Shown piece by piece: positions 1 through 64,000 of a stretch of DNA of 64,000 nt. Below the pieces are notes generated by a model that was given only the letters and a program-made list of their open reading frames with translations, was not told the DNA's origin and made no database searches. The DNA is from Eledone cirrhosa (lineage: Eukaryota). A program made the translations under genes and the position numbers. Numbering within the stretch: position 1 is the stretch's first letter; every line of letters starts with the position of its first letter. Location of the stretch: the NCBI GenBank assembly GCA_964016885.1, contig OZ024756.1, positions 39,122,001 through 39,186,000 of the forward strand, in the 5' to 3' direction.

Positions 1-390
1 GAGAGAGAGAGAGAGAGAGAGAGAGAATATAAAGTTGTTACTCTATACAATTACCATATGTAGCGTATCTCCTATAAAATTACCAACAGACAACAGAACT
101 GACAAGATTTGGGAATAGCTAGCTGGACCTCTCTCAAGTAAATAACGTCTTGTGTGTTTCTGATCAGTTAGATTACATCACTTAGATTACATTGCATCAT
201 TTAACTGCTAGTGTTCTTATAAAACAAATCATCAAGGGGGCGTTGTGTATATAGGTGTGGAGTACTGCAGCCCTTTCCTCTCTATATATATAATTTTACG
301 GCTCTGTTGAATTACATTGAGCTATACCTTTACTGTCATTTCTCTAATACGACGACTGTGTTTAACTCCAACACACTCTAGTATTTTAAT

Positions 391-432
<42 letters not shown>

Positions 433-559
433 TGTGTGTGTGCGTGTATGTGCGTGTGTGTGTATATAAGTTTATCCTGGGTTCAATCGGGGCCATGTCC
501 ATTACGAGCTGAGGTGAAACAATTGTTCTCGGTATGGTGAACTAACTGTTGTGTAACCA

Positions 560-590
<31 letters not shown>

Positions 591-595
<5 letters not shown>

Positions 596-713
596 AAGAG
601 AGTCAGGACCCCGACGGCTGAGCTCCGGCTGTTTCGACAGCTAGGTCCACCAAACAGTTCGGATCCAGCTGTCGAAACGGCCAGAGCTCAGCCGTCGGGG
701 TCCTGACTCTTTT

Positions 714-718
<5 letters not shown>
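591..718. repeat. Palindromic non-autonomous element in (TA)n; family also at 6240-6405, 14655-14847, 33741-33939
   Basis: Arms TAGGAAAAGAGTCAGGACCCCGACGGCTGAGCTC.. and ..GAGCTCAGCCGTCGGGGTCCTGACTCTTTTCCTA; each copy abuts TA repeats and has a different centre. Confidence 0.85.
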
Positions 719-760
<42 letters not shown>

Positions 761-895
761 TGTTATTTTGAGTACATACATCAAATACTACGAAAGTTAG
801 TAATTAGTAGTCTGCGTGTGTGTATGTCTGTGAGTGAGCGTGTGTGTGAGTGATCGTGTGTGTGAGTGTGTGTGTGTGTGTGTGAGTGTGTGTGT

Positions 896-932
<37 letters not shown>

Positions 933-1080
933 GGCTGTATAAGAAGTATTATACACCTACACAATACAAAGTTATTTTATGAATGACTTCATGGTTTCCA
1001 TGTACAAAGTTCACGTGCCATTCTCTTGTGTTGTTTTATCAGGGTGGGTGTGCACGTGCTCATTTGTATACGTCTATATG

Positions 1081-1131
<51 letters not shown>

Positions 1132-1311
1132 GTGTATGTGCGTGTGTGTTGGCATGCGTTTGTGTCTGATCATGTATGTGTGTGTGTGTGTGAGAGAGCA
1201 CGATTTTGTGTCTAATCATGTGTGTGTCTGTGTGTGTCTCTGTGTGTGTGTGTTAGCATGTGTTTGTGTCTTAACATGTACGTGTGTAAATATATATATA
1301 TATATGTGTGT

Positions 1312-1349
<38 letters not shown>

Positions 1350-2546
1350 TAGCATGTGCTTGTGTCTGAACATGTATATGTATATTGTATATATATGTAT
1401 GTGGGAGGGGGGGGGGGCATGTGGAAATAATTATTTAATGTTTTCTAATACTATTTCCCTTCTCAATGGAATTCATTAGATTCGTTTAATCTCATCTTTC
1501 GTTATTTATTCCGGTTTATTACAGAAGATATCAATAAAAACCACATTCACTACAACAACAACATTATACACGTACATTATTGAAGCCTGTGGAGCAGTAG
1601 TTAGTAAGGTACTCAATAATTAGAAGCCAGTCACATTGACTGCTAATGAGGAACTTAGATATACGGCAGTATTGGAATGGCGATATGATGTATAATATTT
1701 GTTTCTACTTTTTGGCACAAGGCCAGCAATTACCAAGGGCATTACTGGTACTTTATTTTATCGACCCGGTAAGGATGAAAGGCAAAGTCAACCTCAGCGG
1801 GATTTGAACTCAGATCGTAAAGGGACGTAACTGTGCTGGAAAGCATGGCATCCGACCCTCTACCGATACTGCCAATCCACCGCCATTATATGATATATAA
1901 TTGTTTCTACTTTTGGCACAAGGCCAGCAATTACCCAGTGTATTACTGGTACTTTATTTTATCGACCCCGTAAGGATGAAAGGCAAAGTTAACCTCGGCG
2001 GGATTTGAACTCAGAATGGCAAGGGCCGTAACTCTATGCGTCAAAGCATGGCGTCCGACCCTCTACCGATACTGCCAATCCACATTATTGGTAAATAATT
2101 TCTCCTGCATTAATATAGTAAATAGAATCGATTTAGTGACCGCATTCTTTCTGTCATTACCTAAAATTCATGACCGTAGGTAAGAGTTGGTATGAATACC
2201 AAGTGAGGAAATGTTGTAGTTAGAAGCATGTTTCAATTGTTTTGAGCGGCTAATCTATAACACCATTTCTAATAAAATGAAGAAATATGTTCCAGATTTT
2301 GTTTGATTCAGATAAAAATATCAATTTTTATAGAAGGTAGGGTATAGGCCTATTTTCTGCTATTGATTTTCTGGTAATTCTTCTCTCGGACTTTTGTAAT
2401 TTTCCCTTAGATGTTCCTTCCTACAAAATACCAAAATTTTTTTGTAGTTTTTAGTGCTGTAAAACCAAACAAATTTTCTCACGCAACTATAATAAAAAAT
2501 TTCTAAATTCTCAAAAATAGCTGAGTAGCTGCTCTGATAACTACAG

Positions 2547-2735
2547 GGCGGTGGATTGGCAGTATCGGTAGAGCGTCGGACGCCATGCTTTGACGCATAG
2601 AGTTACGGCCCTTGCCTTTCTGAGTTCAAATCCCGCCGAGGTTAACTTTGCCTTTCATCCTTACGGGGGTCGATAAAATAAAGTACCAGTAATACACTGG
2701 GTAATTGCTGGCCTTGTGCCAAAGGTAGAAACAAT
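2547..2735 (+). mobile_element. tRNA-derived SINE family A; more copies at about 1700-1885(-), 1900-2082(-), 8055-8185(-), 10188-10620, 16395-16570(-), 21340-21550(-), 29449-29833, 35685-35870(-), 47972-48160, 61570-61758
   Basis: A-box-like TGGCAGTATCGGTAGA, B-box GAGTTCAAATCC, conserved body GCCTTTCATCCTTACGGGGTCGATAAAATAAAGTACCAG. Confidence 0.88.
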
Positions 2736-3465
2736 TATTATTGTGAGTGTTTTATTTCTAAAGATATTTTATTCAGCATCTCTTCAATTCTCGTGTTTTG
2801 TTTTTTTTTTGTATCAATTTTCACCTTATGCAATGTTGCAATGTTTTTCATTTCGTGTTAACATTTTGCATTCCTGCATTCTCTATCAACATCTGATATA
2901 TAGAATATAAGTATTCTGAGCAAACAGTTTAGACAACACTGGAAGATAGTGTTATCAGTTCGTGTTGTATTTTAACACAAAGAGAAATTATGATAAACAA
3001 CACTTTACCAGGCAGTAACTAACAAATGAAAATCTCTTTAAAATTTTTGACATTCCAACAACACAAAGTTATCAATGTTTAGTATTATGTATAAGGCCGT
3101 GGATTGGCAATATCGGTAGAGCGACGGATTACATGCTTTGTGGCACACCAGTCACATCTTTTCATGCCAACAATGTTGTCCAAGGGAAAGGCAATGGCTG
3201 ATACAGCTTGGCACCAGTGACGTCATAACTCATATACACATTATATATATATTATACATACACTATGACCAGTATATATTTATATAAATATATATAAGAG
3301 ATATATTCGATATATATCTCATGAAATAATACAGCCAATTTTCCACACAATACAATTAGTTAGCACCCCGAACGTTTAATTAGGAATATACTCACTTATT
3401 TCCTAATGTTTGTTGAGTGAGTTGAAATTTGGCCGGAGTATCGCTAAAAGCTTTCTCCGATAATG

Positions 3466-3534
<69 letters not shown>

Positions 3535-3859
3535 TATATATGAAAAGTATAGAAATTATTGAAGCAAGAAGCCAACAGTATTCCATAATATATAAGTGAC
3601 TATAGAGTCAAAATGGAAAAATAGTTAACGTAAGATGTGGGAAAATAATTCAAACTCAATTCAAAAAGAATCAGGATATAGATTCATCCACAGAATTTGG
3701 TGAAATCCAGGGAAAAATCAATAGAGCCTTAACTCAGAATAAAATAAAATTTAAAATACTCATCCTTCAATTTGGAAAAAACTACGATGCTCTGTATAGT
3801 CGTATAGTCTTAAAGACTATTTCACGAAACTTTATATATATATATATATATACACACAC

Positions 3860-4010
<151 letters not shown>

Positions 4011-4510
4011 GGTATGTATGTATATATATATACATATATATATACATATATATATATATATACATATATATATACTATATATGATGTTGTCCAAGGGAAA
4101 GGTAAAAGCTGATACAGCTTGGCACCAGTGACGTCACAACTCATTTCTACAGCTGAGTGAACTGGAGCAACGTAAAATATGATCAAAATGTCTTGCTCAA
4201 GAACACAATGCAAAGCCTGGTCCAAGAATCGAACCCACAGCCTCACGATTATTAAAGAGGTTGTTTGGCAGACGGAAAAGATTTACAGCATTGAGGAGAG
4301 TCCCTCTCCTCTTCAACCGAGCCCTAATTAGTTTCTTCCATCACAAAGTTGAGCAGAATATGAGTAGGGAGGGAAAGAAAGGGATGTAGCCTTCATGTAA
4401 AGTTTTTGAAAGGTAGGCGAAAATGGCTTGAGTCAATTTGTTTGTTCTCCTAAACATTCTCTTGTAGACCAAGGAAGGATTGTTGATGTTGTTGTTGTTA
4501 GTAGTAGTAA

Positions 4511-4542
<32 letters not shown>

Positions 4543-4652
4543 ATTGTAGTAGTAGTAGTAGTAGTTTTATAAAGTTTTAAAGATAAAGAAGAAATATTGA
4601 GATAGTGATTAGCATCTGGACTTCATTTTAAAGAGAAACTTTTACACACACC

Positions 4653-4686
<34 letters not shown>

Positions 4687-4713
4687 ATATAATATATTAT
4701 ATATATAACATAT

Positions 4714-4862
<149 letters not shown>

Positions 4863-4896
4863 GTTTTATTAATTTTTATTTTATTATTTCATTAGC

Positions 4897-4952
<56 letters not shown>

Positions 4953-5702
4953 ATGCTAATGAAATAATAAAATAAAAATTAGTAAAACGAACGACTTTGA
5001 TGGTGAAGGAGAAGTATGACGTCAAAGCTTATTTGGAAATTTTCCAAATTGTTCGCCAAACGTAACTTCTTTATAATGATTAAAGATGTAAAAGACATAT
5101 TGTTCCATTGTATTGGCTTCACTACTTATATCATGCTAATTATTACATAGAGTCAAACGTCTCTACTATCTTCTTTCTCTCTCTGTTTTATAATTTAGCT
5201 TAAGTGAATAGGATTTGTTTTATTTATGGAAAAGTTTACAGTTGAATAACGTCAAGAGAAGTGTTATGATATTATGATCAAGGAAAATAATGGTTTTAAT
5301 AAACGATATTGAAGAAGAATTATACTGAAATTTTGCGACTGAAGTGACTTACTTTAAACACCATCCCCCCTCTATCTCTCTATCTATCTATCTCTATATC
5401 TCTCTCTATATATATATATACTATAAAGTATGTCCAAAGAATCATATAAGATATATACAGCATTTCCTCTCCCAATCAACATAATCAACCACACAAAAAA
5501 CCAATTAAACCAGGCTATAAGATTAAAAGGCATCTATGAAGAAATAATAGATAAATAAACGACAGCCATCTATTCGCGATCAACAGCTATAGAATATTTA
5601 CCCAGCATTTCAATAGCACGTGGAAATCGATTAAATATATCGTCAACCACACACAATTAGGTATAAAATTAGAGCTAGAAGAAAAAATGTATATAAACAT
5701 AC

Positions 5703-5794
<92 letters not shown>

Positions 5795-5848
5795 TTTTTT
5801 CCAATGCCAATCCGCCCGTCCCCTCAATCTCTCTTATTTCTTATTCTT

Positions 5849-5884
5849 TCTTCTGATGAAAGACTAGCGTCCGAAACGTTAAGA
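5849..5884 (+). ncRNA. Minimal type I hammerhead ribozyme motif (Penelope-type)
   Basis: TCTT / CTGATGA (5853-5859) / stem II GAC-tagc-GTC / GAAA (5873-5876) / palindromic ACGT stem III / T / AAGA pairing with TCTT. Base of stem II is mismatched. Confidence 0.65.
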
Positions 5885-5965
5885 CCCTCTTCCTGCTATA
5901 TCAAGCGTTAACCTATTATATCCCTTCCATATACTGTAACGATTGTGTTGTTATTTCTGTTTACC

Positions 5966-6035
<70 letters not shown>

Positions 6036-6036
<1 letters not shown>

Positions 6037-6086
6037 GATTCCTGATGATTTCTAATGAATGAAACAGTTCTAGTCCTGTAGAATCT
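6036..6086 (+). ncRNA. Type I hammerhead ribozyme motif inside a (TA)n tract
   Basis: Stem I AGATTC/GAATCT, CTGATGA 6042-6048, stem II TTC-taat-GAA, GAAA 6061-6064, stem III ACAG/CTGT, cleavage triplet GTA 6078-6080. Confidence 0.82.
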
Positions 6087-6088
6087 CA

Positions 6089-6241
<153 letters not shown>

Positions 6242-6450
6242 AAGAAAGTGTGATAAGAAACCAGGTGGACCATAACGCACCAGAGTACTCAATACTTAGA
6301 GTAGTAGAGTGGGTAATAGGAAAAGAGTCAGGACCCTGATGGCTGAGCTCCGTAGCTGTCGAAACGGCCGGAGCTCAGCCGTCGGGATGCTGACTCTTTT
6401 CCTATATATATCAATGATATTAACAAATCGAAACTATATTTATAAAACCA

Positions 6451-6516
6451 CATCCATTCCATTATATATACCCCAAGGGCACCAAAATCCTGGCACGCTC
6501 TCATCAGACAAAATAC
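6451..6516 (-). pseudogene. Inactivated hammerhead copy carrying clustered A-to-G changes (sibling of 34014-34076)
   Basis: CTGATGA retained, GAAA replaced by GGGG; aligns to 34010-34076 with 13 A>G differences on the minus strand. Confidence 0.8.
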
Positions 6517-7449
6517 AAAATTTGTTTTCTAAATGGTCACATACCCAAGAAACCAGACCCTATCGGTTCAGATTCAGCCTGGACAGTGAAAGAAAAACTC
6601 CAAATCCCCAGGATGAATATGTAAATGAGGTTGAAACATAAGGCCGAAAAAAGATCGCCACACCCAGACGCTAGGTAAATCCAAACAACTATTAGGAGAA
6701 TTTATAAAAGGCAAAAAGAGAGGCTAACATTAATGCTATGGTGTAAGAAAATTTAAGGAATGATTATAATAAAAAAATTATAGCTATAAATACACCATCA
6801 CCATCAAGATGGATTACATCAGTGATGGTGCAAAGAGAGTGATATAATTATATTTAATTATTTAATTATATAATCATATATTTCGGTAGTATCTACAAAA
6901 CAACATGAGAGTTAAGAATGTGCTGAAGTGGCAAAACACCAATTTAAAAAAAAAAGAAAAATTGAGATATACAACAAATCACGTGATCTATTCAAATCAT
7001 GAGTTAAAATATATAGACAATATCTACAAGCACACTTTAAGGTTGTGAGTATATTTTAGTCCATTATATTACAACGGGTTATTTATACAAGTATAAACAC
7101 TCCTGGTGAGCACACATGTTGTTATTTTCACTAGATAGATAAATTAAATGTTAAGGGTTTCGAAGAATTCTGTGTTCACACCCTCAATATATAGCTAAGA
7201 AAAGGACGTAGTTATAAATTTTATTTGAGATTATTTTTTACATTCAGATATACATATACATATACATATATATATATATATTAAAATATAAATATTAATA
7301 AAATAGATGTTCTTTTGATCAAAAGAACATCTATTTTATTAATATTTATATTTTAATATTAATAACTCCGGAAAATTATTTCTGGTAGAGTGCTTCCAAT
7401 CTACTGTAAAACTCATTCTTTGACATAATCATTGAATATCGTTTAACAC

Positions 7450-7494
<45 letters not shown>

Positions 7495-7842
7495 TATATA
7501 TATACTGCCAAGTGGTTATACGCAGTTGTGTTTGGAACAGTATGTGTGGTCAAATCTTCACATTTAGATCTAATGTTTACGAAATTGGATTAAAGTTTTC
7601 GATTTCCAATAAGAAAATAACTAAGAAAATTTCGAGAGATGATAGAACATTCATTAAACTTTCTCAGTCGATACAATTACCTATTATTCAATTCTGATTA
7701 TATATGTGTTATAGTTCTAATACGTGTGGATGTTTTGCTGGAGAAATTAAAGACAGTTTTAATATTTACATATTACTAGAACACATATGACAATGTGAAC
7801 ATATAAAGATATAATTATTTCACAGAAATAACTACTTTATAT

Positions 7843-8038
7843 TAGAAATAAACACAGTAAATTGTGTGTCTAAAATTACGAGGGTTGAAATACGACGTTG
7901 GTTTGATAAATTTAACCTGAAGCAAACGGTTGTATATATATTCCATATCTTCTGTTTGCTTCAGGTTAAATTTATCAAACCAACGTCGTATTTCAACCCT
8001 CGTAATTTTAGACACACAATTTACTGTGTTTATTTCTA
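7843..8038. repeat. Inverted repeat with about 85-bp arms
   Basis: TAGAAATAAACACAGTAAATTG...CCTGAAGCAAAC mirrored by GTTTGCTTCAGG...TTTACTGTGTTTATTTCTA. Confidence 0.85.
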
Positions 8039-8699
8039 CATATATTATTATATAATTGTTTCTACTTTAGGCACAAGGCCAGCAATTATTCAGTACATTA
8101 CTGGTACTTTATCTTATCGACCCCGTAAGGATGGAAGGCAAAGTTAACCTCGACGGGATTTCAACTACGAACGTAAAGGGACGTATTATTTAGTTTCTAG
8201 CGAAGGCGTGTGGCTGATTGGTTAGAGAATTGGATTCGCAATCGTAAGGTTATCAGTTCGATTCCTGGACCGGACGATGCGTTATGTCCTTGAGCAAGAC
8301 ACTTTATTTCACGTTGCTCTTTCTACCTGGAGTTGCGACCACTAGATAGTATTAGTAATTGGAAAGACCAATGGAAACATCGTTTCCTCGGTCCGATTTA
8401 ACGAAAGTCGATCGACAAATTTTTTTTTTTAGTTTTTAAATATTAATTATGTAGTTACATTTTTGTTTCGTTCGTTTTTTTTAAATTTCATTTGATGTTG
8501 TTGTAGTTGTAGTTGTTGCTGTTGTTGTTGCTGTTGTTGTTGCTGTTGTTGTTTTTGATGTTGTTGTTTTTAAATAAATCGGTTGAAGAAAAAGAATTTA
8601 GAAAGAAAACCGAATTGAATTCATTAAAAAAATCAATGATGGATGCCATGAGATGCACATTTGTAAGTAGCCATGGAAATCTGAGATTTATAACAACAA

Positions 8700-9331
8700 C
8701 AGTAGTACCACTACCACCGCCACCACCATCCTATCACCACCACTACCACCACCACTACCACCACCACAACCATCACTACTACCACCACCACCACCACTAC
8801 CACCACTACCACTACCACCAGCACTAGCACCACCGCCGCCACCACCACCACCACCACTACCACTACCACCACCACCACCACTACCACTACCACCACCACC
8901 AGCAGCAGCAGCAGCACCACCACCACCACCGCCACTACCACCCCCACTACCATCCTACCACCACCACTACCACCACCACTACCACCACCACTAGCACCAC
9001 CACCACTACCACCACCACTACCACTACCACCAGCACCCTCACCACCACCACCACCACCACCACCACCAGTAACAACAACAACAACACCAGCAGAAACATA
9101 GAACCAATTTAAAATTACCATTAAACTCCTGTTCTTAACTCATCACCAGTTTTTCAATTACACTTGAAAATATTTAAAGGCTAAGAACCGTAAAAACGGA
9201 AGAATTGTTCTAAGTAGCGTGGACACCAATCACGTGACTATTACTACTACTGCTGCTACTACTACTACTACTACTGCTGCTGCTGCTACTACTACTAGTA
9301 CTACTACTGCTGCTGCTGCTACTACTACTAT

Positions 9332-9376
<45 letters not shown>

Positions 9377-9436
9377 AGCTGCTGCTGCTGCTACTACTAC
9401 TATTACTAATACTGCTACTACTACTGTTACTGCTAC

Positions 9437-9474
<38 letters not shown>

Positions 9475-9538
9475 CTACTACTACTACTATTATTATTACT
9501 ACTACTGCTGCTGCTGCTGCTCCTACCACCATCACCAG

Positions 9539-9582
<44 letters not shown>

Positions 9583-9756
9583 GTACTACTACTACTACTA
9601 TTACTACTACTACTACTACTATTACCACCACCACCAGCACTACTACTACTACTACTACTATTACCACCACCACTACTACTACTACTATTACCACCACCAC
9701 TACTACCACTACTACTACTCCAAGTAACAATGACTAACAACAACAACAACAACAAC
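8700..9756. repeat. Trinucleotide low-complexity tracts (CAC/CTA/CTG/CAA)
   Basis: Direct inspection; source of the poly-T/S/L/V/G ORFs. Confidence 0.9.
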
Positions 9757-9936
9757 GTAGCTATAGTTTCAGCTAGTTTGCCCTTAGAGATGGCCAGATT
9801 TTCTTTAATCGATGTTAAATCATTAAAAATGGCTGACATTTCAAAGTAAGATTGCTATGTTATATTATTTCCAATAAAATGTATCTGTTAGTCAGATTCA
9901 GCAGTTGATTAGACACATTAAATATGGCCTTGAAGA

Positions 9937-10108
9937 AATGTCATTGGTTATATATCGATGTTGATAACAGCCTACTCAATGTCATTGGTTATATATCGAT
10001 GTTGATAACAGCCTACTCAATGTCATTGGTTATATATCGATGTTGATAACAGCCTACTCAATGTCATTGGTTATATATCGATGTTGATAACAGCCTACTC
10101 AATGTCAT
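9937..10108. repeat. 41-bp minisatellite, 4 copies
   Basis: AATGTCATTGGTTATATATCGATGTTGATAACAGCCTACTC repeated exactly. Confidence 0.92.
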
Positions 10109-12929
10109 CACATGATTCATTAACTTTAAACTTTACAGGTATTCAACTAATCTTAATTAGACCACACAGTTGAAAGGGTTCGTTGTAGGGCGGTGGATTG
10201 ACAGACCCGGTAGAGTGTCGGATAATATGCTTTGTGGCATAGAGTTATGTACGGCCCTTTACGTTCTGAGTTCAAATCCCGCCGTGGTTAGCTTTGCCTT
10301 TCATCCCAGTAATACACTGGGATAATTGCTGGCCTTGTGCCAAAAGTACCAGTAATACACTGGGATAATTGCTGGCCTTGTGCCAAAAGTAGAAACAATT
10401 ATTAATTCTATAAGTCTGGTGGATTGGCAGTATTGGTAGGGTGTCGGATAATATGCTTTGTGGCATAGAGTTATGTACGACCCTTTACGGTCTGAGTTTA
10501 AATCCCGCCGAGGTTAACTTTGCCTTACATCCTTACGGGGTCGATAAAATAAAGTACCAGTAATGTACTGTGGGGGGGGGGGGGGGGGGGTCGATATAAT
10601 CGACTTTCCCTTCTCCCCCAATGTGACTGATCCGGTATATTCTTCTTTGTTTCTTCTAAACGATCCCATTGCCGCTATTGCTTTTTTTTTAGCCGATCTA
10701 GTTAACCTATGACCAATATCATTCCACCCGTGTCTCTCTCGTCTTTTTCTACGACTACATTACTCAAAATTCCTTTGGCTTTCGACCACATTGGTAACTA
10801 TTGATTTATTTATCACAGTGTACTTACTTCTGTTGGTCGGAGTTAGATTCCTAATACCCAATATCATTGTTTCTTTAACCATTTAACCACTTGGCATCTG
10901 GGATACTTGTTTTGTCCATTCGGTTATTCAACTGGGCAGCAATGTTGTTGATTGGGAGAACAATTACTTTTATAAATAAACTAATATAACTATGCTTCCA
11001 AACAGTTTAACATGTTTCTTCTATAGTACTTCATAGGTAAACATTATATTGAATCTGGTAAACAAAAGGTAGTGTAAGATGGTAAGAACGAAAGTATCAG
11101 ATGGTGCAGATAAATAATGATTATTATAAAATATAAGAAAGCAACCATCAATTTGTAAAGTGTACTTTCACTGTCAGGAATCATTTCAATAAATTAAGAT
11201 CCGCGTAAACTTTCAGAAAGAAAATGTTCAACTAAACTAAAAGTGTTTTCACGAATCAAAGAAACTGTTAATATAAATATAAATTATTCATAAGCAGCCT
11301 CTACTTGTTGATATACGAGTTATGTGGGACCGTATGTCTAACTTCTTCGGAAATACTTAATTCTGGTGCAAATATCGCTAGCTTGTCTTTGTGAAATGTT
11401 TTTTGCTTGTAATAGCAATTTTTGTACATGTACATATTAGTTTTAAGAGTGTGTAGTGTGAATAACTCAAGATGAATAACAATTTAAATTGGTCTATTAA
11501 CTCTCTAAAAGTTTCACTGACAAACTATCAGTTTTACAAAGGTATTCTTAACTACAATAGTGAGCATTAATTATAGTATCTCGTAAAAATAGTCAACTAT
11601 TTTTATTGATGTTACAACACCATTATTTACATGAAAGTTATCTCACCTTCATCCAACTCCATATATAAAAATTGGAATGAAGGATTTTTTTTTCTGATGG
11701 TTGTTATTCTTTAATGATAAATTTGTTTTACAGATTGAAGTTTTTATGTGTAGCCCAAAATAGGGAGATTGGACATTTGCTTAAATTCTTATAAGCAGGG
11801 GGAGGGGATAAACGGTGGAGGGAATCGGTAATTGTATAGTGTACGTTCGTAAATATAAGATTTCTTACAATGTACTGGGGTTTTTTTTGTCATATATAAT
11901 GTGTTTTTTTTTTAATGTAAAATAAAATTATTATTAGATTCTCCAGCTGCTGTATCGATATGAATCACTTACAATAAAATTTCGCTTGAGATAGATTAGC
12001 AAAATTTAATAAGCGGAAGTGTAAGGTGCGGAATAAAACTGGTGTGTGTGTGTAGGGGGGGGGGTATTCAAGACCTGAGCTTGGCTGGTCACGTTTGGAG
12101 GTCCAGCCGGGCCAGTTAGAGACGGTTTCTTCTGACAGGACTCGCTGGAAAGAGTGTTTGGGGTCTCTACCAATAAACACTGATTGCCAGCTAAATTATT
12201 TATAGAAATATAAAAAATATACTGAAGCGGAAACCAAACTAAACAGTGAGTGTATTTTACTATTTTTTTGGCAATATTAGGACAACATGACCCGTTCCAA
12301 ATATAAAAATAGAAATAAAATTTTAAGCAAAAACATAAAATCAAAAACTATTTGGCATTTCCAAAGACTTTTTAGCGGACACTGTAGATTGTGAACAAGT
12401 TTACTTTTGCACTTGTGAAATTGTGTTAAAAATTTATAAAAGAAACCATTGTTTATATTATTCATTAGAAATGTGATGACTTAGTTTAGTATTTAGCTAA
12501 GTTATACATCACTTTATTTAACTTTATAATCCATCTAATTATTCCTTGCTTCTTCGTGCAACTATTTCGTGCTTTCGACACATTTAGAGTCAATGTTTAC
12601 GAAATTCGATACAGTGTTCGCTTTCCAATAAAAACCAAAAAGATTATAAGACATGATACATGTTTCATTAAAATTTCTAGTCCGTGTAATTACCTATTAT
12701 TTCATTCTGATTATATATCACAGTTCTAACGTTTGTAGATTCTTTGTTTACGAGATTGAATAGTTTCAGTTTTCGTATATTTTTTTTTAATATATCGTGT
12801 ATCAGAAGTTGATAGTTGATTCGTTCTGTTCGTTCTTTAACTGTGTAAATAGATAAATATATATATCATTGCCACCCCAAGTAATCCATAATTCAAATAA
12901 ATATTTCTTGTATACTTATGCTGTACAAG

Positions 12930-13545
12930 AACGTCTCCTCCAAAACGTCGTTGTTTTTTCTCCGTCACTAATCTTCTATAGAACGTCAAAGTGAATTTCC
13001 CACCGAAAAGCTGAAGATGTCGCATCATGAACCACGGCATGCCTTCTAGCCCAACGCAATGAGTGTTAACAGAAGATTGACAGTTTGACCTTTGGAATGC
13101 GTCCCTTCTACGCAACAAAACCAAAGAGCAGACGCTTCAGTGTGGTCAGACGGGGACTAGGAAAAGGCACAATGGTTTGGTGGTACAAGATGACGAGGGC
13201 GATATACGCATTGGCTACGTTCACCCGACCATTCCGAGATGGTTTCCTCTCAGTCCATTTCTGGGTTAGAGTCACCAGCCTGCTCATTACTTCGTCCTAG
13301 TTCTTGCCCCTCTGGAAATCTGGACTGAACCAGAGCCCGAGCAACTCAATCGGCTCGTCGGTACAGCGCTCACCAACGTTGTCGGGCGGTATGGACTTGA
13401 CTCTCCCGATAATGAGCCACAGGCCCACCGACTTTTTTCAGGTTAACCTTTGCTTCCTTCCGTCACGGCCTCGTACTACGTTAGAGCAGTGCTGATCACC
13501 TCAATGTGCTTGGTCATCGACACCACCACGGTGCCATCACCGTCA
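12930..13545 (-). mobile_element. Decayed L1/Tx1-like LINE reverse transcriptase fragment
   Basis: GC-richer block; minus-strand pieces resembling AKVNLKK..VGLWL and DEPIELLGLWF match the post-catalytic RT region of Tx1/L1 elements; frameshifts and stops present. Confidence 0.55.
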
Positions 13546-14609
13546 TGTCCCATGGTTAGTTTTAGAGACAATAACCTTGTGATTGCTGCTATTTTTAGCA
13601 GATCGAAAGATCGAGTGATCACGTAGAGGCGTTATCGTTGGTTCTTTGAAAGTTGTTTACTTAACACCTAGTTAACCCTGACTGAAGAAACCCAAAATGA
13701 AAAGCATTCAAGCCATAACCATCTAGTGGGGGGTTTTAAGGTTATATAAGACTACATTATCTAATGTATTCTTTCTCTTAGCAGAGTGTGATTTGAAGGA
13801 TATTGCCTGATATTTCTGACAGGTAAAGCGATTAGGTTGTGATGGTGATTGTATTTAGTACAGGTGAATAATATCTCACCTGTCAAGATTAAAGCTGCTA
13901 AAGTTATTATCGCAAGTAATGATATCGGTACAAAAACAGAACATAGAATAAAAACAATGGTGAAATGTTACTTGATAGCATACAGAAGAAACTAACAAGA
14001 TGGCCATTAGATTAGATTCAAGCCGGCTACTGCGTTGTCGATGTACGTTAACTAATATATATGTATTTAGTTGATAACATCGACATATTAATTATTAGCC
14101 ATTTTACTGTCATGGAGGCTTCCTTCTTAATTGTAACACGTCGATATCTGAAACAGACGGAACGTGTTAAAATGGCTGCCACCCAACAAGTGGAGATTTA
14201 TAATATTAACATCATATTATCAACAACAAACACGTTTTTTAAATATACGTATATATATATAAATATATATACACGATCAGATGGAAGAAAATGATTTTGA
14301 AAAAAAAAAATTTTCTTTTCATTCCTTCATATTTCAACATAATTGAAAATTAGCTGAAAAATCCACAGATTTCTTGGTATATATATTTATTAAAATATCA
14401 GATTAAAGTTTAAGCAAAGAATCGCTGGTTTCACCCTTAACGGAATCTTCCGAAACTCAGAAGATCCCGTTAAGGGTGAAAGCAGCGATTCTATGCTTAA
14501 ACTTGAATCTGTTATTTTAATAAATAATTGCTCTATGGTTCTTATATATTTAATATATATTTATCTTTATCAAGCCCTCTTTGGATTTAGTCTTCACATT
14601 TATTATTAT

Positions 14610-14653
<44 letters not shown>

Positions 14654-15067
14654 CGGAGGAAATGTGGTAAGGAACCAGGTGGACAATAACGCACCAAAGT
14701 ACTCAATACTTAGGGTAGTAGAGTGGGTAATAGGAACGAGTAGAACCCCGACGGCTGAGCTCAAGCCGTTTCGACGGCTAATTCTGGACTCAGAATTAGC
14801 CGTCGAAACGGCCTGAGCTCAGCCGTCGGGGTCCTACTCGTTCCTATATATATATATATTATTAGAAATGTAAGCTATCGCCGTATTTTGACTAAAGAAA
14901 TTAAAGAAATTATTTAGCCTGATAGTGGGGTTAAGAACCCTCGGAGAAATGGAAAAAGATGAGTATTGACTAAATAATTTCTTTCATTTCTTTAGTCAAA
15001 ATACGGCGATAGCTTACATTTCTAATAATTTCAAACCAACTCGCTGTTTCGAAAATATTCTTACTTG

Positions 15068-15131
<64 letters not shown>

Positions 15132-15134
<3 letters not shown>

Positions 15135-15683
15135 GGAGCAAAGATTGGGAATACGGAGGATGATGTGGTTGAGAGGAAGAGCAAGGCCTGGGCGGCGTGT
15201 CACAGCTTGAGATCGGTGTGGAAGTCGGACCTTCGTAGAGACCTGAAAATCCGCCTCTTCATTGCTGTAGTGGAGTCTGTGCTGCTGTGTGGGTCTGAGA
15301 CTTGGACACTGACCAAGAGACTCACTCAGATGGTGGATGGGTGCTACACGAGAATGCTGAGGATGGCTCTGAACATTAATCAGTATACACTGAGGATGAA
15401 AAACTCAGAGCTGTATGGGAGCATCCCAAAAGTCAGCTCAAAAGTGACACAGAGGAGACTGAGGTTGGCTGGACATGCTCACCGACATCCAGAGTTGACA
15501 TTGCACTCAGTGCTCCTTTGGGAGCCCCTACATGGACACACTAGAAGAGGAAGACCAAGGTTAACATATGTTGATGCCCTAAGGACAGACACTGGTCTGT
15601 TGGAGATGCAGGATATGGCAGCGATAATGAGGGACAGAGACCGCTGGAGAGAACTCGTCCATGGATCTCGGGAATTTTACCCG

Positions 15684-15688
<5 letters not shown>
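15132..15688 (+). mobile_element. RTE-clade LINE 3' fragment inserted in (TA)n; family also at 20917-21237(-), 22718-22837(-), 25180-25345(+), 44398-44670(-)
   Basis: KIRLFIAVVESVLLCGSETWTLTK...RRLRLAGHAHRH...RGRPRLTYVD...DRDRWRELV is the C-terminal region of RTE-type reverse transcriptases; full 3' ends stop at GGAATTTTACCCGCC. Confidence 0.9.
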
Positions 15689-15759
<71 letters not shown>

Positions 15760-15930
15760 GAACACTGGGGGATTATATCCGTAGTAGTAGAGCACTCAAT
15801 CCATGGGACGAGTTTAGTAGCAGTAGTTCCCCAACATTTAGTTCACCATACCGGGAACAATTGTTTCACTTTATTCGGATCGTCAGCTCGGTCTAAATTG
15901 TTTTTCCTTTTCCGAACAACTTCATTTAGA

Positions 15931-15971
15931 CCGAGCTGAGGATCCGAATAAGGTGAAACAATTGTTCTCTG
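15931..15971 (+). ncRNA. Minimal hammerhead motif, with inverted copy at 15851-15891
   Basis: CCGAG-CTGAGGA-tccgaataaggt-GAAA-CAATTG-TT-CTC; the inverted copy reads CTGACGA, so the change falls on the free N7 position. Related partial copies at about 504-560 and 34195-34315 have CTCGG completing stem I. Confidence 0.65.
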
Positions 15972-16176
15972 TAAGGTGAACTAACTGTTGGGGAACTACT
16001 TCTATCTATCTCTCTATATATATATTTAGTATTAATATATAAGGGAACGAAGAATCAGTGTTGCATCATATACATATTTAATTACATATGTTTCACTGTC
16101 CATCAGCTCGAGGATCGATCTATTAATAATCGAATCTGACCGCCTATGGACGCAATTAACTTGTACTTAACTCCTA

Positions 16177-16222
<46 letters not shown>

Positions 16223-16714
16223 AGTTAGAATATTTGTTGCTGTTGCCCTCTAAACTTCGCAGTCCATTTTCAGCAGAAATAGATGGAAAGAAGAAATCTG
16301 GTGAATTCAATACATCTAATGATCAGTTTGAATTGGCTGAAGATCAAATCTAAGGGAAGGGGAGAGGTTGAACAAATTGCTGTCACGAAGTGATTGTTTC
16401 TAGTAATAGGCACAAGGCCAGCAATTTGAAGGGAAGGGGAAAGTCGATTGAATCGACTCCAGTGCGTTACTGGTACTTTATTTTATCGACCCCGTAAGGA
16501 TGAAAGGCAAAGTTAACGTTGGCGAAATTTGAACTCAGGACGTAAAGGGTTGTAACGCTATGCTTAAGAGGGCCTGGAAAACAACAAGTGACTAAGACGA
16601 TTATTGTTGATCGAGCAAATCTATAATCAAAGTCATGGGGTCCTGGGTTCAATCCTATTATTAATAGTGGTGCCCCAGCATGACCTCAGCTTCTCGACTG
16701 GAACACCTACTAGA

Positions 16715-16780
<66 letters not shown>

Positions 16781-17565
16781 TGTGTGTGTTTGTGTTGTGT
16801 ATATGAGTGAGTGTGTGTGAGAGTGAACGTGTATGTCTGCGAGTGAGTGAGTTGAGTGTACGTATGTGTGTGAGTGAGTGAGTTGAGTGTGTGAGTTGAG
16901 TGTGCGTATGTGTGTGAGTGACCGTGTGTGGGAGTGAGTGAGTGACGTGTGAGTCGAGTATGAATGTGTGTGTGTGCGTGAGCGTGTGTGTGAGTGAGCG
17001 TGTGTGTGAGTGAGAGTGTGTGTGTGTGTAAGTGAGCGTGTGTATGAGTGAACGTGTGTGTGTGTGAGTGTGAGAGTATGAGTGAGCGTGTGTGAGTGAG
17101 CGTGTGTGAGTGTGTAGATGCGTGTGTAACAATAACTAGATGTACACTAACGAACACACGGTACGTCTGAGGTTTAACGATATTGGAAGCAAGGGAGAAA
17201 ACTCTTGTAAAACCAGCTTCACTTAACTACATGACTCACTGTAAAGATGGCAACGAATCAAAACATACTGCCGTCTAGTTTTTTTTATTGTGTGTACGTG
17301 TGTGTACGTGTGTGTGTAGTTATTTCATGTGTGTGTATTTACCCTATCTAATCCCTTACAATGCTCTCTTCTATATGTAAGATTGACTTATATCATTTAT
17401 TTTGAGAACAATACCTTAACATCAGTATGAGTGACCAGTTATGGCCAGTTCGAACAGAAAGAGTTGAGAGAATTCTGACCAGATATGGCTGGTTTAATAA
17501 CTAAAGGGTTAAACAAGAGAAAATACATATGAAGTGTTAGACTACTTCAAAATTCAACAGCAAAC

Positions 17566-19021
17566 ATTACATATAAAATATATTACATATAAAATATATT
17601 ATATATAAGATATATTACATATAAAATATATTACATATAAGATATATTACATATAGAATATATTACATATAAAATATATTACATATAAAATATATTACAT
17701 ATAAAATATATTACATATAAGATATATTACATATAGAATATATTACATATAAAATATATTACATATAGAATATATTACATATAGAATATATTACATATAA
17801 AATATATTACATATAAGATATATTACATATAGAATATATTACATATAAAATATATTACATATAAAATATATTATATATAAAATATATTACATATAAGATA
17901 TACAACATATAAAATATATTACATATAAGATATATTACATATAGAATATATTACATATAAAATATATTACATATAGAATATATTACATATAGAATATATT
18001 ACATATAAAATATATTACATATAAGATATATTACATATAGAATATATTACATATAAAATATATTACATATAAAATATATTATATATAAAATATATTACAT
18101 ATAAGATATACAACATATAAAATATATTACATATAAGATATATTACATATAAAATATATTACATATAAGATATACAACATATAAAATATATTACATATAA
18201 GATATATTACATATAAAATATATTACATATAAGATATACAACATATAAAATATATTACATATAAGATATATTACATATAAAATATATTACATATAAGATA
18301 TATTACATATAAGATATATTACATATAAGATATATTACATATAAAATATATTACATATAAGATATACAACATATAAAATATATTACATATAAGATATATT
18401 ACATATAAAATATATTACATATAAGATATACAACATATAAAATATATTACATATAAGATATATTACATATAAAATATATTACATATAAGATATACAACAT
18501 ATAAAATATATTACATATAAGATATACAACATATAAAATATATTACATATAAGATATATTACATATAAAATATATTACATATAAGATATACAACATATAA
18601 AATATATTACATATAAGATATATTACATATAAAATATATTACATATAAGATATATTACATATAAGATATATTACATATAAGATATATTACATATAAGATA
18701 TTCAACATATAAAATATATTACATATAAGATATATTACATATAAGATATATTACATATAAGATATATTACATATAAGATATATTACATATAAGATATATT
18801 GCATATAAGATATACAACATATAGAATATATTACATATAAGATATATTACATATAAGATATTCAACATATAAAATATATTACATATAAGATATATTACAT
18901 ATAAGATATATTACATATAAGATATATTACATATAAGATATATTACATATAAGATATATTACATATAAGATATATTACATATAAGATATATTACATATAA
19001 GATATATTACATATAAAATAT
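17566..19021. repeat. 16-bp satellite (ATATTACATATAAGAT and variants), about 90 units
   Basis: Direct tandem array with recurring variants TAAAAT/TAAGAT/TAGAAT and TACAAC. Confidence 0.95.
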
Positions 19022-19124
19022 GTGAGGTTTGCTGTTAACAATTTTCTAGATTGAATCTGAGACTTTAACCCTTGTTCAAAACCTACTTTAATGATTTCTT
19101 ATCAACTTACTGTGTCAAAAAAGA

Positions 19125-19198
<74 letters not shown>

Positions 19199-19209
19199 GT
19201 GTGTGTGTA

Positions 19210-19272
<63 letters not shown>

Positions 19273-19333
19273 GTGAGTGTGTGTGTGTATATATATGTAT
19301 ATATATATATATATATATATTTGTGTGTGAGTG

Positions 19334-19385
<52 letters not shown>

Positions 19386-19920
19386 TATATACATGTGTAT
19401 GTGTGTGTGTATGTGTATATATATATATTTCGACATAGAAAATATCTTGAACTCTGAGCTATTTACTGTCATTGAGTGCCATTGTAATTCTGATAAATGT
19501 TGCATTCTATATATCAGCTCGCTAATCAGTAGAGAGTATTACTGCATTGAAAAAGAAAGGTGTCATATACGGTAGTGTGTATTTGTGTGTGTGTGTGAGT
19601 GTGTACATGAATATGTGTGTAGTAATATTTATATATATATATATATATATGCATAGTATATTTGGCAATATACTGTATGTTTAATTAAAAACATTTAGAA
19701 GACCATTTGCTATTAGTTTTAAAGTAGTGACTATGTCACTTATTTTCGGCGAAAACAAAAGGGAGAGCAATTGACCGTCTGTTTCTCGCTGGTTGGTGTT
19801 TATCAAAACCACTCACTCCCCTGCCTTCGCCGAAAATTATAGAAATTGGATTCTTATAGAATTCCAGTAATAATCAGGAGCTGATTATACAGATTGATTG
19901 CCAGTCCAGCAAAAATTAGG

Positions 19921-19950
<30 letters not shown>

Positions 19951-19951
<1 letters not shown>

Positions 19952-20074
19952 CCCTCTGAAGAATTATAAGAGCCCACTTGCATAAGTATCTGTTGATCTT
20001 ATACAAGCTTCTACATAATTTGGTATAATTTCACCCAACTTGTAGAAATCTTATAATGAAACGAATCGTCTGGG
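19951..20074 (+). ncRNA. Type I hammerhead motif with long branched stem II
   Basis: CTGAAGA 19956-19962, 9-bp stem II ATTATAAGA/TCTTATAAT, GAAA 20058-20061, stem III ACGAATCGT, GTC triplet 20068-20070, stem I CCC/GGG with one T-T mismatch. Confidence 0.78.
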
Positions 20075-20248
20075 AAGAGATATATTTGATATATCTCATA
20101 TGAAATGATACAGCCAATTTTCCACAGAATACAATTAGTTAGCACCCCAAACGTTTAATTAGGAATATACTCAGCTATTTCCTAATGTTTGTTGAGTGAG
20201 TTGGAATTTGGCCGGAGTATCGCTATTAGCTTTCTCCGTTTATATATT

Positions 20249-20306
<58 letters not shown>

Positions 20307-21930
20307 TATAGGTCACACCTCGACTAGAACAGACGAAGGAAGTCTCTTGACTTGCTAGATATAGCAATGAACCAAATTTCTCTTAAATCTTAAATAACTG
20401 TCTTAGAATAAAAGAAAAGACACACTGAATGATGTGGTCCTAGATATACTGTGCCTGAGGGGGGGAAAAGATAGAATTCGAGGAAGGGGATTTAAACCTT
20501 TAAAATTTATATTAATTACATTACTATTATATTTTCATGGTGCAGGCTTTATCTCACATAATATGGAATCTATGAGATTTTGATGATGTCAATATTTATT
20601 TTGAGAACAATACCTTAATGTTGGTATGAGTGGCCAGTTACAGCCGGTTTGAAGAGAAAGAGGTGAGGGAACTCTGGTCAGATATGGCCAGTTTGAATCC
20701 TAAAGGGTTAAATATTGTTGTGAGAAATCAGGTTCTAACATTAAGTAAAATGTTTGTTCACTTAGAATCTTGCAGGGATCAAGGGTATAGCTATGGTACC
20801 AATATATCATCAAAGAACAAAGAAGTCCAAATGACATTATGTATTAAGAATACTTTCACTATTTATTCCGCAAAGAGATACCAAATATTAAATTTGAGAA
20901 GTGAGAAAGAGATCTCTAGGGCGGGTAAAATTCCCGAGATCCATGGACGAGTTCTCTCCAGCGGTCTCGGTCCTTCATTATCGTTGCCATGTCCTGTGTC
21001 TCCAAGATACCAGTGTCTGTCCTTAGGACATCAACATATGTTAACCTCTGTCTTCCTCTTCCAGTGTGTCCATGCAGGGGCTCCCACAGGAGGACTGAGT
21101 GCAGTGTCAACTCTGGATGTCGGTGAGTATGTCCAGCTAACCTCAGTCTCCTCTGTGTCACTTTGAGCTGACTTTTGGGAGGCTCGCGTACAGCTCTGAG
21201 TTCTTCATCCTCAGTGTATACTGATTAATGTTCAGAGAAAAAGATATCGAAGAAGAATTGACCTCAGTACTGGATTGATACATCTTTCTTCGACCTGGAA
21301 AGGATGAAAGATTATGATGCCCTTACCATTAGATATAAGGGTTTCTGATTTAGGCACAATGCCAGCAATTCTTTTGGTAGGGAAAGGAAAATCAGTTATA
21401 TCAACCTTAGTGTATTACTGGTACTTTATTTTATCAACCCTGTAAGGATAAAAGGCAAAGCGAAACTTGGAGGGATTTGAACTCAGAACATAAAGAACCA
21501 TAACTCTATGTCTCAAAGCATGTTGTCTGATGTTCTACCGATTCTGCTATAATATTTAACTCATGGTGTATGTGCCATACAAATAAATATTTCAAACAAC
21601 ATCGTCTGCTATTGCAATTTATGTTTTCCTTCAAAAGCAGGGAAAAGCGGACGTAAAATGATGATGATGATATATATATAAAGAGAATTTATAATTTAGA
21701 TAAAAAATATACCTGGACATCAAAATAATGACGTCATTGGTGTTTTCTTTCTAAACTATTTGCTATGATGTCAGTATGTTTTTCTACTTTCTTTAACCTA
21801 TCATATCATTTTCTTCATTAACTGCCACAAACGGTATGTTTTTAATTAACTCAGAAATATAACATTACAAACTTTCTTATTTAAGGGGTAAAAATTAGAC
21901 TAAATGGATTACAGATGTAACTAAAACATG

Positions 21931-22007
<77 letters not shown>

Positions 22008-22033
22008 TATATATATATAGACATATATACATA

Positions 22034-22079
<46 letters not shown>

Positions 22080-22089
22080 TATATACATA

Positions 22090-22139
<50 letters not shown>

Positions 22140-22209
22140 TATATACATATGTCTATATATATACATATATACATATGTCTATATATACATATGACTATAT
22201 ATACATATG

Positions 22210-22284
<75 letters not shown>

Positions 22285-22500
22285 TGAAGGCGTGTGACTG
22301 AGTGGTTAGAGAATTGGATCCGCAATCGTAAGGTTGTGAGTTCGATTCCTGGACCAGGCGATGCGTTATGTCCTTGAGCAAGACACTTTATTTCACGTTG
22401 CTCCTTCTACCTGGAGTTGCGACCGATAGATAGTATTAGCAATTGGAAAGACCAACGGAAACATTGTTCCCTCGGTCTGATTTGACGAAAGTCAATCGTT
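22285..22500 (+). mobile_element. tRNA-derived CORE-type SINE family B; also 8201-8415(+), 25855-26070(+), 4085-4250(-)
   Basis: tRNA-like head (TGAGTGGTTAGA...GAGTTCGATTCC) followed by CORE-like TGTCCTTGAGCAAGACACTTTA. Confidence 0.85.
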
Positions 22501-22657
22501 CCTATATATATATTAGAAAGTGAGGTTTTTTTTACAAAATGAAAAATAACCGAGGTGTCCTACACGAGTGAAAGTATAAAGAAAAAAAGATGAAATCGAA
22601 AATGCAACTGGAGTCTTATTTTTAAAAATAAGACTCCAGTTGCATTTTCGATTTCAT

Positions 22658-22704
<47 letters not shown>

Positions 22705-22979
22705 TCTATTCTATTCTAAGGCGGGTAAAATTCCCGAGATCTATGGACGAGTTCTCTCCAGCGGTCTCTGTCCCTCATTATCGCTGCCATGTCCTGCGTC
22801 TCCAACAGACCAGTGTCTGTCCTTAGGGCATCAACATACATATATAATCCATACTACCGTCTTAAACTATATATATATACATATATATATAAGAATTAAA
22901 ATACTAGAGTGCGTTGGAGTAAAACACACTCGTCATATTATAGAAATGACAGTATAGGATATAGCTCAATGTAATATAC

Positions 22980-23201
<222 letters not shown>

Positions 23202-23202
23202 C

Positions 23203-23235
<33 letters not shown>

Positions 23236-23321
23236 CACATATATATATATATACACATATATATATATACACATATACATATATATACATATATATATAC
23301 ATATATATATATATACATATA

Positions 23322-23575
23322 AGAGGGATCAGATGTTGTTTACTCGAGAGAAGGCTACGTTGGTATGGTCACGTGATGTGCATGAAGGACGATAGCTGTA
23401 TAACAAAGTGCAGGGCAATAAAGATAGACGGTAGCCACGGAATAGGCAGACCCAGAAAAACCTGGGACGAGCTGATAAATTCCGACCTCACACACTTACA
23501 CCTCACCAAGACAATGTCACTGGACCGAGACCTTTGGCGGTACTCAGTAATAGAGAAGACCCGCCTTACCTAAAT
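23322..23575 (+). mobile_element. RTE-clade LINE 3' fragment
   Basis: [29 protein letters not shown]...DRDLWR. Confidence 0.8.
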
Positions 23576-23993
23576 ACAAAGTAAAACCTACTACAGTCAG
23601 TAGGCATCTCTAACAAAATACACCCCCGTCCCACCACCCCCACCCCATCCACACCGCCCCTTTCAATGTAAAGTTATGTTGGTGCCACAACATCCAGGCC
23701 GAAACAAATGAGATCGTGTAGGTGTCACGTCAAAAAACACACAGTCCACGCTGTAATGTGGCCGTGTAGGCAACACGGTAAAAACCTCCCAGCCCCACAC
23801 TGTAAATGTGGTTGGTGTTAGGAAGGGCATCCAGCTGTAGAAAACCCGCCAGATAGTCCTATGCGAGCAAGACAACCACTCTTGCCTCAAGTGGGAAAAC
23901 CCTCCGTCCAAACCCATGCAAGCGTGGAACACGGACGTTAAACGATGATGATGATGATGATGATATATATACACATATATATATATATACACA

Positions 23994-24043
<50 letters not shown>

Positions 24044-24084
24044 CATATATATATACATATATATATATATACATATATATATAC

Positions 24085-24133
<49 letters not shown>

Positions 24134-24146
24134 CATATATATATAC

Positions 24147-24177
<31 letters not shown>

Positions 24178-24178
24178 C

Positions 24179-24209
<31 letters not shown>

Positions 24210-24234
24210 CATATATATATACATATATATATAC

Positions 24235-24297
<63 letters not shown>

Positions 24298-24370
24298 TAT
24301 ATACACACATATATATATATACATATATATATATATACATATATATATATACACACATATATATATATAC

Positions 24371-24417
<47 letters not shown>

Positions 24418-24420
24418 CAC

Positions 24421-24469
<49 letters not shown>

Positions 24470-24488
24470 CACATATATATATATACAC

Positions 24489-24519
<31 letters not shown>

Positions 24520-24544
24520 CATATATATATACATATATATATAC

Positions 24545-24737
<193 letters not shown>

Positions 24738-24743
24738 CATATA

Positions 24744-24777
<34 letters not shown>

Positions 24778-24796
24778 TACTTATACATATATATAT

Positions 24797-25077
24797 ATTA
24801 TAAAATAACAGGAGGCTGGACTGGTGTAATGCCTTAAAGGTTTATTATACTATGAACATTTTAATGACTGGGTTCGGTATGAATCCGGTGACATCATCAG
24901 GTATTCCGAAATTTAACAATTTTCAGCCCCATGGATTGTGTCTATTATATTCCTTTGTTAAAATTCGGAATACCTGATGATGTCACCGGATTCATACTGA
25001 ACCCAGTCATTGAAATGTTCATAGTATAATAAACCTTTAAGGAATTACACCAGTCCATCCTCCTGTTATTTTATAAT
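24797..25077. repeat. Inverted repeat with about 120-bp arms next to a long (TA/CA)n tract
   Basis: ATTATAAAATAACAGGAGG...CAGGTATTCCGAA mirrored by TTCGGAATACCTG...CCTCCTGTTATTTTATAAT; contains CTGATGA and a GAACCCAGTC remnant. Confidence 0.85.
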
Positions 25078-25363
25078 AATTAACTCTGTACTTGCACTAC
25101 CAATAACACAAACGAAAACGGGTGAGTTGCATTACGTTGTGTGCTCTCCCTAATACTACATCATGATTGACCATACGGAATGACTGAGGTTAGCTGGATA
25201 TGCTCACCGACATCCAGAGTTGACATTGCACTCAGTGCTCCTGTGGGAGCCCCTACATGGATACACTGGAAGAGGAAGACCAAGGTTAACGTATGTTGAT
25301 GTCCTAAGGACAGACACTGGTCTGTTGGAGACGCAGGACATGGAATATATATATATATATATA

Positions 25364-25402
<39 letters not shown>

Positions 25403-25685
25403 ATTGGCATACGGTTGGATAATACATGTGTCCCTATATGCATTTTGCATGTAAGAAGCATACTTTATTATTATTAATCTCCCCTGGTCGAGATAACATT
25501 TTGGTCGTTTTAGTTGCTGCTATTTCTAGTGGCAGTACATTGACCTTTCCACCCCTGCCTTCTATCTTTACACACGGCACTAGACAAGATTGTTTCTTCA
25601 TCATACACTCTCATCTGGGAACAGTTTTGTATGGCGCCAGTTCGTGATTTGAACGCGGGAATTTTATATTCTACGAGTGAGAAGA

Positions 25686-25769
25686 ACCCTCTGATGAAAG
25701 TCTTCTTCTCAATGGATTTCCGCATGGATTATCCATTTATTTTGAGACTTGAAACCGCGCGGTAAGGGT
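25686..25769 (+). ncRNA. Type I hammerhead ribozyme motif
   Basis: Stem I ACCCT/AGGGT, CTGATGA 25691-25697, stem II AAGTCT/AGACTT extended by AATGGAT/ATCCATT, GAAA 25751-25754, palindromic stem III ACCGCGCGGT, GTA triplet. Confidence 0.87.
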
Positions 25770-28365
25770 AATTAGAGCAGGTACAGCAAAATTTTTAAAA
25801 TTTATTTTAAAACTTTTTCTTATTTGCTAAACCTTGATTATATATATATGTTAGTGAAGGGGTGTGGCTGAGTGGTAAGAGAATTGAATTCGCAATCATG
25901 AGATTGTGAGTTCGATTCCCAGACCAGGCGATGCATTATGTCCTTGAGCAAGACACTTTATTTCTCATTGCTCCTTCTAACTGGAGTTGCAACCGATAGA
26001 TAGTATTAGCAATTGGAAAGACCAATGGAAACAGTTTCCTCGGTCCGATTTGATGAAAGTCGATCGACTGTCGATATATCTATATATAGCAACAGGTGCA
26101 TAAGTTTATATATATATATATTGTTATATTTTGGGAGGGTCATGATGCCAATAAAAAACTTATGCACCTGTTGCTTTTCACTTCAATTTATTACAAAATT
26201 TCCAGTTGGTTGGTTTAATAACCAGATGGTTGTTTATTGTCAAAGCTCTTTCTTCAAAATATAAAATAGAGTTTAATAATATTCTTTATTATGGCTAAGT
26301 GATGAGCCTTGTTATCCTAGAGTTTCACTTCTATACTCAACCTTCTTCTTTGTCCACTTATTCCTGAGAGGGTTGTGGAGGAAGAGTCCTCAAACAGTCC
26401 TTCCAGTGGGTCCTGTCAGAAGCAATCATTTCCAACAGATCCGGCTTGACTTGATCCCCAAGCAAGATCAGCCAAGCTCATAGATGTTATCAAACCATCT
26501 TGCCTGGAGTCTACCCCTGGATCTCCTGTTGGTTGGTTTTGTCCATAAAATCTGTCCAGTGATTCTTTCCTGAGACATTCTCACCACATGCCCATAGTAT
26601 CGGAGCTGTACTCCCTCAATTCAGAGATTCTTTCTCATAGTATTGGAGCTGTGATCTCTCAATTCAGAGAAGTAGTGGCTCTACCTGGAGGGACTCTCTG
26701 ATCTCTGAGCTATGCACTCTATCGAGTAATGTTACTTGAAAGACCCTTCTGAGGGGTATTATTCAATTATTTAAATTTCTTTCTATTTATCTCTGTATCT
26801 CTTTCTAAACATTGTCATTTGAAATTATATATTATTACCGTTGATAAAGTTGCTAAAGAGAATTTCATATTTGTCATTGAAAATATGGAATGAAAAAGGT
26901 CATATATAACTTGTTGTATTGATAAAATACCAACACTTGTATCATAGTATCAAGTATCAGAAATACTGCCTCAATCTAATGCCTGACTGCCGTAATTAAA
27001 TATGAACATAACATTCATATTAACTTTTTATCTCATTTTATAAAAGAGCAACAGCATTTGATGGTGCCAAACCATTGAAATGTCAATGTAAACTATTTCG
27101 TGCTTGACAAAATAAACATATTGAAAGGTAAATGAAGCAATTATTAATCTACCATGACGTACATAAACTACAGATTTCAGCTGTGAAGGTAAACTTGTAT
27201 TATTAACCTTTGCTGCAGTTTAATCTTACAATGACCAATGCAGTTTCCAATAAGAAAAACAAAGTAAATTGCTTAACCTTAAAACTGGACAACAGTATCT
27301 AAGATATGCTCTACTTGTCCGCGACTAGCTGGAGTGTCTTTAATCATAAGTCTACTCATCAAGGTCTGACTGGGGTTAAATAACAACAACAATAACAACA
27401 ACAACAGTTCATAAAACTGGCTCAAGGATTTATAATGAGTCCTTGGTTTATAAAAAAGATAAAGTTTTGTTTTGATTTCATCTTATTATATGTTCAACTC
27501 ATGACAGTAGATTGGCAGAGTCAGTAGAGCATTGGAGAATATGTTTTGTGGCATATTGTCGCAGCACTTTACATTCTAAGTTCAAACTGGCCAGAATTCT
27601 CTCTCCTCTATCTTCAAATCCTTGAAGATAGTATGGGACAATTTGTACAGTTGTGTGTATATATGTGTGTGTGTGTGAGTGTGTGTGAGAGAGAGAGAGA
27701 GATTTTAATTACAAGGCCATGGGATAATTGCTGGCCTTGAGATAATTGCCAGCCTTATCTCACATAATTCATTATCACTGTTTTACATCCATTCTTCCAT
27801 GCTAGCTTGGGTTAGCCCGAGGCACCACTCAGACTGGGATGCAGTGACTCTCACCCCCTCTCCTTTACCATTTGATCCTTCTTTCTTTTTCTTCATTCTT
27901 TTCTATTCTCTTTAGTAGTGTGTTTTGTTTTTATTAGCTACAGCCCAATTATTGTTATATAATTTCAATGGCCTTTCGTGGTGACATTGCAAGATTTAGT
28001 CTATTGCTTTACAGTCGTTCCTGGCTTGAATTATTATTAACTTAAATGTCCTTCACCTAATTTTTCTAAGTGCCAATTGATTATACGGCTTATATGAATT
28101 ACTACTTAAAGATAGATAAAAAAAAATTGGGGTAAAAAAAACTAGATAGATGTACGACTATACTATACAGATATGGTTAGATGTAGACACCACTAGGCAG
28201 ATATAGACACAAGAATACAAACGTCATTGACTGAGGACATAACAAGGCAGATATATATATGAGTGAAGGATACAGACACTGTTGAATATAGACACAAGAT
28301 AGATATATGAGTGAAGAATACATCGTTGACTAAAGACAACAAATTGAATCACGGGAACTTGAAAG

Positions 28366-31300
28366 ATGGAGAAAGTGAACAAACCTTCAGTTCTAATTTG
28401 TCTCGAAAGTTATAATAATTATAATAATGATGTTGGAGGATATACTTTAATTAAAGAGTGTTTGAGTCGTCTACGAAGTTGCTTTCACCTGGTTTTTCTG
28501 AGAGATCTTGAACAAAATGAAAATATAAAACATGACATTGTCGGTGCTGTTATACCTGGTATTAATACACAATTTACAAACAAACTGTTGGCATCGCTTC
28601 CGAACTTGAAAGTAATTTCGAATCACGGAATGGGAGTGGACCATCTTGATTTAAAATGGGCAAAAGAAAAAGGTATACGAGTTGGAAACACGAAATATGT
28701 TGTTTCCGAAAGTACAGCAAACCTGGCTTTCACTTTATTATTAGTTTCGACACGGAAAATATTGAAATGTAAGTTTTTTTATGTTGTTCAAAACTTATTT
28801 TAAACAAGGGAAATAATTCTTGACTATAAGAATTACTTCCCTTTAATCATTTCTTTTTGTTTTATTTTTACTTTTTAGAGGGGGAAGATGGTGAGTTAGT
28901 AGAATTGTTAGTGTGTCGAACAGAATGCTTTACGGCATTTGGTTACAACTTGCTACTCTCTGAGTTCAAATCCTGCCGGTGTCAATTTTGCCTTAACTCT
29001 ACGATGGACTGGCGTCCTTTCCATCAGGGAGTCTAGTGCTCTTAGTTGCTTCACTCCATGAAACCGGCATAAGCGCCGGCCTAACGAACCTTCTAGCTTG
29101 AGACAGGCTTTAGATTTACATAAGACTTTTTGTGTGTGTTTAGTGGAGTCGACTTAATAACTTTAATTCTGTTTCCATCTAATTTACTGTAAAATGGCTT
29201 CTCCTATCAGGAGATTGAACCCCTAGCTAGATTCTAGCCCAGGTTAATAAGTGGAGACTTCTGGTGTCCTTGGCCACCAGAAGTGACCACCTCCCTACTT
29301 ACCAACATTGGCACAGAGTTGGCTACCCATAAGTGTGAGCCATGCGAGTTGGAATGGCTCTTCCAACGTGATTCCTTTCCTCTGTCACTACACTTCAGAC
29401 CCCAATGAAGAACAGAAGAGCTGCGTTCAGTATGATTATCCTATGTGAGTGGATTGGCAGTATTGGTAGAACGTCAGACAATGTTTTGTGGCATAGAGTT
29501 ATGGTTCTTCATGCTTTGAGTTCAAATCCCGCCGAGGTTAACTTTGCCTTTCATCCTTACGGGGTCGATAAAATAAAGTACCAGTAATGTACTGGGTAAT
29601 TGCTGGCCTTGTGCCAAAAGTAGAAACAATTATTATTATTATGATTAAGAGCGGTGGTTTGGCAGTATCAGTAGAACATTAGATGCCATGCTTTGCAACA
29701 TAGAGTTATAGGCCTTTACGTTCTGAGTTCAAATCCCACTGAGGTTAGCTATGCCTTTCATCCTTACAGGGTCAGTAAATAAAGTACCAGTAATGCACTG
29801 GGATAATTGCTGGCCTTGTGCTAAAAGTAGAAAGATTTTTTTTGTTAACCCTTTAGCATTTACATTACTCTATATATACTATTGTATTTTCACAGTAAAT
29901 GCTTTATCTCACATAATATCTCACATAATATCGAATCAATGAGATTTTGATATTATTTATTTTGAGAAAAATACCTTAACATAAGTATGAGTGGCCAGTT
30001 ATGGCTGATTTGAACAGAAAGAGGTGAGAGAATCTTGGCCGGATATGGCCAGTTTAAATGCTAAAGGGTTAAGATTATAAATAGAAAATTTGAAATGTTT
30101 TCTTATATTCCAGGTGTCGACATGGCAATGAAGAGTGAAAACCGTAGGTTTGTTTCTTCAACCTTAATTGGCACTGATGTCTCAGATAAAACACTTGGAA
30201 TTGTTGGTATGGGTGATATCGGTTTCAAGGTCGCTCTCAGAGCAAGAGTGTTTGGTATGAAAATCATTTATCACAACAGAACACGAAGGTATGAAGATAA
30301 ATAATTCTAAAATATTGTTGTTCTTCTTCATTGACAGCCACTGTCACTGTAAACCCTTTAGCATTTAAACTGGCCGCATCTGGTCAGAATTTTTTCACCT
30401 CTTTCTGTTCAAACTGGCCATAACCGGCTGCTTATAGTGATGTTAACCCTTTAGCATTTAAACCGACCATATATGGTTAGAATTCTCTCATCTCTTTCTG
30501 TTCAAACTGGCCATAACTGGCTGCTTATACCTACACTAAGGTATTGTTCTCAAAATATATAATAACATCATAAAAATCTCGTAGTTTCGATATTATTTGA
30601 GATAATTATATGAGGTAAATCCTTTACCATGAAAATACAATAGTAAATATCGAGTAATATAAATGTTAAAGGGTTAATGACAACAACCACAGCTGTGACA
30701 TATTTGATAGTAAGAACATTACAGAGAGAGTCAGCTTAATAGGGTCTATAGTCTTAGCCAGTGTCACTGTTGTTTGCGACAACCACAGCTATGGCATATT
30801 TGATAGTAAGATTACTACAGAATAGAGTGTAGCTTGAGAAAGTTGGCTAAATAGAGTCTCGTCTCTCTCCAAGTTAAATTCACAGGAAATAGTTCAGTTA
30901 TTTGCTATCAAATCACTTATTACTATTTACAACCAGGTAGACTTAGCCTTAAGTAGTACTGGTGACATGACTATAAATTTCAACTAAGTTTTACTATAGT
31001 GGTGCATATTTACAGTCAAGTTGACTGAGCATACATTGGTACCAGTAAGATAACTACTTAGATACTTAATCTGCTACTCCTTCACTCTTCCTTTATACTG
31101 CTTTTCATCATCATCATCATTTAATGTCTATTTCTCATGCTATTATAGGTTAGACAGGTTTGTCCCATTAGAGGCAAGTTGGGTCGGGTGACCTTGTCTT
31201 GCTCATATAGAACTGCTTTTCTATATTGTTATTGTGGCTCATGTATATTGTATATATCTTCTTGCTTTATCAACATCTCAAACAGATTTTCACTTCTTTT

Positions 31301-32777
31301 AACAGAAGCCAGGCAGATGAATGTCAGGTAAAAGCTACCTTTTACCCTCGTTTGAAAGATATGTTACCTGAGTCAGATGTTGTTGTTGTGGCTTGTCCTT
31401 GTACCAAAGAAACCATGAATATGATAAGTGCAGAAGAATTTCAGTTGATGAAGAAGACTTCTCTGTTGATAAACATCGCTCGAGGTGAGATAATTCATCA
31501 TATTTGAAACATTTAAAGTCATTGTTGAGTTAGTATATTTGAATATATGGTCCCGTAACTCCTGTTATAGTGGAAGGGGTGTCGTATTGACATACAACGT
31601 TTTGGGGGCATTTTAAAACCTGGTGGAGCCATTCCTCTTCAGGCCTGAGTACAGCAGTTTTCTTCCAGAGAAAGATAGAAAGTGAGGGAAAGGAAATGAG
31701 AAAGAGATATAGAGGAAGAATCGACCCTAGTATTAGACTGGTACATTTTTTATCGACCTCGAAAGGATGAAAGGCAAAGTTGACCTCGGTGGGATTTGAA
31801 CCCTGAGAGCAAGAATGAAAACCATAAAGCGCGTTCTATCCCACATTCTAATGACTACCAATTCACTGCCTATTGTCGAGTTGGTATATCAGGTTAAAGA
31901 GTTTGCTGTTTACATGATGGCACTGTCATTGTGTTGTATCCACAACCATTTTGTTACTCTCATATGTTCTTAATAAGGGATTAATAATGTAAAATAGATT
32001 TAACCTCAAATGACTATTAAAGCATTTAGTCCATTTCTTCAAGTTGTGATTGCTTTACATCTTATAGTCAGTGCTGCATTTACCATTGTCCTTAGGTGTG
32101 CTTAATCACAGCGCCCTGTTGGCCAGGGGGGGACCCATCTTCCTCCCAAAAACCTTTTGGACCTCCTTCAGGACCCAAGTAAGGGACCTTATAACTTAAC
32201 TAGCACAGGGCCTCCTCCTCCTCCTCATCATCATTTAACGTCTATCTTCCACGCTAGCATGGGTTAGACGGGAATTGTCCCACTTGAGGCAAGATTGATT
32301 GGGTGACTGTGTCTCGCTCGTATAGGACTGTATCTGGCAGGTTTTCTATGGCTGGATGCCCCTCCTAACACCAAACACCTTCCTAACAACAAGGATGCCC
32401 TCCCTAACACCTCATTTGTCCTAACTCCAGCACTGCTTATAGTATTATATATATATATGATAATAAACAATTATAGTTATCTATTTATTGATCATTCCTC
32501 CTTTTCTTTAACTCTTCTTGTAACAGGGAAGATAGTTGACACCAATGCCCTTGTTACAGCTCTTCAGTCTAATGAAATTCAAGGTGCTGCTTTGGATGTA
32601 ACTGAACCTGAACCTCTACCTCAAGGACATCCATTGTTATCAATGTCAAATGTTGTCATAACTCCTCATTGTGGAACATTCACATTCGAAACTCGCTTAA
32701 AAATGTGTGATTTGATCATAGAAAACTTAGAATGTGGTTTGGAAGGAAAAGCGATGCCGTCTGAAATAATTCTGTAA
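28366..32777 (+). CDS. D-isomer-specific 2-hydroxyacid dehydrogenase (glyoxylate/hydroxypyruvate or 2-ketogluconate reductase-like), 4 coding exons, 335 aa
   Basis: Exons 28366-28768, 30114-30288, 31306-31484, 32527-32777 join in frame via GT-AG introns (phases 1,2,1; 1008 nt). Motifs GMGVDHLDL, Rossmann GIVGMGDIG, YHNRTR, INIARG, ALDVTEPEP, ITPH. AATAAA signals follow at about 32862-33001. Confidence 0.93.
29845..30072. mobile_element. TTAA-flanked MITE (piggyBac-type ends); also 30443-30677, 36584-36894, 38404-38824, 61967-62268 and partials
   Basis: TTAA-CCCTTTAGCATTTA ... TAAATGCTAAAGGG-TTAA terminal inverted repeats. Confidence 0.8.
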
Positions 32778-33142
32778 AGTTGACATGAATTCAAGAAAGA
32801 ATATATTCTAAAACAGTTAAGAATTATCACCAATTACTGTTAAAACTGTTATACATGTCTTAATAAAGTGTAAATTTTACATTCTGAGAAGAATAACTGT
32901 ATATGTACGGTGGAATAATTAAAACTATTCCAGCACATAATTAACTATGAAAATACATTACAATAAACTATAATAAACATCTTTTGTTACTTGATTAATA
33001 AAGGTAAAAGGTGAATATTTATTTATAACTTTATGTTATTAACTATCTTCCTCGGGGTCTACCCCTGGGTCTCCTGCTGGTTGGTTTTGCCTGTAAAATC
33101 TGTCCAGTGATTCTTTCCTGAGACATTCTAACCATATGCCCT

Positions 33143-33688
33143 AACCCCCACCTCACACCCACCTCATCTCCACCTCTCCCTTAACACACCTAATATAGAA
33201 TATTATCTCCAGAACTTAATAGCAATTGTCATTGTATTTGTCCTTGGTTTCAATTGTTTTCTACATGTAAAGATTCAGGTACAATGTCATAGAACATATA
33301 AAACTGTCGTTAATATTTTGTCACGTCTATTGCTTTATAAACCATCTAGAAATACATTGCTTCATTTATTATTGCCGTCATTCTTAGTAAATTGTTCAGT
33401 GAACAGTGAAACTGTAAAAGAGTGAAAGCATTTGATAGAGCAAGAAATAGTGAAATGTTGCAGAAATTATTTCATGCTTGACAAAATAAACATATTGAAA
33501 GGTAAATGAAGCTATTATTAATTTATTGTGACGTACGTAAACTACAGATTTCAGCTGTGAAGGTAAACTTGTATTGTTGACCTTTATTAGTGTTAATGTT
33601 ATTTCTATATTGTAGGAAATATGACCAGTTGCTTCATAACTGAATGTCTATTGTACAAACTAACAAATTAATATTATGAGAAGTTCAC
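33143..33688 (+). repeat. About 540-bp low-copy repeat, left arm of an inverted pair
   Basis: Near-identical reverse complement at 43312-43845; more diverged partial direct copy at about 27093-27211. Confidence 0.9.
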
Positions 33689-33933
33689 ACAGCCATCTAC
33701 TTAAATTCTTAGCACACACAAACACACATATATATATATAAGAAAGAAAGTGTGGTAAGAAACCAGGTGGAACATAACACACCAGAGTACTCGATACTTA
33801 GGGTAGTAGAGTGGGTAATAGGAAAAGAGTCAGGACTCCGATAGCTGAGCTTTGGCCATTTCGACAGCTAGATCCGAACTAAGCTAGCTGTCGAAATGAC
33901 CGGAGCTCAGCAGTCGGGGTCCTGACTCTTTTT

Positions 33934-33974
<41 letters not shown>

Positions 33975-34013
33975 ATATTAAATAAATGGAAACTATATAT
34001 ATAAAACCATATT

Positions 34014-34076
34014 TATTTTATTATATATATTTCAAGGGTACCAAGACACATTGGTACGCTTTCATCAGATAAAATA
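34014..34076 (-). ncRNA. Type I hammerhead ribozyme motif
   Basis: Minus strand: TATTTTAT-CTGATGA-AAGCGTACCAA-tgtgtc-TTGGTACCCTT-GAAA-TATATA-T-A-ATAAAATA; 8-bp stem I, 11-bp stem II with one mismatch, palindromic stem III. Confidence 0.85.
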
Positions 34077-34674
34077 CAAAGTTTGTTTTATAAATAGAGA
34101 CATACCCATGAAAATCATACCTTATCGGTTGAATATTCACTATCCAGTGAATATTCAACCGATAAGGTATGATTTATAGATAAATATATATATAGAAGTG
34201 GTTACACAACAGTTAGTTCACCATACCGAGGACAATTGTTTCACCTTACCAGATCCGCTAAGGTGAAACAATTGTTCTCGGTATGGTGAACTAACTGTTG
34301 TGTAACCACTTCTACCTAACTCGTCCCATGGACTAAGTGCTCTACCACTACGGATATTACCTTCCAGTGTTCCACCACTATATATATATTTAAGGCCCAC
34401 ATTGGTCACGAATGACCATGGTTTTGCACCATCTAAATATTGTATAACATTTTCAACAAAATATCTAAAGATTTTATCGTATTATATGAGGTAATTGAAG
34501 GGGTTCTTTATGTTCTGAATAGAAATCCCACCGGGGTCAACTTTGCTCTCCATTCTTCTCGAATTGATAAAATAAAGTACCAGTTAACCATTTAGCATTT
34601 TAACTGGTGCCATATCTGACCAGAATTCTCTCACCTCTTTCTGTTCAAACTGGCTGTAACTGGCTACTCATTAT

Positions 34675-35060
34675 CATCATCATCATCATCGTTTAACGTC
34701 CATCTTCCTTGCTAGCATTGGTTGGACGGGTTTGTCCCACTTGAGCCGAGATTGGTCGGGAGACGGTGTCTCACTCGTACAGAACTGTCTCTGGAAGGCT
34801 TTCTACGGCTGGATGCCCTTCCTAACACAAACCACATTTACAGTGTGGACTGGGAGCCTTTTTACCGTGTCCCCTACACAACCACTTTACAGTGTGGACT
34901 GGGAGCCTTTTTGTCGTGTCTCCTACACGACCACTTTACAGTGGATGGAAATGGGAGGATGGAGTAGGATGAGTGTGGGGGTGGGGGTGTATATTGGGTT
35001 AAGAGGTGTCTACTGACTGTAGGTTTAAGTTTGTATACAAGGGAAGACAGGTCTTCTGCA
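34675..35060 (-). mobile_element. Short retroposon with RTE-like 3' end and (GAT)n tail; also 23570-23962(+), 32225-32400(-)
   Basis: Shared GTTAGGAAGGGCATCCAGC(C/T)GTAGAAA core and GGACGTTAAACGATGATGATG end. Confidence 0.7.
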
Positions 35061-35443
35061 TGATGTTAATGTATTGTTCTCAAAATAAATAATACCAAAA
35101 GCTCATAGATTCAATATTATGTGAGATAAAGTGTTTACCATGAAAATACAATAGTAAATATAGCGTAATGTAAATGTTAAAGGATTAAATACTGGAGTCT
35201 ACATAATCGACTTCCTTCTTTCCCAACTTGCTGACCTTGTGTCAATTTTAGAAAGAATTATTAGTTTTCTTGGTTTAAAAAGAATTAAAACAGCAAGAGA
35301 CATGTTTAAGTTACAGAATCGCTTTATTTAATAGAAGTTGTTATATATATTTTTCAGTAATATTATATGAATGTAGTCAATGTATTTTGTTTGGTCTTTA
35401 TCTTCAGTAGGTGCCGACAACGTTATATTGGACACTCAGCAAT

Positions 35444-38400
35444 CTAATGGGCTCCTATAAAAAAGAAACAAAACACTGTTTTAATAAAAACTAAATACAT
35501 TGTAGATTTGTTTGTAAAAAAAAAAAAAGAAGCCTATTATGTAATTTTATACTTCCCAGTCTTTTCAAGTTGTATAAAAAAGAAAAGATTTATTCAGAAG
35601 TGGTGGAAATATAAAACTTCTTATATATTTGAAGAAAAAAATAGAAGCAGGTCGTTTTTTTTTAGAATGGTATAATAATAATAATTGTTCTACTTTTGGT
35701 ACAAGGCCAGCAATTATCCCAGTGTACCACTGGTACATTATTTTATAGACCCCGTAAGGATGAAAGGCAAAGTTAACCCCAGCGGGATTTGAACTCAGAC
35801 CATAAAGGGCCGTAACTCTTTGCTGCTAAGCAAGGCGTCTGACCCTCTACCGATACTGCCAATCCACCATTATTGTGTACAGTGTTCAGGTGCACTACAA
35901 CTCATCAAAGGTGTATGTATAGTACATAGAATAATTGTTTCTACTTTTGGCACAAGGCCAACAATTACTCCAGTACATTATGTATGTATGGTACTGTGAC
36001 TCATGATGGAGTCGTAGGGGCACCATAGTGACATGCAGTGTTTCTTGGACATTTTATGGCCGGCAGAGCCCAACCTCTTCAGAAAAGGACAGAGAGTGAA
36101 AGAGAAAGAGATATAGAGGAAGAATCAACCCCAGTACCAGACTGATACTTTTTTTATTGATCTCAAATGGATGAAAGGCAAATATAACCAGACTATTTAT
36201 GAAGCTATACTAATAAAACAGTTTAAATGATTTAAAATATGTATCAGTAATTGTTGCTTACCATATCTTTTTTGGATTTCTCTAACATCTTCAGCATCGA
36301 GTTTTAAGTTTGCGTCATAACCTGAATAAAAGGGTTTCATCACTGACCTACCATTTTTTGAATGTGGTAAACCAAGAGCATGCCCAAACTCATGTGTAGC
36401 TACGTAGAGTAAGTCAACACCTTTAGCACCATTTATAGACCATTGTTCATCATCATCAAAGTGAGTATCCCCTCCAAGAGGTGCAGGATTTGGAAAGAAA
36501 GCGTGGGCTAACACTCCATCTAAAAAAATTTAAAGTACAATATTAGTCCATGGCATTCCCATAACATATCTGATACAAGATGTTTAACCCTTTAGCATTT
36601 AAACCAGCCATATCCGACCAGAATTCTCTCACCTCTTTCTGTTTAAACTGGTTATAACCGGCCACTCATAGTGATGTTAACCTTTTAGCATTTAAACCAG
36701 CCATATCTGGCCAGAATTCTCTCACCTCTTTCTGTTCAATTGGCCCCTCATACCATCTTTAAAGTATTGTTCTCAAAATAAATAATATCAAACTTTTATA
36801 GATTCGATATTATGTGAGATAATTATGTGAGGTAAAGCCATTACCATGAAAATATAATAGTAAATATAGAGTAATGTAAATGCTAAAGGGTTAATGTGAA
36901 CATTTTTAAAGTATATTTTTAAATATCAACTTACATTGTCCATCAAAGGTATATCCATCTCCATGTTCCTTTGCCCGGAACATTATTTCTATATAAGCTG
37001 AACCTCTATTTTCAGTAAAAGTCAGTTTACTAGCAGCCGCCCAAAAGTTGAAAGCATCTGACACAGTTGTCCTGACAAAAAAAAAAAAATGTATTATCCT
37101 ACATTATTCATTTTATTTAAGCCATTTGTTGTCATCATCATCATCATTTTACATCCACTTTTCCCTGCTTGCAAGGGTGGGACGGGTCCTATTCAGCACA
37201 GCAGCTCTCCATTTGTCACGGTCCTTTGTCATCTCCTCTGTGAGCTTCAGCGATCTGAGATCTGCTCTCACCACCTCTGCCCATGTTTTTTGTGGTCTTC
37301 CTCTACTGTGTCTTCCTTCTACTGGGATTTCTTGGCACTTCTTCACCCAGTGGTCATCCTCCATGCGCATCACATGTCCATACCATCGCAGTCTTCTCTT
37401 ATCCCTCTTATACACAGTTTCTCTCTCAACTCGTCTATGCTTGGTCGTACAATTACATAAATGAAACAGGAAAGCAAATACTCTTGGGTCCCAAATAACA
37501 GGGGTAAAAGAATAAGTGGGTTGTGTGTGTGGACATTTGCTTAAATTCTTATACACAGGGGTGGGGGTGATCAGTAATTGTATAGTTTACATTGGTAAAT
37601 ATAGAATTTCTTGTAATGTTCTTTTTTTGTCATATAAAATATTTTTTTAATGTAAAATAAAATAATTATTAGATTCTCCAGCTGCTGTATCAATATGAAT
37701 CACTTACAATAAAATTTCACCAGAGATAGATTAGCAAAATTTACTAAGCAGGGTTTGGAAAAAATCTGAAAAATTAATATATATGTATATATATATAAGC
37801 TGTAGTGTGCGCAAGAGAAGACTGCGTTGGTATGGACATGTGATGCGCATGGAGGATGACTGCTGGGTAAAGAAGTGCCAAGAAATCCTAGTAGAAGGAA
37901 AACGCAGTAGAGGAAGACTACGAAAAACATTGGCGGAGGTGGTGAGAGCAGACCTCAGATTGCTGAAGCTCACGGAGGAGATGACGAAGGACCGTGACAA
38001 GTGGAGAGATGCTGTGCTGAATAGGACCCGTCTCACCCTTGCAAGCAAGGAAAGGTGGATGTAAAATGATGATGATGATGATGTCTGCGTGTATTCTTTT
38101 CATATGCGTTCTGGCTTAACTGATGGCCCCACCATCTTAAATGTTGATACAAGACAAAACATGGAGAAGAAACACAAGGCTTTTTTGGGAATACAAACCT
38201 GATATCTCTCCGAGGTAGCCTTGGTGTATAATTTATGAACTTATATGTCAATCTAGTTGTATTCCATTTGACGTCTGTAACAGAGAATAAAGAGAAGTTC
38301 AGTTGTTATAGTAATACATCTTTCAGAGAAAATAGCAGAAAATTACAATTTTTATTTTATTTTATTTTAGCCAATATTAATGCTAGTATTTCATTTAGTT

Positions 38401-40542
38401 CAATTAACCCTTTAGTATTTAAACTAGTCATATCCAGCCAGAATTCTCTCATCCCTTTCTGTACAAACCAGCCATAACCAGCCACTCATACTGATGTTAG
38501 CCCTTTAACATTTACATTACTGTATATTTACTATTGTATTTTCACAGTAAAGGCTTTATCTTACATAATTATCTCACATAATATCAAATCTACAAGATTT
38601 CAATAGTATATATTTTGAGAACAATACCTTAATGTGGCCGGTTACAGCCAGTTTGAACAGAAAGAGGTGAGAAAGTTCTGGCCGGTTTAAATGCTAAAGG
38701 GTTAAGGTATTGTTCTCAAAATAAATAATATCAAAATCTCATAGATTTGATATTATGTAAGGTAAAGCCTTTACCATGAAAATATAATAGTATATATACA
38801 GTAATGAAAATGGTAAAGAGTTAAAATGTATTAAAATCCATAGTAATATTTAATGATAATATAAAATTACTTACTTTTATAGTTCTGTGACAGAATATTG
38901 TCCGAAACACCACAACGAGGCATTGCCATAACTTTTAATGTAGTTTCGTCTGTTTTGCCTGTGACATTAATTTGTACGAAATCTTGGAATTTCCTGGTAA
39001 AAATAAGTTGGTAAAACATGGAAAAAATTGATGGTAATATGAAACTGTTTAAGATATATATCTATGGATTGTACAATTCAAGAATGTAGATCCTCATACA
39101 TTTTTAGTGACAAATAAAAGAGCAGGCAAATATTTCAGTAGAGATAAACAGGGCCTGAAGACCAAGGCCATGATAACTACATGGTCATGAATCTTGGGTA
39201 ATGACTGAAAAAATAGGATTGTGAATACAAGCAGGCGAAATGGGGTTACTGCCAAGGGTCTTTGTAGTGAAGTTACTTGATAAAGTGCGTAGCTCGGAGA
39301 TCAGAGAGTCACTCCAGCTACTTCTCCAAATTGAGAGATCACAGCTCTGATACTATGGGCATGTGGTTAGAATATTTCAGGATAGAATCACTGGATAGAT
39401 TTTTACAGGCAAAGCCAACAGGCAAGAGACCCAGGGGTAGACCCTGAGCAAGATGGTTGGATAACATCCATGAGCTTGGCTGGTCTCGCTTGGGGATCCA
39501 GCCAAATCAGTTGGAGACGGTTGCTTCTGACAGGACCCACTGGAAGGAGTGTTTGAGGACTCTGCCCTACAACCTTCTCAGGAATAAGTAGGCAAAGAAG
39601 GAGAAGAAGAGGAGAAGAAGTTATCTTACTTGAGAGCGTCAGTGATTTCTTCAAGAGATGCAGGACCACCACTCTGTGACAAGTAGCCATAGTGTCTTAG
39701 ATAGACCTGTAAAAATACAATGTCATGAAATTTGAAAATAAAATGCAGATAAAATGTTCTTAGTGAAATTTCACATAATGTTCAAACCTTATGTTCAGTG
39801 ACAGACCTACCAATCCCTAAAAACCCTAACAGGGAGTATTTATAAGATATTTCATTATACTCCCTACTAGTGTTGGATTTGCCAACAAAGTCAGAAAACA
39901 GCACAGCTCCCATGACTTTCGGAAACATTTTTTCTCGCTCAGAGTTGCTGAAGCATGGAACAAACTACCCGCCTCAGTTGTTAGCTGTCGGGACACTGCA
40001 TCCTTTAAAACCTCCATGTTTCCTGAGATTCGCCAACACTACACATGATATCCTCCAGCCATACACACGCACACATGTATTTCATGACTCGTACACTGTT
40101 TATTTTCCTGACATTTGAACATTATTCTATGTACTATACATGCGCCTTTGATGAGTTGTAGTGCATCTGAGCACTGTACACAATAATTTCATTATTATTA
40201 TTATTACCATTGGGCTTAGGTGTGCTTAAGCACAGAGCTCCATTGGTCAGGGTGGGGTGGGCAGCTTCCTGCAAAAAAAAAGTTTTTTTTGTCGGGTCTA
40301 CCTCCTTCAGGGCTTAAGTAAGGAACCTCATAACTTAACTAGTACAGGGCCTCATTTGTCCAAAATCTGGTACTGCTCCCTACATAAATATATCAATACT
40401 AAGTGTAGTAAAAATGCGAACTTACCTCAACAGCTGTCAGATTTGAAGGCTGTATAGAATCTGCGAGCTGCTCAAATGTTTTAGCCAGACTCAGTCCTAA
40501 AGTTAGAACAACAAGAATTGAAGCGGTTCTGTAGATGTTCAT
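35444..40542 (-). CDS. Matrix metalloproteinase (M10A), minimal-domain/matrilysin-type architecture, 7 coding exons, 264 aa
   Basis: Minus-strand exons 40542-40426, 39706-39630, 38993-38875, 38274-38199, 37071-36935, 36519-36262, 35454-35444 join in frame via GT-AG introns (795 nt). Signal peptide MNIYRTASILVVLTLGLSLA, prodomain YLRHYGY, cysteine switch PRCGVSD, HGDGYTFDG, LAHAFFP, zinc motif HEFGHALGLPH, Met-turn SVMKP, end KRYGAH-stop; AATAAA at 35323-35328. Confidence 0.92.
37132..37400 (-). mobile_element. RTE-clade LINE 3' fragment in MMP intron 4
   Basis: [22 protein letters not shown]...RGRPQKTW...DRDKWR, ending in a (GAT)n tail. Confidence 0.88.
37800..38083 (+). mobile_element. RTE-clade LINE 3' fragment in MMP intron 4, inverted relative to 37132-37400
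   Basis: Same family and peptide on the opposite strand, (GAT)n tail. Confidence 0.88.
39826..40205 (+). mobile_element. CR1/L2-like LINE 3' end; also about 44765-44890, 47465-47880, 62655-62830
   Basis: RKHFFSLRVAEAWNKLP.SVV peptide remnant, shared 3' UTR and (ATT)n tail. Confidence 0.72.
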
Positions 40543-41064
40543 TTTGGTGTCTTGATTGGTGAGAGTCTCAGGAGAAGAGTTGGAAGAGAAATGTGATTCT
40601 GCTGTCATTTCAACCATATATATATATACATACCTCACACAGGCATACATACATGTGGACAAGCACAGATGCATGCATGTATGTATGTATGTATGTATGT
40701 ATGTATGCATGTATGTATGTATGTATGTATGTATGTATGTATGTATGCATGCATGCATGTATGTATGTATGTATATATGTATGTATGTATGTATGTATAT
40801 GTGTATGTATGTATGTACACATATATATGTATGTAAATATATATATATACATATATAAATATATATATATACATATATAAATATACACATATATATATGT
40901 ATATATATTGATCTGATAAACTAGAAGCAAACAATTTAATGTTAGTTTTAAAAGGTTTATAAAGATAACCAAATGGGACCTACATTTGATTTTGGAGATA
41001 AAGATAATATTTAGAAGGATTTCATATTCATTCTGTAAATGGCTTTGATGATGATGATGATATG

Positions 41065-41105
<41 letters not shown>

Positions 41106-41158
41106 AGATTAATATAGAAATGGCTTCTACAGGACTAGAACTGTTTCATTCAAAAGAA

Positions 41159-41198
<40 letters not shown>

Positions 41199-41199
<1 letters not shown>

Positions 41200-42485
41200 T
41201 GTTATACTTGGGGAGGGTCATATTTGCGTAATATTGCCAGAATTAATAACAGAACACACTCACTGTTTGGTTGGTTTTCGCTTCTCGCTGTCTTTTATTA
41301 TATCTGCGATCTAACTTACTCGGTCCTCAATGTTGCCATTGACTGACCGGCGGTCAAAAATAATACAGATACAATATAGACACAAACACATATATATATA
41401 TATAGTTTACATAATTTACATAAATCTTTCGTTGCACATCTGCAACATCGTCAGTGGTGTTATATTCATTGTTCCTCCTGTTGTGTTGTATGCCTACGCC
41501 ATTTTTTATTCAGTCTGTCTATATATTTATTTATTTATTTGCTTGTTTGTTTATCTTATTTTTTTTTTTATTTGTCTTCTTTGCGCATGCGTTTGCGTGT
41601 GTGTATAGTGTTATGTGTGATATGTGATGTGTGACTAGTGTGTATAGTGTTGTGTCTGCTGGGTGACTAGTGTGTGTTTATGTGCTTGTTGTTATTGTGC
41701 TTGTGTATGTATTTATTTATCTTATTTTATTTAATTTTATTTACTTATTTATACTTCTCTTAGGTCAGTGTTGTTTGTTTGGGTGTTGTTGTTGTTCCAC
41801 TCATTCTTTCTGTTTAGCTTTGGTCTTCTAATTTCTATTTCACTGGCCTCTCTGATTTGCCTATCTGCTGGGTCATTCCTATGTTTAGATATTATTCTAA
41901 TTTCTATGTTGTCTATGTTACCGTCATGATGTTGTCTAGCATGTTCGTATAGTACTGACCCGTTTTTTCGTCCTTTTAGTTCCCCCCAGTGTTGGTCTAT
42001 CCTTTCACCTATGCTACGAGCTGTCTCACCTATGTATGTTGTTGTCATGTTTCTGCAAGTACCCTCTGTACATCTTATGCTATAGACTACGTTTCTAGTT
42101 TTACAGTTTATCCGGGGGTTCACCTTACATATGATACACTTCCTATTGGTACAGTGGGTTTTCTTATAAAAAAAAAAAATGGCGTAGGCATACAACACAA
42201 CAGGAGGAACAATGAATATAACACCACTGACGATGTTGCAGATGTGCAACGAAAGATTTATGTAAATTATGTAAACTATATATATATATATGTGTTTGTG
42301 TCTATATTGTATCTGTATTATTTTTGACCGCCGGTCAGTCAATGGCAACATTGAGGACCGAGTAAGTTAGATCGCAGATATAATAAAAGACAGCGAGAAG
42401 CGAAAACCAACCAAACAGTGAGTGTGTTCTGTTATTAATTCTGGCAATATTATTTCAACAATATGACCCTCCCCAAATATAACAA
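41199..42485. repeat. About 305-bp inverted repeat (41199-41507 vs 42175-42485), inverted pseudo-LTR arrangement around the GIY-YIG fragment
   Basis: Arms are near-identical reverse complements (the ORF track gives the same peptide MLPLTDRRSK... on both strands); each holds a hammerhead core CTGACGA-T-GTTGCA-gatg-TGCAAC-GAAA (42227-42254 +, about 41427-41454 -). Confidence 0.88.
41749..42170 (-). mobile_element. Penelope-like element GIY-YIG endonuclease C-terminal fragment (5'-truncated)
   Basis: HCTNRKCIIC...NCKTRNVVYSIRC...C...YIGETARSIGERIDQH...SVLYEH...RQIREASEI...PKLN: GIY-YIG motifs with the Cys/His zinc pattern of PLE endonucleases. Confidence 0.88.
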
Positions 42486-42526
42486 TATTTGTTTCGACAC
42501 ACGATTTCATATAAAAAACCTCGCAA

Positions 42527-42564
<38 letters not shown>

Positions 42565-42684
42565 TAGGTAGTAGGTGAAATACTGGTGTTAGTACCAAAT
42601 CAACCACTCTATACACATGCAGAGAGTATATAATAGAAAAAACGAGGAAGTTTCGTTTACATATGAAAAATATTTATTGCGTAT

Positions 42685-42775
42685 CGACCTATCATGTGTT
42701 TCACAGAGGATTGGCTCAAGGTGACCCATAGGAGTTATGGACCCGACTCCAGTATCGATCTGCTCCTCAGACTGG
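42685..42775 (-). ncRNA. Degenerate hammerhead motif at the centre of an inverted repeat (42630-42845)
   Basis: Minus strand CTGAGGA (42770-42764), stem II GCAGA/TCTGT, GAAA (42702-42699), then CACATG; the other arm keeps GCGTGTA-ACAGG, consistent with a palindromic stem III and a GTA site. Confidence 0.55.
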
Positions 42776-43311
42776 CGTGTAACAGGTCGATAGGCAATAA
42801 ATATTTTTCATAAGTAAACAAAACTTCATCGTTTTTTCTATTATATATATAGTAATAATAAATGTGAATACTAAAATCCAAAGAGAGTTCGATAATGATA
42901 ATATATATATAAAAATATATAAAAGCCGTAGAGCAAGAATTTATTAAAATAACAGATTAAGAGTTTCAGATGATCCCGTTAAGGGTGAAAGCAGCAATTC
43001 TTTGCTTAAACATCAATTTGTTATTTTAATAAATAAATAAATAAATAAATATATATATATATATATGGACCTGTTATTTTTATCTAAAGATATTTTTTCC
43101 AATTCCAACCCACCCGTCCCCTCAATCTATTTTATTTCTCATTCTTTCTTCTTCCGAAACGTTAAGACCCTCTTCCTGCTATATCAAGCGTTAACCTAAT
43201 ATATCCCTTCCATATACTATACCGATTGTGTTGTTATTTCTGTTTACCTTTTACATATATATATATGCATGCATATACGTGCATGTTTGCTCATTTATTA
43301 TAAGTGTAAGA

Positions 43312-43845
43312 TGAACATCTCATAATATTAATTTATTAGTTTGTACAATAGACATTCAGTTATGAAGCAACTGGTCATATTTCCTACAATATAGAAATAA
43401 CATTAACACTAATAAAGGTCAACAATACAAGTTTACCTTCACAGCTGAAATCTGTAGTTTACGTACGTCACAATAGATCAATAATAGCTTCATTTACCTT
43501 TCAATATGTTTATTTTGTCAAGCATGAAATAATTTCTGCAACATTTCACTATTTCTTGCTCTATTAAATGCTTTCACTCTTTTACAGTTTCACTGTTCAC
43601 TGAACAATTTACTAAGAATGACGGCAATAATAAATGAAGCAATGTATTTCTAGATGGTTTATAAAGCAATAGACGTGACAAAATATTAACGACAGTTTTA
43701 TATGTTCTATGACATTGTACCTGAATCTTTACATGTAGAAAACAAATGAAACCAAGGACAAATACAATGACAATTGCTATTAAGTTCTGGAGATAATATT
43801 CTATATTAAGTGTGTTAAGGGAGAGGTGGAGGTGAGGTGGGGGTT
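43312..43845 (-). repeat. About 540-bp low-copy repeat, right arm of the inverted pair
   Basis: Reverse complement of 33143-33688. Confidence 0.9.
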
Positions 43846-43925
43846 GTAGATTCAAGGATATTTTCTTAAGTTTATATTTTTCTTTGATTTTCTCACCTTT
43901 TATTAATATTGATTGATTTTAACTT

Positions 43926-44117
43926 AAGATGGTTTTGGTTCCAAAACTATGGTTTCACTGCGAGATGGGTTTGGTTCCAAAACCATGGTTTTACTGTGAG
44001 ACAGGTTTGGATCCAAAACTATGGTTTTACTGAGATGGGTTTGGTTCCAAAACTATAGTTTCACTGTGGGATGGGTTTGGTTCCAAAACTATGGTTTCAC
44101 TGTGAGACAGGTTTGGT
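43926..44117. repeat. About 35-bp minisatellite, about 5 copies
   Basis: GAGATGGGTTTGGTTCCAAAACTATGGTTTCACTGT variants. Confidence 0.85.
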
Positions 44118-45231
44118 GCGACCATCTGGCTTGTCCCTTCTTGTAACAGAGCCATTCAGTTCCACACTGTAATTGTGGTCGGTGTTAGGAAGGGCATCAA
44201 GCTGTAAAATACCCGACCAAATTTACAGTCCTCATAGGAGCAAGAAGTGGCATGGCCAACTCTGGTGCCAAACTCATAAATCATTATTGAGGGAATTGTA
44301 GTTGCCTAGGTGACAATTTCAAAATATATTTTTTTAATCTCACGTCTTTATGAGAAGAGTGCATATGTGTGTGTGCATACATATCTATCTATCTATCTAG
44401 GGCGAGTAAAATTCCCGAGATCCATGGACGAGTTCTCTCCAGTAGTCTCTGTCCCTCATTATCGTTGCCATGTCCTGCGTCTCCAAGAGACCTGTGTCTG
44501 TCCTTGGGGCATCAACATATGTCAACCTCAGTCTTCCTCTTCCAGTGTGTCCATGCAGGGGCTCCACAGGAGCACTGAGTGCAGTGTCAACTCTGGATGT
44601 CGGTGAGTGTGTCCAGCTAACCTCAGTCTCCTCTGGGCCACTTTTGAGCTGACTTTTAGGAGGCTCCCGTACATATATATATATAACTGTTAACTTAAGA
44701 AGCATTGGTAAGTTTGAAATTTGAAATGTAATTGCTCCAACAAGTTAGAAGCATCAATGTTGCTTGACTATACACTCATGACTCACACACTCTTCATTTT
44801 CCTGACATTTGTACGTTATTCTATGTACTATACATGCACCTTTGATGAGTTGTAGTGCACCCGAGCACTGTACACAATCATTTCATTATTATTATTATTA
44901 TTATTATAATAAAAAATAGTTTAATAAATTGGACATATAAACACTGAAGACAGTTAAAATGTTGTACAGGACCTACTCTGGGACTCGAACTCACACCTAC
45001 AATATACCGTTCAGAAACAAATATATATATAAATATTTTATCTGCTTAAAAAACTTAGTTTCTTTAAAAATAAACTTCTGAAATGTATTTAAGTGTTAAT
45101 ATCTGTTGATTGGTTAATAGGAACACCTGCTTATCATGTGAGATGATCGTGATTGTGGGACACACCTGTTGGAAATTTGGATGATTACTTTGTTGTAGAC
45201 GTCTGTGTAGGAGGTATTTATCATATATATA

Positions 45232-45476
45232 TCACACATCAGTTGTCACACACTAGATGTCACACACTAGATGTCACACATCAGATGTCACACACTAGAT
45301 GTCACACACTAGATGTCACACATCAGTTGTCACACACTAGATGTCACACACTAGATGTCACACATCAGATGTCACACACTAGATGTCACACATCAGATGT
45401 CACACACTAGATGTCACACATCAGTTGTCACACACTAGATGTCACACATCAGATGTCACACACTAGATGTCACACC
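45232..45476. repeat. 14-bp minisatellite
   Basis: Alternating GTCACACACTAGAT and GTCACACATCAG(A/T)T units. Confidence 0.9.
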
Positions 45477-46329
45477 AAACTCGCTGTAGATTTGAACTGT
45501 GACAGATTTCATGACTTGAATTGTTGGGGACAACGAAGGCCCCTGACATGAGATTAAAAATAAGGTATCGTGGTACTCCCTGTTTGGGTTTTTTGAGGTT
45601 GGTAGGTCTGCTGAAGGTGATCTACCTTTCCAATATAGAGTCCTGGGGTCGATTTAATTGACTTTCCCTTCCCCTTTAAATTGCTAACTTTGTGCCAGGA
45701 GTAGAAATAATTATTCAGGTAGCGATGTTATGATAGCATTAATTATTTCATTTTTCAATATTTTCTCTCAGAAAACATTTGTTTTATTCTAAATTTCCAG
45801 TCCTATTGTACAAAAAAAAAAAAAAAAAAAAAAAAATAGCTTCTTCCACGCTAGGAAAAACAGCAATTAAATTTAAGATTTTACAAGTTGTTTTTCTTGT
45901 ATCTTGTGTTATTGAATTACGCGAGGTGTTACTTCCCTTTGATTCGTCAACTTGTTCAAAGAGACATAACTGCAGCATCGCGTAAAGCCTGTATGTGGTT
46001 ATTATACCATCTAGAAACAATAGGTAATTTTTCCTCAAATAACACCCCCTCTGTCTTCGAAAAAAAAAAAAAATGCTTCGTTAAATTATACAGTACTAAG
46101 TATGCTGTGTCTGATTAAAGGAAGCTAAGGTCACGACTAGAATAGTTTCGATCACAGGTCTACTCAAACATATCTAACTTAGATATAAATAACTGTATTC
46201 CTGTATCAATTAAAAAACTTAAGATATTGAACAATTCCACTGAATATGTGCGTATGTAATGAAATTATAGAGGCTAGATATATGTATTTTTTAACTTACA
46301 GGGAAATAAGTATAATCAGAAGAAGGGAG

Positions 46330-46805
46330 GTAGGTGTAAAATCCAAACTAGCTATCTTCAATTCGGTATTTGTGCCAATCTTTAACTATAGTCATGATTC
46401 TAGGGTAATAACCGGAAGGATACAAGCAACAAGCAGCCGAAATGGGATGCCTCCGAAGGGTCTTTGGAGTAACGTTACTTGATAAAGTGTGTAGCTTGGA
46501 GATCAGAGCGTCACTCCAGGTAGAGCCACTACTTCTCCAAATTGAGAAGATCACAGCTCAGAAACTATGGGCATGTGGTTAGAATGTCTCAGGAAGGAAT
46601 CGCTGGACAGATTTTACAGGCAAAACCAACCGGCAGGAGACCCAGGGGTAGACCCCAAGCAAAATGGTTGGATAACATCCATAAGCTTGGCTGGTCTCAC
46701 TTTGTGAATCCAGCCAGATGAGTTGGAGGCGGTTGCTTTTGACAGGACCCATTGGAAGGAGTGTTTGAGGACTCTTCCCTTACGACCCTCTCTGGAATAA
46801 GTGGG
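46330..46805 (+). mobile_element. Third RTE-type LINE family fragment; also 26345-26760(-), 33050-33141(-), 39245-39600(+), 48350-49158(+), 49805-49926(+)
   Basis: Decayed KLAIFNSVFVPI...IERSQL..YGHVVRMSQE...RPRGRP coding remnants shared between copies. Confidence 0.78.
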
Positions 46806-48440
46806 TGAAAATGAAAGACATTTTGAAAGCAAAATATTGAAGAGAAATGCTATCACAGTATATATTTATTAAATATATAGAAGGCAGTCTACACATGCAA
46901 AACAAGTCAACTGAATATTACTAAGAGAGAACTCGTCAGTTGTGTCAAGAACATAACAACTTTCTTCCCTAGTGCTGGGGCCACAACAAAATACACCCAG
47001 TACATCCTGTAAAGTGATTGGTGTTAGTAAGGACATCTTACAATAGAAATCATGCTAAGACTGGAACATATGTAAGCAATATATGGCCCCTAGTCAGTTG
47101 AGGAGGACAATAGTACTGAGTAAGTTCTGACTTGGTTCTGCAAGGACTTGGGCAACGCATGCTAGCATGGAAAAAAAAGATGTTAAATGATGATGATGAT
47201 GATGATGATGATGAATATTTCACCACACAATACAGTTGATGTTTCAGTATTTCTAGAATTTTTTCAAGTATATAACACAAAATCTCACATTTTAATTTGT
47301 AACTAACCTTACTTACATTCTTGGAGAATAGAACAACGGTGACAAATTTTTTTGGAAAAAGAAAAAAGGTTTAAAGTACCGAATGTGATGACGGCACCAT
47401 CAAGAGTTATGGTTCCATAATAGCAGAACTGGTATAAATGGTAATATTATCTAGTGTTGTAGACCTACAGCACAGCTCCCATGACTTTTGGAAACATTTT
47501 TTCACGCTCACAGTTGCTGAATCATGAAACAAACTCCCTGCATCAGTTGTTAGCTGTCAAGACACTGCATCCTTTAAAACCTCCATGGAACAAACTCCCT
47601 GCATCAGTTGTTAGATGTTGAGACACTGCATCCTTTAAAACCTCCATGGAACAAACTCCCTGCATCAGTTGTTAGATGTTGAGACACTGCATCCTTTAAA
47701 ACCTCCATGCTTCTTGAGATTCGCCAACACTACACCTAATATTCACTCTCCATACACACGCACACATGTATATCATGACTCGTACACTATTCACTTCCCT
47801 GACATTTGTATATTATTCTATGTACTATGCATGCACCTTTGATGTACCTGAGCACTGTACACAATAATTTCATTATTATATTAACAGGACTTCATTTGGC
47901 AGATAAAAGATGAGTCTGTGATGTGTTACCTTGATTGATTTCAGTAAATAGTTTATTATATGTGTTTATTTGGGCGGTGGATTGGCAGTATCGGTAGAGG
48001 GTTTGACGCCATGCTTTCCAGCATAGTTACGTCCCTTTATGTTCTGAGTTCAAATCCCGCCGAGGTTGACTTTGCCTTTCATCCTTACGGGGTCGATAAA
48101 ATAAAGTACCAGTAATGCACTGGGTAATTGCTGGCCTTGTGCCTAAAGTAGAAACAATTATATGTGTTTATTTGTTATTGAAAGTTGTTATTTAAGTATA
48201 AACCAGATTTAACTCTTTAGCATTTAAACCGGCCATATCTGGCCAGAATCCTCTCACCTCTTTCTGTTCAAACTGGCTGTTTGGACTACATTATATAACA
48301 TATCCTTTCTATATTTAGGTTGTATGCTGTAGTGTAAGACAAATTAGGATAAGCATGTGGTTAGAATGTCTCAGGAAATAATCGCTGGACAGATCTGTAG
48401 CTTGGAGATCAGAGAATCACTCTAGAGCTGCTACTTCTCC

Positions 48441-48958
48441 AAATTGAGAGATCACAGCTCTGTTACTATGGGCATGTGGTTAGAATGTCTCAGGAAAGAA
48501 TCTCCGAATTGAGAGATCACAGCTCTGTTACTACGGGCATGTGGTTAGAATGTCTCAGGAAAGAATCTCCGAATTGAGAGATCACAGCTCTGTTACTATG
48601 GGCATGTGGTTAGAATGTCTCAGGAAAGAATCTCCGAATTGAGAGATCACAGCTCTGTTACTATGGGCATGTGGTTAGAATGTCTCAGGAAAGAATCTCC
48701 GAATTGAGAGATCACAGCTCTGTTACTATGGGCATGTGGTTAGAATGTCTCAAGAAAGAATCTCCGAATTGAGAGATCACAGCTCTGTTACTATGGGCAT
48801 GTGGTTAGAATGTCTCAAGAAAGAATCTCCGAATTGAGAGATCACAGCTCTGTTACTATGGGCATGTGGTTAGAATGTCTCAGGAAAGAATCTCCGAATT
48901 GAGAGATCACAGCTCTGTTACTATGAGCATGTGGTTAGAATGTCTCAAGAAAGAATCA
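48441..48958 (+). repeat. 65-bp tandem array derived from an RTE LINE segment, about 8 copies
   Basis: Units start at 48506, 48571, 48636, 48701, 48766, 48831, 48896; the unit matches the IERSQL..YGHVVRMSQE part of the RTE fragments. Confidence 0.92.
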
Positions 48959-50071
48959 CTGGACAGATTTTACAGACAAAACCAGCCGGCAAGAGACCCA
49001 GAGCAAGATGGTTGGATAACAGCCATGATCTTGGCTGGTCTCGCTTGGGGATCCACCTGGATCAGTTAGAGACGGTTGCTTCTGACAGGACCCACTAGAA
49101 GGAGTGTTTGAGGACTCTGCCCCCCACAACCCTTCCAGGAATAAGTGAGTGAAGAAGAATTAGGATAATTGTATTGATATGTTTTGAGGTTCTCTCTTAT
49201 ATTTATTAATATGGTTATTTTCATTATTTAGCATCTAACTCATTGTCTTTGTAGAGAATTTAACTGTCACTTTTAATTCGTTAGGGACTCTTTAGGTATG
49301 GCACCGATTTCAATTAGGCGAGAAGTGTAAAGGAAACGACACCGTGTGGTTGATGAAATGTTTTCTTGGAAGAAATTAACTCAGATATAACTTTTAAGAA
49401 ACATTTATATATATTTTTGATTTATAGAAACTAAGTACATCTTCGTATGATTATAAAATATAATTCCATTAACGGAATTAATTCATTTATGTAATTTAAA
49501 GAACCAACCAAGCCCGACACGGTCACAGGGCCATCTTTCGGTATAGGTACACAAAAAATTAGTGGATTTTCCGACGACGATGAATTGATTTAGTTTCGTG
49601 TCTACATACCTAATTACACGCTTACTTTATAAATCACGAAACAGCATTTAATCAGCTAATTAACTAATTAATAATTTTAACAGTGTAAATGTCAAAATAC
49701 AAAGCATGTCTAAAGAAGGAAATGAGACCGAAGAAAGATTCTTATTTAATTTTCTCCAAATAAACTCCTGCAGTAATGTAGATAATAAATTATTAGATAT
49801 TCCAAGGAGACCCAGAGCAAGATGGTTGGATAACATCCATGAGTGCTTCTGATATGACCTGCTAGAAGCCGTTCATGAGGACTCTGCCTCCACGACCCTT
49901 CCAGGAATAAGTGGTCGAAGAAGAAGACTATATGTATGTAGCTATGTGTACATCTTTGCCAATATATATTGGCGAAGAATGTAAACAACAGCACTAAAAC
50001 CGGTGTTTTTCGAGCGATGTTCCTTGTTATGTTTCATAAAGCAAGTCACAGACATTCAACTTATACTCGCC

Positions 50072-50229
50072 GGTCGAACACAGGTCAGTCAGTCCTAAAG
50101 AAGCGGGCGAAAGGCGCCGGATCCGTTTTCGTCGCCGCGATTCTCTTTTTTTTTTCTATGCGCCACGCCTGCGCAGCCGGCCTTGCATCAAAAGGGGATC
50201 GGGTTAATATTCCCGAATCCGAACTCGGT
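50072..50229 (+). pseudogene. Decayed 28S rRNA fragment
   Basis: GAACACAGGTCAGTCAGTCCTAA and AAAGGGGATCGGGTTAATATTCCCGAATCCG resemble, from memory, the conserved LSU segments GAACATGGGTCAGTCGGTCCTAA and GAAAGGGAATCGGGTTAATATTCCCGAACC in the expected order. Confidence 0.7.
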
Positions 50230-51299
50230 GGGCATAAATTTCAATGTAAAAGAATATAATAGAAACAAAGCCGTAACCACCTCCATTAAAAAAAAAAAAA
50301 AGCAGATATAATGTGATTTGAGGGAGATTTGACTGTTATTTCTAGCAGGCCGAGCGGCTCCCTCAATGACTTGAGAGAAAGTGTAGAAGAGTATGAGAAT
50401 AAGAGTAGAAAATTATGAATGGAATAAAAGATAATTACGAAAGACGTAGATAAAGGCCGATAGAAAGAAAATAAGAAAGGAAGTTGGCTACAGAAAAGAT
50501 TAGTGGGAGGCAGAAATATGTAAGTAGTAGAGAAAAGGCGGGAGAAATGAGAGCAGGCTGAAATATGAAAAGAAGCTAGAGAGCGAGAAAAAATGAACAG
50601 GAAGGAGAAGAAGCGTATATATATGTATGATACTGACTTTGTGGAGAGAATGAGGGTGAGAAGTGTGTATATATGATACTGACTTGAGAAGTGTGTATAT
50701 ATGTATGTATGACACTGGCTATGTATAGAGAATGAGAGTGAAAAGTGTGTATATATATGTGTATGTATGACACTGATTGTGTGGAGAGAATGAGTGAAAA
50801 GTGTGTATGAATTTGATTATGTGGAGGTGGAGAATACATAAGAAGTGTGTGTGTGTGTATGAAACTGATTATGTGGTGGTGGAGAGTATGAGGGTAAGAA
50901 GTGAGTGTGTGTGTGTGTATGAAATTAATTATGTGGAGAGAATGATAGAAAGAAATCTATTTCTTACGAAGAGAAATGACACGAGATTCATGCTTTTCTC
51001 AATTAATACTACTGAGGTTGTGATAATGGCACCCCCCTTAAACCGGGTCGCGAACTCTCAACATCATCACAGAGAACTTCTCTCTTCTGCCTTTCATTAG
51101 AGAAAGAACTAATGAAATGTTGAAGCCGGGAAGCTTGTTAGAAAATATTAAAACAATATATATATATAATTATTTCTTTATTGTTATTATTTGTTTATAT
51201 GGGTGAGAAAATTAAAAACAAAGTTTGAACAGAGTAAAGAAAGAGAGAGTGAGAGAAAGAATAATTAATGATATTTTTCTTATGTATTTTATTGTTTAC

Positions 51300-51896
51300 T
51301 ATTCACGTGGTACAGCGGCCATTTTGGAAACGACTCGCCTGTGATACGACCAGGCTCGCACGGTGAAATTTGCTCCGCTTCTTCTCAGGGGTGGTGGGAG
51401 CTTAACATTATAACATTTACTACCACCAGCTATAATATCAACATCAAAGGTGTACAAATGCCGGGCACACGTAGATACAAATATCCAATAATAAGCAGAT
51501 GGAAGATTCATAAATAACTATACTGTGTTTTATAAGTATAACATCAGTTTTCTATCTATGTCTTCTAACACACGACTTAAAAAAGAAAAGAACAAAAAAA
51601 AAACTTCAATGATTACATAAAAAATATATAAATAAATTGTAATTATGTGGTCGGTGTTGTGGACGTGAAGAAACAGGAAGAGACCTCTCCTATGTATCGA
51701 GATAGAAAACTAAACAACACAATCAGGCGTGAGCAAACTCGCGCCATTTTCCCCCCTTGTGCGGCAGTTAACTGCCTGCTGCCCTCATTTTTTCCCCCCG
51801 TTACCTTTATATCCCTGTACATAATATATCTACTTACCTATTTCAAGTTTTTTTTTCTTCTCTCTATCTGCTTGGGAGATAACACAAGCTTAAATA
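51300..51896. promoter_or_regulatory. Putative SPT16 promoter / 5' UTR region
   Basis: Locally CpG-richer, repeat-free DNA upstream of the SPT16 ATG with two YY1-type GCCATTTT motifs (about 51318 and 51742). Confidence 0.45.
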
Positions 51897-63635
<11,739 letters not shown>

Positions 63636-64000
63636 TAGGATGTAAATAAAACATTGATAAATAACCAAAGATGAGAATATTACCATTACTAGCAGAAAAA
63701 CCCTCCTTCGGGTGGTTTTCTGCTAGCATATGTAGTGTGCATATTGATATTATACACAAGTATATATACATGTAGATATGATACATCAAATAAAATTGTA
63801 ATTGACAATATACACAGAAATTGAACGAAGACTGCGTTACACTGTCTTATGTAATCAGTAACGTAATCCATGATACATTAAAGAAAGACAATATTATATA
63901 TAAACTGCATTAGGAGAAAATTAGTGACGGAAATATCTGAATGTTTATTTAAGCGATCGCTAACCGGAAGTGTTGACATTTGAAAATTTTAAAGAAGTGA

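Follow-up and report, generated by a model that had tools for sequence, protein, structure and literature searches.

ADAR-type A-to-G hypermutation of avian retroviruses, reportedly seen in a cell-culture setting, involves the same mechanism as that which we propose here for elements of an animal genome. The cases reviewed are the U3 region of Rous-associated virus and an inverted repeat of avian leukosis virus, in which nearly half of the A residues appear as G in the reverse-transcribed, integrated form (PMC12925331). These are exogenous viruses represented by single isolates, whereas the present case concerns many endogenous, apparently inherited copies and a repeatedly edited lineage. APOBEC DNA editing of vertebrate LTR retroelements (PMC4866542, PMC2873906) is alike in that a host deaminase leaves fixed, strand-biased clusters that are found by comparing copies. 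APOBEC footprints, however, are G-to-A changes from cytidine deamination of cDNA (PMC4866542), while those described here are A to G, appear tied to duplex RNA, and lie in a Penelope-like element (PLE) of an invertebrate-type genome. Knisbacher and Levanon (2016) report invertebrates to be devoid of APOBEC DNA editing, and the word "ADAR" is absent from the text of their paper (PMC4866542).

In octopus and squid, hyper-editing of double-stranded RNA (dsRNA) from repeats shows the same clustered A-to-G changes in inverted repeats with depletion of an upstream G, and it is exceptionally abundant in octopus (PMC5625713, PMC9068888). In those accounts it is reported in RNA only, whereas here it is written in DNA. 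ADARs are general in metazoans, and the upstream-G depletion is a hyper-editing motif common across animals (PMC5625713). The element type is likewise known. Hydra-clade PLEs are described with a C-terminal GIY-YIG endonuclease, a CxCX5C linker, a DKT motif, (TA)n targets, 5' truncation and inverted 5' arms (PMC8557442), and PLEs carry minimal hammerheads without helix III (PMC4209133). The elements treated below are alike in all these features, including a hammerhead in the pseudo-LTR (pLTR); fixed RNA editing of copies goes unmentioned in the accessible text of both papers. A 2016 review states that the roles of ADAR in retroelement subfamily evolution and in mutational suppression of retrotransposition have "not yet been determined" (PMC4982230). 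Full-text searches, with most subscription papers outside their scope, turned up no account of ADAR hyper-editing fixed in the germline, whether for PLEs or for any other endogenous non-LTR element.

A PLE copy with one-directional A-to-G change

The window, meaning the whole stretch analysed, comprises 64,000 nucleotides of the 3.0-Gb Eledone cirrhosa assembly. The features that concern us are as follows.

6403-7250, minus strand, 848 bp: 5'-truncated PLE copy of subfamily B (distal 3' UTR and pLTR), A>G hypermutated, delimited by end-to-end alignment to 20 sisters
6424-7195, minus strand: 74 A>G sites, 24% of the family's A positions changed
6455-6515, minus strand: candidate minimal type I hammerhead of the pLTR, damaged, recognised from sequence, alignments and family cores
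6515-6508, minus strand: hammerhead stem I, 5' strand
6507-6501, minus strand: hammerhead core CTGATGA, unaltered
6500-6475, minus strand: hammerhead stem II
6474-6471, minus strand: hammerhead GAAA, reading GGGG
6462-6455, minus strand: hammerhead stem I, 3' strand, reading ATGGAATG
33970-34140, minus strand: unedited pLTR fragment from subfamily A, a related one, whose hammerhead is intact (core 34068-34062, GAAA 34033-34030); a comparator and not the nearest relative
6226-6402, strand not assigned: separate hairpin-bearing repeat adjoining the PLE copy, with 2 A>G among 14 substitutions against 33742-33950

The window copy is 75-83% identical to its 20 sisters over its full length, and the best-scored relatives, at 88%, extend the match of the 6 kb copy to 6403-7250. 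Upstream of the part shared with the window copy, and in the same orientation, three longer sisters (L091, L092, L099) have reverse transcriptase (RT) and GIY-YIG frames. The strand that changed is therefore the element's sense, transcribed strand. Given its 5' truncation and lack of an open frame, the window copy is a dead 3' fragment with A>G on its RNA strand. Motif inspection places GIY-YIG C-terminal to the RT in the L091 and L092 frames and in P0001, the open frame of a related element described below. P0001 has RWR (for RWK), DKT, YRDD, CxCX5C, GIY-YIG, CxxC and CxH, the last two around the conserved E and N. In the L091 frame, which represents the family of the window copy, CxCX5C and CxxC are present and SRH replaces CxH, the part of the frame with RWK and DKT lying outside the sequence seen. 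GIY-YIG and RVT_1 occur in part of the members of the Atlas neighbours, and searches of the element frames against Pfam and the PDB gave no significant match. The PLE copies have a common 3' end in (TA)n, variable 5' truncation and often an inverted arm, and a 24-base pLTR motif occurs 49,048 times in the genome. By these sequence features the window copy is a Hydra-clade PLE. A Naiad identity was rejected because of the C-terminal position of the endonuclease and the presence of a hammerhead.

Several other repeats lie nearby. The very abundant hairpin-bearing repeat at 6226-6402 and 33728-33950 adjoins the PLE ends at 6 kb and at 34 kb alike, for which shared (TA)n targets are the probable reason, and has further copies at 562-749 and 14613-14878. 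Just past the 5' truncation point is a near-perfect, AT-rich palindrome of ~80 bases (7280-7360). Tandem arrays occupy 48349-48957 (65-base unit, ~98% identical) and 59286-59830 (degenerate unit of 66-94 bases).

The family cores fit a minimal type I hammerhead, with CUGANGA and GAAA flanking stem II and stem I closing. The fold of stem II is conserved across four subfamilies, paired bases having changed in compensation, and GAAA is present in 140/140 matched cores of these subfamilies, at loci not chosen for G. Rfam hammerhead models gave no match in the window at gathering score and none in four loci at E <= 5. Fifteen CTGANGA...GAAA matches in the window, none detected by Rfam, are candidate minimal hammerheads of other PLE families (plus strand: 5853, 6042, 13682, 15357, 15936, 24974, 39155, 42227 and 55979; minus strand: 63347, 41454, 36082, 35407, 34068 and 15886). 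In the window copy an intact core is absent. The replacement of GAAA by GGGG, the changed 3' strand of stem I and the unchanged CTGATGA, all reported in an earlier sequence-only reading of this DNA, are plainly there. GAAA belongs to the established hammerhead core, and its loss is predicted to abolish cleavage of the window hammerhead. That reading described a hammerhead copy inactivated by the clustered changes. We see the loss of GAAA as a side effect in a 5'-truncated copy without an open frame: cleavage is not needed for PLE insertion in vitro (PMC11167929), which makes ribozyme inactivation incidental.

Compared with the 34 kb copy (33969-34135), the minus strand of 6410-6575 has 29 substitutions, 15 of them A>G, and across 6451-6509 A>G makes up every difference outside the stem II loop. 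Both the alignment and its one-directional change had been noticed from the sequence and hold. The 34 kb copy, with its intact hammerhead, belongs to another subfamily: its best 40 scored copies are 96-99% identical, which marks the subfamily as young, and the nearest scored copies of the 6 kb copy are 88% identical to it. We scored the window copy against the 20 full-length sisters of 29 fetched, at columns with at least 70% sister agreement. A>G is found at 74 of 310 positions and T>C at 2 of 334 (Fisher p = 2e-23); A>C occurs twice and A>T three times. A comparison across copies for strand-specific A>G excess and 5' bias was what the sequence-only reading had proposed, and A>G does exceed the other transitions, with C>T at 3/127 and G>A, the APOBEC-type change on the sense strand, at 1/55. 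Nor is G the family consensus: at 63 of the 74 sites no sister has G and at 11 one sister does, so that A was rightly taken as ancestral. Twelve of 13 sites that had been listed stand against the copy's own subfamily; position 6500 is G in 20/20 sisters, a subfamily state and not an edit, and 6489 had been missed. The skew, moreover, is not a local feature of the ribozyme region, since the 74 sites span 6424-7195.

Each of the 20 sisters carries 0-6 A>G changes. The 19 private changes of other types in the window copy fall within the sister range, so the A>G excess can be regarded as one event. The 5'-most 50 bases are unedited (0/21 A in the bin 7200-7250), and the adjacent repeat at 6226-6402 has no A>G skew, so that the hypermutation ends at the PLE boundary. 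A masked all-versus-all screen of the window and fetched loci (174,597 informative positions) found in the window copy the sole strong single-type cluster, with 71 of its 89 private changes of one type; the next best cluster had 8/14. An unmasked first screen was dropped, its 12 top clusters being A>G/T>C and those inspected being (TA)n versus (TG)n/(CA)n microsatellites. No sibling with the window copy's G pattern appeared among the best 40 scored candidates per search (best 88% and 84%).

How often an A is edited depends on the base before it: 38/132 after T, 32/116 after A, 2/36 after C and 2/21 after G (chi-square p = 0.009). The base that follows has no effect (p = 0.79). Hypermutation of TpA on both strands does not fit the 2/334 T>C, nor the fact that AA sites are edited as often as TA. 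Sparing of A after G, which the sequence-only reading had invoked, is not significant in the window copy alone (2/21 vs 72/284, p = 0.12), where the first A of GAAA follows G yet changed; it becomes significant when seven other copies are pooled, as described below. An inverted arm of at least 100 bases is present in 9/29 long sisters. The window copy has no inverted partner arm within the window, and, as it retains no partner, its duplex is assumed.

Edited relatives and the duplex

Four motifs with two G fixed gave 24 matches, of which 3 are the window copy and 21 are others. In six of the 21, A>G exceeds T>C at p <= 1e-3: L134 (36/138), L132 (27/123), L139 (19/38), L104 (16/81), L136 (15/68) and L131 (13/79), counts slightly inflated by the two G per match that the motif fixes. 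With L155, there are at least seven edited copies beyond the window copy. Six of these independent copies are listed here with their positions.

L155, G000:C2:369869612: edited pLTR copy of another subfamily, with a hairpin
L134, C2:234957315: edited pLTR copy of another subfamily
L104, C3:272185861: edited pLTR copy of another subfamily
L136, C4:151513604: edited pLTR copy of another subfamily
L139, C6:7476687: edited pLTR copy of another subfamily
L131, C7:31470636: edited pLTR copy of another subfamily

The other 15 matches are not significantly skewed at p <= 1e-3 and look like chance double mutants or light editing; from a 0.7% background, ~2.4 chance double mutants are expected for one motif. 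Borderline cases are L109 (8/76, p = 0.036) and L141 (p = 0.019), which stand outside the significant set. Among the 49,048 motif copies, the A>C counterpart motif had 0 matches against 15 for A>G. Five strong matches, at a joint chance of ~0.07 per site pair, suggest very roughly that some tens of copies are edited, on the order of 0.1%. Pooled over seven other copies, L109 included, the 5' neighbours are T 69/234, A 55/215, C 8/74 and G 2/63 (p = 7e-6), a count in which the motif had fixed two G in each copy.

L104, L132, L134 and L155 retain an inverted arm and have G on both arms. Since the arms of one strand pair with each other, the mismatches between them provide a test that is free of any reference: on the sense strand, G.U against A.C mismatches number 56:0 in L155, 38:0 in L134, 36:5 in L132 and 21:3 in L104. 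As a control, 34 inverted pairs found by plain similarity gave 52:50. Within L134 the edits number 36/108 inside the duplex and 0/28 in the 3' tail (p = 6e-5); for L132 the figures are 27/95 and 0/25 (p = 7e-4). Such confinement is predicted by a dsRNA-specific deaminase and not by polymerase or nucleotide-pool error. No partner arm is seen in the edited copies L136, L139 and L109, and the edits of L136 extend into its tail. The inverted arms of L131 and of L143/L144 (G000:C14:10346219-10346446) share the same G changes in mirror image. This fits copying from an already edited template during integration, of which it is a possible marker; arm-to-arm conversion is an alternative.

A T>C motif meant as a negative control matched instead the inverted arms of edited hairpins. 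Thirty of its 36 matches were fetched (L147-L176); one is L155 and 29 are a single L132-type hairpin within a larger element. That element is a young autonomous Hydra-type PLE with the edited hairpin in its 3' UTR, dispersed in ~35 copies (the 29 fetched and six further matches; examples are G000:C1:83202350-83202586 and C2:356331075). The copies differ by ~1% and are individually truncated or inverted. The open frame of the host PLE, P0001, has 828 residues and in L179, L181 and L184 runs along the strand that was edited; the hairpin itself derives from a different PLE, of subfamily D (1,681 marker matches), inserted as an inverted passenger within the host's 3' UTR. We considered whether the family is an active element with its own hammerhead destroyed, and rejected this, as the edited hammerhead is the passenger's and the host has a separate hammerhead-like end.

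The hairpin has 23 fixed A>G changes across the 29 dispersed copies. Its polymorphic sites are 31 A/G against 6 T/C (p = 1e-5), compared with 32 against 52 upstream, and at the 26 A/G-only sites that could be polarised the unedited relatives have A at 23, G at 2 and C at 1. The hairpin of this family is thus still gaining A>G, and the gain is confined to it. The four-gamete test fails at 35/120 informative site pairs in the hairpin and at 85/1,035 upstream, the upstream count being padded by one linked block; the failures in the hairpin would fit repeated editing of these sites, or else recombination. Two further observations concern the surroundings of the hairpin. Its (TA)n-derived flanks in L147-L176 are rich in TG/TATG on the edited strand; (TA)n is self-complementary, and it is a speculative thought that editing might turn TA into TG microsatellites. 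An open frame for a C2H2 zinc-finger array (L183:890-2053, minus strand) adjoins one hairpin-carrying PLE copy.

Origin of the G residues

Are the G residues present in sequence data other than the assembly? Public contigs carry part of them. Contigs X1 and X2 cover 6818-7145 (328 bases, 26 sites) in the G version with 3 differences (6857, 6906, 7059), none at an edited site; X1 also covers 6752-6847 (96 bases, 8 sites) with 0 differences; and X3, from a second sample, has the G version across 6784-6934 (151 bases, 14 sites) with 2 differences. The X1 pieces together span 34/74 edited sites. Among the contigs listed, none at 97% identity reaches 6440-6600, so that GGGG itself has no such support. 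The contigs represent two samples of one study, possibly including the assembled animal, with the library type not on record, and RAD-seq runs X5-X7 have 0, 1 and 0 reads at the locus. The differences at 6857 and 6906 are common to both samples, which suggests that the contigs represent another allele of an inherited insertion. At 6906 the sense strand has A in the window and in 18/20 sisters, and G in the contigs; this could be a further edit, the 75th, that one allele has since lost, or else a mutation of recent origin.

We propose, with a probability of about 0.88, that the RNA of the window copy was hyper-edited by ADAR and then reverse-transcribed into germline DNA. The sequence-only reading had suggested the same course for the element RNA, and it gains support from the change being on the sense strand and from the dsRNA dependence in other copies. 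Because PLE insertions frequently bear an inverted 5' arm, RNA read through such a locus would form a long, perfect hairpin; alternatively, antisense transcripts from the many copies could supply the second strand of the dsRNA. Of the A residues in both arms, ADAR would then deaminate about a quarter, passing over those preceded by G or C. The element's own RT would likely copy the edited RNA, reading inosine as G, and integration in a germline cell with 5' truncation at 7250 would follow, the hammerhead GAAA being lost as collateral damage. The mutation spectrum with its strand and polarity, the element type and, in other copies, the restriction to the duplex are direct observations; we infer the enzyme, the RNA stage, the germline setting and the tissue and, for the window copy, also the partner strand, which it did not retain. 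The finding that human L1 RNA was unedited by ADAR1 in cell culture (PMC5224506) counts against this proposal.

Error-prone DNA synthesis at integration could also give strand-specific changes limited to the insertion. Either filling of the second strand by a polymerase eta-like enzyme or reverse transcription at low dATP would place G opposite T on one strand, and the window copy does retain no duplex partner. DNA polymerase eta has an error signature with a 5' A/T preference, the WA motif, which matches the observed context. Yet A>G reaches 24% of the A positions in a nearly pure spectrum (74 A>G, 2 A>C, 3 A>T), the edits end at the duplex boundary in L134 and L132, and the continuing A/G variation of the 29-copy family is confined to the hairpin with none in the flank, all of which makes such synthesis an unlikely source. 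Less likely again is an adenosine deaminase other than ADAR, or ADAR acting on a DNA hairpin or an RNA:DNA hybrid during reverse transcription. ADARs do edit DNA in hybrids, in model substrates (PMC12925331), and the footprint does not by itself point to one enzyme; editing of the cDNA strand, however, would give T>C on the sense strand, seen at only 2/334, and both the restriction to hairpins and the sparing of A after G are as in ordinary dsRNA editing.

The direction of change might be questioned as well, since the sense strand of the family is poor in G (55 of 826 scored positions), as would be the case if the window copy were ancestral and the family master had undergone APOBEC-like G>A hypermutation. 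We give this next to no credence: four subfamilies share A, with GAAA in every core, the sets of G differ between edited copies, and the G.U versus A.C asymmetry within single hairpins, which needs no reference, already contradicts it. An assembly or sequencing artefact is just as improbable. Clusters of same-type mismatches are known in sequence archives (PMC2873906), and the core at 6440-6600 is outside the listed contigs, but X1, X2 and, from the second sample, X3 carry the G version, and 23 fixed G are common to 29 dispersed copies.

ADAR as a probable germline mutagen of PLEs

Beyond the window copy, we consider it probable, though less so than the editing of that copy itself, that ADAR is a recurrent and heritable germline mutagen of PLEs in E. 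cirrhosa. The PLEs would make their own substrate through their inverted arms; tens of independently edited copies would have become fixed; and one active, hairpin-bearing lineage would have been re-edited over successive rounds of retrotransposition, its dispersed copies constituting a fossil read-out of site-specific editing levels in the germline. It would also follow that target-primed reverse transcription can run to completion on RNA rich in inosine. The edited arms mark PLE integration intermediates, in that arms edited independently would both have been in RNA, and mirrored edits on two arms point to a single edited template as their likely common source.

If true, this would be direct evidence that retrotransposon RNA undergoes A-to-I editing in the cells that found the next generation, and that such editing is made heritable. 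It would also provide an assay, from an assembly only, of the activity and specificity of germline ADAR in an animal group noted for editing. Since the hairpin-carrying family kept spreading while it was edited, whether editing restricts retrotransposons or merely decorates them becomes directly testable.
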